Notes: generated by a model from the letters alone, not told the origin. Counted from the stretch's first letter, positions 1-64,000 are shown. The stretch is DNA of 64,000 nt from Pirellulales bacterium (GCA_963733035.1 CAVTBU010000002.1:1-64000), one strand, 5' to 3'. Made by a program: numbers and translations.

Positions 1-1399
1 TGTAACGTTTCTTCTGTAAACAGCACTCAAGGAATTCGCGTGTGAGGCTTGGCGGAGCGAAGGCGAGCGTCAGCGAGCCGAAGCGGAGCCAGGCCTCACA
101 CGCGGCGACGAGCTTGAAAGGGGTGGGCCAAGGTGGTTTCCTTTTGATTTTGTTCTCTACGCAAAACGAAAGGAGTTCGCCCCCATGGCCCACCACGATC
201 AATCTAACGCCCGTGACGAAGTTGTCCACCTCCTGGCCGAGCACGGATTCGAAGGCATGGCTCAGGCACTCGAAACCCTGTTCAACGAAGCGATGAAGCT
301 CGAACGCTCCGCGGTGCTGGGCGCCTCCCCTTATGAACGCACCGAAACGCGACTCGGTTATGCCAACGGCTTCAAGCCCAAGACCATCACCAGCCGTCTC
401 GGCAAGTTACACTTGCAGGTGCCCCAAACCCGTGGCGTCGAGTTCTACCCGTCGGCGCTCGAACGCGGCGAACGCAGCGAACGGGCCTTGAAGCTGGCCC
501 TGGCCGAGATGTACGTGCAAGGCGTCTCCACCCGCAAGGTGGCCGAGATCACCCGCGATCTGCGCGGCTGTGAGGTCTCCAGCATGCAGGTCAGCCGGGC
601 GGCCGAGCAGCTCGATGCCGAGCTGGAGATTTGGCGCAAGCGGCCGCTGGGCGCGACGCCGTACCTGATCCTCGATGCCCGTTACGAAAAAGTTCGCCAC
701 GGCGGCAGCGTCGTCGATTGCGCGGTGCTGATCGCGATCGGTGTCACGCCCGATGGCCGGCGTTCGATCCTGGGAGTCAGCGTCTCGCTCTCCGAGGCCG
801 AGGTGCACTGGCGTTCGTTCCTCTCCTCGCTCATCGACCGCGGTCTGCACGGCGTGCGGCTGATCACCAGCGACGATCACGCCGGGCTGGGCCAGGCACG
901 CCGGGCTTGCTTCCCCAGCGTCCCTTGGCAACGCTGCCAGTTCCACCTGATGCAAAACGCGCTGCACTACGTGCCGAAACTGCCGATGCGGCGCGAGGTG
1001 GCTCGCGATCTGCGCGGCGTGTGGGACGCGCCCGATCGCGGCGAGGCCGAGCGGCAACTGGACGTGCTGGTTCAGAAGTACCAGACCACCGCGCCGAAGC
1101 TGGCCACCTGGCTGGAAGCCAATGTGCCCGAAGGACTGACCGTGTTCGCCTTGCCGGCCGAACATCGCCGCCGGCTGCGCACGAGCAATCCGCTGGAGCG
1201 CCTCAACGAAGAAATCAAACGCCGCACCCGCGTCGCCACGCTGTTCCCCAACGAGGCCTCGCTCCTGCGGCTCGTCACCGCCATCCTCCAAGAAACCAGC
1301 GAAGACTGGGAAACCGGAAAAATCTACCTCAACCTGGAAACCAACTAGCCCACCCCAAACAAGCTCCCGAAGCTTTTACAGAAAAACGGTTGCTCAATC
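1..1399 (+). mobile_element. IS256-family insertion sequence (left tip probably clipped by window edge)
   Basis: Transposase 185-1348; imperfect terminal IRs: gtaacgtttcttctgtaaa (2-20) vs reverse complement of tttacagaaaaacggttgc (1375-1393). Confidence 0.85.
185..1348 (+). CDS. IS256/Mutator-family transposase
   Basis: Motifs EMYVQGVSTRKV, YLILDARYEKVR, WQRCQFH, RTSNPLERLNEEIKRRTRV. Confidence 0.95.
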   Translation: MAHHDQSNARDEVVHLLAEHGFEGMAQALETLFNEAMKLERSAVLGASPYERTETRLGYANGFKPKTITSRLGKLHLQVPQTRGVEFYPSALERGERSERALKLALAEMYVQGVSTRKVAEITRDLRGCEVSSMQVSRAAEQLDAELEIWRKRPLGATPYLILDARYEKVRHGGSVVDCAVLIAIGVTPDGRRSILGVSVSLSEAEVHWRSFLSSLIDRGLHGVRLITSDDHAGLGQARRACFPSVPWQRCQFHLMQNALHYVPKLPMRREVARDLRGVWDAPDRGEAERQLDVLVQKYQTTAPKLATWLEANVPEGLTVFALPAEHRRRLRTSNPLERLNEEIKRRTRVATLFPNEASLLRLVTAILQETSEDWETGKIYLNLETN

Positions 1400-1621
1400 C
1401 AATTTCGAAATGATGCTGTCAATATATGGGCGACTCATTACCAGAGTATCGATCCAAAACGAGGCGACTTTGCTCAAGTCTTGATGTCGCCAGTGGACCA
1501 GTGCAATCCCGAGAGCAAGCAAGAGGGTGCTTTTGACAAGCTTGAAGACGCCGATTGCGACCAGTGTGAAGCTGGTTTTCTCTGGCCGGGACTTCGAAGG
1601 GGCGAGCCGTCGTGTCGCCAT
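1394..1621 (-). pseudogene. DUF2127-like membrane protein, truncated by IS256
   Basis: LVAIGVFKLVKSTLLLALG N-terminal signature; frame stops inside the IS end. Confidence 0.6.
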
Positions 1622-1785
1622 TATATGGACGACCGCCGCCCCATGACTAACGAGACGATAAACAGCACGATGAACACAAAGAACAGAATCCTGGCGATTT
1701 GCATCGCAATGCCTTCTAGCCCCCATAAGCCGAACACTCCGGCCAACAGGGCAACAACCAAGAATATGATTGCCCAGCGAAGCAT
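1621..1785 (-). CDS. DUF1328 (UPF0391) small membrane protein
   Basis: [19 protein letters not shown]...[21 protein letters not shown] upstream of start. Confidence 0.9.
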
Positions 1786-1903
1786 TGGTAGCTCCCTTCG
1801 AAAGAAGAACAGGGACGAATCAGGCGAGGCGCAGTCTAACACACATGGAGGACCAAATCCAAAACTGCCGCAAAAACGATCCCTCACCATAGAGATCGCC
1901 AGT

Positions 1904-2599
1904 TCATCCCAATAGCTTGGCCAGCGTGAACGCCGCCGCCGCCGCTAGTCCGCCGACCGCCATCGTTTGCCACGCACTTCTTAGCGGCTTCTTGACAGTA
2001 AAGCGCCCCTTCACGTAGCCGAATACGCCCAGAGCGATCAGAGTAACGAAGATCGACACGATCAACGCCTGATGGACTGAAGGCATGAAGAAGTAGGGAG
2101 CCAAGGGAACTAGCCCACCGACGATATACGAGATTGCAATCGTTAAGGCGCTGAAACGTGCCCGCTTGGGGTCGGGTTCCTCAAGTCCCAATTCAAACCG
2201 CATCATAAAATCGACCCATCGATTTTGGTCGCTACTAATTGCACCAACCACGTCTTGCACCGTTACCTCGGGAAGTCCAAAGGATCGAAAAATCAAAGCG
2301 ACCTCCTCGGCTTCCTTGTCGGGCATCTCCTCCGTCTCCCGAAGCTCTGTGGCTCGTTCCGTAGCGTAATGCTCGGCATCAGTCCTGGCAGCGAGATAAC
2401 CACCTAGCCCCATCGCAATGGCTCCCGCCGCCACTTCCGCAAGGCCTGCGGTGATGATGACGCTGCTGGCATCCACGGCACCAGACAATCCTGCCGCCAG
2501 AGCGAATGGGACCGTCAAACCGTCTGCCATGCCGATGACAACATCTCGGACGGTTTCGGATGCAGTGAAGTGTTTTTCAACGTGCGGCGTGACGGGCAT
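1904..2599 (-). CDS. VIT1/CCC1 iron/manganese transporter
   Basis: [41 protein letters not shown] motifs. Confidence 0.92.
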
Positions 2600-2650
2600 T
2601 TGGCGACCTCAATCGCAAGGCTAGTTGATGGCAACAGAATTGGGCCTGTC

Positions 2651-2851
2651 TCACCGTGAGGTGATCCGCAGGTAGTAGCCATCAGGATCAGCAACTCGGA
2701 AGTCGGTTGCTCCCCACGACCGTTTCTGTAGCGGCGTCAGGATGCCTTTGTATCCAGTGGCTTGACTACACGATAGACGCAGGGGGCGCGTTGCTACGAT
2801 CGTGGCCAGTCCGAGCCCGGATCGTTTCCAGGCTGAGCCCATCTGGGACAT
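2651..2851 (-). pseudogene. VOC/glyoxalase-family C-terminal remnant
   Basis: Only the tail PLQKRSWGATDFRVADPDGYYLRIT is recognisable. Confidence 0.5.
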
Positions 2852-3063
2852 GTCGGCTTAATGCATTCTTAATGCGAACCTGATTGCAGCGCGCGCGGTG
2901 TCTCTACACTCCAAGGATGAATTATTCGTAAGGAACTGCGCGACCGTTGACGCCAGCCAGATCGCCTGCCTACTGTCATATCGTTTGTCCTGGTAGGCGG
3001 AACTTGAACGCGTAGTAAAAAGCAGCTCATGAAGTAAAACCACAATTCGGTTGAGGACATCCC

Positions 3064-3734
3064 ATGTCAAAGGCACCCGTGCTCGGTCGCTTGACCCAGT
3101 TGGCGATTCCCTTATGCGCGGTTTGGGCCGCCGTGCTCAACCCTTTCGTAGCGCTCGGAGAAACGATCACCTATAGTGTCGTCGACTATCCGGCAGCCGA
3201 AGCTGATGTGGTTAACCCCGGCAATCAGGACCGAGTTTTGGGTACCATCACGGCATCGAGCGCCGACCCTCTCGGCTCGTATACCGCCGGAGCAGCCTCT
3301 GGTTCGCCGGCGAACCCGATCAACGTCACGTTGTCGTACGCGATCACGCTCGAGTCGCTGGCGCCGGGAGGCGCGACAACGGCGTCGGTTAGCTACACCG
3401 GTTCCGGTCCACTGTCCTACTACCTGGGCTCGGGTACGATTACCTTTGATGCGACTTCGATTCAGCTCGGTGGGTACCTCTCGCTCGGCGCCAGCACAGT
3501 TGCGCATCGGAAGAGATGTATTGGCGACCCGATCTTAACTCCTACTTTGGTCGCTACACGACGAACAGCGGACCGGTGATTTACTTCAGCCAGAACCCGG
3601 CCAACGATCTCGGTTCCTCCCCCTGGACCGTCGCCGTGGCGGTTCCCGAGCCGGGGACGCTCGCTCTGTTCGGTTCGGCCGCGGCGTTGCTGCCGCTGGC
3701 TCGCTTGCGGCGCGGGCGACGCATTCGCGGGTAA
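3064..3734 (+). CDS. PEP-CTERM surface protein, frameshifted near 3500
   Basis: Signal peptide in 3064 frame; VPEPGTLALFGSAAALLPLARLRRGRR in 3516 frame. Confidence 0.75.
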
Positions 3735-4016
3735 GCCGAGAATCGCTTCGCAGTGCTATAACGCCTCCCCGTAGGGAACCCTTTCCGAAGGCGCATATTG
3801 CAGCGACCGGCTGAGGTGCGAAAAGTTTCGGAGTCAGTCTCGGCCCGGCTGGCTGCTCAAAACCTACCGTCTCGCCGCATGAAGCACGCTACTATTCTGC
3901 CGACACCAATGGATCGAAAAGCAGCACCACTACGCTCGCTAATAGCCGGACTGGCTGTGGCAATATATTTGTCCAGAGCTGGGCTTGTCTAATTTCGCGT
4001 GCACTATTTTTGCTCA

Positions 4017-4616
4017 TCAGCCGCGCAGGGAATATGGCCGCCGTTGTGCAAATCCCGCCAGAGCGAAAATGCCGAGCCCCGCCAGGACGAGCGTCGACGG
4101 CTCTGGAATTAAGGTGACGCTCACATCATCCAAAGCGAATGTTCCCGACCAGTTCGCTCCCACGAATCGCAACTCGGTCTGGGCCTCGGTAGCCAGCAGC
4201 GTGTAAGTGTAATGGGTATACGGAAAGCCCGATGCGTTCACCAAGGTGAGAACGGCCACGCCGTTCCACGCGACTGTGAAGTCATTGTCAGGGGGCTCCC
4301 AAGGTTCGTTGATCAACCAGAAATCGAATTGGTATTGGCTGCCCGGCGTGGTGGGTATGGTTTGTAGGAGGGTGTCGTCGGCATGGTATATGGCTGAAAA
4401 CCCGGCTGCCAACTCCCCGGAGTGCGGAAGCCATATGGGCAAAAGATTCGTAGTGAAACCCCACTGCACGGTCCAATCGGCAAACGGCTCACCAGGGGCC
4501 GGCCAGATTTCTTCAAATCCACCGTTTAGAACCAAGTTTTCGGCAACCGCAAGGTTCTCTAACGACATCGCGGCCAACATTGCCGCACAAGTCGCGGCCA
4601 CAACTGAGGTTCTCAT
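4017..4616 (-). CDS. PEP-CTERM protein with carbohydrate-binding-like domain
   Basis: Signal peptide, NLVLNGGFE, LDDVSV, IPEPSTLVLAGLG..RR tail. Confidence 0.88.
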   Translation of the reverse strand: MRTSVVAATCAAMLAAMSLENLAVAENLVLNGGFEEIWPAPGEPFADWTVQWGFTTNLLPIWLPHSGELAAGFSAIYHADDTLLQTIPTTPGSQYQFDFWLINEPWEPPDNDFTVAWNGVAVLTLVNASGFPYTHYTYTLLATEAQTELRFVGANWSGTFALDDVSVTLIPEPSTLVLAGLGIFALAGFAQRRPYSLRG

Positions 4617-4943
4617 GAGCGACCCTCTGCGATACGCACATCTGGTAGGATCTCACCTCAATTATCGTACAACGTCCTTCCCTGTCAAAAAAAGACTTCG
4701 CATAATGTCCCGGAACCGACGGCTGATGTATGCGGGCCGACCGGGCTTTTCGAAGACGGGCCTTTCGGAGCCAAGCTCCCCGTAAAAAATCCTCTTCAAG
4801 CCAATACGCGCAAGAGCGATTTCGAGAAAAGTTTCTGGATCAAGGAATTGGCAATCGGCTGATTGGCGCGGACGATTCCGACCGGCCGCCACTGATTGAG
4901 AGCGTGGAGCAGCTTGAATGCGAGTCTCGGCTGGGCCGGTTGC

Positions 4944-5159
4944 TCAAGAGCCATCGTCACGCCGCCTGAAGTAGTTCACCTTCGCCGATAGGGTTCGCGG
5001 GGATGCGCGCCAATTTCTCGAATTGGCAATTCTGAACCGGCAATTGGCGTAGATGTAGATTCGGCCTCGGACAGTGGTTGGGCCGGATCGGTGGTCGATG
5101 AGCTTTTTTCCTCGCATGATCGCTTCGGCGTGCGGTTGAGGAATGGTCAAGGCTCTCAT
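4944..5159 (-). pseudogene. ASCH-domain protein, truncated
   Basis: MRALTIPQPHAEAIMRGKKLIDHRS..RGRIYIYA; similarity lost after that point. Confidence 0.6.
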
Positions 5160-5198
5160 GCTCGACGACCCGCTTGGTGGTAATACCTGAATCGAACC

Positions 5199-5423
5199 CT
5201 AAGAACCAACCGCCATCAACCTGTTCCTGACTTCTCGAACAATCTCGTCAATTTGGAAGGGAAGCAACGAACTTGGTTCCTTTTCCAGCTTGCTCCGCCA
5301 AACCGTCAGGACTTTGTTCTTGCCTGATTCCCTGCTTTCCATGTTCGATTCCGAGACGATCTGTTGGATCGTGGCCTCCCAAGGCAGAAGATTCATCGGT
5401 AATTCCTTGTGATGTTGGTCCAC
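5199..5423 (-). CDS. small hypothetical protein
   Basis: Protein-like composition, same strand as neighbours. Confidence 0.4.
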   Translation of the reverse strand: MDQHHKELPMNLLPWEATIQQIVSESNMESRESGKNKVLTVWRSKLEKEPSSLLPFQIDEIVREVRNRLMAVGS

Positions 5424-5725
5424 AGCTCATCTTGAACCAAAAAGCCCGCTCGATCCTGCAATCTGATCGAGCGGGCCAATGGTTTGGAGTTTCTGCCGAG
5501 AATCTCCATATTGAGTAATCGGAGAAGGCGGTACGGTCGCATGAGGAAGACTAGCTGCTAGCAGACAATACAGCCAGTAACTGATCGTTAATTTCTCAAT
5601 TCGACCGATGTTCAATGGCCCCGAGCTTCAACCGGTGGCGAATCAGGTCGAGAGTGCGATGATCCGAATCATCGATGCGGCTTGTGAATAGCTGAGCCTC
5701 CAGTCGCCACGATTTGCTTGCTTGC

Positions 5726-6025
5726 TCACTTCTTCCGCAGGATACCGACGACCTTCTCCATTTCGCTTGAGTCAAATGCACGGCTGGTCGTCGCGTGAAC
5801 ATTCCCTTGAGACGACAGGTGCAGCATGGCGGCAGTTGCCGTCTTGTCGTCCGGTGCATCGAAGATGATTACGCCATCGAAGTAGCCCAGGGTCCAATAG
5901 ATTTCCTTGACCGTGACGCCCATCTTTTTTGCCGCTGCTTGGAATGCAGCCGCCCGCTTGGGTGATTTGTTAATGCCCTGAACGCCTTTTTCGGTAAACT
6001 TGATCGTGCTGATGAAGGTTGCCAT
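5726..6025 (-). CDS. GYD-domain protein
   Basis: MATFISTIKFTEKG...IYWTLGYFDGVIIFDAPD...GNVHATTSRAF. Confidence 0.85.
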   Translation of the reverse strand: MATFISTIKFTEKGVQGINKSPKRAAAFQAAAKKMGVTVKEIYWTLGYFDGVIIFDAPDDKTATAAMLHLSSQGNVHATTSRAFDSSEMEKVVGILRKK

Positions 6026-6109
6026 TCGTTGTTCTCCAAGGGAGGTGGGAACACTGAGAGTACTTCCTCCTCTTTTGTTGTACTTCTTGATATTGTTCTG
6101 TTTTGGCGG

Positions 6110-6511
6110 TTACCGCCCCCAATTCATCCAGGTGATCGAAATCTGCAAGGTCGTAGCCAGGGAGACCCAGACGAAGTAGGGCACCTGGGCAACAGCCACC
6201 CAGCGATACCGCCGCCAGATCGCAGCCGCCAACCAGATGATTGTGCCCCACACGATCAGGATGTCCACAGTCGCCAACGGCAGATTGCGCATCCCAAACT
6301 CAATGGGCGTGAAGATCAGATTCGCCACGAGGTTGATGCCGAATGGCAAGGCAACCAGCCACGGAAGTTTGCCCCGAAGCGCCTGCACGAAAACGAAACC
6401 GAACGTGACGAGGATGATGGGATAGAGAATGTTCCAGATCAGCCCGATGGTCGAAGGTGCAGGCGTCCATCCTGGCTTCTCCAGCGTGTTGTACCAGGTC
6501 ATCCAGTCCAT
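6110..6511 (-). CDS. tspO: TspO/MBR tryptophan-rich sensory protein
   Basis: WYNTLEKPGWTP, IWNILY, PYFVWVSLAT. Confidence 0.9.
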   Translation of the reverse strand: MDWMTWYNTLEKPGWTPAPSTIGLIWNILYPIILVTFGFVFVQALRGKLPWLVALPFGINLVANLIFTPIEFGMRNLPLATVDILIVWGTIIWLAAAIWRRYRWVAVAQVPYFVWVSLATTLQISITWMNWGR

Positions 6512-6598
6512 TTTCGCTACCGAGCATTTGAGCTTGAGGGCACCTTCATTTCGACTTTATTATAACAAGTCTTGGCGATCACTTCCCCGGAGCCGCTC

Positions 6599-7075
6599 AT
6601 GCCAAACCTCTACGACTTCGAGGTCACAACCATCGAGGGTGGAAAGCAGCGACTGGACGCTTATCGGGGACAGGTGCTGCTAATCGTCAACGTGGCGAGC
6701 CGATGTGGGTTCACACCGCAGTATGCCGACCTTGAGGCGATCTACCGAAAGTATAAGTCTCAAGGTTTCGCCATTCTGGGATTTCCCTGCGACCAATTCG
6801 CTCATCAGGAACCAGAGAACGAAGCAGAGATCAAGAACTTTTGCTCGTTGAACTATGATGTCACGTTTCCGATGTTCGCCAAAATCAAAGTCAACGGAGT
6901 CTCAACGCACCCGCTCTACAAATACTTGAAATCCTCTCGCCGAGGCATTTTGTTCACGAAGGCAATCAAGTGGAACTTCACGAAGTTCCTGATCGACCGG
7001 CACGGTAACGTGCTTCGCCGCTATGCGCCTAAAGACGCCGTGGACCGTATTGAAAAGGACTTGCAGCGGCTCTGA
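6599..7075 (+). CDS. glutathione peroxidase (Cys-type)
   Basis: NVASRCGFT, LGFPCDQF, KWNFTKFL. Confidence 0.93.
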   Translation: MPNLYDFEVTTIEGGKQRLDAYRGQVLLIVNVASRCGFTPQYADLEAIYRKYKSQGFAILGFPCDQFAHQEPENEAEIKNFCSLNYDVTFPMFAKIKVNGVSTHPLYKYLKSSRRGILFTKAIKWNFTKFLIDRHGNVLRRYAPKDAVDRIEKDLQRL

Positions 7076-7401
7076 AGAAAACTGCTCTGCTGTCTTGAGC
7101 TGCTAGCTCGGTTGGGTGCGTAATGGGTTTGTGGCACGCACCAGCAAATCTCCGAAGGCGGTGGCGCGGGCGGCGCTTGTGGCCGCTCAGCGGGTACTGC
7201 CGTTCTACACGCATCCCAACAGCCCGAAGAAGTTTACGCAGCATCAATTGTTCGCTTGCCTGGTGCTGAAGAACTTCCTGCGGACCGACTATCGCGGCGT
7301 GGTTGCGCATCTGACCGATCTGAGGTGGACCCCAAAAACTGGGCGCGCTGATAAGGTGTGGTTTCCGGGTGCGGAGACGACCGAATCAGGAGTGTGCCAG
7401 C

Positions 7402-7689
7402 ATGACGCGGAAGCGGCGGGTGTTTGGAGCGGCGTTCAAGGCCAAGGTGGCGTTGGCGGCGGTCCGGGGCGACAAAACGACGGCCCAGTTGGCTAGCGAG
7501 TTTGGTGTGCATGCCAGCCAGATCACGGCCTGGAAGAAGCAGCTCTTGGAGCAGGCGGCCGGACTGTTCGAGGACGGCCGCGCGCGACGCGACGAGCAGT
7601 CGGCGGGCGAGCAGGAACTTTACGAGCAGATCGGCCGCTTGAAGATGGAGGTCGAGTGGTTGAAAAAAAAATCTGCCGAGCTCGCCTGA
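7402..7689 (+). CDS. IS3 OrfA (HTH)
   Basis: FKAKVALAA..LASEFGVH..WKKQL..LYEQIGRLKMEVEWLKKK; A9 slippery run at 7663-7671. Confidence 0.92.
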   Translation: MTRKRRVFGAAFKAKVALAAVRGDKTTAQLASEFGVHASQITAWKKQLLEQAAGLFEDGRARRDEQSAGEQELYEQIGRLKMEVEWLKKKSAELA

Positions 7690-7726
7690 GGCCAAGCGAA
7701 GATGCATCGACACCCATCACGCCCCG

Positions 7727-8526
7727 TTGAGTATCGCCCGACAGTGCGAGCTGGTCGGCCTGCCGCGCAGCACCCGGTATTACGTGCCGAGCGGCGAGAC
7801 GGCCGAGAACCTGGCGCTGATGAAGCGGATCGACGAGCAGTATTTGCAAACGCCGTTTTACGGCAGCCGCAAGATGGCGATCGAGCTTGGCATCAATCGC
7901 AAGCATGCTCAGCGACTGATGCGGTTGATGGGTTTGGAGGCGGTGGGCGTCAAGCGACGCACCACGCGCCCGGCCGCCGGACACAAGATTTACCCGTATT
8001 TGCTGCGGAATCTGGAGATTACGCGGCCCGACCAGGTGTGGGCCAGCGACATCACGTACATTCCGTTGCGCCACGGCTTTTTGTATCTGACGGCGGTGAT
8101 GGACTGGTTCAGTCGCTACGTGTTGGCCTGGCGGTTGTCGAACACGCTCGAAGGAAGATTTTGCCTGGAAGCACTCGACGAGGCACTGGCCACCAAGGCC
8201 CGGAGATTTTCAACAGCGATCAAGGAAGCCAGTTCACGGCGGCGGCCTTCACGGGCCGATTGGAGAAGTGTGGCGTGGCGATCTCGATGGACGGTCGCGG
8301 TCGGGCGCTCGACAACGTGTTCATCGAACGGCTGTGGCGGAGCGTGAAGTACGAGGAGGTGTACCTGCGGGACTACGCCGATGGTTGGGAGGCGGAGCAA
8401 TCGCTGGCCCGCTACTTCGAGTTCTACTGCCAGCGACGAATCCACCAGGCCCTCGGCTACCGCACGCCGGCCGAGTTGTACGGGCAGAAAACAGCGCGAA
8501 ACGTTCGGCGCTCAAATCCCTGTTGA
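7727..8526 (+). CDS. IS3 OrfB (DDE integrase core), extra frameshift near 8195
   Basis: WASDITYI..MDWFSRY in one frame; PEIFNSDQGSQFT..DNVFIERLWRSVKYE in the other. Confidence 0.88.
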
Positions 8527-9020
8527 GGCAGGGTTAAAGAGGAGAATCAAACGGAACCCAAACCGTCGTCAGCCGTCGCGGCCGCGCGAGACCCGTGAGA
8601 GGTCTCACGGGCCGCCAGACCCGGCGACCTACATCTTATCCAAGCCCCAAAACTGTCCAACAGTTGGGGTCCACCTTAATCATCCGGAGCTGTGCGAGTT
8701 GCTCAGGCTCAAGAGCGTGCCGCACTTTACGACGCTGCAAAAGGCGAGTCAGCATTTGCTGGCTTACGAGCCGACCCGTCGAGTGCTGGAAAGCACGATT
8801 CGCATGCACTACGGTCAGCGTCGACGGGTTGCTTCGTCGGCCGTCGATTCTACCGGCCTGGAGTGCACGTCGGCCAGCGGCTACTTCGTGCGTCGCCGCA
8901 ACCGCGTCAGTCTGCCCTGGAAAACCGTGCTTTTCTCGGAGTCCGCGAAAACGATTGGCTTGATTGGACTTGGCGGAAGTGGTCGGTTGATAATACTCGT
9001 TCGAGGATTGGACGTACGCA

Positions 9021-10187
9021 ATGACACGTGCCGGGAGGTGTGGCGTTGGGCCGCCGCATGGTTCCCGACTTCTGAGCGCGAGGTTAAGGCCGATGGCGAC
9101 ACCAATTTCATTGCTCCCTGCGTTGACTAAGAGCAGGGGCGCCGCGCGCCGCAGGCTCGCCTGCCGACGAAGACAGGTCGCCCGATTGGCGGCTGTGGTG
9201 CTCCTGTTCGGCCTCGTCACCAACCAGTCGTCCCATTCGCGCGCTGCCGAGCCAGAGCTTCCGGCGGCTCGTTTCCTCCTAACCTGGGGAAAAGAAGGAA
9301 CAGAGCCCGGTGAGTTCCATTTCCCAATTGGGATCGCCATCAATCCGGCCGACGAAATCCTGATCACGGACCATTACAACAATCGCGTGCAGAGATTCGA
9401 CCGCGGGGGCAAGCTCTTGGGTCACTTTGCCGTCCTGCCTCGCCCTGGCGGCATCGCGCTGGACAAGGCGGGAAACATCTATCTCAGCCATTTTCCAACT
9501 GCGGTCGGGAGCAAAGAAGTCAACCCCGACCGTCTCACGGTCTACAGTTCCGCCGGCAAGTTGCTTCACGAGTGGGGCAAAACGGGCACCGGACCGGGTG
9601 AATTCAACTATCCGGGCGGGCTAGTGATCGCGCCAGACGGCCGCGTGTATGTGGCCGATCAAACCAATCACCGCATCCAAGTCCTCGATCCCAATGGCCG
9701 GTTTCTGGTCACTTGGGGAAGGCACGGAACGAAGCCTGGGGAGTTTGGCGGCAATACCAACGTCAAGTCACGCGCCGGAGGCCCCGATTTCGTTGCTCTC
9801 GACAGTAAGGGCAACGTCTACACGACCGAAGCCATGGACGGCCGTGTGCAGAAATTCACGGCCGAAGGTGCCTTTCTCTTGGCCTTCGGTGATCTCGAAG
9901 ACCGGCCCGGCAGCTTCGGCCGCGAATTTGAACCGCTAAAAAGCATGCACGGACCAATCGCCGTCTGTTGCGACCGCAACGACCGCCTGTGGATCAGTGC
10001 CGCCGGCGGCCGGGTTCAGCAATTCACCAGCGACGGCCGCTACCTGCGCGGCTTCGGCGAACAACAGGGAAGCGAACCGGGCCAGTTCCTGGCCCCCCAC
10101 GGGCTGGCGATCGACAGTCGTGGCCATCTGTACGTCGTGGATGCCTACAATCACCGCATTCAGAAGTTCGATGTTAGTGAGCCATAG
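9021..10187 (+). CDS. secreted NHL-repeat beta-propeller (start uncertain)
   Basis: Repeated GxxPGEFxxPxG..YVAD..NHRIQ units. Confidence 0.85.
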   Translation: MTRAGRCGVGPPHGSRLLSARLRPMATPISLLPALTKSRGAARRRLACRRRQVARLAAVVLLFGLVTNQSSHSRAAEPELPAARFLLTWGKEGTEPGEFHFPIGIAINPADEILITDHYNNRVQRFDRGGKLLGHFAVLPRPGGIALDKAGNIYLSHFPTAVGSKEVNPDRLTVYSSAGKLLHEWGKTGTGPGEFNYPGGLVIAPDGRVYVADQTNHRIQVLDPNGRFLVTWGRHGTKPGEFGGNTNVKSRAGGPDFVALDSKGNVYTTEAMDGRVQKFTAEGAFLLAFGDLEDRPGSFGREFEPLKSMHGPIAVCCDRNDRLWISAAGGRVQQFTSDGRYLRGFGEQQGSEPGQFLAPHGLAIDSRGHLYVVDAYNHRIQKFDVSEP

Positions 10188-10402
10188 CACTTGGCCTGCT
10201 TTCGGCCGCGGCTCGCCGCAACAATCAACGCAGAACCGAGACGTTCTGACGCAGGTCCCGAGCGTCATCAAAGGGTGGTTTCTTCAGTATTCCCAAGAAT
10301 CAACTGCCATTTCCACGGATTTACGGGGTTCGATGCCGAGCGACTTTGTGACCCCGACGAGTATCCCGCGAGCGAAATCCGTTCGGGCGAGGAATCTTCT
10401 CC

Positions 10403-12239
10403 ATGAAACGAAGACAATTGCTGAAAGCAGCCGTAGCGGCTCCCTTTGTCAGCAGCACGGGTTGGCTGCAGGCGGCGACGGGCGCCGAACCGGGCGGCGC
10501 GGACTCGACGTTTTCGCGCGTTCGACCGGGCGATGCCGAGTGGCCATCGCAGGAGAAATGGGAAAGGCTCAGTCAGCTGGTCGAAGGACGGTTGATCAAG
10601 ATTGAGTCCCCCATGACTGTCTGCGGCGAGGTGCCCGACAGCCCCGAGTGCAAAGAGTTCTTCAAGTCGCTGCGAAATCCTTTTTACATCGGAGACAATC
10701 CTGGCCTGACGCAAACCTCCGGTTGGGTCGACGCGTGGACGTCGGAGCCCAGCGTTTACGCAGTGGCGGCCGAAACAGCCGGCGATATTGTCGCGGCGGT
10801 CAATTTCGCCCGGGAAAATAAACTGCGTCTGGTCGTCAAAGGGGGCGGTCATAGCTACCAGGGAACGTCGTGTGCGCCCGATTCGTTACTGATCTGGACG
10901 CGGAAGATGAACGCGATCGAGATGCACGATGCGTTTGTCGGCCAAGGGTGTGAAGGCGCGGCAGGCTCCACAGCCGGCCGTGTCGGTCGGTGCCGGTACC
11001 ATTTGGCTCCAGGCCTACGACGCCGTCACGACGCGCGGCGGCCGATACGTGCAGGGCGGGGGGTGCACGACGGTCGGCGTGGCCGGACTGGTGCAAAGCG
11101 GCGGCTTCGGCAGCTTCTCAAAAGGGTTCGGCACGGCCGCGGCCGGGCTGCTTGAGGCCGAGGTGGTGACGGCCGACGGCGTCGTGCGGATCGCCAATGC
11201 GCGCACGAATCCCGATTTATTTTGGGGCCTCAAGGGGGGCGGCGGTGGAAGCCTCGGAGTCGTCACGCGTCTCACGCTGCGGACGCGCGCGCTGCCGCAA
11301 TCCTTCGGAGCAGCCTCGGCCACAATCAGGGCCTCGTCCGACGATGCCTTCCGCGAACTCATTACCCGCGCTATTCGCCTGTATGCGGACCGACTTCTGA
11401 ACCCACACTGGGGCGAGCAGATGCAGTTCGGGCCCGGCAACCGATTCGAGATCAAGATGGGATTTCAGGGCTTGAACCAACGCCAGGCCGAAGAGGCGTG
11501 GAAGCCGTTGAGCCAGTGGTTGAGCGAGTCGCCACACGACTTCAAGTTCGCGGCGCCACTGAAATTTGTCGCTGGTCCGGCGCGGATTTTCTGGAATGCT
11601 GAAATCCTCAAGAAGTTTGCGCCCGAGGCGGTAGCGATGGATGATCGTCTCGGCGCCCCCGCCGGCAATTTCTTTTGGGCCGGCAATCGCGGCGAGGCGG
11701 GGCAAGTCCTCTACGGCTATCGCTCCGCCTGGCTGCCCGTCTCCTTGTTGGAGGAAAGCCGGCAACCGCGTCTGGTCGATGCGCTATTCAAGAGCACGCG
11801 GCACTCGCGCATGTCGCTGCATTTCAACAAAGGGCTGGCCGGGGCTCCCGCTGAAGAGATTACGGCCGCCAAGGACACGGCGACGAATCCCATCGTGTTG
11901 GACGCGTTTGCGCTGGCCATCTGTGCAGGGGGCGGACCGCCTGCATTCGCGGGAATTAAGGGGCACGAACCGAATACGACCGTTGCCCACTACGTTGCCG
12001 CGGCGGTCAGTCGATCGATGGACGAGCTGCTTAAAGTCGTCGACAAACCGGGCTCCTACGTCTCGGAAAGCGACTATTTCGAATCCGATTGGCCACAAGC
12101 GTTCTGGGGGTCAAACTATGCCCGGCTGGCCGCCGTGAAGAAGAAGTACGATCCCGAGGGGCTATTCTTTGTCCATCATGGAGTCGGCAGCGAAACTTGG
12201 AGCGCCGATGGATTCAGCCGGATCAACTCCGCCAGGTAA
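10403..12239 (+). CDS. Tat-exported FAD-linked oxidase (FAD_binding_4 + berberine-like), frameshifted near 10960
   Basis: MKRRQLLK signal, VVKGGGHSY, GGGCTTVGVAG, FWGSNYARLAAVKKKYDP. Confidence 0.85.
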
Positions 12240-12687
12240 ATCCGCCCGTCGCCTGAGACGTTTCATCGCCTGGAGGTGGACGATGGGCCCTATCTCGAAT
12301 GCGGCAGCGCCGGCTGCTTGCCAGGATGCGACCGGCTCTGCGGCGGCATGGCGGATGGGAGGTCGATGATTTGACCCCGTGTTCTTCGGTTTGGTTTGGC
12401 CTAGTTTAGAAGCGCTAAGCGTTGGGGATGCACAAGGAGGGCGTGTCATGGGGCGCCGAGCGTTCGGTTGCATTCTGCCCAATTGCACCACTGATTCAGG
12501 ATAGCCGGCTCGGCACATTGCTGAATCAAGCAGTGGAAAAAAACGTTCGTTTTTCGGTGTTCGTCGCCGCAAGTCGTGTTATCTACAAATCTTCGGGCAA
12601 CGCGCCCTGAGAACTCATCTCGGTATTCAAAGTCCCGCATCGCCGTCAAATCGGCGGTTTTCGATTCTGTAGCACCTGGCAGCCCCG

Positions 12688-12897
12688 CTACCTCGACCAG
12701 GACCGACGCGCTGCGGGGTGCGCCGTCAGCCAAGCGTCAGGAAGTAGCGCCGCAGCCGCGGGCGGCGTATGTCCTGACAACTGGACGAGCAGGTCGCGCA
12801 CGTAAGCAAACGGCTCGACCTGATTCGCCTTAGCACTGGCCAGGAGGCTGTGGAGAACCGCCGCAACGGTGCCCCCATTGTCGCTCCCCAGGAACAA
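12688..12897 (-). pseudogene. IS66 TnpC C-terminal remnant
   Basis: LFLGSDNGGTVAAVLHSLLASAKANQVEPFAYVRDLL..LLP. Confidence 0.8.
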
Positions 12898-12899
12898 GT

Positions 12900-13400
12900 A
12901 CCGAAGACTCGGCCCGGTTCCGACGTTGACGCTTAACCATCGTTCGCGCTCCCAAGGTAGGGGATCGAAAACCTCAGGCTAGCAGGTGCGTCAAGATGTG
13001 GTTCGTGTGACGGTTACCCATGTCGATTGCCGGGCATTCTCGGGTGCACTCGTCGAGGATCGTCAACACGCGCGCGGCCGGAGTATCTTGCCTTCGGGCC
13101 AACACGAAGTCGTAGCTCTGAACATAGTCTCGATGGACAGTCCGAAGCCGAACGCACGATCCGCCATTCAGCCTTCGCCGTCAGTGTTTTGGCTGCCGCT
13201 TCGGTAGTTTGGCACCCTCCAGTCGCCACGGGCGTTTTTATCGGCTTATTGTTCACTTGCCGCTGCTCCTGCTGAAGCAGCGGCGTGACTTGACGAGACC
13301 GAAAGCGCGACGCTCCGACGCTTGCTCACGCCCTACGACCCTGCGGACAGACTCGACTACCTTACGCCGTTTTGTTGGTCTCGGAAGTTTCAAAGAACCC
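12900..13400 (-). pseudogene. degraded IS3-family OrfB remnant (limits approximate)
   Basis: Minus-strand reading across stops and shifts gives SCVRLR..YDFV..VLTILDECTREC. Confidence 0.6.
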
Positions 13401-13476
13401 AGCACCTAGCTGGTGTGGCGTAGATGACGATTAGTTCCGCTCTTGGCACGACGGTTTCGCTCGCGCGGCTGCGTGC

Positions 13477-14076
13477 TCACTGCCCTTTTGTCAATTCGGT
13501 GAGCACCCAGTCTTCGTGGTCTATTGTTCCTTCTACGAGGATTTCGTAGCCCCTGGGGTACCGCCCCTCGTAGCTTCTCCGCAATGCCGAGTGTCGGTAG
13601 ATTAGATTAGTGGCGGCCGCTTTTCTGAAACCCAGTTCTGCAAGCTCTTTTTCCGAGAGCAGAGGCACCTCCCGCCAGGATATTACCAAGACTGAGATTC
13701 CAAAGAGGTTCAGGGCAGCCTCTAGGAGGTGCTGGCTGCAGTCGAGGATGTCTGGGTGGAGCACCATCCGCTCGAGCACCACCACGTCATCAATGTGGGC
13801 ATCGGCCTGGAACTCATCTCGCAAGGTTCCGTGTCGGTCCATCAAGTGGGCGTGGATGGCTTCGAGGTCTCCCGACAACTCGTCACACACGACGTAGGCG
13901 TTCTGTCCGTCTAGTTCAATTTCAGACCACAGAATTTGCTGGCATTCGATTCGTCCGAGCAGAAACTCCTCGGCCCCTGACTCGTCATATTCCAAAACGT
14001 GTATGCAGACATCTCGGATGTAATCATCGCTCGAAGTCCTGGCAATCGAAGCAGCGAATTTACAGCAAAGGTGCAT
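13477..14076 (-). CDS. hypothetical acidic protein
   Basis: Clean 199-aa ORF with GAGG upstream; no family recognised. Confidence 0.7.
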   Translation of the reverse strand: MHLCCKFAASIARTSSDDYIRDVCIHVLEYDESGAEEFLLGRIECQQILWSEIELDGQNAYVVCDELSGDLEAIHAHLMDRHGTLRDEFQADAHIDDVVVLERMVLHPDILDCSQHLLEAALNLFGISVLVISWREVPLLSEKELAELGFRKAAATNLIYRHSALRRSYEGRYPRGYEILVEGTIDHEDWVLTELTKGQ

Positions 14077-14106
14077 GGTGACCTCGTATTTGGAAATGGA
14101 GGATTT

Positions 14107-14412
14107 TCAACCGTTTGGGTCGCTGAAATGATCGACCTCGTCCCAGGGAGCGGGACTCTGTCGACCGGACGATTTTTCGATCGCTCGCTCGAGAGCTGCG
14201 GCAAATCGCAAAATCCGGTGATAGCTTCTCCGAATCATTGCATCTCCAATAAGCACGCTCTCAACTTGTGCTCTGCGCATGACTTCCTCTTGGCGCGAGA
14301 TTCGTTCAACCGCCTTCACTAAGGGTTTGGTCATTTTGGCAATTTGCTCCGGCGAGTACGGATGTCGAACATTCCTTCCCATTTTGAAACTCCTGAGTTT
14401 ATTGGAAAGCAT
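14107..14412 (-). CDS. hypothetical protein
   Basis: Tight co-directional spacing with both neighbours. Confidence 0.55.
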   Translation of the reverse strand: MLSNKLRSFKMGRNVRHPYSPEQIAKMTKPLVKAVERISRQEEVMRRAQVESVLIGDAMIRRSYHRILRFAAALERAIEKSSGRQSPAPWDEVDHFSDPNG

Positions 14413-14460
14413 TCATCTCGAGTTCAGTCATGCAGCACACTTGCGGGCCATGCGGTACGC

Positions 14461-14892
14461 CTACGGTGATCGCGATCGGTACCGTAAATCCTGACATTGC
14501 CTGCACAGGAAATAGGATCCTCGGAGGTAGAGCTTCGCGGCACGCCGCGAACAGCAAGCGCCAGCATTCTGTCCGGGACATCTGAACCAATGTCGCACGC
14601 CTCCGAAATGAGGCCGGCTATACAGAATACGGATCGATGCTTGAATCACGAGGTTGTTTTCGAGCGCGTAATTCAGTCGGAGAGTCAGATTGCCGTGGAT
14701 GTCGAGTGTCGTTGCGCACCAAATGCTGGCTAATAATTCGTCAAACCAGGGACTCTTCCAGCGAAGCAGTCCGCGCCAACCCGGAATCAGTATCCGGTCT
14801 CTGGCGAGTTGATTCACGTCGAGACTCAGACAGTCATCCGTCGACGGTCGACGGACTCTTTCAGGTCGCTTTCCGCTGCCGGGGCCACCCAT
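14461..14892 (-). CDS. Cys-rich hypothetical protein of the type seen in phage/ICE-like elements
   Basis: MGGPGSG..FGGVRHWFRCP..C.RRAAKLY..FLCRQCQDLRY.S. Confidence 0.7.
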   Translation of the reverse strand: MGGPGSGKRPERVRRPSTDDCLSLDVNQLARDRILIPGWRGLLRWKSPWFDELLASIWCATTLDIHGNLTLRLNYALENNLVIQASIRILYSRPHFGGVRHWFRCPGQNAGACCSRRAAKLYLRGSYFLCRQCQDLRYRSRSP

Positions 14893-15146
14893 GGTCTTGT
14901 TTCTCCTTTTTATGCGGAATCGTTTGGGTTTAAATGCGCGACCGTCCCTTGGCGGGCGTTCATTGGGTCTAAAGAGGAGCCCTGCCGTGCCGCGTCCAGC
15001 AAAAGAACTAGCCAATCGCGGTCATTCGACGAGAGCGCTTGCAACTTTTCGGCTAGCGTCATGAGTGCCTTCAGAACGCCGGCGATCTGCGGATGCGAAG
15101 CTCCGCCAGATTGGCGAAGCTCGATCTCTTCAGCTTTCGCACCGCT

Positions 15147-15208
15147 GGTGCAAGCCGCGGTGCAAGCGGGGAAACTGGTTGAGGTAAGTCCTCTAGCAGC
15201 GGGACTTA
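15147..15208. promoter_or_regulatory. putative integrase arm-type repeats and dyad beside att site
   Basis: GGTGCAAGC twice with 12-bp period (15147, 15159); TAAGTCC-N10-GGACTTA dyad (15185-15208). Confidence 0.5.
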
Positions 15209-15223
15209 GGACTTGTGACTCGC

Positions 15224-15269
15224 AGCCTGTCACGCTAGAGGCCGAGGGTTCAAGTCCCTTCACCCTCGC
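15224..15269 (+). other. 3' fragment of tRNA-Asp(GTC); probable att scar at right end of an island
   Basis: agc-CTGTCAC-gctag anticodon arm, GAGGG-TTCAAGT-CCCTT T arm, CACCCTCG acceptor 3' strand; no D arm or 5' acceptor strand upstream. Confidence 0.8.
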
Positions 15270-15513
15270 TGATTCTGAAGTGTGCGGCACGGCGACGGCT
15301 GTTTTGGCTGTCGCCGCGTGTGTTGACACCGGTCCCCCCAGTTGGTTGACCACAGACCGCTGCTCCACGGTCGTTCCCCTCGAGAGGTCCGCTCGCCCGC
15401 GAAGTTATCTTCGCCCAGTCGTCCGCCACGGTTGGATCAACATGCGCGTACCGCGCGCAAGGAACCTCGTGCGGTTATAATACTGGTGAACACCAGGAGA
15501 GCTCGGGCCGGAC

Positions 15514-15858
15514 TTGCTGCTTGGCGGTGTGAATCTGGTCGAGCATCTGGAGGGCGGTCAGATGCACATGACATCCGTGACGATCGATTCTATTCTGCCG
15601 CGACTAACTTCTCATGGCCGCGCGGCGCTGGGGGCGGCCGACATCGTGATTGCCGTCGACAACGGCAGCCAACGCGAGTTCACCGTTTTCGGCACGCCCG
15701 CGCTGGAAAGCACCAGCAGCCTAAAAAAGCTTTCGGCCATGCAGGTAGCGCGCGTGCTGTTTGATTACGACAGCCAACAACTCGCCGAGTTGACCGCCGT
15801 CGTCCGCGGCATAAAGGGCCTTGATGCGCGACCCACCGGAAAGGCGGCAACGAAGTGA
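15514..15858 (+). CDS. hypothetical protein (start may be 15562)
   Basis: Protein-like ORF; no family recognised. Confidence 0.55.
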   Translation: MLLGGVNLVEHLEGGQMHMTSVTIDSILPRLTSHGRAALGAADIVIAVDNGSQREFTVFGTPALESTSSLKKLSAMQVARVLFDYDSQQLAELTAVVRGIKGLDARPTGKAATK

Positions 15859-15954
15859 CACGATGCACGTCGTATCCATTCTTGGGCCGCGGCTAGGGAA
15901 GTCGCCAGAATCGAGGTCCCAACTTCGCCGGGGCATTTCAAACACAGGGATGCA

Positions 15955-16788
15955 ATGTCGCTCATTCGCCCACCACATGCCAGTCTATGCCCGTTCGTAG
16001 AAACGCTTTGGGCGAGCGAGGTTCCAACTTCATTTCCAACCAGCGGGGCGGATCGCGAGCGGAACCTGCCGACCGGCCTGATGCATCTGGCCGTGCGGCT
16101 TGCTGCTGAGCCTGTGCGACTGTTCGATGATGCGGACGACCACGCCGGTCATGCGTTGGGATTTGCGGTTGTCTGCGGTGCTCGCGATACCGCCTACATT
16201 CGCGATCGAACAGAGTTTGCGCGGACGGTGGGCGTCCAGTTACGCCCCGGCGCCGCCGAGGCGCTGTTCGGAGCGACCGCCGCGGAACTCGCGGGTCGCC
16301 ATACCCCGCTCGAAGACCTGTGGGGCCGGTCGGCAGCTCGACTGCACGCGCAGTTGTTGGAGGCTCGATCGCTTGAAGGGCGATTGAACATCCTCGAAAG
16401 CCTTTTGATCGAACGTCTCACATGCGCGCGAGCGTTGCACCCGGCAGTCGCTCAGGCCCTCAACGCATTTGCCACTGGCGCCGATATTGGGAAAGTAGCC
16501 AAGTCGTCGGGCTATAGTCATCGGCGTTTTCTTACCCTGTTTCAACGCGAAGTAGGCCTAACGCCGAAACGCTATTGCCGGGTAAGGCGATTTCAGCGAG
16601 CAACGCGGCGCCTGGCCGCGGCTCCAACAATGTCGTTGGCTTCTTTGGCTGTCGAGGCCGGCTATAGCGACCAGCCGCATTTCACTCGTGAGTTCCGGCA
16701 GATCGCCGGAATTACGCCGACCGAATATCGTGCCGCGGGGCCGATATCGACAAACCATGTTCCGATCGCCGCCCGCCGTGGACGGTAG
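15955..16788 (+). CDS. AraC-family transcriptional regulator
   Basis: FQREVGLTPKRYCRVRRF..LAVEAGYSDQPHFTREFRQIAGITP. Confidence 0.92.
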   Translation: MSLIRPPHASLCPFVETLWASEVPTSFPTSGADRERNLPTGLMHLAVRLAAEPVRLFDDADDHAGHALGFAVVCGARDTAYIRDRTEFARTVGVQLRPGAAEALFGATAAELAGRHTPLEDLWGRSAARLHAQLLEARSLEGRLNILESLLIERLTCARALHPAVAQALNAFATGADIGKVAKSSGYSHRRFLTLFQREVGLTPKRYCRVRRFQRATRRLAAAPTMSLASLAVEAGYSDQPHFTREFRQIAGITPTEYRAAGPISTNHVPIAARRGR

Positions 16789-16865
16789 GTTCAATTTCAT
16801 TCAAGACTCAACCCGTTCGTCGCGGGTACATTCAGGCGTATTGACTCGCCACCCGGAGAAATCCC

Positions 16866-17306
16866 ATGAGCATTCACGAGCTTTTTGCGTACCTGATCGT
16901 CGACGGAGCGGCCGCAGCCATTGAATTCTACCAGCATGCATTCGGTGCCAAGGAAAAGTTCCGGCTCACGGAGCCGAGCGGCCGGATCGGCCATGCCGAA
17001 TTGACGTTCGGCGATGCTACGCTAATGCTGGCCGACGCATTCCCCGAATCAGGCTTACGCGACCCGAAGTCGATCGGCGGCACATCGGTTTCGATTCACC
17101 TGCACGTCGACGACGCAGACGAGGTGATCAAGGCCGCCATCACGCATGGAGCGACCGTCGAGCGCGAGCCCCAAGATCACTTCTACGGCGAGCGCTCCGG
17201 TTCGGTATTCGATCCGTTTGGCCACCGTTGGTTGATCGGCCACCACATCGAAGACGTCTCTCCCGCGGAGATGCAGCGACGATACGAGGACTTGTTCACG
17301 AAGTGA
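16866..17306 (+). CDS. VOC (PhnB-like glyoxalase) protein
   Basis: AAAAIEFYQHAFGA..IGHAEL..FYGERSGSVFDPFGHRW. Confidence 0.92.
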   Translation: MSIHELFAYLIVDGAAAAIEFYQHAFGAKEKFRLTEPSGRIGHAELTFGDATLMLADAFPESGLRDPKSIGGTSVSIHLHVDDADEVIKAAITHGATVEREPQDHFYGERSGSVFDPFGHRWLIGHHIEDVSPAEMQRRYEDLFTK

Positions 17307-17396
17307 CCTGGGCTCGTTTCCCCAGACGGCTCGTGGCAGCAACAACCCTTGGCATGCGCGCGTGTTCGCGGCCCCGAGGCGCCCTGAGCACTGGTT

Positions 17397-18131
17397 CTAC
17401 TTCGCAAACCTGGCAAACGGATCGTCATTTGCGTTGCGATGCCACTGGTACTCGGTGGCGTTGGCGATCCGCTCGGCGATTTCACTGCCGAACAACCGCT
17501 CGACAACATGCAGCGACATGTCGATGCCTGCCGAAACGCCGGACGACGTGACCACGTTTCCGTCGTCGACCCACCGGGCCTGCTTCACCCACTCGACGTT
17601 CGCCGCCCGTGACGTGGCAAGCCTGAAGTACTGCTTGTTCGAAGTGGCTCGCCGGCCGTCCAGCAGCCCGGCCTGGGCCAGAATCGACGAACCCGAGCAA
17701 ACCGACATTACGATTTCCGCCGACTTCGCTCGTGCGCGGAGCCAGTCGAGCAATGCTTCGTTTTTCAATTCGGCCAGCGTGCCGAAACCACCCGGCACGA
17801 GAATCAAGTCGAGCGGCGGACAGTCGTCGAAACCAAAGTCGGCCAGGCCTTTCAGCCCCTGCGCGCTTGGCACGGGCCCCGCCTGCTGGGCGACCGCCAC
17901 GACTTTGACTCGTCCCGCCAGATTGCCAAAGATTTCCGCCGGCCCGTAAGCGTCGAGCAATTCGAATCGCGGATAGAGCACAATGCCGAGCGTGCGCGCC
18001 GGCTTGTCCGCGGACTTGGACGCGCCCGCATCGGCGGTCGGGCTGTCGTCGGCCACGGCGCATCGGCCAGCCACAAACAACATGCATGCCAGCACGAGAA
18101 CGGTCGACCGCGTCGAGTAACGGCGTTTCAT
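17397..18131 (-). CDS. secreted DJ-1/PfpI-family protein
   Basis: Signal peptide; LVPGGFG, SVCSGS, TSSGVSAGIDM. Confidence 0.9.
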   Translation of the reverse strand: MKRRYSTRSTVLVLACMLFVAGRCAVADDSPTADAGASKSADKPARTLGIVLYPRFELLDAYGPAEIFGNLAGRVKVVAVAQQAGPVPSAQGLKGLADFGFDDCPPLDLILVPGGFGTLAELKNEALLDWLRARAKSAEIVMSVCSGSSILAQAGLLDGRRATSNKQYFRLATSRAANVEWVKQARWVDDGNVVTSSGVSAGIDMSLHVVERLFGSEIAERIANATEYQWHRNANDDPFARFAK

Positions 18132-18350
18132 GACAATCTCTCCGCAAGGTTTTTGGACACAGAACGGAGGGGGGCGGCAGCTCGCGAGGCAGTGGCAAGT
18201 ATAACGACAGTTCTCTGGTCAACGACAGCCGGATATACTGAATTTGCGGCCCCGGCATGCTCCAACATGTTCTATTCTTGTGGGGAGTTTGCCGCCGGGC
18301 AGCCAATCTCTACCAGGTAAGATCACGAATCGCGCCAACCGGAGTTTTCG

Positions 18351-19274
18351 ATGTATTGCCAACCGTTGTCCAGGATCACGATGATCGCTTTGTGTTGCCT
18401 TGCGGCCGCGGGCCAGTCGGGCCACGCTGACGAAGCGGCCGACCGCACGCAAGCGGCGCAAGCCATCCGCGAGGCTTCGCGGCAGTACACCGACGCCCTG
18501 AAACGCGGTGATGCGGCGGCCATGCTCGAAATGTGGGCCGAGGGGGGCGACATCGTCGACGAGTTCGGCAATTCCACTCCGGCCCAGGACGTCGTCCAGC
18601 GCGAGACTGCCGCCCGCTCTGCCGCGGTCAATGTCGACCCCACGGCGAAAATCGAGGTAGTCGACAACGCATTGCGTTTCATCACGCCCGACGTGGCGGT
18701 CGAAGATGGCAAGGTCGAAGTCAAACGCAACGGGATCGAGAGCTCGCCCCTGCACGGTCGCTTCACGGCTATCTGGGTGAAGCAGGGAGACAACTGGCGG
18801 TTGGCCAGCTTGCGCGAGATACATTTGGTCGCGCCACCCACGAACGATCTCGAGGCTCTCGATTGGCTGGTCGGCGAGTGGAAAGGGGAGGCCGGGGAGG
18901 CGACCTTTCAAATCTCGGCTAAGTGGAACGACAAACACACCTACCTGATCCGCGAACTAGTTGTCACGCACGGCGGCAAGACCGTGCTCAACGGGCAGCA
19001 ACGCATTGGCATCGACCCGCTCGACGGACAGATCAAGAGTTGGATGTACGACGCCGACGGCGGACACGGTGAAGGCGTTTGGACCCGCCACGGCAATAGC
19101 TGGGTCGTGCAGGCCACGGGCGTGAGCCCCGACGGACACCGCACGACGGGAACGAACATCTACCAACCCAGTGGAGCGAATCGCTTCACCTGGAAATCGA
19201 TCGGCGCAACGGCCGACGGACATAGCGTTCCCGATTTCGAGATGACGCTCGATCGCGTCGAAAGCAGCAAGTAA
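18351..19274 (+). CDS. secreted SgcJ/DUF4440 (NTF2-like) two-domain protein
   Basis: LRFITPDVAVEDG..WVKQGDNWRLASLRE..LDWLVGEW..IKSWMYDADGGHGEGVW. Confidence 0.8.
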   Translation: MYCQPLSRITMIALCCLAAAGQSGHADEAADRTQAAQAIREASRQYTDALKRGDAAAMLEMWAEGGDIVDEFGNSTPAQDVVQRETAARSAAVNVDPTAKIEVVDNALRFITPDVAVEDGKVEVKRNGIESSPLHGRFTAIWVKQGDNWRLASLREIHLVAPPTNDLEALDWLVGEWKGEAGEATFQISAKWNDKHTYLIRELVVTHGGKTVLNGQQRIGIDPLDGQIKSWMYDADGGHGEGVWTRHGNSWVVQATGVSPDGHRTTGTNIYQPSGANRFTWKSIGATADGHSVPDFEMTLDRVESSK

Positions 19275-19339
19275 CAAATACCTTCATCGAACAACCATTC
19301 CAGAGGGCGGCCCGGGCCGCCCGGCGGGAGACTACAATC

Positions 19340-20275
19340 ATGCCGCGGATCATGACTTTTGTGCTACTTGCATTGTCGCTTTCCGTTGCGTCGAGTTGCG
19401 TGCGAGCCGAATCCCCCAAGGAACCCGCCAGCGCGGACGCCCCCAAATCGCAAACAACGAAAGCCGCGACTCCACCCACGCCGCGGCCGGAGGCCGCCGA
19501 AGCGAAGCCCGAAACGGTGCAAATCGCGCAAAAGACGCCCACGGCACTTGTGGCCGAATCGAGCCCGCCGACCAGCGAGGTGGCGGCCGCTGAAGCTCCC
19601 ACGTCGCAATCTCAGCCGGCCCCCTCCTCAAGCGAGGCGGCCGCCGAAGAGAAGCTGCCCACGAAGCAGGAAATTCTCAACAGCCCACAATGGCGGCGGG
19701 CCATGTTCGAATTCAACGAGTGGCTTACGGCCCAGCCAATTTATACGCCCGAGCAGGTCAAGCAAATCAAGGACGGGTTTAATCACCGCGTGGCGGCGAT
19801 GGACGCCAAGGAACTGGTCTACATGTTGGCCGACATGGAAGCCAAATTTCAAGTGATGGATACGCCCCAGGCCAAGGAGGCCCGCGCGTGGATGGCTCAA
19901 TACTTGTCGGTGATGTCCGACAAAAAGCGGGCCGAGGTGCTCAAGAACGTACCGAACATCGCCACCATGACCGCGGCGCAATTGAATGCCGAGATCCAAA
20001 AGATCATTGCCAAGCGGCAAACCATGGACAGTGAGCAGGAGGCGTTTCAGCGCGGCCAGGCTCAACAAGTGGCCAATCAATTACAGACCGATCGCATCAA
20101 CCAGCGGAACTACGTCCGCGATTGGAACACCGGGCCGGTTTCCTATTCGCCTTATCGCAATGGCGGATCCAACGTCAACCAGCGGCTGAACAACACGCCC
20201 ACCGGTGCCGGCATGGGCTTCTACGTCGGCCCCCTGGGCGGCGTCGGGATGACGTTCGCGCCCAGCAGCTGGTAG
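19340..20275 (+). CDS. secreted hypothetical protein (Pro/Ala linker + helical domain)
   Basis: Signal peptide, RBS, typical codon usage. Confidence 0.75.
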   Translation: MPRIMTFVLLALSLSVASSCVRAESPKEPASADAPKSQTTKAATPPTPRPEAAEAKPETVQIAQKTPTALVAESSPPTSEVAAAEAPTSQSQPAPSSSEAAAEEKLPTKQEILNSPQWRRAMFEFNEWLTAQPIYTPEQVKQIKDGFNHRVAAMDAKELVYMLADMEAKFQVMDTPQAKEARAWMAQYLSVMSDKKRAEVLKNVPNIATMTAAQLNAEIQKIIAKRQTMDSEQEAFQRGQAQQVANQLQTDRINQRNYVRDWNTGPVSYSPYRNGGSNVNQRLNNTPTGAGMGFYVGPLGGVGMTFAPSSW

Positions 20276-20356
20276 GCATTTCGCTGGCTGGCGGGTGTTG
20301 GTCCTCGCAGGCTTGCGAGCGCGCGTTTCTCATTCGCCCCGCTCGGCGGAATTCGC

Positions 20357-20411
20357 TTGACTCCTTACGGCAAATGCCGTAACATGAGCCCTTGTACGGC
20401 AGATGCCGTAA
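20357..20411 (+). promoter_or_regulatory. sigma70-type promoter with two BlaI-type operator dyads
   Basis: TTGACT-17-TAACAT; TTACGGCAAATGCCGTAA (20365-20382) and GTACGGCAGATGCCGTAA (20394-20411). Confidence 0.8.
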
Positions 20412-20438
20412 ACATGGCGTCAACGGAGTCGCTCGATC

Positions 20439-20828
20439 ATGGCCAAGGAATTGCCTTCCCTGGGAGAACTTGAACTACAAGTGCTACGCGTCGTGTGGCA
20501 CGAGCAGCCGTGCACCGAACGTGCCGTTTGGGAGCAAATTGCCGCCGAGCGAGACGTCGGCCGCACCACCGTTCTCAAAACACTGCAGCGGTTGGAAGCC
20601 AAGGGGCTGCTCAAGCGCCAGGCGGGCGAAGGTCCGGTCCGCTATCGAGCCGCGGTGACCGAGGGCCGGGTCCTGCCGGACGTCGTGCGGCGGTTCGTCC
20701 AGGGCACGCTCGGCGGATCGCTTGAACCCCTGGTGCATTACCTGGCCGATAGTGAAAAACTCTCAGCAAAAGACCTGGCGGCCCTCCAAGCAATTGTGCG
20801 GAAGATGGCCGCGGATGATAAAACATAA
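20439..20828 (+). CDS. BlaI/MecI/CopY-family repressor
   Basis: LGELELQVLRVVW..TTVLKTLQRLEAKGLL..GGSLEPLVHYL. Confidence 0.92.
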   Translation: MAKELPSLGELELQVLRVVWHEQPCTERAVWEQIAAERDVGRTTVLKTLQRLEAKGLLKRQAGEGPVRYRAAVTEGRVLPDVVRRFVQGTLGGSLEPLVHYLADSEKLSAKDLAALQAIVRKMAADDKT

Positions 20829-20879
20829 GCGTTCGCCTGTCATTCAAAACTGCCGTTCGGCAAAGGCTGGAGTCGCGTC

Positions 20880-21866
20880 ATGACTTGGCTCGTCGATGCG
20901 TTGAACCGCTGCGGAACAGTCTGGGCTTCGCTCGTGGGAGTAGCCCTGTGGCAATCAACCATCGTCGCCATCCTGGTCGCCATGGCCGCGTGGGCACTGC
21001 GGCGCTCGTCGCCCGCGGTGCGCTTTTGGCTCTGGCAACTCGTGGCCATCAAGCTGCTACTCGTTCCGCTGGGAACCTGGTCGGTGGGCCTATCGTGGCT
21101 TCCGGCTATCGAGCCCAGTCCCGCGCAAGTGGAGCTAGCCGCGATTGTGGCGGAGCCCTCCCCTGCTCCGCCGCTCGACATGCCCACGAAGCAGGAACCA
21201 AAACCGGCCGCAAGTCTTGCGTCCGTTGCTTCGGCAACATCGGTTCAACCGGTCACGTTTCGCGACCTGACGTGGCAAGGCTGGTTGTTTGCTGGTTGGA
21301 CGGTGATCGTGGCAATGCTTGGTTTTCGGTTGTGGCTACAGCGGCATCGCCTGAACGCATTGCTACGCGCCACGACAGATGCCGACGAGGCCCTTTGCAG
21401 CGTCGTCGCCCAGGTGGCCGAGCAACTGGGCCTCAAGAACCCGCCCCGGGTGCGGATCACCAACTTGGATTGCTCGCCCTTCGTATGCGGCCTGCTGCGG
21501 CCAAGCATCGTGCTGCCCAAGTCGCTCGTGGGGGAACTCACCGCGGCTGAACTGCGACAGATACTCGCCCACGAACTGGCGCACCTCAAGCGGCACGACC
21601 TGACGTGGGGCTGGATCGCCGAGATTGCCCGTGTGGCGTACTTCTTCCATCCGGTCATTCACTGGGCGAGCTACCGCATTCGTCTGGAACGCGAACTGGC
21701 CTGCGACCAAATCGCGATCCAGCACAGCGGCCGCACCCCGATCCAATATGCCGAAACACTAGTGCGGGTGCTGAGCGCCGCCTCGCTGCCGAGTTCGCTT
21801 CGCGGGGCGGTCGCCTCACTCGATGGCGGTGCGCCACCGCGCGGACATGAGGGGCCTAAATCATGA
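20880..21866 (+). CDS. M56 (BlaR1-like) membrane metalloprotease lacking C-terminal TM and sensor
   Basis: TM segments, SPFVCGLLRPSIVLP, HELAHLKRHD, YFFHP, ERELACD, YAETLVRV, then stop. Confidence 0.92.
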   Translation: MTWLVDALNRCGTVWASLVGVALWQSTIVAILVAMAAWALRRSSPAVRFWLWQLVAIKLLLVPLGTWSVGLSWLPAIEPSPAQVELAAIVAEPSPAPPLDMPTKQEPKPAASLASVASATSVQPVTFRDLTWQGWLFAGWTVIVAMLGFRLWLQRHRLNALLRATTDADEALCSVVAQVAEQLGLKNPPRVRITNLDCSPFVCGLLRPSIVLPKSLVGELTAAELRQILAHELAHLKRHDLTWGWIAEIARVAYFFHPVIHWASYRIRLERELACDQIAIQHSGRTPIQYAETLVRVLSAASLPSSLRGAVASLDGGAPPRGHEGPKS

Positions 21867-22010
21867 GCCGCACAAAGTCTGCGAAGCGAATCAAACGACG
21901 AGAGGCTTCCTTCGGCCCCTGGGCCACGGCGCTGGACATCGAGCCTGGCGCCGCATTGAGCACCTTTTGGCAGAGGAGAATGGCAATGTTGGCGATGCTA
22001 GACAGGAGCG
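21777..22010 (+). repeat. 234-bp direct repeat, copy 1
   Basis: Matches 23012-23245 with about 10 substitutions and no indels (counted by eye). Confidence 0.95.
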
Positions 22011-22852
22011 ACTTGAAACCTTCCTGGCGGTTGCAGTTGTTCCTGGTGTTCGTCGGAGCAGGCTTGCTGGCTCTGCCCGCGGTTTACCTTTCGCGGGCGG
22101 AAATGGCGTACGCAGGTGCCGCGACAAATTTCGGGGGTGCACGTCGGAGTGATCCGGAATCGGCCGAATCTACGTTCAACACGCAAGCCGAAACCACGAA
22201 GACCATCGTTCCCGCGCTCGATATTAAGTTGCCCGACCCCGGCGCCGAGTACTACCCGAAGCCGAGCGAAGCCGAGCAGCGGATTGCGGATGCCTTTGAA
22301 ATGAATGCGTCTTTCGAGTTTGTCGAGACACCCTTGATTGGCGTCGCAATGGCGATTCAAGAGAAGCTGGGTGGGGATGTCGAGATCCAACTAGACAACC
22401 GGGCTCTTCAGGACGCCGGCATCCGCGATGATTCGCCGGTAACGCGTAAAATCAAGGATTTACCAGTTCGAACCGCCCTGCAACTCATTCTCAACGAATA
22501 CGATCTCACTTACCTGCTTCGCGAGGAAATGATCCTCATCACGTCCCAGGACAAAGCCGAAACGGAGTTGATCACCCGGACCTATCCAGTAGGCGACTTG
22601 ATCCCCTTGATGCCGGTGCAATCAATTTCTGGAGGAGGACGGGAGAAAGCTCGTAGCGGATACGAAACATTGATCGAGGCCATTACCACGACGGTCCGCC
22701 AGGACACATGGCAGGAAGTGGGAGGGCCGGGAACTATCGTTCCCGTGTCGGTGTCACACAGCCTCGTGATTTCCCAGACTAGTGACGTTCACGAGGCCGT
22801 GCTGGAACTGCTTCGCGCGCTGCGGGCCGCAAAGCAAGATTCAACGAGATGA
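21863..22852 (+). CDS. membrane-anchored secretin-N-like module 1 (alternative start 21980)
   Basis: FWQRRMAM, TM LLALPAVYLSR, FVETPL..TRTYPVGDL..WQEVGGPG..SLVISQT; ATGA overlap with M56 gene. Confidence 0.85.
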   Translation: MSRTKSAKRIKRREASFGPWATALDIEPGAALSTFWQRRMAMLAMLDRSDLKPSWRLQLFLVFVGAGLLALPAVYLSRAEMAYAGAATNFGGARRSDPESAESTFNTQAETTKTIVPALDIKLPDPGAEYYPKPSEAEQRIADAFEMNASFEFVETPLIGVAMAIQEKLGGDVEIQLDNRALQDAGIRDDSPVTRKIKDLPVRTALQLILNEYDLTYLLREEMILITSQDKAETELITRTYPVGDLIPLMPVQSISGGGREKARSGYETLIEAITTTVRQDTWQEVGGPGTIVPVSVSHSLVISQTSDVHEAVLELLRALRAAKQDSTR

Positions 22853-22956
22853 GTCGGGGAGGTGCGTCGAAGACCATTGCGTAAGGGGAATTTCTACCGG
22901 CCCTACGTGGCGGCCGTCTTGCCGGCAACCGACGTGCAGGTTTGTAACAGAGGAGA

Positions 22957-23085
22957 ATGGCAATGGCAGCAAATCTAGGAACAAAGAGCGGTCGGGCGGT
23001 GTGGCGTCAATGCCGCCTCGCTGCCGAGTTCGCTTCGCGGGGTGGTCGCCTCGCTCGACTGCGGCGCGCCACCGCGCGGAAATGA
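22957..23085 (+). pseudogene. interrupted start of a further module
   Basis: Same CAGAGGAGAATGGCAATG start, MAMAANLGTKSGRAVWR, then runs into repeat copy 2. Confidence 0.55.
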
Positions 23086-23245
23086 GGGACATGAATCATG
23101 AGCCGCACAAAGTCTGCGAAGCGAATCAAACGACGAGAGGCTTCCTTCGGCCCCTGGGCCACGGCGCTGGACACCGAGCCTGGCGCCGCATTGAGCACCT
23201 TTTGGCAGAGGAGAATGGCAATGTTGGCGATGCTAGACAGGAGCG
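23012..23245 (+). repeat. 234-bp direct repeat, copy 2
   Basis: Copy of the last 90 bp of the M56 gene plus the start of module 1. Confidence 0.95.
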
Positions 23246-24120
23246 GCGGTCGGATAACCTGGCGTTCACGCGTGTTTCTTGCGATGACTGGGCTGGCGCT
23301 GCTCGCGCTGCCGGCGGTGTACTTGTCGCGACAGGAGTCGGCACATGCCGAAAGCCCATCACAAAACCAGTCGGCGGACCAATCAAACGTCTTCGCGCTG
23401 GACGAGAAGTCTGCACGGGAGAGCCCCACCGACAACCCGTTCGCCAGTCGGACGTTCGAAGCAAGTCGCCAAATAGCCAGCTCGGTCGCTGCGCGGCCCA
23501 CCGCTGAGTTCTTTCCCAAGCCCAGCGAAGATGAGCAGAGCCTGCAGGCGGCCTTGGAAAAACGCGGCGGGTTTGATTTCGTGCAAATGCCGTTAAGTGA
23601 CGCGATGGCCTTTATCCAAGATGCCCATGAATTGCAGATCCAGCTCGATACACGCGCCTTGGAAGAAGCCGGCGTCGGATCCGACACTCCGATTAACTTG
23701 AAAGCCGAAGGCATCCCGGTTCGCTCGGCGTTGCGGCTCCTCCTCGACGATCACGACTTGAGCTACATCATCCGCGAGGGGTTACTGTTGATAACGACCG
23801 AAGACAAAGCCGCGATGGAGTTCGTTACCCGCACTTATCCGGTGGGCGACTTAGTGCCGGAGACTCCGGTCGAATCGATTCCGGGTGGCGGCAGGGGCAA
23901 ACCTCGCACGGGCTACGAAACGCTAGTCGAGGCCATCACCAGCACCATCTACCCTCAAAGCTGGCAGGAATTGGGGGGCGCGGCATCGATCGTACCGGTT
24001 CCCGTCTCCCGGAGTCTCGTGATTTCGCAGACGCGCGACGCGCACGACGAAGTGCTGGAACTGCTTCGCTCGCTACGGACGGCAAAACAGGAAGGCTCGA
24101 CCACGGGAACTAGCGATTAA
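23098..24120 (+). CDS. membrane-anchored secretin-N-like module 2 (alternative start 23215)
   Basis: Paralog of 21863-22852 with near-identical N-terminus. Confidence 0.85.
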   Translation: MSRTKSAKRIKRREASFGPWATALDTEPGAALSTFWQRRMAMLAMLDRSGGRITWRSRVFLAMTGLALLALPAVYLSRQESAHAESPSQNQSADQSNVFALDEKSARESPTDNPFASRTFEASRQIASSVAARPTAEFFPKPSEDEQSLQAALEKRGGFDFVQMPLSDAMAFIQDAHELQIQLDTRALEEAGVGSDTPINLKAEGIPVRSALRLLLDDHDLSYIIREGLLLITTEDKAAMEFVTRTYPVGDLVPETPVESIPGGGRGKPRTGYETLVEAITSTIYPQSWQELGGAASIVPVPVSRSLVISQTRDAHDEVLELLRSLRTAKQEGSTTGTSD

Positions 24121-24149
24121 AAATCGGAACACCTTTTTGGAAGAGGAGC

Positions 24150-25112
24150 ATGGCAATGGCAACGACCTTCGAAAACCACAGCCCGAGCACAAAGTGGCGT
24201 TTCCGGATCCTGCTGGCCGTTGTCGGGCTGGCACTGCTCGCACTGCCGGCAGCTTATCTGTCGCGAGTCACGCTGGCGCAGACGGAGAGTTCGAAACCGG
24301 CGGCCGACCAACAACAAGCCGTCCCGACAGGGCAGATCAGCGAAACCGAAACAGAGATTGACGTGAAACTCGTAGCGTCGCCCACACCGGCGCGCACTCT
24401 GCCCGAACCGAACATCGAGTACTTTCCCGAGCCCAGCCAGCGCGAGCGGCAAATCACCGATGGTTTGGACCAGAAGGCCTCGTTCGAGTTCGTCGAGACG
24501 CCGCTGATCGGTGTCGCCCAGGCGATCGAAGAGAAGTTGGGAGGCAAGGTCGAAATTCAATTGGACTATCGGGCGCTTGAAGATGCGGGAGTCGGCAGCG
24601 ATACACCACTGACTCGCAACGTCAAGGATATGTCCGTGGGTGCGGCGCTCCGTTTGTTGCTTGGTGACCTCGATCTCACTTATCTGATTCAAGACGAAAT
24701 GATTCTCATCACGACGCAGGATAAAGCGGAAACGGCATTGATCACCCGCACCTATCCGGTCGGTGACCTGGTGCCAGAATTTCCGGCTGCGCCCGTTCCA
24801 GGGGGCACGAACGGTGGTGCGAAAGGCGGCGGGATGTTTTCCGTACCCGATCGCGCCAACTGGCTCGCTCAAATGGCCGGAAGAACCTCAAAAACGTCGC
24901 GACCTAGTGCTCCATATCGCCGCGACTACGATTCGCTGATCAATGCGATTACAACCACGGTCTACGCGGCAACCTGGGATGATGTTGGCGGGCCGGGCTC
25001 GATCGTGCCGGTGCCAGTCTCGCATGCATTGGTTATATCGCAAACCGCGGAAGTGCATGGTGCCGTGCTCGAATTGCTTCGCGCACTGCGCAGCCAAACG
25101 CGAAGCCGGTGA
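24150..25112 (+). CDS. membrane-anchored secretin-N-like module 3
   Basis: MAMA..KWR..LALLALPAAYLSR; same domain motifs as modules 1 and 2. Confidence 0.85.
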   Translation: MAMATTFENHSPSTKWRFRILLAVVGLALLALPAAYLSRVTLAQTESSKPAADQQQAVPTGQISETETEIDVKLVASPTPARTLPEPNIEYFPEPSQRERQITDGLDQKASFEFVETPLIGVAQAIEEKLGGKVEIQLDYRALEDAGVGSDTPLTRNVKDMSVGAALRLLLGDLDLTYLIQDEMILITTQDKAETALITRTYPVGDLVPEFPAAPVPGGTNGGAKGGGMFSVPDRANWLAQMAGRTSKTSRPSAPYRRDYDSLINAITTTVYAATWDDVGGPGSIVPVPVSHALVISQTAEVHGAVLELLRALRSQTRSR

Positions 25113-25144
25113 AGCGGGCTGACACGTACGGCTGGCATTGGATC

Positions 25145-25777
25145 TCACGGCTTGCGAAAACAGGCTGTGTAGGTCCAGAAACCCCCTTCAACGCGCTCGG
25201 GAGCAAAGCCCGCGGCCTGGGCCAGTTCGCGAACTTTGCTTCGCGACTGATAGTGTGGGTCTCCCTTGATTTCGGTGATCGCCAGGCTTCCGCCGGGCTT
25301 GAGCACTCGGAAACATTCGGCCAGTGCCGCCGCACGGTCGGGCACCTCTCCCAACACCGTGCACAGGAACGCCAGATCGACCGAGTCCGAATCGAGCTGC
25401 AGCTTCGTCGCATCGCCAACCTGCGTCGTGAGATTGGTGACCCCGGCCCGCTTCGCCCGGGCGTTCAAACGCTCGATCATTTTCGCTTGCAGGTCGATGC
25501 CGATCGCCCGGCCCCCAGGCAAGATGCGAAACGACGCGGGAATGAGCAATCGTCCCGGCCCGGGTCCAACCTCCAAAATGGTTTGTCCCGGCCGCAGCCG
25601 CATTCGCTCGAGCGTGCGGTTCGTACCGGCCACCAGATCGACCAGCGAGCCTTCCAGCCACCAACTGAACAGCGAAGGACACGGCAATTGCCAGCGTCGA
25701 CTGGCAAATCGCCACGCAAGGCTCACCAGTACGAAGCCCACTACAAGTATCAACAGGGTGACGATCGCAAACTTCAT
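25145..25777 (-). CDS. class I SAM-dependent methyltransferase with N-terminal TM
   Basis: ILEVGPGPG, VGDAT, RVLKPGG. Confidence 0.88.
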   Translation of the reverse strand: MKFAIVTLLILVVGFVLVSLAWRFASRRWQLPCPSLFSWWLEGSLVDLVAGTNRTLERMRLRPGQTILEVGPGPGRLLIPASFRILPGGRAIGIDLQAKMIERLNARAKRAGVTNLTTQVGDATKLQLDSDSVDLAFLCTVLGEVPDRAAALAECFRVLKPGGSLAITEIKGDPHYQSRSKVRELAQAAGFAPERVEGGFWTYTACFRKP

Positions 25778-25806
25778 TGATTGGCCCCACGCGCGTGCGG
25801 TTGTGC

Positions 25807-27220
25807 TCAGTCCGCGGATCCACGCGGCCCACGAGCGATCCGCTGGAGTTCTTCCTCGCCGAGGGCTCGCGTCCAGACGGCCGCCTGCTGCATTTGTCCG
25901 GTGAATGGCCGTACGACCTGGTCCCCGTCGGTTTCGGCGCCAATCAACAGCGGCTCGGAGTTTTGCGTGAGATTGCCTCCGGCAGGCTCGGCGGCCAACC
26001 GTTGACCATCGCAATAGAGGGCGAGCATCTCACCGTCGTAGCGACCAACCAGATCGTGCCAAGCGGTGGCATCAATTTCCGAGATGGGGAACGCGACCTG
26101 AAAGAAGCCCTCGTCGGTGTGAATTTCGAAGCCGATATCCGTCCCCGGCTCGCCGGACAAATCCACGCCAAAGAGGTTAAAGTTCATGCGGTCGTGACCA
26201 CCACGTTTGGCAAACAGGGCCTGCGACCAGTTGCCGTCTGGCACGCGGGCGCGCAAATATACCGTCAACTGGTCGCCCGGCGTGTTCCAATCCTGGCCGG
26301 CATCGAACCAGCCCTGCTCCAACACGGCCACCGGCAGGTCGTCTCGTGCATGCTCACCTGAAGGAGCCACCTGCGTCGCAATTTGGCCGTGCGTTGCGAG
26401 CGGCGGCTGATGTGTTTCGGGCCGATCGCCCAGCGTCCAATACAGCGCGGCAGTGTCAAACAATCGCTCGTACGGCGTGGCCTCTGGCTGGCGTGGCAAC
26501 TGCTTGAGCCGCAGGCTGCGAAACTGTGCCTTCATCGGCGGGCCGGTATGAAGCTGCATTGCCAGCACGCCCGCGGGCTCAAACTGCTGCGGGTCTGCGT
26601 CCAGGCAGTCGGCCACGAGCTTGCCGTTGATTTTCAGCGACAAATGGGGGCCATCGGCAATCAAATGGTACTGGTGCCACTGGTCAAGCCGGAAGTCACG
26701 CGCGCCGGGAACAAGTTCCAAAGGTTCAATGTGCCGCTTGCCGTCGGCGTCGAAGCGGGTTCGCTCGCCTTCCAGCGCCAGGTTATGCCGGCCGAATTCG
26801 TCGTACAGCCTCACCTTCCATGGCTGCCCAAAGTTGTTGTCGACCTGGTAGCCGGCCACGTCGCCGTTGGGCGTCCTCCGACTGCGAAACTGGAAACCGC
26901 CGTTGGTGTTCGGCGTGGTGGACCCCGTCAGGCGAAACTCAAGCTTCAACTCGAAGTTCTCGACGAGCTGGGGCTGATACACAAGATACTGATTCATCGG
27001 TGGCGCATGCTCTGGCGCGATGGTGCCGGTAATCGCCTCGTCCTCGACGCTCCAGAAGCTCATATCTTGTCCACGCCAGCCATCGAGCGTGCGACCATCG
27101 AAGATTGGCACGAACCCGTCGTTTGCCGCTTGCTCGTCCGCAGCCTGCGCAGCGAACGAACGCGGAAACCGCGACCCAGATGGCTAACACTCTCGTTAAG
27201 TGCCGAAGGCTGCAAAACAT
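25807..27220 (-). CDS. DUF1080 + LamG-like secreted protein; signal peptide offset by a frameshift near 27155
   Basis: PIFDGRTLDGW, NFELKLEF, NGGFQFRS, LQLH-type motif, WHDLVGRYDG. Confidence 0.8.
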
Positions 27221-27492
27221 TTGTGAGTAATCCTGAATTGAACCGGACAGCGATAGCGAACCTCCGCCGGCGGCTGACCGTCTGCCTGTCGACTAGATTA
27301 GCCTCAGGTGCGACAGATGAACAGACTTGGATCGGTCTGTACGCTTGTGCGGTGGACATTGAGTACACCCGACTTTGATTGACATTGGGGCACCGTTCGG
27401 GCAAGTTTGTGTATTCGGTCATCGCCGCCCCAAGCGCGGTCCGCATGCACGTCGTTTTGTCTCGTCACGGTCCTATGACCACGGAGCCCGGT

Positions 27493-29125
27493 ATGAACAC
27501 CCTACGAATCGTGCTGACGATCGGCCTGCTTAGCAGTTGCTCCACCGTGCTGGCTCAGCATAACGCCGCTAAACCCAGCACCCCGATACCGCCGCTGATG
27601 GAAGGCCTTGGCCCGGCCGATCACAAGATCACGACCGCCGATCCGGTGGCCCAGGCGTATTTCAACCAGGGGCTGCGGCTGATGTTTGCGTTCAATCACG
27701 ACGAGGCCATCAGGGCCTTCCGCGCTGCCAAAACAATCGACCCGGATTGTGCGATGGCACAGTGGGGCATTGCCGTCGCGCTGGGGCCGAACTACAACCT
27801 CGCGGCGGACCCTGAAAAGGCCGAGGCAACCGTGACCGCTCTGCGCAAGGCACAGCAACTGGTCAAGGATGCCACACCGCAGGAACAAGCCTATGTCGCG
27901 GCCCTGTCGAAACGGTATTCGGAGAATCCCAAGGCCGACCGCCAGGCCCTTGACAGGGCCTATGCCGATGCGATGTGCGACTTGTCAAAACAATATCCTG
28001 ACGACTTGGACGCCGCCGTGTTGGCAGCCGAAGCGATGATGCAACTGCGGCCCTGGGATCTGTGGACCGCCGACGGCGGCACGCCGCTTCCCGGCACGGA
28101 AGAAATCGTCGCCATTCTCGAGGACGTGCTGGCGCAACCCAAAGCACACCGGGGCCAATCACTATCACATTCACGCTTGTGAGGCATCACAACATCCGGA
28201 GCGGGCGCTGCCCAGCGCCCGGCGGCTGGGCGGGCTGGCTCCGGGAGCCGGCCACCTGGTGCACATGCCTTCACACATCTACTTTCGGCTGGGCATGTAT
28301 GACGATGCCGCCAAGGCCAATCGCCAGGCCATCGAAGTCGACGAGGCATACATCGCCCGCTGTAAACCGACTGGTCCGTATCCGATGATGTACTACCCCC
28401 ACAATATTCATTTCCTGTGGGCGGCGCTGTCGATGGAAGGCCGCAGCGCGGATGCGATCGCCGCGGCCACCCGGCTTTCGAAAAAGCTGACTCCCGAGAT
28501 GGCCAAGGAAATGGCGATGGTCGAGTATTTCCTACCCGTGCGGTGGTACGCGCTGACCAGGTTCCAAAAGTGGGACGACATGCTGAAGGAAGACGGACCG
28601 CCCGAAGAGTTCACCTTCGCCCGCGGCATGTGGCATTACGGGCGCGGCAAGGCCTTCGTCGGCAAGGGGCAAACAGCCGAGGCCGAGGCGGAAATGAAGG
28701 CTCTCGAGAAGAACCTGGCGGCAACTCCACAGGACTTCAAACTGATGCGGCATTCCGCAGCGCGGCTGTTGGGCATCGCCGAAAACGACCTGGCAGCGGA
28801 CCTGGCCATGGCGGCCGGCCGCACAGACGACGCCATCGCCCGGCTGCGCGTGGCCGTGCTATTGCAAGACCAACTGCTCTATGACGAGCCGCCCCCCTGG
28901 TACTACTCGGAGCGCGAAGCGCTCGGCCGTCGGCTACTTGAAGCCGGTAAACCGGACGAGGCCGAAGCGGTCTTCCGCCAAGACCTCAAACGCCATCCGC
29001 ACAGCGCATGGGCACTCTACGGACTGGAAAGAAGTCTTCGGACCCAGAAACGCGCCGACGAAGCCGATGCCGCGAAAGCCGAGTTCGACAAAGCATGGCA
29101 GCGGGCAGACATCGATCCGCGCTGA
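27493..29125 (+). CDS. secreted TPR protein, frameshifted near 28135
   Basis: AQAYFNQGLRLMFAFNHDEA..WGIAVALGPNYN; HTGANHYHIH..HLVHMPSHIY; YDEPPPW. Confidence 0.82.
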
Positions 29126-29135
29126 TCGGGCGTGC

Positions 29136-29531
29136 TTAGGCGGCCTTGACCAGCGCCGGCAGTGCAACCGGCTGAACCACAGGCGCTTGGGCCTCTGGTA
29201 AGAGCGAGAGTGCGGCAACTACGACGTCCGCCTCCAGCTCAAAGAACATCGCAACTTGACGAACCGTGCATTCCCGCAGTTCGACGATCGACCGCAGGGC
29301 CTTGGCCCGGGCGTTTAGAGCCTGGAAGTCGCAAACCAAAATGGCGATGGCTTCCGCCTCCCAGCGTTCGGCCTGCCGCTGCTCGGCGACGTTGCCTGCA
29401 AGGGAAGCAAACAGGTGTGGAAAACGTTGGCACCGTTTTCGCCATTGGTGAACTGGCGCCGTGCCGGAGGTGGTCTTTTTGTTCATCGCTTCTGGTTGCC
29501 CGATTCGCTTCCGCCTCGAAGGACACATCAT
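29136..29531 (-). CDS. hypothetical protein
   Basis: Plausible helical ORF, convergent on the TPR gene. Confidence 0.4.
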   Translation of the reverse strand: MMCPSRRKRIGQPEAMNKKTTSGTAPVHQWRKRCQRFPHLFASLAGNVAEQRQAERWEAEAIAILVCDFQALNARAKALRSIVELRECTVRQVAMFFELEADVVVAALSLLPEAQAPVVQPVALPALVKAA

Positions 29532-29734
29532 CGTGTGGCAGCTCTTGCAAGCGAACTTGAGTCGAAACTGTCACGCGATTCTAGTTTGTTTATCGACTCG
29601 GCCCGTTTCGAGTCGTGAGCACAAAGGCGTTCGCAGTAAGCATTTCGGCTCGTGGCTCTAGTGTTTGTCGGCAAGCTGACGAATTTACAGAAACTGCGAA
29701 TTCGGGCGGTTTGTACGGTGGCTCCGCAATATCG

Positions 29735-29860
29735 GTCCCCCGATTCAAATCAATCCGCACCTTCTTCGTTTGCCTTCCGACCGCCACGATGTCTGGCCGG
29801 TCGTCGCCGCTAAGGTCTCCGCAGGCCAGATTTTCGATCGCGGCACGACCGCGATCAACT
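29735..29860 (-). pseudogene. FG-GAP/VCBS repeat C-terminal remnant (limits approximate)
   Basis: ENLACGDLSGDDRPDIVAVGRQTKKVRI. Confidence 0.5.
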
Positions 29861-30269
29861 GATTGCTTGCTCGACCGGGGCTGGCACGGGCGGTTTTGCC
29901 AGCGTGGTACCGAGGGATTGCGAGTTCGAAGGCTACATGGATTGAGACGGGCGTTGCTATCACGGATGCCGACGAGGTGGACGAACCGCACGACGTATTT
30001 CCAATCGAGTGGAACGTCGGGAATTGGCCATGTCCGTACCGGCGGCTCCCCCCCTGGCTGGAGCGGTTCGAATCGGGCAGTTCTCTCGGGATGCCAGCCG
30101 GCCGTGTGAAAGCGTCACAATGGAAGAGAAAACCGCACTTCTTGAAGTCGGGACGCATGCTGCGATACCATGACGATCAACGGTGATCTACGTGTGAGCA
30201 ACGAAGGCGGCATGCTCGCATCGGACAAGTAATCAAATAGACCAACTCGATACCGATGGAGAAACCGCC

Positions 30270-30782
30270 ATGCGAATCCTGACTTCGATCGTGATTGTGG
30301 CCGCGATGTTGGCCAGTTGCCAAACCACCATGGCCCAGCGAAGTGCCGGCAGCAAGATCACTGGCACAGCCTACGAGTACCCCTATTTCTATCAGTCGGC
30401 CGGTGCGTACCAGGATAGTGCCTACCAGCACGCCGACCTGTTGCGCGAAACCACGAGCTACGGCCAGCCAATCCCGCAAGCCATTGCCCAAGAGCACACG
30501 GCAGCCATCCGACAAAACATCCAAGCGGCCAACAAAAAGTACGCGGCCTTGCGCAAGCTGGCCGGCGATCATACCCAGGTGAACAAGCATCTCGACGCGA
30601 TCGATGCCTACCACAAGACCGTGCTCGAGCATGCCAACAAGATCGACGCCCAAGTCAAGAACGGTCCTGGCGATGCCGCGGCGGTCGGAGCCGCCAGTCA
30701 CGCCGCTGCCGAAGCGCTGAAGAGTGCGCAGGCCGAGCACGAAAAATTGATGCAGTATTTTGCGAAACCGCCTGCCAAGTAG
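30270..30782 (+). CDS. secreted helical hypothetical protein
   Basis: RBS GGAG, signal peptide, Ala/His-rich helices. Confidence 0.8.
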   Translation: MRILTSIVIVAAMLASCQTTMAQRSAGSKITGTAYEYPYFYQSAGAYQDSAYQHADLLRETTSYGQPIPQAIAQEHTAAIRQNIQAANKKYAALRKLAGDHTQVNKHLDAIDAYHKTVLEHANKIDAQVKNGPGDAAAVGAASHAAAEALKSAQAEHEKLMQYFAKPPAK

Positions 30783-30891
30783 GAACTGGCTGGCGGGCCA
30801 ATACGGATATCGCGACAATCCGTTCCAACGCGACGCATACCATCGTCGCCAGCAAAGTCCCCATCGCAAGCGACACGTGCCGCCGCTTCCG

Positions 30892-31254
30892 CTACTGGTC
30901 GACGAACGCCGTACCGACGAACTGACCGCCGCTCAGATACCAACCCTCACCACACGGCTGACACCACAGAATTCTGGTGCGGACTCGGATCGAGTAGCCT
31001 TTCTTACTCGGAATCGAGATTTCGACTTCGCCGGGCGTTAACTGCAGATTGTGAAACAATCCGACGCCCACCGTCGAGATTTCCCGAGTGAAAGCCACGC
31101 ACGGCGTGCCCGCGGGCACTTGCAGTACAATCTGGCGAAAGAATGGGTAGCGAGTTTCCGTACGACGGTCTTTGCGCACGTCTTGATGCGCTTCCACGAC
31201 CAGTTCGTGGATGCCCATTCCGGATCGCGGACGGTCTTGCAGCGTTGGTTCCAT
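30892..31254 (-). CDS. PilZ-domain protein
   Basis: RRTETRYPF (RxxxR), REISTVGVGL, RILWC..GGQF. Confidence 0.8.
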   Translation of the reverse strand: MEPTLQDRPRSGMGIHELVVEAHQDVRKDRRTETRYPFFRQIVLQVPAGTPCVAFTREISTVGVGLFHNLQLTPGEVEISIPSKKGYSIRVRTRILWCQPCGEGWYLSGGQFVGTAFVDQ

Positions 31255-31450
31255 AAATAGTCAGCCAATCAGAGATGCGACGCCATCGATGCATGGCCCG
31301 AATCGGCCGTGTTAAAAACATAGCTTGCGCCTGGAGTACGCCGGACGACTCATCCCTCGAACGCGAAATCGCGCCAACCCGCAGTCCAATCGTAGCAAAT
31401 GGACGGGTTGTTCGGGCCGCGCTAGCGCGACTCTGCTGACACGAAAGTGG

Positions 31451-32041
31451 CTAACTGCAGCCCCCGCATCCGCCGCAGCCTGATTCGCAACCGTCGGTAC
31501 CCACGTCGTTGGCAATGAGAATGTGGCCGGCAAGAAGCCGGGGCCAGCGAGGCTTTGGCAATCGCCAGTAGCGAACGCGCTCCACTTGCCGCGCCGCCAC
31601 GGGCCGGGCGAACCGCGTTTCGACGTCGGGCCAAATATCGGCCGGCGGCCACTGGTCAAACGCCGACCGGTAGCTGGCCAGCGTGTCGGCGTACATCCGC
31701 ACATGCTTGGCGTATTCCGCCGGCCCACCTTTCGACGGTTCGTGGTGCAGCGGCTGATCGAGCACCTCGCCACAGAACCGCTGCCAATACGAGCGGGTGT
31801 AAATCAAATGCAGGTGCCAGACTTGATCGACCGTCTCTGACGGGCAAACGGGATGTCCGGCCGTGCAGGCCAGCAAAACGAAGCGGCGATATTCATCGAT
31901 CGCCCGACCCGTGAAGCCGGCGGTCCATTGCGCTTCTTGAGCTAGCCGCTGCTCGAACGGCCGTGCGTCATCGGACAAGTTAAACTCAAAGTCACAAATT
32001 CGCCGAAACAGGACCGCTTGATGATGTTCCATGGGTGCCAC
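31451..32041 (-). CDS. glycine-rich-domain (GRDP/DUF1399-like) protein with Cys/Gly tail
   Basis: AIDEYRRFV..PSETVDQVWHLHLIYTRSY..LHHEP; ends GCESGCGGCGGCS. Confidence 0.8.
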   Translation of the reverse strand: MAPMEHHQAVLFRRICDFEFNLSDDARPFEQRLAQEAQWTAGFTGRAIDEYRRFVLLACTAGHPVCPSETVDQVWHLHLIYTRSYWQRFCGEVLDQPLHHEPSKGGPAEYAKHVRMYADTLASYRSAFDQWPPADIWPDVETRFARPVAARQVERVRYWRLPKPRWPRLLAGHILIANDVGTDGCESGCGGCGGCS

Positions 32042-32179
32042 AATTAGTGATGGACGTGATTCCCATGTTCATTATACGCACGCGCCGTGCGCCACGGCGG
32101 TTTGCTTCTCGTACGAACCAAATCTCTTTCCGGATAGCTGCCAGCATTTCCCATTCGATTCAATTCGCGCACTAACCTC

Positions 32180-32485
32180 CTATGGCAGGTCAGCATCAAA
32201 TATCCGCACGCCGGCCCAGCGTGGCTTGGTTTCTTCGATGAACTGCAAGTGTCGCGGATGGGTCTGGTACCGATCGTGGCTGGCGCGGTCGGCAAACACG
32301 ACGTGCAGGCCCACGTCAAACTCCTTGTCGTTCACCTCGCGATTGAGATCGGGCACGCGCGTTCCCACGGCGAAAAACGACACCCCCTCGTGACCGTCGA
32401 GGAATTTGTTGCAGGCGTCGACGTGTCGTTGAATGCTTTCGGGCGATTTATCCTTTAGAGTGAAATACACCATATGGGCCAACAT
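32180..32485 (-). CDS. Dabb (stress-responsive A/B barrel) protein
   Basis: MLAHMVYFTLKD..FDVGLHVVF..YQTHPRH..VRIFD. Confidence 0.9.
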   Translation of the reverse strand: MLAHMVYFTLKDKSPESIQRHVDACNKFLDGHEGVSFFAVGTRVPDLNREVNDKEFDVGLHVVFADRASHDRYQTHPRHLQFIEETKPRWAGVRIFDADLP

Positions 32486-32590
32486 TGAATTCGTTTTCCG
32501 CCGTAGCGGCCTCCTGGTAGAGTAGGTCTTGGTTCCAAGGTCGGAACGCGAGAATACCACCCTCCTCCGGTCCTCACAAGGATCCCAGCC

Positions 32591-34057
32591 ATGCGATACG
32601 ACGCTCACCTCCCGCTGCTGTTTGCCCCGCTCATGCTCGTCACGTCCTCCCTCCCCACTGACGCCCTGGGCGAAGAACTACCTCGCGTGGTCCGAGATAC
32701 TTTTTCCGCGGCACCTGATTGGGAGGGCTTTCGCAATCGGCTCCGACCCGAACATCCAAGTATTGTGCGACAAGACTTTGGCTACCGCGGCACGAACAAC
32801 GCGGGAGGTCGCGCAGCTGGCGAGATCGGCGGCACCGTGCAGCGGTCTCCCTCCCCGGCTTTCTACGCGCTGAAGATCAGGCCCAAATCACTGGACGATC
32901 GACTGAGCGCTTCGGGCGTCGTGTCCGTGCCAAAGGCGGGAGGAGGCAGCGGCGTGATGATCGGCTGGTTCGGAGCTCCCCCGCCGTCCTGGCGGACGCC
33001 CAATTCGCTGGCCTTCCGCATCGACGGCAATGGCGGCAAGTTCTGGATGTTCTACGAATACGGCACGTCCAAGTGGCGCACCGGCGGCGGTGGCGCGTTC
33101 GCGGGAGAACAGTATCAGCGGACCTCCACCCTCCCCTTTCCCGCCGACGGCAAACCGCATCAATGGTCGCTCGACTACGATCCGGCCGGTGCCAGTGGTC
33201 GCGGTCTGGTCACCTTTCAGGTCGACGACCGCAAATACGCACTGGCCCTCGGCAAAGAACATCGCCAGGACGGCGCCGTGCTCGACCACTTTGGCATTTG
33301 GAATGTGCAAACACCCGGCGATCAACTCGAAGTCTATCTCGATGATCTCGTAGTCGATGGACGGAAACTATCATTCGACGAGAATCCCGATTGGGATGCC
33401 ATGGGCAACGACGTGGAGTTCGCGGAGCGATTGATTCGCCCCTATCATGACTTTGGATTTAGCCCCACCAGCCATGCCGGAGGCGCGCCGGGCGAGATCG
33501 GCGGCATTGTTTTTCGCGACGAACAACCGACCTATTATGCCGCAAGAGTGGGGCGCCTGACGCTCGACGACGAATTGCAAGCGTCGGGTAAGTTGGCCCT
33601 GCGAATGGCCGCTAGTGACAGCGGTGTCTACCTCGGTTGGTTTAACGCCGAAAGTAAACAGTCCAAATCCACGCCCGACTACGAATCGCCGCAGAACAAT
33701 TTTCTAGGCGTACTGATCGAAGGCCCTAGTCGCGCCGGACACTACTTTCGGCCCGCCTACGGCTGTAGCGCGGGGCGCGGACAGATCGCGGGCGAAAAAT
33801 CCGCTTCGGGCGAGTCTTGGCCCGTGATTTTTCCCAACGGAGCGTCCCACGCCTGGGCCCTGCACTATCGACCCGAGGCGGCGGGCGCTGGCGGCCAAAT
33901 CGAAATCACATTCGACGGACACACCGACGTGCTCGACCTCAAGCCGGGCGACCGTGCCGCCGGCGCGATGTTCAACCGTTTTGGCATTTTCAATATGCAG
34001 TCGGGGGGCCACGGCGTTGATATCTATCTGGACGACGTCTCTTACACGCGGCGTTAG
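32591..34057 (+). CDS. secreted hypothetical protein with internal domain duplication
   Basis: DFG..AGG..GEIGG and FGI.N.Q..YLDD each occur twice. Confidence 0.8.
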   Translation: MRYDAHLPLLFAPLMLVTSSLPTDALGEELPRVVRDTFSAAPDWEGFRNRLRPEHPSIVRQDFGYRGTNNAGGRAAGEIGGTVQRSPSPAFYALKIRPKSLDDRLSASGVVSVPKAGGGSGVMIGWFGAPPPSWRTPNSLAFRIDGNGGKFWMFYEYGTSKWRTGGGGAFAGEQYQRTSTLPFPADGKPHQWSLDYDPAGASGRGLVTFQVDDRKYALALGKEHRQDGAVLDHFGIWNVQTPGDQLEVYLDDLVVDGRKLSFDENPDWDAMGNDVEFAERLIRPYHDFGFSPTSHAGGAPGEIGGIVFRDEQPTYYAARVGRLTLDDELQASGKLALRMAASDSGVYLGWFNAESKQSKSTPDYESPQNNFLGVLIEGPSRAGHYFRPAYGCSAGRGQIAGEKSASGESWPVIFPNGASHAWALHYRPEAAGAGGQIEITFDGHTDVLDLKPGDRAAGAMFNRFGIFNMQSGGHGVDIYLDDVSYTRR

Positions 34058-34110
34058 GCCATCATCCTGTAGTGCAACGTCTCGAAGCAGCGACCCACCG
34101 CGACCGCGAT

Positions 34111-36474
34111 CTACAAATCGCTTCCATTCGGTTTGGAAACCTCGTCCGACAAGTCCGCACCACGAGTTTGGTCGCCCGTGGGTGGAAACACGCGTATCGT
34201 CCAACTACTCGCGAGGTCCAGTGGCGTGGGTGGACGCTCGTGCAATTGAGTGAGCACTTGCTGCGCTTCCGCCGCAATGACCGGGTCTGCCGAGGTGGCT
34301 AGCCGTTGCAATTCCGCAACCGCGGCCTCGCCCAATCGATACAACGACGCCTGTGCAGCCTCGCGAACTTGACCATCTCGATGCGCGAGTAAATCTGCGA
34401 CCTGAGACACCAAAGTGGGAAACGGGGCGATTGTCGCCTCGCTGTTGGGCAAGCCAACCAGGCTTCGCTTGACGCCGCCGACCAATGCCAGCGCGGAAAT
34501 CACCTCCGCCGAGCTACCGGAGGCCAGGCCATCGTGCAGGGAGCTTGCCAGGACGGGTGATTCATGGGCAATGGCAGCTGCACCGATGCGAGCGGCTACT
34601 CGAACCCTTGGATCTTCATCCTGGAGAGCGTCGAGGTAATGGGGCGCCCAGTCTCGCGCCTGCCAATTTGCGACCGGCAGCATGCACAGTGCAAAGAGCC
34701 GTTGGTTCGCGTTGTCGGAGTGCAAGGACTCTTGCAGCAGCCGTGTCGTTGCCTGTCGCGGAAATCGATCAATCGCGGACACCGCCGCCAACTTGAGTTG
34801 ACCGATCGGACCTTCGTCGAAGGTTGCGATCGAGTAGTCTCGCATCAGCTGGATCAGTTCGCCAATCGCCTCCATTTCATAACCTTCGAGTGCAAACGCG
34901 GGGAGGCTCTCGATCGCCTCGCGGCGCACGAGCGGGTCGGAGTTCGATGCGATAAGTTCCTTCCACTGCTCGAAGGTCTTGCCGCTGTAACGGAATCGCC
35001 CACGCTCCTCGTCTGACGCGCCGGGCATTGCGGCTCGCGGCACCGCCGGTGCGTCGACCATGCCTGCGTTGCGGTTGAACGCCCGCACTTGCTGACGCTG
35101 AAACTCGGTCCAGTGGTAATCTCGAATCGCTTGCAATGCCGCGTCGCGTTGCACTCCGGCCTCGGCACTGGCTTGCAGGCGAGCTAAAATCGCGTTAGCC
35201 CAAATCGGATTCAGTTCCGTCCCCGCTCGTTTCGTCAGTTCGCCGACCGTCAACTCGTCCAGTGACGCGACGTCGAACGCAGTCGACGCAGGCAGTGCGG
35301 TCAGGCCCCGTGCGTCGATCGCGGCTGTCGAATTTGCAGTACGATCGAATGCGGCCGCTTGCTCGGCAAACATTGAATCCTGAGGTGCCAGGGGCGCTGT
35401 TTCGCGCGCCACCAGTCTCACCCTGACCGAGGCCAACAGCAGGACGCACGCGGCGGCCAACAGCAAGCCGTTCTTTTTCCAAGGGGAATCGTCGCTGTGA
35501 TGTAGTTCAAGTACGCGCCGAATACGGGCGGCCAGCGGGCGGCCACGCCCGGCACTGCTCAGGTGCATTCGGCTACTAACCAATTCCCCTAGTCGAACCA
35601 GGGTGTTGGCGTAGACGGTGGGCTGGCTACCGCCAGCCTCGCGGTCGCAGGCCCACTCGGCCGCCTCATCGAATCGACGAACGGCCAGCCAGGAAACCGG
35701 ATTGAACCAATGCGGCAGTGCTAGCAAGCGAACGGCCAGCGACTTCCACACATCGCCCCGCTGCCAGTGTGCCAACTCGTGTCGTAAGATAGCCTCTCGC
35801 TGCCGTGCGTCGAGCGTTTTCCACAGACTCGCCGGCACAAACAGTTCGTATCCTCGCGGAAGCCGGCAAAGTAGCGGCCCCGTGCTCTCCGTGACTCGCA
35901 GGCGCACCCAATCTCCCCGGCCCCCCTCCGCAAGCAGCGCGTGCCACTGGTCGCGCCAGGCGCTATCCGCGGAAATCTCAGGCGGCAAATGCGTAACAAA
36001 CCATGCATAGCCGACGACCATCGACGCGGCCACGACCGCCAGGCCGCCGATCCACGTCATCCATGCGAAGTTGCGCCACGCGAAGTTCGCCACGGCCGTC
36101 TCGACCGGCTTGGGTGCCGCCCCAACGGATTCCCCGGCGAGTGATTGCCCACTTGCCTGCCATCCGTGATTGTGCACCGTGGCGGTTTGATCGTTGCTCG
36201 TGACCGTCGCGCTCGTCGACCAGCTTGAGTGGGTCTCGGCCGCTCGCAAGTCAGGCGTCGCGATGCGTGACGGCGGATCGAGCCAGGGGACATCGAGTGA
36301 GAGGCCGTAGAGCGTCCAGCCGGCCAGCAACACGGCGCACCAAACCATGCGGTGCAATCGCGGCGATCGTATGCGCGCAACGCGCAACGCGACCCCCGCA
36401 AGCAGTCCGACAGCGGTCATCCACAACGTGGCCCGTCCGATCTCTTCCAGCAACGAGGACTCGAAGTGATGCAT
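34111..36474 (-). CDS. full-length M56 (BlaR1-like) protease with HEAT-repeat C-terminus
   Basis: HELAHWQRGD, HWFNP, EWACD, YANTLVRL..LAARIRRVL..PWKK+TM, then HEAT-like repeats. Confidence 0.9.
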   Translation of the reverse strand: MHHFESSLLEEIGRATLWMTAVGLLAGVALRVARIRSPRLHRMVWCAVLLAGWTLYGLSLDVPWLDPPSRIATPDLRAAETHSSWSTSATVTSNDQTATVHNHGWQASGQSLAGESVGAAPKPVETAVANFAWRNFAWMTWIGGLAVVAASMVVGYAWFVTHLPPEISADSAWRDQWHALLAEGGRGDWVRLRVTESTGPLLCRLPRGYELFVPASLWKTLDARQREAILRHELAHWQRGDVWKSLAVRLLALPHWFNPVSWLAVRRFDEAAEWACDREAGGSQPTVYANTLVRLGELVSSRMHLSSAGRGRPLAARIRRVLELHHSDDSPWKKNGLLLAAACVLLLASVRVRLVARETAPLAPQDSMFAEQAAAFDRTANSTAAIDARGLTALPASTAFDVASLDELTVGELTKRAGTELNPIWANAILARLQASAEAGVQRDAALQAIRDYHWTEFQRQQVRAFNRNAGMVDAPAVPRAAMPGASDEERGRFRYSGKTFEQWKELIASNSDPLVRREAIESLPAFALEGYEMEAIGELIQLMRDYSIATFDEGPIGQLKLAAVSAIDRFPRQATTRLLQESLHSDNANQRLFALCMLPVANWQARDWAPHYLDALQDEDPRVRVAARIGAAAIAHESPVLASSLHDGLASGSSAEVISALALVGGVKRSLVGLPNSEATIAPFPTLVSQVADLLAHRDGQVREAAQASLYRLGEAAVAELQRLATSADPVIAAEAQQVLTQLHERPPTPLDLASSWTIRVFPPTGDQTRGADLSDEVSKPNGSDL

Positions 36475-36495
36475 GGGGGCCTCTTCCCTCGGGGG

Positions 36496-36888
36496 TCACT
36501 TCTTCGACTTCGACTGACGCTCCACGTCGGCAATGATTTTTTTTAGTTCCGAGATCTCGTCCGCTGACAGAGTCCAGTCCCGCACCAGATGCGCGACCAG
36601 CGGCACGACGCTGCCGCCTGAGATTCGTTCGACTAGCAAGCTTAAATGACCTGCGCTTACTTCAGACGGTTCGATGGCGGCCGAATATTGGGCCGGACGC
36701 TCCGAGGTGCGGGCCACCAGTTTCTTTTCCACCAGGCGATTCAACCGTGTCTGAATCGTCGTGTAACCGATGGCGCGGCCCATTTTCGCCTGGGCTCCCG
36801 AGAGCGTGACCGGCCCATGGTTCCAGAGCATTTGCAAGATTTCCATTTCACCGGCCGACAATCGGCGCGGCTTCCGACGCTTCCGCAT
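36496..36888 (-). CDS. BlaI/MecI/CopY-family repressor
   Basis: LSAGEMEILQMLW..YTTIQTRLNRLVEKK..GGSVVPLVAHL. Confidence 0.92.
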   Translation of the reverse strand: MRKRRKPRRLSAGEMEILQMLWNHGPVTLSGAQAKMGRAIGYTTIQTRLNRLVEKKLVARTSERPAQYSAAIEPSEVSAGHLSLLVERISGGSVVPLVAHLVRDWTLSADEISELKKIIADVERQSKSKK

Positions 36889-36932
36889 GCGGTTTCTCCC
36901 TTACGCGAGCCCTTGCGGGGGCAGTTTTCATG

Positions 36933-36950
36933 ATACTACTAGAGTAGTAT
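36933..36950 (-). promoter_or_regulatory. operator dyad upstream of second blaI-like gene
   Basis: ATACTACT-AG-AGTAGTAT, lying within TTGCGT-16-TATCAT on the minus strand. Confidence 0.75.
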
Positions 36951-37082
36951 GACGCAAGCCAAAACGTAACCGATTTGGCCAACACAAAATACCCGGCGGA
37001 AGAGGAATCGTCTCCCCCGCCATCCGCTGCCCGCCAGACCCACCTTCCCGCCATCCCGTAACCGGCTATACTTGAAGCACTT

Positions 37083-37156
37083 GCGCCCGTAGCTCAATCG
37101 GATAGAGCAGCGGACTTCTAATCCGCAGGTTGCAGGTTCGATTCCTGCCGGGCGTA
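37083..37156 (+). tRNA. tRNA-Arg(TCT)
   Basis: Full cloverleaf: GCGCCCG..AGCTCAATCGGATAGAGC..GCGGA-CTTCTAA-TCCGC..GGTTCGATTCC..CGGGCGTA; CCA not encoded; TATACT upstream. Confidence 0.96.
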
Positions 37157-37850
37157 TTTGCGTGGCTTCGACCTGTCGGATTCATAGCAAGACAAGGATC
37201 GTTGTTGCCAGCAACTCCGTGTCATTGTCGGTTCGTCGATGCGACAGTTGGCTACCTGTACTGACACTACGTTCTCCGCTTTGGACAGGGCTCGACTCGC
37301 AATCCCGCGGGCAGTCTTGACGGAGACGTCCTCATGAAGCGCGTTGAAGAGTTCGACGGGCTGGTGCGTCCCATGGGTGCCACATAAGAATGGCGGCGTA
37401 ACTCATTATTTTGCGAGCCGTGCGGAGCTGCGCTCCGCACTTGTTGAGTTTAAAAAATGCCGTCGTGTGCACGATCGCATTTTTCAACAGGCCGTTAGGC
37501 CTGCGACGTGCTTTGGCGGGTTGCGGCCGGTGTGGCGGTCCCCAATCAGGTGACGGCCAATGTACTGGTTCGCAATCGCATAGTACGCGCTTTCCCGAAT
37601 CCAAACTGCACTCGAATCTCGCGGTTCCGCCAGCCAATCAAATTCACGAGATTCCGCAAGCTGGGTGACCCGGCCGAAGCAGCGGGCTTCACTCGCGCGC
37701 GTTCAGCATCCGCAAGGTCGCCCTCGCATCGCCAGCACGGATGCGGCAACTTTGTTTCCTGCCTTCCCGTCTGCTAAACTCGGAAAAGAGGTCTCGTCGG
37801 CGACCGGCCGGTCTCCCCATGTCACACACCCGATACAACGTAGACGAGCG

Positions 37851-39416
37851 ATGTCGACCGAGGCGGAGCTATTGCAAACGGCGGCCCATTTGCACCAGGC
37901 GGGGCAATTGTCGCAGGCCGAGCAAATCTATCGCCAGATCCTCCACACCCATCCTTGGCAATCCGACGCGCTGCACCTGCTGGGCCTGGTAGCCCTGCAA
38001 AGGGGCCGGCCCAAGTCCGCCATCGAATACCTATCTGCCGCGCTGGTCCCCCAGCCGGCACATCCCAATTACTACAACAGTCTCGGCAGTGCTTTGCGGG
38101 CTATCGGCCGCCTGTCCGAGGCGCAAATCTGTTTCGAGCGGGCGGTTGGGCTATCGCCGGACCACGCTTTGGCACACGACAACCTCGCCCGCGTGCTGCG
38201 ATCACAAAACAAGCCGGAGGAAAGTCTCGCCGGGTTGCAAGCGACGTTGGCCCGCGAACCCGATTGCGTCGAGGCGCTTTCGCAACTCGGCGTCGCGCTC
38301 GCGTCGCTCGAGCGATTTGACGAAGGAATCGAGCTACTGGAAAAAGCCGTGCGGTTGGACGAGCAGTCGGCGCAAGCGTTCTCGAACCTGGGTGGCGCGT
38401 ACGCGGCGTCCAAGAATTGGGACCGCGCGGCGCAATGCTTTCGAGAGGCCCTGCGGCGAAATCCCGAATTGGTCGACGCAAGCTGCCGTCTGGCCAGCGT
38501 GCTGCGGCACCAAGGAAAAACAGATGCGGCGGCGGCGACGCTCGAAGAAACGATCCACCTCCATCCGAATCACGTCGAAACGCTGCTCAACTACGCCAGC
38601 CTGTTGGAAAGCCAGGGCCGCGCCGCGGAGTCTCTCGAATGGGCTCAACGAGCATTGCGCATGGAGCCCGGTTCCGCCCGCGCGCGTTTTGAGCGCGCCA
38701 AGGCCTTGCTGGGCTTGAAACGGTCCGACGAAGCACGGCGCGAATTTCGCGAGGCGATCCGCTATGTGCGAATTAATTCGCAGACGCAGCCCAACCTGAT
38801 GATGTTCTGTCTCAACGCCTCGCACGAGCGTAAGTGCCTCTTCGTGCACGTTCCCAAAAACGGGGGCACCAGCATCAAGCGAGCCCTCGACATGCCCGCT
38901 GGAGGTCATCTTCCCTGGACCGAATACGCCGCCCATTTTCCGTGGATTTGGCGGAACTACACGAGCTTTGCCGTGGTTCGCAACCCTTGGGATCGATTCG
39001 TGTCGGCCTATCATCACTCCAGGATGGAGTCGACTCCGTGGCACAACGAGCAAACCGGCAAATTGCACCCCGACTATCTCTTGCTGCGGGACAAGTCCCT
39101 GGCCGAATGCGCGTTGATGCTGTGGCGTGAGCCCGACCGGCTGAAACACGAAGCGTGGCAGCCGCAATCCCTATTCGTCGTCGATTCGGAGTCGCCCGAC
39201 AAGCGAATCGTCGTGGACGCATTGCTACGCTTCGAGCACCTCGCTGAAGATTTTTCCGAGTTCTGCCGTAAGCTGGGCATTCAACAGGCGAACTTGCCGA
39301 AGGTAAATCCCTCCGTTCGGTCGCACGACTATCGAGCGTACTACGACGAGCAGACTAGACGAATCATCGAGCAGGTTTATCAGGTCGATATCCAACGATT
39401 CGGCTATTCCTTTTGA
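37851..39416 (+). CDS. TPR-repeat protein with C-terminal sulfotransferase-2 domain
   Basis: Multiple TPRs; FVHVPKNGGTSI and VRNPWDRFVSAY PAPS-binding motifs. Confidence 0.88.
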   Translation: MSTEAELLQTAAHLHQAGQLSQAEQIYRQILHTHPWQSDALHLLGLVALQRGRPKSAIEYLSAALVPQPAHPNYYNSLGSALRAIGRLSEAQICFERAVGLSPDHALAHDNLARVLRSQNKPEESLAGLQATLAREPDCVEALSQLGVALASLERFDEGIELLEKAVRLDEQSAQAFSNLGGAYAASKNWDRAAQCFREALRRNPELVDASCRLASVLRHQGKTDAAAATLEETIHLHPNHVETLLNYASLLESQGRAAESLEWAQRALRMEPGSARARFERAKALLGLKRSDEARREFREAIRYVRINSQTQPNLMMFCLNASHERKCLFVHVPKNGGTSIKRALDMPAGGHLPWTEYAAHFPWIWRNYTSFAVVRNPWDRFVSAYHHSRMESTPWHNEQTGKLHPDYLLLRDKSLAECALMLWREPDRLKHEAWQPQSLFVVDSESPDKRIVVDALLRFEHLAEDFSEFCRKLGIQQANLPKVNPSVRSHDYRAYYDEQTRRIIEQVYQVDIQRFGYSF

Positions 39417-39618
39417 GCCTTCCCGGAAGGCCACGCGCGGAACGAGTCAACTGAGGCGAACGTGCATACGGAGCCGCGGCATGCTGCTATCCAGGTTCGA
39501 AAGGTGCAATCCCACGCGCCGGCGGGTTTGCGCGTGTTCCTACATTCCTTTTTGATGTACTCGACTTGGATTTGGTAGGCCACGCGTGACGGCGGCTTGC
39601 ACGCCTAACCGAACCGGC

Positions 39619-40998
39619 TCACCGACCAGTCAGGATCTCGATGCCTTTCTCCAGGGCCGCATCACGGCCATCTTTTAAGTCCTTCTCCGGGAACACCCGT
39701 GCCTGCACATGTGGCGGAATGCCGGAGCCGTCGAATGCCTTGCCGTCTTTAGTAAGGAAGATTTCATTGGGCAGGGCGAATCGAAAACCGTTGGGCAATT
39801 GTCTAGCGAGCTCGTCGGAGAAAACGCCTTGCGTGTTCTCTCCCACTCGCGTCACTCGTGGAGTCCTTCCCATCAGGGCCATCGTGAACGTTTCGCCCGC
39901 GCTCACCGTGTTGCTGCCCGTCAACAGCACGACGCTTCCATGAAAATGCGGCCTTGCGCTTGCTCGAACTTGCGTTTCTTGTAAGTCCGTGAAGTGACTT
40001 GCATCGGCCGGGTCATTGCGCGCTTTTTTGGCGAAGGCCAGGTAATCGTGGGTAGTGAGCCTCGCGGCAACAGCCACGCCGAGGACATCCGAACCGCCAT
40101 AATTGATACGCACATCGATAACCAAGCCCTCGAGCTCCTGGGCATTGGTGAAGACTTCATCAAGCGCCTTTTCGAGCGTGAGAAGCTGATTCTCAAAACC
40201 ACCTGGCGCATAGTCTCCGAAGCCCGTAATTCGCAGATAGCCGACTTTGCCGGGCAATTCGCCGTAGCCCAGTTGGCCGTTGCACCAAGTCTTGAGTTTA
40301 TGGTGTGTATAGTTGTTCTCGATGATCTCCACGATTCTTCGATGTGTGGCATCATCGATTCGTTCCGTGTTTGCCCGTCTGCCGCGAAATCGCTGTCGCT
40401 CCGATGCATCCGAGATGTGAGTATGGGCGTCATGCAGCGGTTTAATCATTGCCTTGAGCACGCCGAACAACTCGTCTGAGGTCGAATCGCTCGTAATCTG
40501 GGCTCGATACTTGTCCCGGACTTCTCGCCAGTTAACGCCGTGCATCTCAAAGAAAGGATAATGCTCATCGAATGTCGTCCAAAAGACGTCAAAGTTATTG
40601 AGCGGATCGTCAACGGTTGGTTTCGCGCAAACGGCCGGCGGTCCGTCGATTCGGCTGAAGCGAATGCTGGAAGCCTTACCCTGGGGCAGCATCAACTTGC
40701 GGTCGGCTGAATCACCCGGCTTGACCGAAACAACAACGTCTGGGCCTGAGGAGAAAACCGCCTCGGCGCCTTCCAACGTCATTACTTGCCGCTTGGCGGC
40801 AAAAGATGGCACGCAGCTGATCGCGGTCGTCTCCGACACGTCAATCTCGTCCCCGCTGATATGCAGCAAAAGACCGTAGCCCTCAGAAACCCACCAGCCG
40901 TCGAGCGAATCGGCGGCCGCGGCGATCGGAAATCCGCCGACGAGCGAGCTGAGCAGGATACAGGCGATGACCGCTCGAAACCATTGAAGGGGTGACAT
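39619..40998 (-). CDS. S41-family peptidase, secreted
   Basis: FDEHYPFF, LHDAH, IDVRINYGG, TVSAGETF, GENTQG. Confidence 0.9.
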   Translation of the reverse strand: MSPLQWFRAVIACILLSSLVGGFPIAAAADSLDGWWVSEGYGLLLHISGDEIDVSETTAISCVPSFAAKRQVMTLEGAEAVFSSGPDVVVSVKPGDSADRKLMLPQGKASSIRFSRIDGPPAVCAKPTVDDPLNNFDVFWTTFDEHYPFFEMHGVNWREVRDKYRAQITSDSTSDELFGVLKAMIKPLHDAHTHISDASERQRFRGRRANTERIDDATHRRIVEIIENNYTHHKLKTWCNGQLGYGELPGKVGYLRITGFGDYAPGGFENQLLTLEKALDEVFTNAQELEGLVIDVRINYGGSDVLGVAVAARLTTHDYLAFAKKARNDPADASHFTDLQETQVRASARPHFHGSVVLLTGSNTVSAGETFTMALMGRTPRVTRVGENTQGVFSDELARQLPNGFRFALPNEIFLTKDGKAFDGSGIPPHVQARVFPEKDLKDGRDAALEKGIEILTGR

Positions 40999-41242
40999 TG
41001 GGAGGTTCTCGGCAGTGGGAGAGGCGTGGAGCTTTACGCGCGGCAGATTTGGCGGGGAAGCTATGGAATGTGCGATCGCACCGGAAACGTCACAGCCGAA
41101 CCCAGCTGGCCGCTTTCGGTACCTAGGTTCACTGAGTATCATTCGGCAGCGACGGTAGATTATTGGCCGTCGCCTGATTTCTCGTAGAGATTCATACGCC
41201 ACATGTTGCCGCGCTCCGTCGACCGCCTCGTACGGCCTGGGG

Positions 41243-42283
41243 CTACGGCAAAAACCTCACTTGTCGCAACCGCTTGCAGCCGCGTAGTACGAGCGCGATG
41301 AGAGTCACGAACGGCCGCGCGACCCGCGCGTCGCGAATCGCGTCATCCCTCACGTTTTTGCTGTTTACTGGCCGTCGCATTCGCCTGGTCCGACTGGCTG
41401 TGCGCTGCCGGTCCAGCTCCATGGTTAGCGCGGTTAACCCTGCCATGCCCCCCAGTTGCATGGACTCCACCGCGGTGCTGGGAACAACAACGATCGTGGC
41501 ATTCTGCTTGAGCCCCTCGTACAGCATGTTCATGGCGCGCAGGTGGAAAGCCGTCGGATTGTCCGCGTAAGAGTTGGCGGCCTCTTTAAATTTCTCGGCG
41601 ATCTGTCGTTCGGAATCGCCCAGGGTAACCCTGGCCTGGCGTTCGCGTTCGGCTTGTGCTTGCATGGACATAGCATCCTCCAAGCCCGGAGGTATCAGCA
41701 CATCCTTCACCTCGACCGAAATCACGTTGATCCCCCACGGTTCGGTACGCTCATCGATGATCTTTTGAAGTTCGCCACTGATCTTTTCCCGCCCTTCGAG
41801 CATGTCGGATAGCATTGTTTTGCCAATCACGTCGCGCAGAGCCGTTTGCGAGGCCCAACTGATTGCGCTCCGATAGTCGGCGACGTCCAGTGCCGCTTTC
41901 TTCGCGTCGATGACCTTCCAAAAAAGCACGGCATCCACGTCCACCGGAACCGTGTCCTTGGTGAGCGTCTTCTCGGCGTGGAATGCGGTCGTGATCACGC
42001 GAAGATCAATCCAGTAGGGGATCGTCTCAACGACCGGAATGATAAGAAAGAGTCCGGGCCCTTCAAGACTTCGGAACTGTCCAAGGCGCAAGACGACCGC
42101 CTTTTCCCATTGGTCCGCCACACGGATGGCGGAAGAGACAATGATCGCGGTCAGCAGAGCGCAGCCCCCGATCCAAGCGCTGCCCACATAAGCGTGATTG
42201 GCAAAGGCGACGTATGCCAACCCCAGGCCAGCGCCAAGGATGATAAGGAAGATCAACGCCGGAAACGCGCTGGATGTTCGCAT
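41243..42283 (-). CDS. SPFH/stomatin (slipin) protein; C-terminal tail doubtful
   Basis: WEKAVVLRLG, LTKDTVPVDVDAV, SQTALRDVIG, QAQAERERQAR. Confidence 0.9.
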   Translation of the reverse strand: MRTSSAFPALIFLIILGAGLGLAYVAFANHAYVGSAWIGGCALLTAIIVSSAIRVADQWEKAVVLRLGQFRSLEGPGLFLIIPVVETIPYWIDLRVITTAFHAEKTLTKDTVPVDVDAVLFWKVIDAKKAALDVADYRSAISWASQTALRDVIGKTMLSDMLEGREKISGELQKIIDERTEPWGINVISVEVKDVLIPPGLEDAMSMQAQAERERQARVTLGDSERQIAEKFKEAANSYADNPTAFHLRAMNMLYEGLKQNATIVVVPSTAVESMQLGGMAGLTALTMELDRQRTASRTRRMRRPVNSKNVRDDAIRDARVARPFVTLIALVLRGCKRLRQVRFLP

Positions 42284-42814
42284 CGTATTGCCCTCCAAAA
42301 GTTTGTCGATCTACAACCTTCCGCCACCTCTTCCGGCAAAACGCTGGTTGAATTCTTGTCCTCGCGACACGACTGATTGAGCAAGAGCAACTAGCAATTC
42401 CCCAATCGCCAGTCTATCGTCTGAAACGGTCAAAATCTCAGGACACACGATCAACCGGGACTGCGATCGAGCACGTTCCCCAGGCTTGCGGAATGCAACG
42501 CGGCACGAGTTCGATCGACGACAGCGCCAAAAGACCCAGTGGCGCCCGCGCAATCATTTGACGCGGAACCACGCTTACCGAAACGCTTGAGTTTAACCGT
42601 CGATTGGCTCGTGATCCGCGTCCGCCCGAGCTAAATGCCGAGATGAGCAACCCAAACGAAACACGACCGCAAACGCAGCGATACGTTCGCGGGCGAGCGA
42701 GTTGGCGTTCGGTCCCCAGACCGACCCGCGGAGTTCGTTCTTTCGGTACTTCGGTAGCGCTGGCACCCGAATTCGCGCGGGAAACCGGCAACCCCACGTC
42801 GTTTCCTGCCTCGC

Positions 42815-44089
42815 CTACCGTGCCGCCGTCGACGTCTGCCGGCGGCGCCGGCGGGCGACGAAGGCCAACACGATTAGACCGCCGCCGGCCAGGACGACGG
42901 TCGCAGGCTCGGGTACCGCGGCGGGGTTTACGCCCAACACTGCGGGCGACATGCTGTTGGTGGTGAACGCAATCGTGTGGTTAATCGTGTCTACCGTTCC
43001 GCCCCATTCCCAATCGCCGGCGCCACCGTTCAGCGTGCTGTTGTAGTGCCAGATGACCAGGTCGTTCGGATCGAAATTTGCCGGAAGCAAACTGGGATCG
43101 TAGTTGAACACCAAGGTCACATCGCCACTGAGCGTGCCGTCGTGTTCGAGATTCCAGATCTGTGGCGCACCAATTTCGGTGGTGGACGTCGATAGAGCAA
43201 AGACGGGCACGTTTTGGGCCGCCGTTACAGCGGCTTGCGTCAGGCTGGTGATTCCTGGCAGTTGTTGGACCGAGACCTCCGTGACCGTCGAAGCCGGGTC
43301 CAATTCGACTGACACACCGCCGGTCGTACTCGATCCTCCCAATACGTCAGCCACGTTGACGATTTGATTGCCGACCTGGGTTGGCACGACCGGCGCGATG
43401 TTGGACGACGGACCCGACAGGGCGAAATGTGCGGTGGCCGCAACGTTGGCCGTGAAGACCATGGAACTCGTGAACGTGTAAGCGCCATCGAGAGTCAGAG
43501 ACCAATCGCCTGTCGCGCTGTTTCCTGTCAGGTGCCAAACGGATCCGGGGTCCATTACGACCTGGTCGGAACCGGCATAGTCATGGGTACTCTGACCGAC
43601 AACGTCGAGTTGAGCGCTATTCACATAGAAGTAGCTTTGAGTTCCGTCGAAATCTCCGTTCGAGCCGGATATCGAGGTGTTGGGCGCGTTGTAGTAGTTC
43701 CAAACTATGTTTCGCCAGGCATAAGCCGTACCCCCGTCAACGCCGGCGAAGTTGGCCGGTGCCGGGGCGTTCGGGTCCGCGGATAGACCATCTCCCGGCG
43801 TGGCAGTCGAGGTGCGCGAATCGAGTTGAAAATAGCCGTTGTCGGTAGGAAACGAGAGACTCGTGGGAATATCGGTCGACGGGTCAAAGTTGACCACGAA
43901 ATTCCCGCTAACGCCGGCCGTTAGGCTACCGGGCGACTGGGGCGTCGTTCCGCCCAGCAAGTCGAGCGTGCTCGACGGTTGAATCGTGAAAACGACACTG
44001 TGATCGTCGCCAGCAGCTTGACGTGCCAACACAAAAACTAACACCGTCGACAGGGCGGTGCCAAATGCAACCAGCCGCGCATGGTTCAT
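42815..44089 (-). CDS. PEP-CTERM surface protein
   Basis: Signal peptide, Ser/Thr/Asn-rich body, VPEPATVVLAGGG..RRRRR. Confidence 0.9.
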   Translation of the reverse strand: MNHARLVAFGTALSTVLVFVLARQAAGDDHSVVFTIQPSSTLDLLGGTTPQSPGSLTAGVSGNFVVNFDPSTDIPTSLSFPTDNGYFQLDSRTSTATPGDGLSADPNAPAPANFAGVDGGTAYAWRNIVWNYYNAPNTSISGSNGDFDGTQSYFYVNSAQLDVVGQSTHDYAGSDQVVMDPGSVWHLTGNSATGDWSLTLDGAYTFTSSMVFTANVAATAHFALSGPSSNIAPVVPTQVGNQIVNVADVLGGSSTTGGVSVELDPASTVTEVSVQQLPGITSLTQAAVTAAQNVPVFALSTSTTEIGAPQIWNLEHDGTLSGDVTLVFNYDPSLLPANFDPNDLVIWHYNSTLNGGAGDWEWGGTVDTINHTIAFTTNSMSPAVLGVNPAAVPEPATVVLAGGGLIVLAFVARRRRRQTSTAAR

Positions 44090-44456
44090 TGGGGGCCTCC
44101 AAGGAGAAGAGCAAGACAAATGGTTCGTTCCTCGTGACGAGGAAAAATATCGAGCCGGCTCTTACACCATGCAGCGTCACCCCCTAGGTTGGTAGAGCGT
44201 ATGGTACCATCCGCACCGGAATTGTAAACCAATTTTCGCGAAGGATCCCGGCCGCCGATCTTTCACCGAGCCCGAAAGAACCCGCTGCCCCGCCCGCTCA
44301 CGCACGCGGCATCGGGCAGCACACGTCGAGATTGATTGAACTCGGACCATTGCCCAGTTAAGCTGCCCCTGGGCGGTCTGGGGGAAACCTGGCAAATCGT
44401 TTGAGGCCCCAAGCGCGCTGCACTTCTGCACTTACGATCTAGGGCGGGCACTTCTC

Positions 44457-46619
44457 ATGCGACGTTCATTTGTGGCACACGCTTCACGATTGGTTCGATC
44501 ACTGCTTCTGTTGGCGTCAATCGCCGCGTCTGCCACGGCGGATCAACATCCGCTGGCCGCGCAGGTAACCATTCGACGCACGCAGTATGGCGTGCCGCAC
44601 ATTCAGGCCGACTCGCTCGAGGCGGTGGCGTTCGGTCTTGGTTATTGCCAGGCGGAGGATCACTTGCCCAACATCATGCGGGGAATCGTCGGCGTAAGAA
44701 GTCAACTCGCGGCGACCTTCGGCCCCGATGCCGAAAAACCGGGCGACGGCAAGAACCTCGCCGCCGATCTGTTCAATCGCCAGTTTCGCGTTTATCGCCG
44801 CGCCGTCGATTCCTATCACAAACTCGACCCCGACTATCGTGCCATGTGCGAGGGTTTTGCAGCGGGATTGAACTACTATGTCGCGCTGCATCGCGACAGC
44901 GCCCCCGAACGGGCGCCGACCGTCACGGGACATGACGTCGTGGCCTACGGCCTGGCAGGCGTGATGCGGTTCGCTTTCAATCGCGGCAAAATCATCGAGG
45001 AGTTTCTCAAGCAACAGGGCGCCGACACCGCTTCAATTCCCAACGATTCACTTGCCGCTGAAGTGGGCTCGAACATGTGGGCGCTTAGTCCCAGCCGCAG
45101 CCGGTCCGGCCGCGCCATCCTGATGGGCAATCCGCATCAACCATGGGCCCCCGTGTCGACCTACTACGAAGCCCATCTCATTGTGCCGGGCCAGTTGAAC
45201 TTCTATGGTTCCACGTTTATCGGCCGGCCGGTGCTGACTACGGGCTGGAATGAACACCTCGGCTGGTCGCACACGGTGAACTACCCCGATCTCGAGGAAA
45301 TTTATGAGTTAGAGCTGGACCCTGCGAAGCCAGACCACTACCGCTTCGACGGCGATGCGATACCGCTCGAGAAGGACGACGTGCAGGTCGGGGTTCTAAA
45401 CGGGGACCAAAAATCAGTCGTGGCCCGCACGTTTTGGCACACGCCCTTGGGGCCGGTCATACACCGCACTCCGAACAAAGTCTACATTTTGCGGAGTGCC
45501 TGTTGGGAGAATTATCGCGCGTATGAGCAGTGGTTGAAGATGACTCAGGCGCAAAGCTATGCCGAGTTTCGCCGGACGCTGGAAATGAACCAATTGCCGA
45601 TGTTCAACATCTGCTATGCGGATCGGGCTGGAAATATTTTCTACCTCTGGAACGGCACCGTTCCGAAGCTGCCGCATGGCGCGCACAAAGCCGAAGCGGT
45701 CCCAGCCAGTCGCACATCCGACATCTGGACCGAGTTCCTCGCGACCGACGAGCTGCCACAATTGTTCAACCCGCCGGGCGGATATGTGCAGAATTGCAAT
45801 TCACCGCCGTACTTTACGAACCTCCGTGCCCCGCTCGACCCCGCGAAGTTCCCACCGTACTTTCCGGCGAACAACGTCAGCCTTCGCAGCCAGCACAGCC
45901 TGCGCTTGGTTGACGGCGATCAAAAGTTCACGCTGGAGGAGGTGCGCGACCGCAAACATAGCCCCGGCATGCTGTTGGCAGAGCGTGTGAAAGGCGATCT
46001 GATCGGAGCCCTGCGAGAAATGCCGCCCACGTCGGAAATCGAAGTGGCGATCGCGGCGTTGGAAGCCTGGGACAACACCGTGGCGGCCGACAGCCGCGGC
46101 GGTACGTTGTTCAACGCCTGGTGGGACCGCTACTCGGATGCGGACGGCAAGTACGCTGTGGAATGGTCGGCCGACGAACCGACATCCACTCCCCGCGGAT
46201 TGGCCGATCCCCAGCTCGCCCGCCGAACGTTCCTCGCCGCGCTCGCCGACGTGCAACAACTTTACGGACGATCGGACGTCAGCTGGGGCGAGTCGCATCG
46301 CATTCGCAAGCAAGGCGTCGATCTGCCGGTCAGCGGGGGCTCTGGGCTGTTGGGGTGCTTCCGCGTGCTCGGTTTCCGCCCAGCCGAGGATGGCAAGCAA
46401 GTGGCCAATGGCGGCGACAGTTGGGTCTTCGCCGTGGAATTCAGCGAACCGCCTCGCGCCTACACGGTGGTGGCCTACAGCGAAAGCGAGATCGCCGGAT
46501 CTCCATACTACGCCGATCAATCGCCCCTTTTTTCGGCAAGTCAAATGAAGCGGGCCGCGTTCACCGATGCGGAAATTCAGGCCCAACTGCTCAAGACCTA
46601 CCATCCCGGCGAAGAGTAG
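44457..46619 (+). CDS. penicillin/AHL acylase family (S45 Ntn hydrolase)
   Basis: IRRTQYGVPHI, GYCQAED, GSNMWA (beta-chain Ser), NPHQPW. Confidence 0.92.
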   Translation: MRRSFVAHASRLVRSLLLLASIAASATADQHPLAAQVTIRRTQYGVPHIQADSLEAVAFGLGYCQAEDHLPNIMRGIVGVRSQLAATFGPDAEKPGDGKNLAADLFNRQFRVYRRAVDSYHKLDPDYRAMCEGFAAGLNYYVALHRDSAPERAPTVTGHDVVAYGLAGVMRFAFNRGKIIEEFLKQQGADTASIPNDSLAAEVGSNMWALSPSRSRSGRAILMGNPHQPWAPVSTYYEAHLIVPGQLNFYGSTFIGRPVLTTGWNEHLGWSHTVNYPDLEEIYELELDPAKPDHYRFDGDAIPLEKDDVQVGVLNGDQKSVVARTFWHTPLGPVIHRTPNKVYILRSACWENYRAYEQWLKMTQAQSYAEFRRTLEMNQLPMFNICYADRAGNIFYLWNGTVPKLPHGAHKAEAVPASRTSDIWTEFLATDELPQLFNPPGGYVQNCNSPPYFTNLRAPLDPAKFPPYFPANNVSLRSQHSLRLVDGDQKFTLEEVRDRKHSPGMLLAERVKGDLIGALREMPPTSEIEVAIAALEAWDNTVAADSRGGTLFNAWWDRYSDADGKYAVEWSADEPTSTPRGLADPQLARRTFLAALADVQQLYGRSDVSWGESHRIRKQGVDLPVSGGSGLLGCFRVLGFRPAEDGKQVANGGDSWVFAVEFSEPPRAYTVVAYSESEIAGSPYYADQSPLFSASQMKRAAFTDAEIQAQLLKTYHPGEE

Positions 46620-46643
46620 TTTGCCGGTGGATTCGATTCCGCG

Positions 46644-47258
46644 TTAACGAGTGGCCGCTCCCAGGTAGTGCTCGGCGGCGACGGCGAGCGTGCCGGGCAT
46701 TTGAAATCGCTCGAGCCGATTGATTTCCAACCCCGACGAGGTGACAAGCTGGTCGATGGCGCGATTCAGGTTGCAGCCGCAGCCAATGACGCGTTGCACG
46801 CCGTTCCAACGGTCCTGACGGCGGGAGATTCGCTCGTCGTTGCTACGGCCGTGTTCGAGAAACAATAGCTTCCCGCCCGGCTTGAGTACCCGGCGCACCT
46901 CGGATAAGGCGGCGTCCACATCGGGAATTGTGCATAGCGTCCAGGTGGAAACGACGGTGTCGAAACGCTCCATCTCGAACGGCAGGCGTTCGGCGTCAAG
47001 AAACGCCCGCTCGACCGGCATGTGGGCCGCGGCAATGCGCCTATCGACGCGGCGCTGGAGGTGCCGGGCCGGGTCGATGACCGTTAGCTGTTTGACCGCG
47101 TCCGGGTAGTAGCTCAGATTAAGTCCCGTACCGAAGCCGATCTCCAGGACGTCGCCCTGCGCATCGGCCAGCGCGCGGCCACGATATTCCATTGGGCGGC
47201 GACCGCCCAGAGCCAGTTCGAGCAGATGCGGAAAGATGAAGTCGCTGTAAATCCCCAC
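46644..47258 (-). CDS. class I SAM-dependent methyltransferase
   Basis: VLEIGFGTGLNL, TWTLCTI, RVLKPGG, GCNLNR. Confidence 0.9.
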   Translation of the reverse strand: MGIYSDFIFPHLLELALGGRRPMEYRGRALADAQGDVLEIGFGTGLNLSYYPDAVKQLTVIDPARHLQRRVDRRIAAAHMPVERAFLDAERLPFEMERFDTVVSTWTLCTIPDVDAALSEVRRVLKPGGKLLFLEHGRSNDERISRRQDRWNGVQRVIGCGCNLNRAIDQLVTSSGLEINRLERFQMPGTLAVAAEHYLGAATR

Positions 47259-47402
47259 GACAGGTTCTCGACGCAGCACGGGCGAACGTTCATCAGCAGG
47301 CAAATGCCATCGTAAAGCACCATGACGAGCGAAACAAGCGAGCGTGGAACGCCGGCGTTGGACCGTCGCATGCGCATCCAAGCCTCCTTGCTGCAGCCGG
47401 CG

Positions 47403-48260
47403 CTACCGGGCTTTGCGAATATCAATCGAACTATTGCTGGTTGTCAATTCCAGTGAGAACTTAGGATCCTTGCCGACGACGCCGGACTTCTTCCGTCGAC
47501 TGCGCGAGCCGTTGTCGTCAAAGTCAAAATCGCAATCAATTCGACCGTTGGAGGTCACTGCCTCGAAGCGGAACTCGCTATCCTCGGGAAGCACGGCGTC
47601 GACGGGACCGTTCGACGTGGACAACTCGTGATCCCCGTTCGCCAGGCTCCCTTTAAAGCGGACGCCAGCATTTGACGTGCCGGCATCGACAACCGCGTCC
47701 TGCGCTTCAATCAAGATCGGACCGTTGCTCGTGCGGACGTCAATCCTTCCGCTTGCTTCGACGACGTCGACCTTGGCGTTCGACGTCTTGGCTTCGATGC
47801 TGCCGTGCATGCCTTCGCAAACGACATAGCCGTTGCTGCTCTTGAGTTCGACGGTTGACTCCGGCGGCGCGGCAATAACTACCGAAGCACCGCTGTCGCC
47901 GACCGTGTGGCCAATGCGTTTGATGTGAATGCGCACTTCATCGTCATCACCGGTCATCGTCACTTCAATAGCTTCCAAATTGGCCAATGCCGCCTTTTCG
48001 TCAAACCCACTGGCCCGCTTGATCACCTCGACGACGACCTCGTCCTGCTCTCCGTTGCTAATGTCGATCGAGCCGTTGAACGTTTCGACAATGATCTTTG
48101 GGTGGGGCCCGGTGGAAAAGACGTCGGCAACTGTTTCGCTGGCCCGATGCAGCGGCAAGTCGCACCCTTGGAGGTTCGTCACGAGGAGCAACAGGCCAAA
48201 GGCCGCAAGGATGTTTTGTAGGCTGGGTTGCAAGCGTGTCATGGCAATGCCTCGATGCAA
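47403..48260 (-). CDS. DUF4097-like lipoprotein
   Basis: LQGC lipobox; repeated TSNG strands. Confidence 0.82.
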   Translation of the reverse strand: MHRGIAMTRLQPSLQNILAAFGLLLLVTNLQGCDLPLHRASETVADVFSTGPHPKIIVETFNGSIDISNGEQDEVVVEVIKRASGFDEKAALANLEAIEVTMTGDDDEVRIHIKRIGHTVGDSGASVVIAAPPESTVELKSSNGYVVCEGMHGSIEAKTSNAKVDVVEASGRIDVRTSNGPILIEAQDAVVDAGTSNAGVRFKGSLANGDHELSTSNGPVDAVLPEDSEFRFEAVTSNGRIDCDFDFDDNGSRSRRKKSGVVGKDPKFSLELTTSNSSIDIRKAR

Positions 48261-48473
48261 ATACGGCAGAATAGTTGTTCCCTTCAGGCGGTATTCGCTT
48301 GCCCCGCACCGTTCTTGGCACTTTCGGCAAATTTTCTTGCGGCCAGCCCATGCCGCTCCTAGCCGTTGCGGCCAACGAGCGATTGCCTGATATTAACACC
48401 TCGTCGCAGAACTCCCAAGTACCAGTGGGCATCGTCGCCCCGGGGCGCTCGAAAATCGCAGAAGGTGCCACAT

Positions 48474-49388
48474 ATGACCGAAGGTCGCGCCCTGGGCATT
48501 GATATTGGAGGCACGAAGATCGCCGTTGCCGCCATCGACCAGACGGGCACGATTCATGCCCAAGAGGCGTTCGCCACTGAAGCAGAACAAGGATTCGAGC
48601 GTGCCGCCGGGAGGATGGTCGAAATGGCCGACCGTGTGTTGTCGCTTGCCGGCTGGCGGCGCGAACAACTCTGCGGTGTGGGAGTCGGCTGTGCCGGACC
48701 GGTCAGCGCCGAGCGCGGCACAATCAATAACCCATACACGCTGCCGACATGGCACGATTGCGACATCGTTGGGCGACTTCGTCGCGAATTCGACCGGCCC
48801 GCCTATCTGGAAAACGACGCCGACGCCGCGGCATTGGGAGAGTGGTTCGCCGGCGCTGCGCGAGGGTCCAACCGCGTGGTCATGCTTACGCTCGGCACCG
48901 GGGTCGGCGGCGGGGTGGTGATCGACGGTGAAGTCTATCGCGGCGCGGGAGGCGAGCATCCAGAGTTGGGGCATATGCCCATCGCCGAGAGCGGCCCGGA
49001 ATGCTACTGCGGCACGCGCGGATGCCTGGAGACCATCGCTTCGGGAACCGGAATCGCGCTGGCCGGCGCGTCAGCCGGGTGGTCCGCTAGCCGTGCTGTT
49101 TTCGAGGCAGCCGAGGGGGGCGATGCCGCGGCTTTGGCAATCATCGAGCGCGTTGGCGACGCGCTGGCGATGGCCACTTGGACCATTCTGCACACCTTTC
49201 TGCCGGAGGTGATCGTCCTGGGTGGCGGCATCGGAGACGTGCATTTCGAGCGGTTTGCACCCGCGATGGCAGCCCGGATTCCGTTGGCCACGATGGTACC
49301 CGCCGGGGGCACTCGCGTGGTCCGGGCCACGCTAGGCAATGATGCCGGGCTGGTGGGCGCGGCGAGTTTGGCACTGCCAGCCCGATAG
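48474..49388 (+). CDS. ROK-family sugar kinase
   Basis: GIDIGGTK, ENDADAAALGE, LGTGVGGG, ELGH, CYCGTRGCLE. Confidence 0.93.
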   Translation: MTEGRALGIDIGGTKIAVAAIDQTGTIHAQEAFATEAEQGFERAAGRMVEMADRVLSLAGWRREQLCGVGVGCAGPVSAERGTINNPYTLPTWHDCDIVGRLRREFDRPAYLENDADAAALGEWFAGAARGSNRVVMLTLGTGVGGGVVIDGEVYRGAGGEHPELGHMPIAESGPECYCGTRGCLETIASGTGIALAGASAGWSASRAVFEAAEGGDAAALAIIERVGDALAMATWTILHTFLPEVIVLGGGIGDVHFERFAPAMAARIPLATMVPAGGTRVVRATLGNDAGLVGAASLALPAR

Positions 49389-49508
49389 AGAACGAGAAAT
49401 GGAGAAATCGTCGCGCGGACCGATCGCATGCAGAGCGGCGAAAAATATCGAGTCCCAATTGTTGCCGGTTGGTCCGCCGGCGAGCGATGTGCGACGGAGA
49501 GGAGTGGG

Positions 49509-51101
49509 CTAGAGGTTAACCGACAAGAAAAGCAGGAACATGATCAGGATGACCAGGGCGATCGCGCCGCCGACGCCCAGGGCCAGGACCATTCCCATCC
49601 GCGACAACATATTGTCGGACTGCGACTTGCCGGCGCAACCCAATGGGGCCGGCGGTAGTTGCTGTTCCGACGGAGGAAGGGCGGATGCCGTCAGCAACTC
49701 ATCCATGAGGTCGTCTCCCCCGCCCAGGTCGACCTGAGGTACCGTCGGCGCTTTAGCAGCGCTTTGCACTCCCGATTTCGGCTTGCCGGCAGACGAGCCC
49801 TGTTTGATTCCCGACGACGATGCTCCTTTAAGTCCAGAACTTCCAGCCTTCCTGGCTCCGGACTTACCAGCCGCGGACTTTCCAGCCGCGGACTGGCTCG
49901 CGGCGGATTTGCTGGCTGCACTGCTCTGAGCGGCGGACTTGCCGGCCTGCGAGTCCTTCAGCTTCTTCTCGCGGCCGTTGAGTTCATCTTCGAGCGGTGC
50001 CAAGTCGAGGTTTTCGTTTAGCGACGGACCCGACGGCGGCGGCACCAGCGTGTCGCTGGAAATGCCCGAACCGCCCGTGTCGTAGCCGAGCCAGTCGGCC
50101 AGTGCCTGGGCCACCTCGTCGCCTGACTGAAACCGCTCGTCAAGGCTTTTGGCCATCATCTTGCTACAGATGGCAATCAATTCTTCCGGCGCGTCCGGGC
50201 GAAACTGCCGAATGTCGGTCGGTTCGGCCGACTGATGCTGCATCAGCCGCTGCGGGATCGTGCCTTGCGGGAAAGGGGAATCGCCCGTGAGCATGAAATA
50301 CAGCGTGCAGCCCAGACTATAGATATCGGCCCGGGCATCGACCTTATGACTGTCGAGCGCCTGTTCCGGGGCGAGATAATCGACGGTCCCGATCATCTTT
50401 TGATCGTATGCCATCGTGAGCGAGCCTTGCGATTCGTCGGTGAACCGCGCGAGGCCCATATCCAGGATCTTGACGGTGCCCTCTTTATCGACGAGTAGAT
50501 TGGCAGGCTTGATGTCGCGGTGAATCAACCCCATGCGATGTGCGTAGCCCAAGCCCTCGGCGGCCTGACGCGTGTAATTGGCCGCCGTTTCGAACGGCAA
50601 CGGACCGGTGCGACTGACGATGGCTTGGATATCGGTGCCGTCGACAAATTCCATTACCAGGTAATGGAAGTTCTCGTGCTGGTCGACGTCGAACGCGCGA
50701 ATAATATTCGGATGCGACAGCGCCGCCGCGGCGCGAGCTTCCTGGTGGAAACGCTCGATGTACGATGACTGCGCCGCCAGGTGAGCCGGGAGCAGTTTGA
50801 TGGCCACACGGTGACGCATGACCTGATGCTCGGCCAGATAGACCGAGCCCATTCCACCCGTGCCAATGTGGCTGAGCAGCTTGTACTTGCCGAGGTGGAA
50901 ACCCTTGTGACGCCCCTGCAACAGCTTCTCGCTCTGCCATTCGGTCAACAGTCCGGCCTTGGTCAGGCAGGATGCGACAATACCGCTATCCTTGACCGAC
51001 TGGTCGACGCCCGAGAGCGCTTGGTTCAGCCGCTCATCGTCGACCAACCCACTGCGCTTGACCAGGTCTACGAACTGTTCGACCTTCAATTTGGCCATCA
51101 C
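49509..51101 (-). CDS. Hanks-type Ser/Thr protein kinase with C-terminal TM
   Basis: IGTGGMG, VAIK, HRDIKPANLL, DMG, YLAPEQ. Confidence 0.95.
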   Translation of the reverse strand: MMAKLKVEQFVDLVKRSGLVDDERLNQALSGVDQSVKDSGIVASCLTKAGLLTEWQSEKLLQGRHKGFHLGKYKLLSHIGTGGMGSVYLAEHQVMRHRVAIKLLPAHLAAQSSYIERFHQEARAAAALSHPNIIRAFDVDQHENFHYLVMEFVDGTDIQAIVSRTGPLPFETAANYTRQAAEGLGYAHRMGLIHRDIKPANLLVDKEGTVKILDMGLARFTDESQGSLTMAYDQKMIGTVDYLAPEQALDSHKVDARADIYSLGCTLYFMLTGDSPFPQGTIPQRLMQHQSAEPTDIRQFRPDAPEELIAICSKMMAKSLDERFQSGDEVAQALADWLGYDTGGSGISSDTLVPPPSGPSLNENLDLAPLEDELNGREKKLKDSQAGKSAAQSSAASKSAASQSAAGKSAAGKSGARKAGSSGLKGASSSGIKQGSSAGKPKSGVQSAAKAPTVPQVDLGGGDDLMDELLTASALPPSEQQLPPAPLGCAGKSQSDNMLSRMGMVLALGVGGAIALVILIMFLLFLSVNL

Positions 51102-51718
51102 TCACGAGTAAGAAAAAACGGCTTTTTTCTGCGATCATTATCATATCACGAATCCCCCGCGTGGGTAGACGACGATCTTGCGTCACCGCCGAGCAGCCCA
51201 GGGGCACTGTGGTGGGGGATCCGAAGTTGTTCCGTGCAGCCGTGCCCGACCGGATATCTAGTATCTAAGATCGGACTTTTTCCTTCCCTGGAACGCCGGC
51301 TAAGTCTCCATCGCTTGGGAAATTCTTATCGGGTGCTGTCGCCCGCACCGCCGGTGGACCACGTACGGCCCCCCGGCTCGCAGCGCATGACCGCGTTTGT
51401 TATTTGAGACTGGTATTTGTTTGCGCGAACAGGCAAATTCCTCGACACGCTACTTGGGCAATTTTCCTTCGCCAACAATCAGCGGCACCGGCCTGATGAA
51501 ATGTGATTTCCAAGGAGGATTCGCAGGTGTCGGCAGATCGTGCGCCACGAGCGAATCAGCAATCAATTCCTTCTCCTCCGTTGTTCATCAAGTCCGTCCT
51601 GGAGCAAGTAATACAAAGGGGATCGGGGAGGCCGGGAAATATCCGGATCATACCCGTAATGTCAATTCGGTCAAGTAATTGGGACGACGGGCAAAAGTTC
51701 TTTGCGCCGATCTGCAAA

Positions 51719-52207
51719 CTATCGTTCTGCTCCCCAGCCGGGCAGCGACCGCACACCACCCATGGCCGGAACGGGACCTAGTTGGCGAATGCCAAAATTA
51801 CGACGTGAATAAGGATACTGGCGCTGTCCATAATTATTGTAGCGCACCGGTCCCCACTGGCCCAATTCTGGATAGCCCGACTGCGAGCCTCGGTACGAGT
51901 ACACGCGATTGCGGCGCGAAGCGCGTAACTGCGCGTAGGTCTCAGGATCGTAGTTCACCCACTTGCCGTCGGACCAATAGACCCATTTCTCACTCGGTAG
52001 CCAGTACCACCACATACCCTGGTGCTGACGATAGCGCCATTTTTCTCCGCCTTGGGTCGGCGTCTGATCGGTCTGACTATCCGCGGAGGCCGCGCTCGGG
52101 GCAGGCTCAGCCGGTTGCGGCGTCGCCGGCTCTTCGGCATTGGCCCTGGCAACGGCTACCAAACCCAACAGCGCCGTGATCGTCGCGGCAAACATGAGAG
52201 AGCGCAT
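51719..52207 (-). CDS. secreted Trp/Tyr-rich hypothetical protein
   Basis: GGAGG RBS, signal peptide, WRYR..WWYW..WVYW..W. Confidence 0.75.
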   Translation of the reverse strand: MRSLMFAATITALLGLVAVARANAEEPATPQPAEPAPSAASADSQTDQTPTQGGEKWRYRQHQGMWWYWLPSEKWVYWSDGKWVNYDPETYAQLRASRRNRVYSYRGSQSGYPELGQWGPVRYNNYGQRQYPYSRRNFGIRQLGPVPAMGGVRSLPGWGAER

Positions 52208-52581
52208 TGAAATTCCTCCAGTCTTGGAGTTGCAAGTTCGTATTTCTCGCCACATTCCATTATCTCCTACTCCAGGTTCCCGGGCAAAAAAGCTGCGTGG
52301 CGGGACCCCGGATTCGCGGAAACGTCACACTTCGGCGACCGCGTTGCCGATGCATGCCCGGGGGACAATCGGGGCTGTGCTGCCCACCTGATCAACCGGC
52401 ACAGGTTGTCGCGCGGGGCTGTCTAAGGTGTTCTTGGACAGGCGATTAAGGAAAAACCCGTGCCCCGCGTGAGCTGTCGCCCCTCAGCCGGGCCATAGTT
52501 GCCGCATCTCGAATCCCGATACACAAACCAGGGCCTTTCGACGTCGCGGCAGGCCAGTTGCACCCCTGGAAACGACCGCCG

Positions 52582-53034
52582 ATGTCGACTGCAACCAAAC
52601 CCGAGATGCGTCGGATGCTGGTGTTCACCGCGGTGGGCGCGGTGAATACCGTGATCTGTTTCGTGGTGTATGCCGCACTCGTGGAGTTGGGCTGGCACTA
52701 TAACCTGGCGCTGTTTGTCGATTACGGGTTTGGCGCAATCTTTGGCTACGCGCTCCATCGCGTGGCCACCTTTTCCGACCGCACGCACCTGCGGCTGGCG
52801 TTCGGCAAGTATGCCGTGACGCTGGCGATCATGTTGATGGTCAACTTTGCGGTTCTCGATGCGCTCGTTGCCGGCGCTTGGTTGTCGCCGCTGGCGGCGC
52901 AAGCGGTGGCCCTGGTCGTGGCCACGTCGGTCAGTTACCGCTTGCAAACCCATTGGGTTTTCCGATCACACGAACGACCCGATTCGACGACCATTGCGGC
53001 CGGCCAGGAATTCTCGGATCGGCGCGCCGCTTGA
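52582..53034 (+). CDS. GtrA-family membrane protein
   Basis: FTAVGAVNT..four TMs..SYRLQTHWVF. Confidence 0.88.
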   Translation: MSTATKPEMRRMLVFTAVGAVNTVICFVVYAALVELGWHYNLALFVDYGFGAIFGYALHRVATFSDRTHLRLAFGKYAVTLAIMLMVNFAVLDALVAGAWLSPLAAQAVALVVATSVSYRLQTHWVFRSHERPDSTTIAAGQEFSDRRAA

Positions 53035-53050
53035 TCGGCCCGTAAACGAC

Positions 53051-53087
53051 GCGAGGCAACCGGCGCCCACGGGCACGGCTGCCTCGC
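53051..53087. terminator. hairpin between convergent genes
   Basis: gcgaggcaaccg..cggctgcctcgc stem; weak U-tract. Confidence 0.45.
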
Positions 53088-53130
53088 CTGAAATCTCCTG
53101 TGGCACGCAAAAAACTTGCGTACGCTGGCG

Positions 53131-53412
53131 CTACTTCAGGTCTTCCTTGGCCTTTTCGGCTTCGTCCTTGGCGTCTTCGGCGGCGTCTTTCACGGCGTCG
53201 CCGGCGTCTTCGGCGGCCTTCTTGGCAGCTTCGGCGGCGTCTTCAGCCCCCTTCGCCGCTTCCTTGCCAGCTTCGACCGCGGCGTCACCAGCCGCTTCGG
53301 TCGCTTCCTTGACTTCCTCGGCGGCATCGGTAGCCGCCTTCTTCGACTCGCTGCAACCGACGGCCAGCGGAGCCACGGCCACCAGCGCCAGCAAAACCCA
53401 AAACTTCTTCAT
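53131..53412 (-). CDS. Ala/Glu/Lys-rich lipoprotein
   Basis: MKK..LAVGC lipobox; low-complexity helical repeats. Confidence 0.85.
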   Translation of the reverse strand: MKKFWVLLALVAVAPLAVGCSESKKAATDAAEEVKEATEAAGDAAVEAGKEAAKGAEDAAEAAKKAAEDAGDAVKDAAEDAKDEAEKAKEDLK

Positions 53413-53571
53413 CGCGGAATCCTCCGAGCGGACAAACCCAAAACAGCGACCGCCAAGCCCCCTGGCCCGGCACGATACGTAAATCTACATCATGGGCCGC
53501 TCGAAGTGAGGACATAATGATCCGTAAGATCGCTCCAGCCGGCACGCGTGGCGACGATCAACTACCACAAT

Positions 53572-54657
53572 TCAGCCGACATGCCGCAACAGCGTCACAC
53601 GCCCCGTGGGAACCCATTCCACCACAAAGATATTTCCATCCTTGTCGTAGCAGGCGTCGTGGGGGTGGATGAAGCGGCCGGCTTGCCAGCGCTCAGGCTG
53701 GGTGCGCATTACGAGCTTGCCGCCGTTGAGAACCTGATCGGTCCACGACTGGTCGTAGCCCAGGTGCGTGATTACTTCGTTGTTGTCGTCCATGATCGTG
53801 ACGCGGGCGTGCAAGTCGGGGACCAGTAGCTCGCTGCCGCGGATGTCGAAGTGGGCCGGGAAACTCACGCCCTCAACGATCTTGATAAACTCGCCGTCGA
53901 GCGTGAAGTACTGCAGCCGGGCGTTGGCGCGGTCGGCCACCACGAGCGCCACGTCGTGGCCAGGGCGATTGTCGAGCCAGATGCCATGCGGCGTGCGCAT
54001 CTTTCCCGGTTCGGTCCCGGCGCCGCCCCAGGTGCGAATCCACTTGGCATCTTTGTCGTACTGGTGGATATAGCTGGAGCCGTAGCCGTCGGCCACGTAG
54101 AACCCGCCGTCGGGCGCGAAGGCCACGTTCGTTGGATTGAACTGCTTGAGGTCCTGATAAACGCCGGCCTCTTCCGGAAAGTGCATTTTCCAAAGTTGCT
54201 CGCCGGTGAGCGTTGCCTTGGCCACCATGCGATTCTTGACATCGCACAGGTAGAGGAACTCCTCGCCATCCTCCTTACGGATGTCGATGCCGTGTCCGCC
54301 GCCGGAGTACTCCTTGCCGAACGAGCGAACGCACTTGCCGTCTCGATCGAACACGACGATCGAGTCCATCGGCTCGGCGACCATCGTGCGGTGCTTGATA
54401 TAGATCAGCCCGTTCTCGTCGACGGCCACGCCATGCGTTTCGCCCCACACCACCTCGGCCGGCAACTCGCCCCAGCCGTGAATCGCCTCGTAGGTGTGCT
54501 CACCGCTCCCCAGCACCGGCAGCTTGCTGCCCGACTTGTCGTCAGCCCGCAAAATCGTAGGCAGCGTGGTGGTCGCCAGTGCCGCGGCGGCCGACGTTTT
54601 CAAAAAAGCGCGACGCGAAGCGGCGGTGGGATTCGAGTTCGGCTTGTCGGACGACAT
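53572..54657 (-). CDS. Tat-exported NHL beta-propeller, PAL-like
   Basis: SRRAFLK; GHG, VADGYG, PHG, VADRANAR, PHD. Confidence 0.85.
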   Translation of the reverse strand: MSSDKPNSNPTAASRRAFLKTSAAAALATTTLPTILRADDKSGSKLPVLGSGEHTYEAIHGWGELPAEVVWGETHGVAVDENGLIYIKHRTMVAEPMDSIVVFDRDGKCVRSFGKEYSGGGHGIDIRKEDGEEFLYLCDVKNRMVAKATLTGEQLWKMHFPEEAGVYQDLKQFNPTNVAFAPDGGFYVADGYGSSYIHQYDKDAKWIRTWGGAGTEPGKMRTPHGIWLDNRPGHDVALVVADRANARLQYFTLDGEFIKIVEGVSFPAHFDIRGSELLVPDLHARVTIMDDNNEVITHLGYDQSWTDQVLNGGKLVMRTQPERWQAGRFIHPHDACYDKDGNIFVVEWVPTGRVTLLRHVG

Positions 54658-54753
54658 GGCAGGCTCCTGGTTGGCAGTTTGGGGAGGAAGGCCGGTTCGC
54701 CTCCCATGATACTCGATGGCAACCGGCGGGCTCAATCGGCACCAACGGTGAAT

Positions 54754-55662
54754 TCAATGGCCAGCCGAAGAGCCCGAGGACTTCAAGTCCGCGATTTCCG
54801 CCCAGGTGGGAATCGAATCCATCGCGCCCGGCCGGGTTACACAGATGGCTGCGGCGCGACTGGCAGTGCTCAGGCATTCTTCGTTCGACCGGCCGCGCAG
54901 GCGGGCCGCCAGGAAGTAGCCAAGGAACGTATCGCCGGCAGCCGTGGTGTCGACGGCGTTTACTTTGCAGGCGGGCACGCGAAGCTCGCTATCGCTTTCC
55001 TCCGCGTCAATTTCCCAATATCGCAGCACGCTCCCTTCTTGGCCCAGCGTGACCAATAGTTCGCACTCGTCCAATTGTTCGATCAGCCCGTCTTCGAACG
55101 CTCTCCACTCCGATCGATTCGCGCAGAGGAGATCGACCAATGCGAGCGGATAGCGGCTGACTCGACGATCCAGCGGAGCCGGATTGAACGCCACGTACAT
55201 TCCGCGCGCGTTGGCAACTTCGATCGCATGGCCCACGCCGCTGGTTTCGTTCTGCGCCAGCAGCCACGAGCCCGGCTGCGCATCCCTCAGTGCCTCATCG
55301 ATTTCGGCCGGCGTGATCTCGGCATTCGCCCCGGCCAACAGCACGATGGAATTCTGTCCGCCGTTGTCCACCTGGATGATCGCCTGCCCCGTCGGCGAGT
55401 CGCCAACCAGTATGCCGCGCGTATCCACCCCCTCGGCCGCCAGCTTGTCGCGCAGCCACAAACCGTCAGCACCAATTTTGCCGATGTGCACCACCCGCGC
55501 CCCGGCACGGGCGAGCGCGACCGATTGGTTGGCCCCCTTGCCCCCGGCAAATTGGGCCAGCGACGTCGCGGCGATCGTCTCGCCAGGCTGCACGATGTGC
55601 GGCACGCGAAATACGCGGTCGATGTTTAGCGATCCCAGGTTGTAGACTGTCGGCGAAATCAT
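54754..55662 (-). CDS. rbsK: ribokinase (PfkB family)
   Basis: GSLNID, GGKGANQ, QNE, DTTAAGDTF. Confidence 0.85.
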   Translation of the reverse strand: MISPTVYNLGSLNIDRVFRVPHIVQPGETIAATSLAQFAGGKGANQSVALARAGARVVHIGKIGADGLWLRDKLAAEGVDTRGILVGDSPTGQAIIQVDNGGQNSIVLLAGANAEITPAEIDEALRDAQPGSWLLAQNETSGVGHAIEVANARGMYVAFNPAPLDRRVSRYPLALVDLLCANRSEWRAFEDGLIEQLDECELLVTLGQEGSVLRYWEIDAEESDSELRVPACKVNAVDTTAAGDTFLGYFLAARLRGRSNEECLSTASRAAAICVTRPGAMDSIPTWAEIADLKSSGSSAGH

Positions 55663-56591
55663 TGCGACTGGGACCAAAACAGATCGACCGTCTCGTGTGT
55701 GGTGTAGAGCCGCCACCGCTGGCCGTCGAACAACACCTGGCCGCTCGACTTGTCGCGCACCAGCGGGTTGCCCGCGTATTTCTCCCAGTGCACTAGGTCG
55801 CTCGAGCGGGCCACGTTCGTGTTCCACTCCGAACGAGGCCGTGCCGTGCCGTGGTAGTAGGCGTAGTACTGCCCGCCGAGTTTGATCACCTGGTTGAGCG
55901 CGATCATGTGCCGATCGTGCTCCTCGGGACCTGGAACGATAATCGGCTGGTCGCTCACGTTCGTCCAGGTTTTCAAGTCCGTCGACGTAGCCAACCAAAT
56001 GCCGGTATCGATTCGCTCATAGAACAGGTACCAGGTGCCGTTTTCAATCCACACCGTCGGCGTGCCGAATGGACCGGGCGAGAGCGGCTTGCCGTTGGTG
56101 TAGCGAATGTCAAGCGTGCCTTGCGGCTGCCAATGCACGCGGTCCGTGGAGGTGAGCCAGTGCGCGCGATCCTGCTCCCCTTCGGCGAACATGTAGTACG
56201 TGTCGCCGTGATGGACGACCATCATGTCTTCCACCCACACGCCAGCGAGCAGCGGCTCATCGGAATAGCGCTGCCAGTGGATGCCGTCGTTGCTGGTCGC
56301 GTAGCCAAGTTGCTTAATCCCCGCGCGCGTGCCGTCGTAGCCGGTGTACCAGAGATGCCAGCTGTCGCCTTCGCGCAAAATCCAGCCGCGTTCGCGAATT
56401 TTGGCATCCCATTGTCCGGGCCCCGCGCCGGTAAATAGTGGGTTGTGCACGTCGGGCGTGAACGAAACCAACTCGCGCGGAAACCCGTCCGGGGTCTGGC
56501 TGCTGGTCGTCTGGCGCAAACCAACCAACAGTGCGGCCAGCGCGGCGCAGAGGATCAACAGTGACTTGAGGGAGGTGGTGCGACGCACCAT
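55659..56591 (-). CDS. five-bladed beta-propeller glycosidase-like protein
   Basis: LWYTGY, YATSNDGIHW, ATSTDLKTW, SSDLVHWEKY..NP. Confidence 0.8.
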   Translation of the reverse strand: MVRRTTSLKSLLILCAALAALLVGLRQTTSSQTPDGFPRELVSFTPDVHNPLFTGAGPGQWDAKIRERGWILREGDSWHLWYTGYDGTRAGIKQLGYATSNDGIHWQRYSDEPLLAGVWVEDMMVVHHGDTYYMFAEGEQDRAHWLTSTDRVHWQPQGTLDIRYTNGKPLSPGPFGTPTVWIENGTWYLFYERIDTGIWLATSTDLKTWTNVSDQPIIVPGPEEHDRHMIALNQVIKLGGQYYAYYHGTARPRSEWNTNVARSSDLVHWEKYAGNPLVRDKSSGQVLFDGQRWRLYTTHETVDLFWSQSQ

Positions 56592-56800
56592 GATGTAACA
56601 GCTCCGGCGCAAGCAGAACAGCCAGCGGCCCTTTATCATACTCCTTTTTTGTCGGGATTGTCGCGAACCCAAGCGCCAGGAGGTGTGTCGGGGAAACGGT
56701 TACCACTCGACCGCGCCCTGCCGCCGCACTAAAATCGCCGGTTTCCGTTGGCGGCGTTGCCGCTCTTGGCACTTGGATTCTTTTTGTACGAAGGAACGGG

Positions 56801-57757
56801 ATGTCGCTGGCAATCCGCTGCTCCAACCTGGTCAAACGCTACGATGGCCGACCGCCGGTCGACGCCGTGCGCGGCCTTGATCTGCATGTCGAGCGGGGCG
56901 AATGCTTTGGCCTGCTGGGCCCGAACGGTGCCGGCAAGACGACGACCATCGAGATCCTCGAAGGCCTCCTTAAGCCCACTTCCGGCGAAGTCGAGATTCT
57001 GGGCTGGCACTGGGGAAAGTCCGACAACGAGATTCGCCAGCGGATCGGTATCTCGCTGCAGGAAACGCGGCTCTCCGAAAAACTCACGGTGCTGGAAACT
57101 CTGCGGCTATTCCGTAGTTTCTATCGCGAGGGTCCCGAGCCGCGCGAAACGCTGGCCCGAGTGTCGCTCGAAGAAAAGGCCGACGCCCGCGTGGGCAAAC
57201 TATCGGGCGGGCAGAAACAGCGTTTGGCCGTGGCCTGCGCGCTAGTCGGCAACCCAGAGCTTTTGTTTCTGGACGAGCCGACGACAGGACTCGACCCCAA
57301 TTCGCGCCGGCAACTATGGGATATCATTCGCGAAATCCGCGCGGGCGGCCGCACCGTGTTGATCACGACGCACTACATGGACGAAGCCGAACGGCTCTGC
57401 GATCGGGTAGCGATTGTCGATCAGGGCAAGGTGATCGCGCTGGGCACGCCACGCGAACTAATTGCCAGCCTGGGCGGCGAACACGTCATCGAGTGCTCGC
57501 TGGAGGGAAACGGAAAGGCCAACACGATCGATCCACAAGCCCTGGCCGATTTGCCGACCGTCAGCGAAGTGCGTCGCGAAAACAGCCACATGAGTCTATC
57601 GGTCGGCGAGCCACACGTGGTGTTGCCCGCCCTCTTGAATCGACTCGACGAGTTGCACTGCCAGCTAACCAGCCTCACGACGAGGCATGCCAGCCTGGAG
57701 GACGTATTTGTCAAACTCGCCGGCCGACATCTTGACGACCAGGTGCAAACGCCATGA
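56801..57757 (+). CDS. ABC-2 exporter ATP-binding protein
   Basis: GPNGAGKT, LSGGQ, FLDEPT, TTHYMDEAE. Confidence 0.95.
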   Translation: MSLAIRCSNLVKRYDGRPPVDAVRGLDLHVERGECFGLLGPNGAGKTTTIEILEGLLKPTSGEVEILGWHWGKSDNEIRQRIGISLQETRLSEKLTVLETLRLFRSFYREGPEPRETLARVSLEEKADARVGKLSGGQKQRLAVACALVGNPELLFLDEPTTGLDPNSRRQLWDIIREIRAGGRTVLITTHYMDEAERLCDRVAIVDQGKVIALGTPRELIASLGGEHVIECSLEGNGKANTIDPQALADLPTVSEVRRENSHMSLSVGEPHVVLPALLNRLDELHCQLTSLTTRHASLEDVFVKLAGRHLDDQVQTP

Positions 57758-58824
57758 AACAAACCGCCGAAGCACCGCCAAAACGGTACTGGCCGTTGGC
57801 CGAGCTGACGCTGGCGCGCCTTCGCGAGTTTTATCGGGAACCGGAGGCCCTGTTCTGGGTCTACGGCTTTCCCATCATGCTGGTTGTGGGACTGGGCATC
57901 GCGTTCCGCAACCAACCAGTGGAGCACATCGCCGTCGACGTCATCGAGGGGCCGCGAGCGAAGGCCGTTGTCGATGCGCTCGCCACACACGAGAAGTTCG
58001 TGCCGCAAGTTGTGACGAAGGAGGAAGCCCGAGTCGACTTGCGTACCGGTCGAACGGAGCTCGTCGTTACGCCCGGAACTGAAACCACGCCCAGCTACGA
58101 ATACTCGTACGATCCCTCGCGTCCCGAAAGCGCGCTCGCCCGCAATGCCGTCGACGACGCGCTGCAGCGCGCCGCGGGCCGCCAGGATGTAGCCCAGGTG
58201 ACGATCGAAGAGTTCGACGAGCCGGGCGGACGGTACATCGACTTTCTGGTGCCGGGACTGCTGGGCATGAGCTTAATGGGGGGCAGCATGTGGGGCGTCG
58301 GATTCGTGTCGGTCGACATGCGGATCCGCAAATTGCTCAAACGGTTCGTGGCCACACCCATGCGGCATAGCGAATTCCTGGGCGGGGTGATGCTCAGCCG
58401 CTTGCTATTTCTGGTCCCTGAGGTGCTGCTTCTGCTGGTCTTCGCGCGGCTGGCCTTTGGCGTCGTGATTTACGGCAGCCTGCTGACGGTGGCATTTCTG
58501 ATTTTGCTGGGCGCCGTTACGTTCGCAGGGCTAGGTCTGTTGATCGCCAGTCGGGCCAAGACGCTCGAAGCCGTCTCAGGTTTGATGAACCTGGTGATGA
58601 TGCCGATGTGGCTGCTCTCGGGCATCTTCTTTTCGTCAGACCGATTCCCGGCGGCAAGTCAGCCCTTTATTCAAGTGCTGCCGCTCACGGCGCTTAACAA
58701 TTCGCTACGGGCCGTGATGCAGGAAGGGGCGAGTCTTGCGTCGCAGCTTCCCGAGATTGGGCTGCTGGGCGTATGGGCCGTCGCGACGTTCGCGCTGGCA
58801 CTCAAGTTGTTTCGCTGGGTATAG
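57754..58824 (+). CDS. ABC-2 exporter permease
   Basis: YIDFLVPG, LSGIFFS, six TMs, ATGA overlap with ATPase gene. Confidence 0.92.
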   Translation: MKQTAEAPPKRYWPLAELTLARLREFYREPEALFWVYGFPIMLVVGLGIAFRNQPVEHIAVDVIEGPRAKAVVDALATHEKFVPQVVTKEEARVDLRTGRTELVVTPGTETTPSYEYSYDPSRPESALARNAVDDALQRAAGRQDVAQVTIEEFDEPGGRYIDFLVPGLLGMSLMGGSMWGVGFVSVDMRIRKLLKRFVATPMRHSEFLGGVMLSRLLFLVPEVLLLLVFARLAFGVVIYGSLLTVAFLILLGAVTFAGLGLLIASRAKTLEAVSGLMNLVMMPMWLLSGIFFSSDRFPAASQPFIQVLPLTALNNSLRAVMQEGASLASQLPEIGLLGVWAVATFALALKLFRWV

Positions 58825-58835
58825 CACGCAGCGAA

Positions 58836-60662
58836 CTACTGGCCGCTGGCGGTGGACTTAGCGGACCGGGCCGTGCGCGCGGCAGGCAAGGCCGCTTTGG
58901 TCTTGGCCGGTGTGGCTTCCATGAAACCGATCAGCATTTCGTCGAACGTTTGTTCGCCAAAGTGAACGAACCGGTCGGGGTTCGGGTTGGCAATGTTTTC
59001 CGGCGAGTTGTCATAGTGGGCAACGCAACGCATCCGGGTTCCCTTGGGAATGAACTTCGGTTCGGCAAACTCGTACGTCATTTGCCAATTGAAGTCGTAG
59101 TTGGGCACATCGAGCAAAACTTCCTGCGTGCCGTCCGGATAATAGGCCTCGTAACGGAACGATTTGCCGCGCAAATGCATGTGCGGAAACAGGCTTAATA
59201 GTTCCGTGTCCTGTCGAAACGTCCGCCAGCAGGTAACGCGGTAGTTGGGAAGCCGCGGCGGAATTAACAGCAATTGCGTGTCAACCGCCATCGTGCTGAC
59301 TTCCTGGCGGACGGTTTGCGGATCGGCAAACATCAGTCCGATGCTGCTGCGGTCTTGCTGCGGCGACCCGTTTGGCGTGTAGTGCATCTGGAAGACTAAT
59401 TGCGACCCCGCCGGCACCTTCTTGGCCAGGCCGTCCTCCAACAGCATCGGAGTGGCGCCCGGCGCCGTGGCGGCCAGAAATCCCCGGGAGATTCCTTCGC
59501 CCAATCCGCGCCGTTTTCCGTCGGGCGGCCGAATGAACACGATGATGTGATGCACGATCGACCGATTGCCGGCCTTGCACTGGGCTCCTTGCAGCCAGAC
59601 GTCTTCGGTAAAGCCCGGGTCGACGGCGAAGTACTTGTAGTCAACGACCCCCTCGGCCGGAACGTCGATCGCGTGGTCCGACATGAAGACTTCCTTGTCG
59701 ACCCGCGGCAGACGCCAACCAGTGGCATAGTGCTTCGGCTCGGGCAGTTTGCCTTCACCCTCGGGAGCGCCGGCGGCCACCCAATCGTAGATCGCCTGTT
59801 TCTCGTCGTCACTCATGCGGCAGTCGTTGCGCCATTTGCCGTGTTTTGGATCGGCGTACCAGGGGGGCATCCGCTCGTCACGTACGACCTCGGCGATCGT
59901 TTCGGCCCAGCCCACTACTTGGTCGTAGCGAGTTAGCGAAAATGGCGCGATCTCGCCTTCGCGATGGCATTCGACGCAGCGATTGTTGAGAATCTCCGCG
60001 ACGTCTTTGACGTACGTGACTTCTGCATCCTCTGCCGGCTCGTAAACCCGACCGATGAAACAACCGGGAGCTTCCGTTTGCGCAACGCTGACCGGCTTGC
60101 CCGCCAGAAGTTCCTCAATTGCGACAGCCAGATCGTGACGCGTCGCGGCGTCGCGCTGCCGACCGACCACGTACTTGTCGTCGATGCGGCCCCAATAGCG
60201 AATCACCCGGTCCTGGTCGAGAAGAAAGACTTCCGGCGTGCGTATTGCGCCCATCTGGTCGGCGACGACGTTGCCAACATCCTTCAGCAGCGGAAAACTG
60301 AAACCGTGCGTCTTGTAATAGGCTGCCAGTTCGGAAAGTGAGTCCTGCTGATTTGCGTTGATGGCAACGAACGCGACTCCGGACTCCGCGAAGCGAGCGG
60401 CCAGTTCCACAAGCCGCGGCGCATAGAGCTTGGCCAACGGACACTCGGTGCCGAGGTACGCGATGACCACCGCCGGTTTGTCAGCGAAGTCCGCCAACTC
60501 GTAGGGCTTGCCCTGGAAATCCTGGAGCTGGAAATTCTTAACCTTGTTGCCGACCGGTGAGGCCGCCTCATCCGCCGATAGCAGGCTTGCGGCACACGCT
60601 AGCATCAAGGCGGCGGCCAACAGCACGTTGGTCTTCCTGGCCAACGATTCACAATACTTCAT
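58836..60662 (-). CDS. secreted redoxin + c-type haem + copper type II monooxygenase-like protein
   Basis: ECP..TPEVF..YWGRIDD; CVECH; VHH, QMHY, PHMH, DEM. Confidence 0.85.
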   Translation of the reverse strand: MKYCESLARKTNVLLAAALMLACAASLLSADEAASPVGNKVKNFQLQDFQGKPYELADFADKPAVVIAYLGTECPLAKLYAPRLVELAARFAESGVAFVAINANQQDSLSELAAYYKTHGFSFPLLKDVGNVVADQMGAIRTPEVFLLDQDRVIRYWGRIDDKYVVGRQRDAATRHDLAVAIEELLAGKPVSVAQTEAPGCFIGRVYEPAEDAEVTYVKDVAEILNNRCVECHREGEIAPFSLTRYDQVVGWAETIAEVVRDERMPPWYADPKHGKWRNDCRMSDDEKQAIYDWVAAGAPEGEGKLPEPKHYATGWRLPRVDKEVFMSDHAIDVPAEGVVDYKYFAVDPGFTEDVWLQGAQCKAGNRSIVHHIIVFIRPPDGKRRGLGEGISRGFLAATAPGATPMLLEDGLAKKVPAGSQLVFQMHYTPNGSPQQDRSSIGLMFADPQTVRQEVSTMAVDTQLLLIPPRLPNYRVTCWRTFRQDTELLSLFPHMHLRGKSFRYEAYYPDGTQEVLLDVPNYDFNWQMTYEFAEPKFIPKGTRMRCVAHYDNSPENIANPNPDRFVHFGEQTFDEMLIGFMEATPAKTKAALPAARTARSAKSTASGQ

Positions 60663-60990
60663 CGCGTCACTCTCTCCGTTCGTCAATTCGGGCCGGTGTT
60701 CACGTTAGTCTGTACCTGCCAGGCAGCCGCATGGATTCAAACGGGAGCCTTTTTTTAGTGCCGAAACCGGCAAAGCGGAACGGAAGCCATCCCTTCGGGA
60801 CGTCGTGCTACCCCGTTGGAATTCCCGGGTTTTGCGGCATTTTTCAGAATTCCGAGGCAGAACGGTTGGCGGTTTGGCGGCGCCGGCTCGCGTGGTTGAC
60901 TTGAAGACAAATCTATCGACGCCGGCTAAGCTGACTGTCACCCGTTTCGGCAATTCCCCGTAACTTCTCCAGCAGACATTAGAGATTTTT

Positions 60991-62016
60991 ATGAAACCGC
61001 GGACATCCTCTACGCTTGCGGTGTGCGTTTGGGCACTGGCGACACCGCTGCTCGCAGGACAAGTCGACGGCCGACTCGACGTCTATTGGATCGACGTGGA
61101 AGGCGGCGCAGCCACGCTCGTCGTCACGCCGCGCGGGCAATCGGTGCTGATCGATACGGGCAACCCAGGGCATCGAGACCCCGACCGGATCATCAAGGTC
61201 GCAGCAGAAGAAGCGGGCTTGCGTCAGCTCGACCACGTCATCATCACGCACTATCACACGGACCATTTCGGCGGCGCCGCGACGCTGACGAAGGTGCTGC
61301 CGATCAAGCACCTGCACGACAACGGTATCTTCGAAGGCATTGTCGATCGGCCGGATAAGCCGTATCTCGAATGCGATGTCGAACGTCGCTCGGTCGTTTC
61401 ACCCGGTGAAGAAATCGACCTTGCCCAAAGCAACGCGGCCCATCTAACGATCAAATGCCTCGCCGCTCGCCAGCGCTACATTGATCCGCCGGCGGGCGCC
61501 GAACCCACACCCGGGTGCGCGGAGTTTAAGCCCAAGGCTTTTGACGGCACCGACAATGCCAACAGCGTCGTCACGCTGGTGACGTTCGGCCGCTTCGAGT
61601 TCTTCGACGCCGGCGACCTGACTTGGAACCTGGAAAAGGAACTGATCTGTCCGGTCAATCGCGTGGGCCAAGTCGACGTCTATCAGGCGAGTCATCACGG
61701 AATGGACGCCAGCAACAATCCGCTGTTGATCCGCGTGCTCCAGCCGCGGGTGGCCGTCATCAACAACGGCGCAACCAAGGGCTGTGATCCAGGCACCTTT
61801 GCGGCCCTTAAGGAAACCCCGTCGATCGAGGCAATCTACCAGGTACACAAGAACGTCCGCGACGACGGCTCACCAAACGCGCCCGATGAGTTCATTGCCA
61901 ACCAGACCAGGGACTGCCAGGCGAACTTCATCAAGCTTTCGGTCGACCCCAGCGGAGCGACCTACACGGTGAGCATACCCTCGCATGGCCACGCGCGGAC
62001 CTACCGCACCAAGTAG
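60991..62016 (+). CDS. secreted MBL-fold hydrolase (ComEC/Rec2-like)
   Basis: IDVEGG, LIDTG, THYHTDHFGG, NANS, GDL, SHHG. Confidence 0.9.
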   Translation: MKPRTSSTLAVCVWALATPLLAGQVDGRLDVYWIDVEGGAATLVVTPRGQSVLIDTGNPGHRDPDRIIKVAAEEAGLRQLDHVIITHYHTDHFGGAATLTKVLPIKHLHDNGIFEGIVDRPDKPYLECDVERRSVVSPGEEIDLAQSNAAHLTIKCLAARQRYIDPPAGAEPTPGCAEFKPKAFDGTDNANSVVTLVTFGRFEFFDAGDLTWNLEKELICPVNRVGQVDVYQASHHGMDASNNPLLIRVLQPRVAVINNGATKGCDPGTFAALKETPSIEAIYQVHKNVRDDGSPNAPDEFIANQTRDCQANFIKLSVDPSGATYTVSIPSHGHARTYRTK

Positions 62017-62023
62017 TGGCAAT

Positions 62024-62596
62024 CTATAGCAGGGGATCGTTGACAAACCGTTTCAGCAATGTGTTCGGCGGCACGGCCTGCGGATCTTTGACCTTCTGCG
62101 CGCCTTCGGCGCCGACGATCGGCAGCTTGCTGGGATCGAGCAGCCCTACTTGAGCGAGCGCCGAGGCCTGATCCCACAGAATATGCTCGTGATGCATCTT
62201 GCCGTTCTTGAAGGCAATGATGACGATTAATGCGAGTTCAACACGCCGGCCCGTCGGTGGCACGCCCGGAAGCAGCCAGTCAATCGGCGTGGTGTGCGTG
62301 AATCGGAGGATGATTTCGTCGACGATCTGGTCGCTTCCCACCGTCCTCGAGACAAGTTCATTCTCAATATCTGGAGGCATGCGGGGGATGAAGTATTTGC
62401 CATAGAAATGTTCGAGTTGCTTGCGCCCGTGGCCGCCGGCCAGCGTCGGCACGTGATTGACGTAAGCGTCCGGCACCATCGTGTCGCAAGAATCGACCGC
62501 ATTCTTGTCGACGAACTCGGCCCTCATGTGGGCTTCCCACAACTCAACCATCGCCCGTTGTTCGGCGCTGAGTCGGTCGGGATCGTAGCTAGACAT
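62024..62596 (-). CDS. SnoaL-like ester cyclase family protein
   Basis: [34 protein letters not shown]. Confidence 0.85.
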
Positions 62597-62738
62597 GGCG
62601 TCCTCTCAAGTTTGCTTGCGAAATCAGGGGTATTACATAGCGTGCTCCGCCGGACAAATGCAAAATGAATTCGATGTCGACCAACGCGTCCGTCGCTACG
62701 ACGAGTCGTTGCCAATGCACACACCCGAGGGGCAACTC

Positions 62739-63746
62739 ATGATTCCCTTTTCGATCCTCGACTTGGCACCCATCTCGCAAGGCTCGACCGCGGCCGACGC
62801 CCTACGTAATACGCTCGACTTGTCCCAGCACGCCGAGCGCTGGGGCTACCGTCGCTACTGGTTAGCCGAACATCATAATATGCCCGGCATCGCCTGTGCC
62901 GCGACGTCGATCGTGATCGCCCACGTCGCCGCGGGCACCAAGACGATGCGGGTCGGCTCGGGCGGCGTGATGCTGCCAAATCACGCGCCGCTGGTCGTCG
63001 CCGAGCAGTTTGGCACGTTGGCTTCCCTATTTCCCGATCGCATCGATTTAGCGCTCGGCCGAGCGCCTGGCACGGACGGACTAACGGCTCGAGCGCTCCG
63101 CCGCGATCCGGCGGAAAGTGCCGAGCAGTACCCGCAGGATGTGCTGGAGTTGCAGCAATACTTCGAACCACTGACGCCGGATCAAAAAGTGCGGGCCATT
63201 CCTGGTGCGGGGCTGCGCGTGCCCATCTGGTTGTTGGGGTCCAGTCTGTTCAGCGCGCACCTGGCATCGATTTTTGGATTGCCGTTCGCGTTCGCCTCGC
63301 ACTTCGCCCCAGATGCGATGCTGCGTGCCATGGAAGTCTACCGCGCAAATTTCCGACCGTCGCGGCAGCTTGAACGCCCGTACGTGATGCTCGGCGTCAA
63401 CGTCTTCGCGGCGGATCGGGAGGAGGAAGCCCGTCGGCAGTTCACCTCGGTGCAACAGGCGTTTGTGCAGTTGCGTCGAGGCCAACCGGGGCCAGTGCCA
63501 CCGCCGATCGACGACATTGACGCGCTGGCCACGCCGAGCGAAAGGGCCGGCGTCGACCATGCGCTGCGTTATTCCTTCGTCGGCTCACCAGACACGATAA
63601 CCCAGCCCCTGCGCGACTTCATCACGGCCACGCAGGCGGATGAACTCATTATCGCGGGTCATTTTTTCGATCATGCGGCGAGACTCCGTTCGTTCGAACT
63701 GGCTGCGCAAGTGCGCGACCGACTCGCTGATGAAGGTTTTGGCTGA
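62739..63746 (+). CDS. luciferase-like (LLM) flavin-dependent oxidoreductase
   Basis: [34 protein letters not shown]. Confidence 0.93.
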
Positions 63747-63915
63747 AGACCGAACGTCGGTTGGCCCAGCTTGAGCGGGCCGGGCGCGACACGGACGACT
63801 TCGATCCAACTGGTTGACGAAGTACTCAAAAAATGGTCTCTGTGGCCCATTCAGGCCGCATCAGGCCGCGCGTATCAGATGGACTACCGAGCACGGATCG
63901 ACGGACGACACGGTC

Positions 63916-64000
63916 ATGAAAAAGCTTCGTTGGGGGGTTTTGAGCACAGCCAAGATCGGCACGGAAAAAGTTATTCCGGCGATGCAGCGCGGAGAGCTGT
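63916..64000 (+). CDS. Gfo/Idh/MocA oxidoreductase, partial (runs off window)
   Basis: MKKLRWGVLSTAKIG..VIPAMQ. Confidence 0.75.
   Translation, partial: MKKLRWGVLSTAKIGTEKVIPAMQRGEL

What the first reader, a model, noticed from the sequence alone, without database searches (positions are those of the whole stretch)
20357..25112. Genetically split BlaR1-like receptor: one M56 protease with three separately encoded TM/sensor subunits
Seen: the M56 gene ends ~30 aa after YAETLVRV. The unsplit paralog at 34111-36474 continues YANTLVRL..LAARIRRVL..PWKK-TM-sensor. The equivalent segment (FWQRRMAM..WR-TM LALPAxYLSR + exported domain) starts the next gene via an ATGA overlap and recurs in two more tandem paralogs. 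Established: BlaR1/MecR1 are single chains that self-cleave in the region around the RR helix after the protease domain, then cleave BlaI. Inference: the gene break sits about where autocleavage occurs, giving a pre-cleaved protease that could pair in trans with alternative sensor subunits (a modular, multi-input BlaI circuit). Both diverged copies of the junction keep the same stop/start phase, which argues against a sequencing indel. I cannot confirm that this is unpublished.
Basis: partly seen in the sequence, partly recalled or inferred. Interest (0 to 1): 0.85.

Follow-up and report, generated by a model that had tools for sequence, protein, structure and literature searches.

The report
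Naturally split BlaR1-like receptor operon
A planctomycete operon encodes a BlaI repressor, the protease half of a BlaR1-type membrane receptor, and the missing membrane-helix-plus-sensor half as separate genes, a two-piece design that recurs in many related genomes.

Summary
blaI (20439-20828) is followed by a 328-aa M56 protease (20880-21866) that stops just after its catalytic domain. Three tandem genes for single-pass membrane proteins with a secretin N0-N1-like exported domain follow it. It is not an indel or a pseudogene. The order BlaI, short M56, then 1-4 modules recurs in 20 of 22 assessable loci from other genomes (30-58% identity).

The module N-terminus (FGPWATALD..LSTFW[QK]RRMAML plus a TM helix) defines 449 protein clusters. 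It is N-terminal in 142 of the best 150. The exported domains behind it are very varied.

Close unsplit relatives (P0185, P0197) carry the same LSTFWKRR helix, TM helix and exported domain in one chain. A profile alignment puts that helix on BlaR1 alpha9 (R293/R294). The gene break therefore falls in the loop that BlaR1 autocleaves at S283|F284.

Physical pairing is inferred; the complex prediction gave only weak support (0.56, best control 0.00). No paper found describes this design.

The parts
20357..20385 (+). sigma-70-like promoter match (TTGACT-17-TAACAT) upstream of blaI
   Evidence: This is a consensus match only: 2 sites were found against 1.0 expected in shuffles.
20365..20411 (.). 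Two copies of the palindrome TACGGCA-NN-TGCCGTA (20366-20381 and 20395-20410), 29 nt apart and overlapping the promoter-like site. Candidate BlaI operators.
   Evidence: These two sites are the only matches with fewer than 2 mismatches in the 6.6-Mb genome; the other 18 matches each have 2 mismatches. In the loci whose blaI position is known, the palindrome lies just upstream of blaI, often as a pair 28-33 nt apart.
20439..20828 (+). BlaI/MecI-family winged-helix repressor, 129 aa
   Evidence: Pfam PF03965, 2.6e-25. It aligns without gaps to S. aureus BlaI 1sd4 over residues 9-121. Y101|L102 stands at the position of the BlaI N101|F102 cleavage site (the site is from PMC9834060).
20880..21866 (+). 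N-terminal half of a BlaR1-type receptor: TM helices plus the M56 gluzincin domain. It carries H231-E232-x-x-H235, E272 and D276, and ends in a conserved ..S.PS.FR..A.AGLDG tail plus a variable tail.
   Evidence: Pfam PF05569, 5.7e-37. NCBIfam blaR1_generic covers profile positions 95-275 of 585 only. The invariant residues and the tail come from the alignment of 10 short M56 proteins.
21863..22852 (+). Module 1, the C-terminal half of the receptor as its own gene. It has a cytoplasmic peptide (residues 1-54, with FGPWATALD and STFWQRRMAML), a TM helix (about residues 55-78) and an exported secretin N0-N1-like domain (about 135-329).
   Evidence: the N-terminal motif is conserved in 12 homologues of 40-48% identity. 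(model: exported part has pLDDT 80-93). (Foldseek: PilQ, GspD, EscC, XcpQ N0-N1, E from 5e-6 to 2.4e-4).
21974..21988 (+). AGG AGA ATG GCA ATG inside module 1. These are the rare Arg codons of the RR motif. They form a GGAG(A) Shine-Dalgarno-like word 7 nt before the invariant second ATG (M42). The same string lies in module 2 at 23209-23223.
   Evidence: The source's gene caller started modules 1 and 2 at M42 (P0060 288 aa, P0067 299 aa).
22853..23097 (+). Spacer holding two relics. 22948-22995 is a diverged copy of a module start (..AGGAGAATGGCAATGG..). 23012-23101 is a copy of the last 29 codons and stop of M56, preceded by an in-frame stop.
   Evidence: repeat families D1 and D3; translation.
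23098..24120 (+). Module 2, with the same architecture as module 1. Its first ~50 residues are near-identical to module 1 through a recent duplication or conversion; the rest is about 57% identical.
24114..24149 (+). Untranslatable relic of the FWKR(R) helix just upstream of module 3. It reads RLKIGTPFWKRS behind a stop, with no start codon.
24150..25112 (+). Module 3: a TM helix plus the same exported domain, starting at 'MAM' and lacking the FGPW..FW.RR peptide. The same short form ends the operons in L014 and L023.
   Evidence: (the N-terminal profile matches only from position 39).
34111..36474 (-). Unsplit M56 paralogue (787 aa, M56 + TM + HEAT repeats), used as the comparison
36496..36888 (-). 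BlaI-family repressor paired with the unsplit paralogue
   Evidence: PF03965, 4.3e-22.

Best explanation
This is an autoregulated BlaI/BlaR1-type 'cut the repressor' switch in which the receptor is encoded in two pieces.

The M56 gene supplies the N-terminal transmembrane helices and the zinc protease, up to the loop that staphylococcal BlaR1 cuts in itself. Each downstream module supplies what lies after that cut: a cytoplasmic peptide, a transmembrane helix and an exported sensor domain. The peptide ends in the FW(Q/K)RR helix, the equivalent of BlaR1 alpha9, whose Arg294 helps to build the protease active site. The sensor domain here is a secretin N0-N1-like fold, not a penicillin-binding domain.

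Shown here:
- the gene anatomy;
- its conservation in other genomes;
- homology of the module N-terminus to the same segment of unsplit relatives and of BlaR1;
- the large family of such stand-alone sensor halves with many kinds of exported domain.

Inferred:
- the protease half and modules 1 and 2 assemble non-covalently through the FGPW..FW.RR peptide and the membrane helix;
- an envelope cue sensed by the exported domain shifts that peptide, and the protease then cleaves BlaI;
- BlaI leaves the two palindromes at the operon's own promoter;
- one protease can serve alternative sensors.

Module 3 lacks the docking peptide. It probably acts as a free membrane-anchored copy of the sensor domain, as a partner or a competitor in the periplasm.
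For: Anatomy.

Only truncated M56 in the genome: of 15 ORFs matching the M56 profile, this is the only one that ends right after the domain.

Conservation: among 23 other loci with a motif-bearing module, a short M56 gene lies directly upstream on the same strand in 20. It is absent in 2 (L020, L069), and 1 is cut by its contig end (L035). Complete short M56 genes have 319-386 aa. The offset from the last base of the M56 stop to the module start was measured in the window and 10 other loci:
- ATGA overlap in 4 (window, L013, L016, L017);
- TAATG in L025;
- 5 nt in L014, L015 and L019;
- 17 nt in L023, 38 nt in L026, and 45-99 nt in L028.
The L024 junction was left out (see Tried and rejected).

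The N-terminal peptide is a real protein feature. It is conserved in 12 homologues that are only 40-48% identical overall. G5, L19, F22, W23, R25, R26, M29 and P59 are invariant in 22 sequences.

Family size: 449 clusters at E<=1e-3 and 286 at <=1e-10. The motif starts within the first 18 residues in 142 of the best 150.

Unsplit relatives carry the same helix, TM helix and exported domain.

Mapping to BlaR1 comes, together with PMC9834060 passages. Those passages describe autocleavage at S283|F284 in loop 271-289, and Arg294' on alpha9' forming a salt bridge with Asp246 at the active site. The matching residue D276 is invariant in the short M56 proteins, and RR is invariant in the modules.

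Quick tree: split and unsplit forms interleave. P0197 is sister to L028 (99), and P0185 groups with L024, L017 and L026 (98).

Diverse sensors inside such operons: CarboxypepD_reg and Redoxin in L057, PD40 twice in L058, HlyD + ConA-like in L060.

Operators.
Against: No experiment or expression data exist for any member.

The module-to-protease contact rests on homology.

In the window, module 3 lacks the docking peptide. Module 2 sits behind a 245-nt spacer with relics, not behind a full M56 gene.

Two of the 22 assessable loci have a motif-bearing module with no M56 within 3.8-6 kb upstream.

The only perfect operators in the genome are at the operon's own promoter. The modules could therefore be the regulated output as much as the input.

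The operon was not found in 3 of 3 same-genus genomes, so it is accessory.

BlaI has Y|L, not N|F, at the aligned cleavage position.
Confidence: 0.75

Rival explanations
1. The M56 gene is a true sensor-less BlaR that works alone, like those described in Mycobacterium, P. aeruginosa PvmS or C. difficile CenR. The modules are the regulated cargo of the operon: envelope proteins with secretin N0-N1-like domains. On this view their N-terminal peptide is an evolutionary leftover of a former fusion, not a docking element.
For: The only perfect BlaI-type palindromes in the genome sit at this operon's promoter, so the modules are what BlaI controls. Sensor-less M56 proteins are common and are reported in print (passages of 10.64898/2026.08.03.742534, and of PMC13492132). 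Module 3, and the last modules of L014 and L023, do without the peptide. The complex prediction gave weak support only.
Against: A leftover would decay, yet the peptide is the best-conserved part of the family. It defines 449 clusters, with invariant F, W, RR and M. It is kept in front of unrelated exported domains. Without a module the short M56 lacks the alpha9 arginine that BlaR1 uses at its active site. Stop/start coupling is tight in most loci.
Confidence: 0.12
2. The modules are substrates rather than subunits. The M56 protease recognises and cuts the conserved cytoplasmic peptide, as in regulated proteolysis of a membrane anchor. That would free or destabilise the exported domain, with BlaI cleavage as a parallel event.
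For: In BlaR1 the equivalent loop lies in the active site as a substrate and stays there as a product (PMC9834060 passages). The module N-terminus typically begins only 3-5 residues before FGPW, which resembles a product end.
Against: The 55-residue cytoplasmic part holds no recognisable effector domain: Pfam finds nothing even at E 10. Homology to alpha9 and TM4 of unsplit receptors points to a structural role. No cleavage data exist.
Confidence: 0.08
3. The split is an artefact or a recent pseudogene: a frameshift in a once continuous M56-sensor gene, made by an assembly error or by decay.
For: The window's genome is a 10-contig assembly, 92% complete. L023 shows a fragmented copy of the operon. 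P0368 is a frameshifted read-through of BlaI, M56 and a module. No sequencing run bridged the junction.
Against: The same split, with its own start codon and an extra conserved FGPWATALD peptide that unsplit relatives lack, is found in 20 other loci of different genomes. The junctions differ between loci (ATGA, TAATG, gaps of 5-99 nt), so no single frameshift can restore a fusion. The module frame has a stop 4 codons before its ATG.
Confidence: 0.02

Closest known systems
Staphylococcus aureus BlaR1/BlaI and MecR1/MecI (cryo-EM 8EXP-8EXT; PMC9834060, passages read)
   Same: A BlaI-family repressor sits next to an M56 gluzincin membrane protease with HExxH and E...D. An RR helix (alpha9) follows the protease, then a transmembrane helix and an exported sensor. 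BlaR1 spontaneously cuts itself at S283|F284 into fragments 1-283 and 284-585. The gene break here maps to the same loop.
   Different: Here the two fragments are separate genes. The sensor is a secretin N0-N1-like domain, not a penicillin-binding domain. There are three sensor genes for one protease. The loop is longer and carries extra conserved motifs (..AGLDG tail, FGPWATALD). Beta-lactam sensing is not implied.
Unsplit planctomycete M56 receptors with the same helix (P0185 645 aa and P0197 678 aa with the same exported domain; P0180 and P0189 with PD40 propellers; P0201 with CarboxypepD_reg)
   Same: Their M56 domain is 42-47% identical. They carry LSTFWKRRxxML, a TM helix and an exported domain. 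They interleave with split forms in the tree.
   Different: They are one polypeptide. They lack the variable M56 tail, the stop and start, and the FGPWATALDTGPG peptide.
'Sensor-less' BlaR homologues: M. tuberculosis Rv1845c, M. abscessus MAB_2414c, P. aeruginosa PvmS (bioRxiv 10.64898/2026.08.03.742534, passages) and C. difficile CenR (PMC13492132, passages)
   Same: An M56 protease with no large C-terminal sensor, paired with a BlaI-like repressor, and with an unknown signal.
   Different: In the passages read, those proteins are described as lacking a sensor, with no partner gene proposed. Here the missing half is encoded immediately downstream and is recognisable by the alpha9-like helix. 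I did not examine those genes myself.
Secretin N0-N1 periplasmic domains (GspD, PilQ, EscC, XcpQ) and STN-type signalling domains of FecR/PupR-like anti-sigma factors and TonB-dependent transducers
   Same: The exported domain shares the fold (Foldseek E from 5e-6 to 2.4e-4 for secretin N0-N1; 4m0n anti-sigma factor 1.2e-3; PupA signalling domain 1.4e-2). Homologues carry PF07660 STN and PF16344. The same domain occurs in this genome's own secretin.
   Different: There is no secretin pore domain and no FecR anti-sigma domain. The domain is anchored by one N-terminal TM helix and coupled to an M56 protease.
   Same: The same idea: a sensor-less M56 plus a next gene that encodes the missing half, with interchangeable outer domains.
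   Different: It is in a different phylum with a different outer domain. Whether it shares the FW.RR helix or the break point was not tested here.

Membership tests
BlaR1/MecR1-type M56 signal transducer | M56 gluzincin domain with HExxH and the downstream E...D | tested here: met
   PF05569, 5.7e-37. H231, E232, H235, E272 and D276 are invariant in 10 short M56 proteins. The profile aligns to BlaR1 8EXP at E 4.9e-14.
BlaR1/MecR1-type M56 signal transducer | Adjacent BlaI/MecI-family repressor | tested here: met
   PF03965, 2.6e-25. Of the 11 loci with an upstream M56, 9 have BlaI upstream of it, and the other 2 are cut by the contig end.
BlaR1/MecR1-type M56 signal transducer | Protease, alpha9 RR helix, last TM helix and sensor in one polypeptide | tested here: not met
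   M56 stops at 21866. The RR helix, TM helix and exported domain start a new gene at 21863.
BlaR1/MecR1-type M56 signal transducer | Penicillin-binding (transpeptidase-like) extracellular sensor | tested here: not met
   No PF00905 or other Pfam family in the modules. The fold matches secretin N0-N1.
BlaR1/MecR1-type M56 signal transducer | Conserved arginine pair on the helix after the autocleavage loop (R293/R294) | tested here: met
   RR is invariant in 22 module N-termini and aligns with BlaR1 R293-R294. Here it lies on a separate chain.
BlaR1/MecR1-type M56 signal transducer | Cleavage of BlaI, and of itself, by the protease | not testable with these tools
   This needs biochemistry. The aligned BlaI site reads Y101|L102 instead of N101|F102.
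Secretin N0-N1 / STN domain | N0 (STN-like) plus N1 (Secretin_N-like) fold | tested here: met
   AlphaFold2 model with pLDDT 80-93 over residues 135-329. Foldseek top hits are PilQ, BfpB, EscC, GspD and XcpQ N0-N1. At the sequence level the match is sub-threshold only: Secretin_N 0.0095 in module 2.
Secretin (outer-membrane pore) | C-terminal secretin pore domain PF00263 | tested here: not met
   No PF00263 in modules 1-3. The proteins end after N1.
FecR/PupR-type anti-sigma factor | N-terminal cytoplasmic anti-sigma domain, with an ECF sigma factor gene alongside | tested here: not met
   No Pfam match in the first 80 residues even at E 10. The neighbours are BlaI and M56, not a sigma factor.
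Sensor-less BlaR (Rv1845c / PvmS / CenR type) | M56 protein without a C-terminal sensor and with no separately encoded sensor half | tested here: not met
   The M56 protein is short, but the sensor half is encoded downstream and is homologous to the C-terminal part of unsplit receptors.

The most novel reading that the evidence does not exclude
One M56 protease half serves as a common catalytic core for several interchangeable, separately encoded sensor halves, forming a combinatorial receptor. On this reading each sensor gene also makes a second, docking-incompetent isoform from a conserved internal Shine-Dalgarno-plus-ATG placed exactly in the RR codons. The cell would then set the ratio of coupled to free sensor domains by translation. 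The split would make BlaR1's 'maturation by autocleavage' a hard-wired genetic state.
Probability: 0.3. Interest if true: 0.8.

Novelty: new variant of a known kind. Interest (0 to 1): 0.68.

Why it matters
BlaR1 and MecR1 control beta-lactam resistance in staphylococci, and what their autocleavage does is still debated. A lineage that encodes the two autocleavage products as separate genes is a natural experiment. Some of its members have close single-chain relatives. Together they suggest that the N- and C-terminal fragments are a functional non-covalent pair and that the covalent link is dispensable.

The finding also helps annotation. Hundreds of clusters of 'hypothetical' membrane proteins with LRR, PD40, HlyD, LTXXQ, thioredoxin, PDZ, HEAT or secretin-like domains can now be read as sensor halves of M56 switches.

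It suggests that 'sensor-less' BlaR homologues reported in other phyla should be checked for a downstream partner gene.

Finally, it offers a modular scaffold for studying how one membrane protease integrates several envelope signals: one protease with swappable sensors.

Tried and rejected
1. My first idea was that the modules really start at the internal ATG and that FWQRR is only an untranslated ribosome-binding site. The grounds were and the gene-caller starts. It is rejected as the sole reading, because the upstream peptide is conserved at the protein level in distant homologues. It survives only as a possible second start.

2. The N-terminal profile against this genome's own ORFs gave only non-significant hits (E 0.9 and 2.2) at the right place in two unsplit M56 paralogues. 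That is not usable evidence.

3. phmmer of P0185 against PDB sequences found nothing at E<=0.01. The profile search was needed instead.

4. Complex prediction of the M56 alignment (A5) with the 66-residue N-terminal alignment (A3) gave 'weak support'.
- Median score 0.56, best of 3 controls 0.00.
- Partner pLDDT at least 64; the runs agree in at least 85% of contacts.
- By the tool's calibration, 116 of 157 solved complexes and 2 of 215 mismatched pairs reached the mark. At 0.60 or under, only 18 of those 157 and both mismatches did.
- BlaR1 itself is solved, so a pass could also come from memory.

5. Sequencing runs: 5 DNA runs hold small shares (0.05-0.19) and no RNA holder is listed. Of the contigs of 4 runs laid on 20400-25200, none bridges position 21860 with 31 letters on both sides. 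There is therefore no read-level statement on the junction or on expression.

6. Programmed -1 frameshifting to make a fused protein is rejected. The module frame has a stop 4 codons before its ATG, and the junctions in other loci have gaps of 5-99 nt.

7. A Tat signal peptide (RR followed by a hydrophobic stretch) was considered from the recalled consensus S/T-RRxFLK. It is rejected. About 17 polar residues separate RR from the hydrophobic helix, and the same segment is internal in unsplit receptors.

8. Phe at the module N-terminus as a mimic of BlaR1 P1' Phe284 is left as speculation. The cognate BlaI has Y|L at the aligned site.

9. The phylum-wide search found the motif only in the window's genome: 1 of 401 genomes, only 3 of the other 400 being of the same order, and only 15 candidates scored per genome. 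This is a weak negative.

10. The L024 junction was not resolved. An ATGA start (MNQTFG..) shows in the DNA print at the M56 stop, but I paired that M56 with a later module and did not follow up the earlier ORF.

11. Literature searches found no description of a split M56 receptor.

12. Earlier notes of this scan: nothing for this place or this sequence.

Full report
THE OBSERVATION. On the + strand the window holds five genes:
- a BlaI-family repressor (20439-20828, PF03965 2.6e-25);
- an M56 peptidase gene of 328 aa (20880-21866, PF05569 5.7e-37, matching profile positions 9-273 of 296);
- three tandem genes of 329, 340 and 320 aa (21863-22852, 23098-24120, 24150-25112) with no Pfam family above threshold.

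M56 ends 31 residues after YAETLVRV. Module 1 starts in the ATGA that contains the M56 stop. That ATG is the only possible start between an in-frame stop at 21848-21850 and the conserved motif. An M56 profile finds 15 ORFs in the whole 6.6-Mb genome. The window's gene is the only one that stops right after the domain; the rest have 398-1374 aa. They include the unsplit M56-HEAT paralogue at 34111-36474 with its own BlaI.

IT IS NOT AN ARTEFACT. A pattern scan of one genome per species returned 31 loci. In 13 of them an ORF carries the module's N-terminal part. A short M56 gene lies directly upstream on the same strand in 11 of these 13. It is absent in 1 (L020), and 1 is cut by its contig end (L035). 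BlaI precedes M56 in 9 of the 11; the other two are cut.

A search of 301 genomes of the window's order gave 16 regions that I cut out. Nine of these 10 have the short M56 upstream, and one (L069) does not. In total that is 20 of 22 assessable loci.

The M56 proteins are 37-55% identical to the window's by the alignment (58% to L013 over the tree's columns). Complete ones have 319-386 aa. The junctions differ between loci:
- ATGA overlap in the window, L013, L016 and L017;
- TAATG in L025;
- an offset of 5 nt in L014, L015 and L019;
- 17, 38 and 45-99 nt in L023, L026 and L028.
No single frameshift could restore a fusion.

THE MODULE N-TERMINUS IS A CONSERVED PEPTIDE. Homologues only 40-48% identical overall keep FGPWATALDtGPGa.LSTFW(Q/K)RRMAML, then about 15 polar residues and a TM helix. 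In 22 sequences G5, L19, F22, W23, R25, R26, M29 and P59 are invariant.

A 64-position profile of this segment, run against 1.84 billion representative proteins, found 449 at E<=1e-3 and 286 at <=1e-10. Among the best 150:
- the match starts within the first 18 residues in 142;
- it starts at residue 27-55 in 7, which look like upstream start calls;
- it starts at residue 401 in one, P0368. On reading, P0368 is a frameshifted read-through of a BlaI tail, an M56 and a module, not a true fusion.

I gave 60 of these 150, mostly the longer ones, to Pfam. Apart from P0368, none has M56. The exported parts carry HlyD barrel-sandwich, LTXXQ (8 proteins), CarboxypepD_reg, LRR, PD40 or WD40 propellers, PDZ, HEAT, AhpC-TSA/thioredoxin, DUF1559, Secretin, STN or ConA-like domains, or nothing recognisable.

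Inside BlaI/short-M56 operons the modules are likewise mixed:
- L057 has a CarboxypepD_reg module and a Redoxin module;
- L058 has two PD40 modules;
- L060 has HlyD plus ConA-like;
- L056 has four modules, two of them of the window's type.

HOMOLOGY TO UNSPLIT RECEPTORS AND TO BlaR1. The closest long relatives of the short M56 (42-47% identity, 575-2000 aa searched) carry the helix and TM helix in one chain, in the form ..S.P..L....LSTFWKRR(L/M/I)xMLP... P0180 and P0189 continue with PD40 propellers, and P0201 with CarboxypepD_reg. P0185 (645 aa) and P0197 (678 aa) continue with the same exported domain as the window's modules. The unsplit forms lack the variable M56 tail and the FGPWATALDTGPG peptide. 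In the order search they match the motif profile only from position 10 or later. Four such genes were checked and have HExxH upstream in the same frame.

A profile of 29 unsplit relatives hits S. aureus BlaR1 (8EXP) at E 4.9e-14. The printed alignment puts ..lstf-lkrRl.. on BlaR1 K288-S289-L290-L291-K292-R293-R294. The passages of PMC9834060 that I read state the following:
- BlaR1 cuts itself between S283 and F284, in the loop 271-289 between alpha8 and the swapped alpha9;
- the fragments 1-283 and 284-585 persist;
- Arg294' on alpha9' forms a salt bridge with Asp246 at the active site.

The Asp equivalent (D276) is invariant in the short M56 proteins, and RR is invariant in the modules. NCBIfam aligns the short M56 to positions 95-275 of the 585-position BlaR1 model. 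The gene break therefore lies in the autocleavage-loop equivalent, and the module supplies alpha9, the last TM helix and the sensor. The loop is longer than in BlaR1, so the break cannot be placed to the residue.

SPLIT AND UNSPLIT FORMS INTERLEAVE. I built a quick maximum-likelihood tree of 52 M56 domains: 10 split, 25 close unsplit and 17 distant. One row of 192 aa was dropped. P0197 is sister to the split L028 (SH-aLRT 99). P0185 groups with the split L024, L017 and L026 (98). Starred branches force at least 3 changes of state. The direction of change, fission or re-fusion, is not resolved. The tree is a short search with long outgroup branches.

THE EXPORTED DOMAIN. The AlphaFold2 model of module 1 (14-row alignment, mean pLDDT 68.5) is confident for residues 135-329 (pLDDT 80-93) and poor for the cytoplasmic part and the linker. 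Foldseek against the PDB ranks secretin N0-N1 regions first:
- PilQ 3jc8 5.0e-6, BfpB 1.7e-5, EscC 3.7e-5, GspD 7.8e-5, XcpQ 1.0e-4;
- an anti-sigma factor (4m0n, 1.2e-3) and the PupA signalling domain (1.4e-2) lower down.
TM-scores are low (0.18-0.30), because half of the query is disordered and the two subdomains are oriented differently.

The same domain occurs in this genome's own 1307-aa secretin and in VWA-type giants. The best longer homologues carry PF16344 and PF07660 (STN). Only 2 of 59 carry M56.

REGULATION. Two copies of the palindrome TACGGCA-NN-TGCCGTA lie 29 nt apart at 20366-20410 and overlap a promoter-like site. They are the only matches with fewer than 2 mismatches in the genome; the other 18 matches each have 2 mismatches. 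In the loci whose blaI position is known, the same palindrome lies just upstream of blaI, often as a pair 28-33 nt apart. The operon is thus probably self-repressed by its BlaI, and no other target is evident.

DETAILS OF THIS WINDOW. 21777-22010 and 23012-23245 are 96% identical. This is a recent duplication or conversion. It copied the last 29 codons of M56, the ATGA junction and the first ~50 codons of module 1 in front of module 2. The rest of module 2 is only about 57% identical to module 1. The copied M56 tail stands behind a stop and is a relic. A second relic, of an older module start, lies at 22948-22995. Module 3 starts at the MAM of RRMAM. Upstream, the frame still reads ..TPFWKRS but has a stop and no start codon. 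The same short type ends the operons of L014 and L023.

AN UNEXPECTED NUCLEOTIDE-LEVEL SIGNAL. I collected 33 module N-termini from the window and the loci.
- The first Arg of RR is AGG in 23, CGG in 8, CGC in 1 and AGA in 1.
- The second Arg is AGA in 28, AGG in 3 and CGG in 2.
- In this genome's long ORFs, AGA and AGG make up only 2.4% and 3.7% of Arg codons.
- Neighbouring synonymous sites vary freely.

The result is a GGAG(A) word 7 nt before the second Met codon, which is invariant (M29). Four unsplit genes show the same pattern. The source's gene caller chose exactly this ATG for modules 1 and 2. The sequences are related, so the counts are not independent. This may be a conserved internal start that gives a docking-less isoform, or a pause site. 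I could not test either.

DISTRIBUTION. At E<=1e-5, 29 of 301 genomes of the order match, the window's genome included. In 22 the match covers the full motif from profile position 5 or earlier, and in 7 only from position 10 or later. In the window's family, 12 of 32 other genomes match. In the same genus, 0 of 3 match. Those three genomes hold only distant unsplit M56 paralogues, at most 35% identical. In an even sample of the phylum, 1 of 401 genomes matched, and that one is the window's own. Only 3 of the others were of the same order, and only 15 candidates per genome were scored. Three record titles name proteobacterial MAGs (L014, L024, L034). On short contigs this may be a binning error.

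WHAT IS IN PRINT. Seven full-text searches found no description of a split M56 receptor. Passages of PMC13492132 report 254 domain architectures among about 15,000 M56 proteins, most of them without a penicillin-binding domain. Passages of bioRxiv 10.64898/2026.08.03.742534 describe sensor-less BlaR proteins in Pseudomonas and mycobacteria. Neither set of passages mentions a separately encoded sensor half. I read passages only and no supplements. An earlier AI note of this scan (e1-904793) reports an analogous two-piece design in gut Clostridia. I did not test it.

MECHANISM AND ITS STATUS. Shown here are the anatomy, its conservation, the homology of the parts to BlaR1's two autocleavage fragments, and the modularity of the sensor halves.

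Inferred are the following steps. The M56 half and modules 1 and 2 assemble through the FGPW..FW.RR peptide and the TM helix, and the module's arginine completes the active site. An envelope cue acting on the N0-N1-like domain releases the cleft. BlaI is cut and the operon is derepressed. Module 3 acts as a free anchored sensor copy.

The main rival is that the modules are output rather than input. It is kept alive by the self-contained regulon and by the weak complex score.

Noticed in passing
window 21974-21988 and 23209-23223; also L013-L076: The RR of the FW.RR helix is encoded almost always by the rare codons AGG-AGA: first Arg AGG in 23 of 33, second Arg AGA in 28 of 33, against genome use of 3.7% and 2.4%. 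This makes a GGAG(A) word 7 nt before an invariant ATG. It is also present in 4 unsplit M56 genes. It may be an internal translation start or a pause site.
   Followed up: partly
window 20366-20381 and 20395-20410: A paired 16-nt palindrome TACGGCA-NN-TGCCGTA sits at the operon promoter. It is conserved upstream of blaI in the related loci. There is no other site with fewer than 2 mismatches in the genome, so the repressor seems to control only its own operon.
   Followed up: partly
window 22853-23097: The spacer between modules 1 and 2 holds a relic of a module start (22948-22995) and a copy of the last 29 codons of M56 (23012-23101). They are traces of rearrangement within the array.
   Followed up: yes
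G000:C5:1410176-1414294, 1748951-1750306 and 1750853-1751932 (own genome, outside the window): Paralogues of the exported domain in a 1372-aa VWA-type protein and in two smaller ORFs carry long runs of GGM/GGGM repeats between the N0-like and N1-like parts.
   Followed up: no
L021:1453-11934 and L022:643-12108: Giant open frames (3494 aa and more than 2490 aa) contain 9 and at least 4 tandem copies of the same N0-N1-like unit. This is a different architecture for the domain.
   Followed up: no
window 42-296 (+), and own genome C7:848-1102, C8:3643-3897, C5:2532602-2532856, C7:385316-385570: Five 84-aa ORFs give the same stretch match to the motif profile (E 0.14 in three, 0.28 in two). Three of them lie near contig ends. 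Probably a repeated or mobile element.
   Followed up: no
P0368 (658 aa, metagenome protein): A called 'protein' that runs from a BlaI C-terminus through an M56 domain, shifts frame after ..RILLER, and reads into a module start (..MSENPFGPWATALS..). It is a frameshifted or mis-called copy of the operon.
   Followed up: partly
L014, L024, L034 (record titles): Contigs with this planctomycete-type operon or domain are filed under Betaproteobacteria, Deltaproteobacteria and Alcaligenaceae MAGs. On contigs of 5-7 kb this looks like mis-binning.
   Followed up: no
window 18351-19274 and 19340-20275: Upstream on the same strand lie a DUF4440/SnoaL-like protein with a signal-like N-terminus (PF14534, 5.7e-13) and a 311-aa exported low-complexity protein. 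Both lie outside the palindrome-controlled unit.
   Followed up: no
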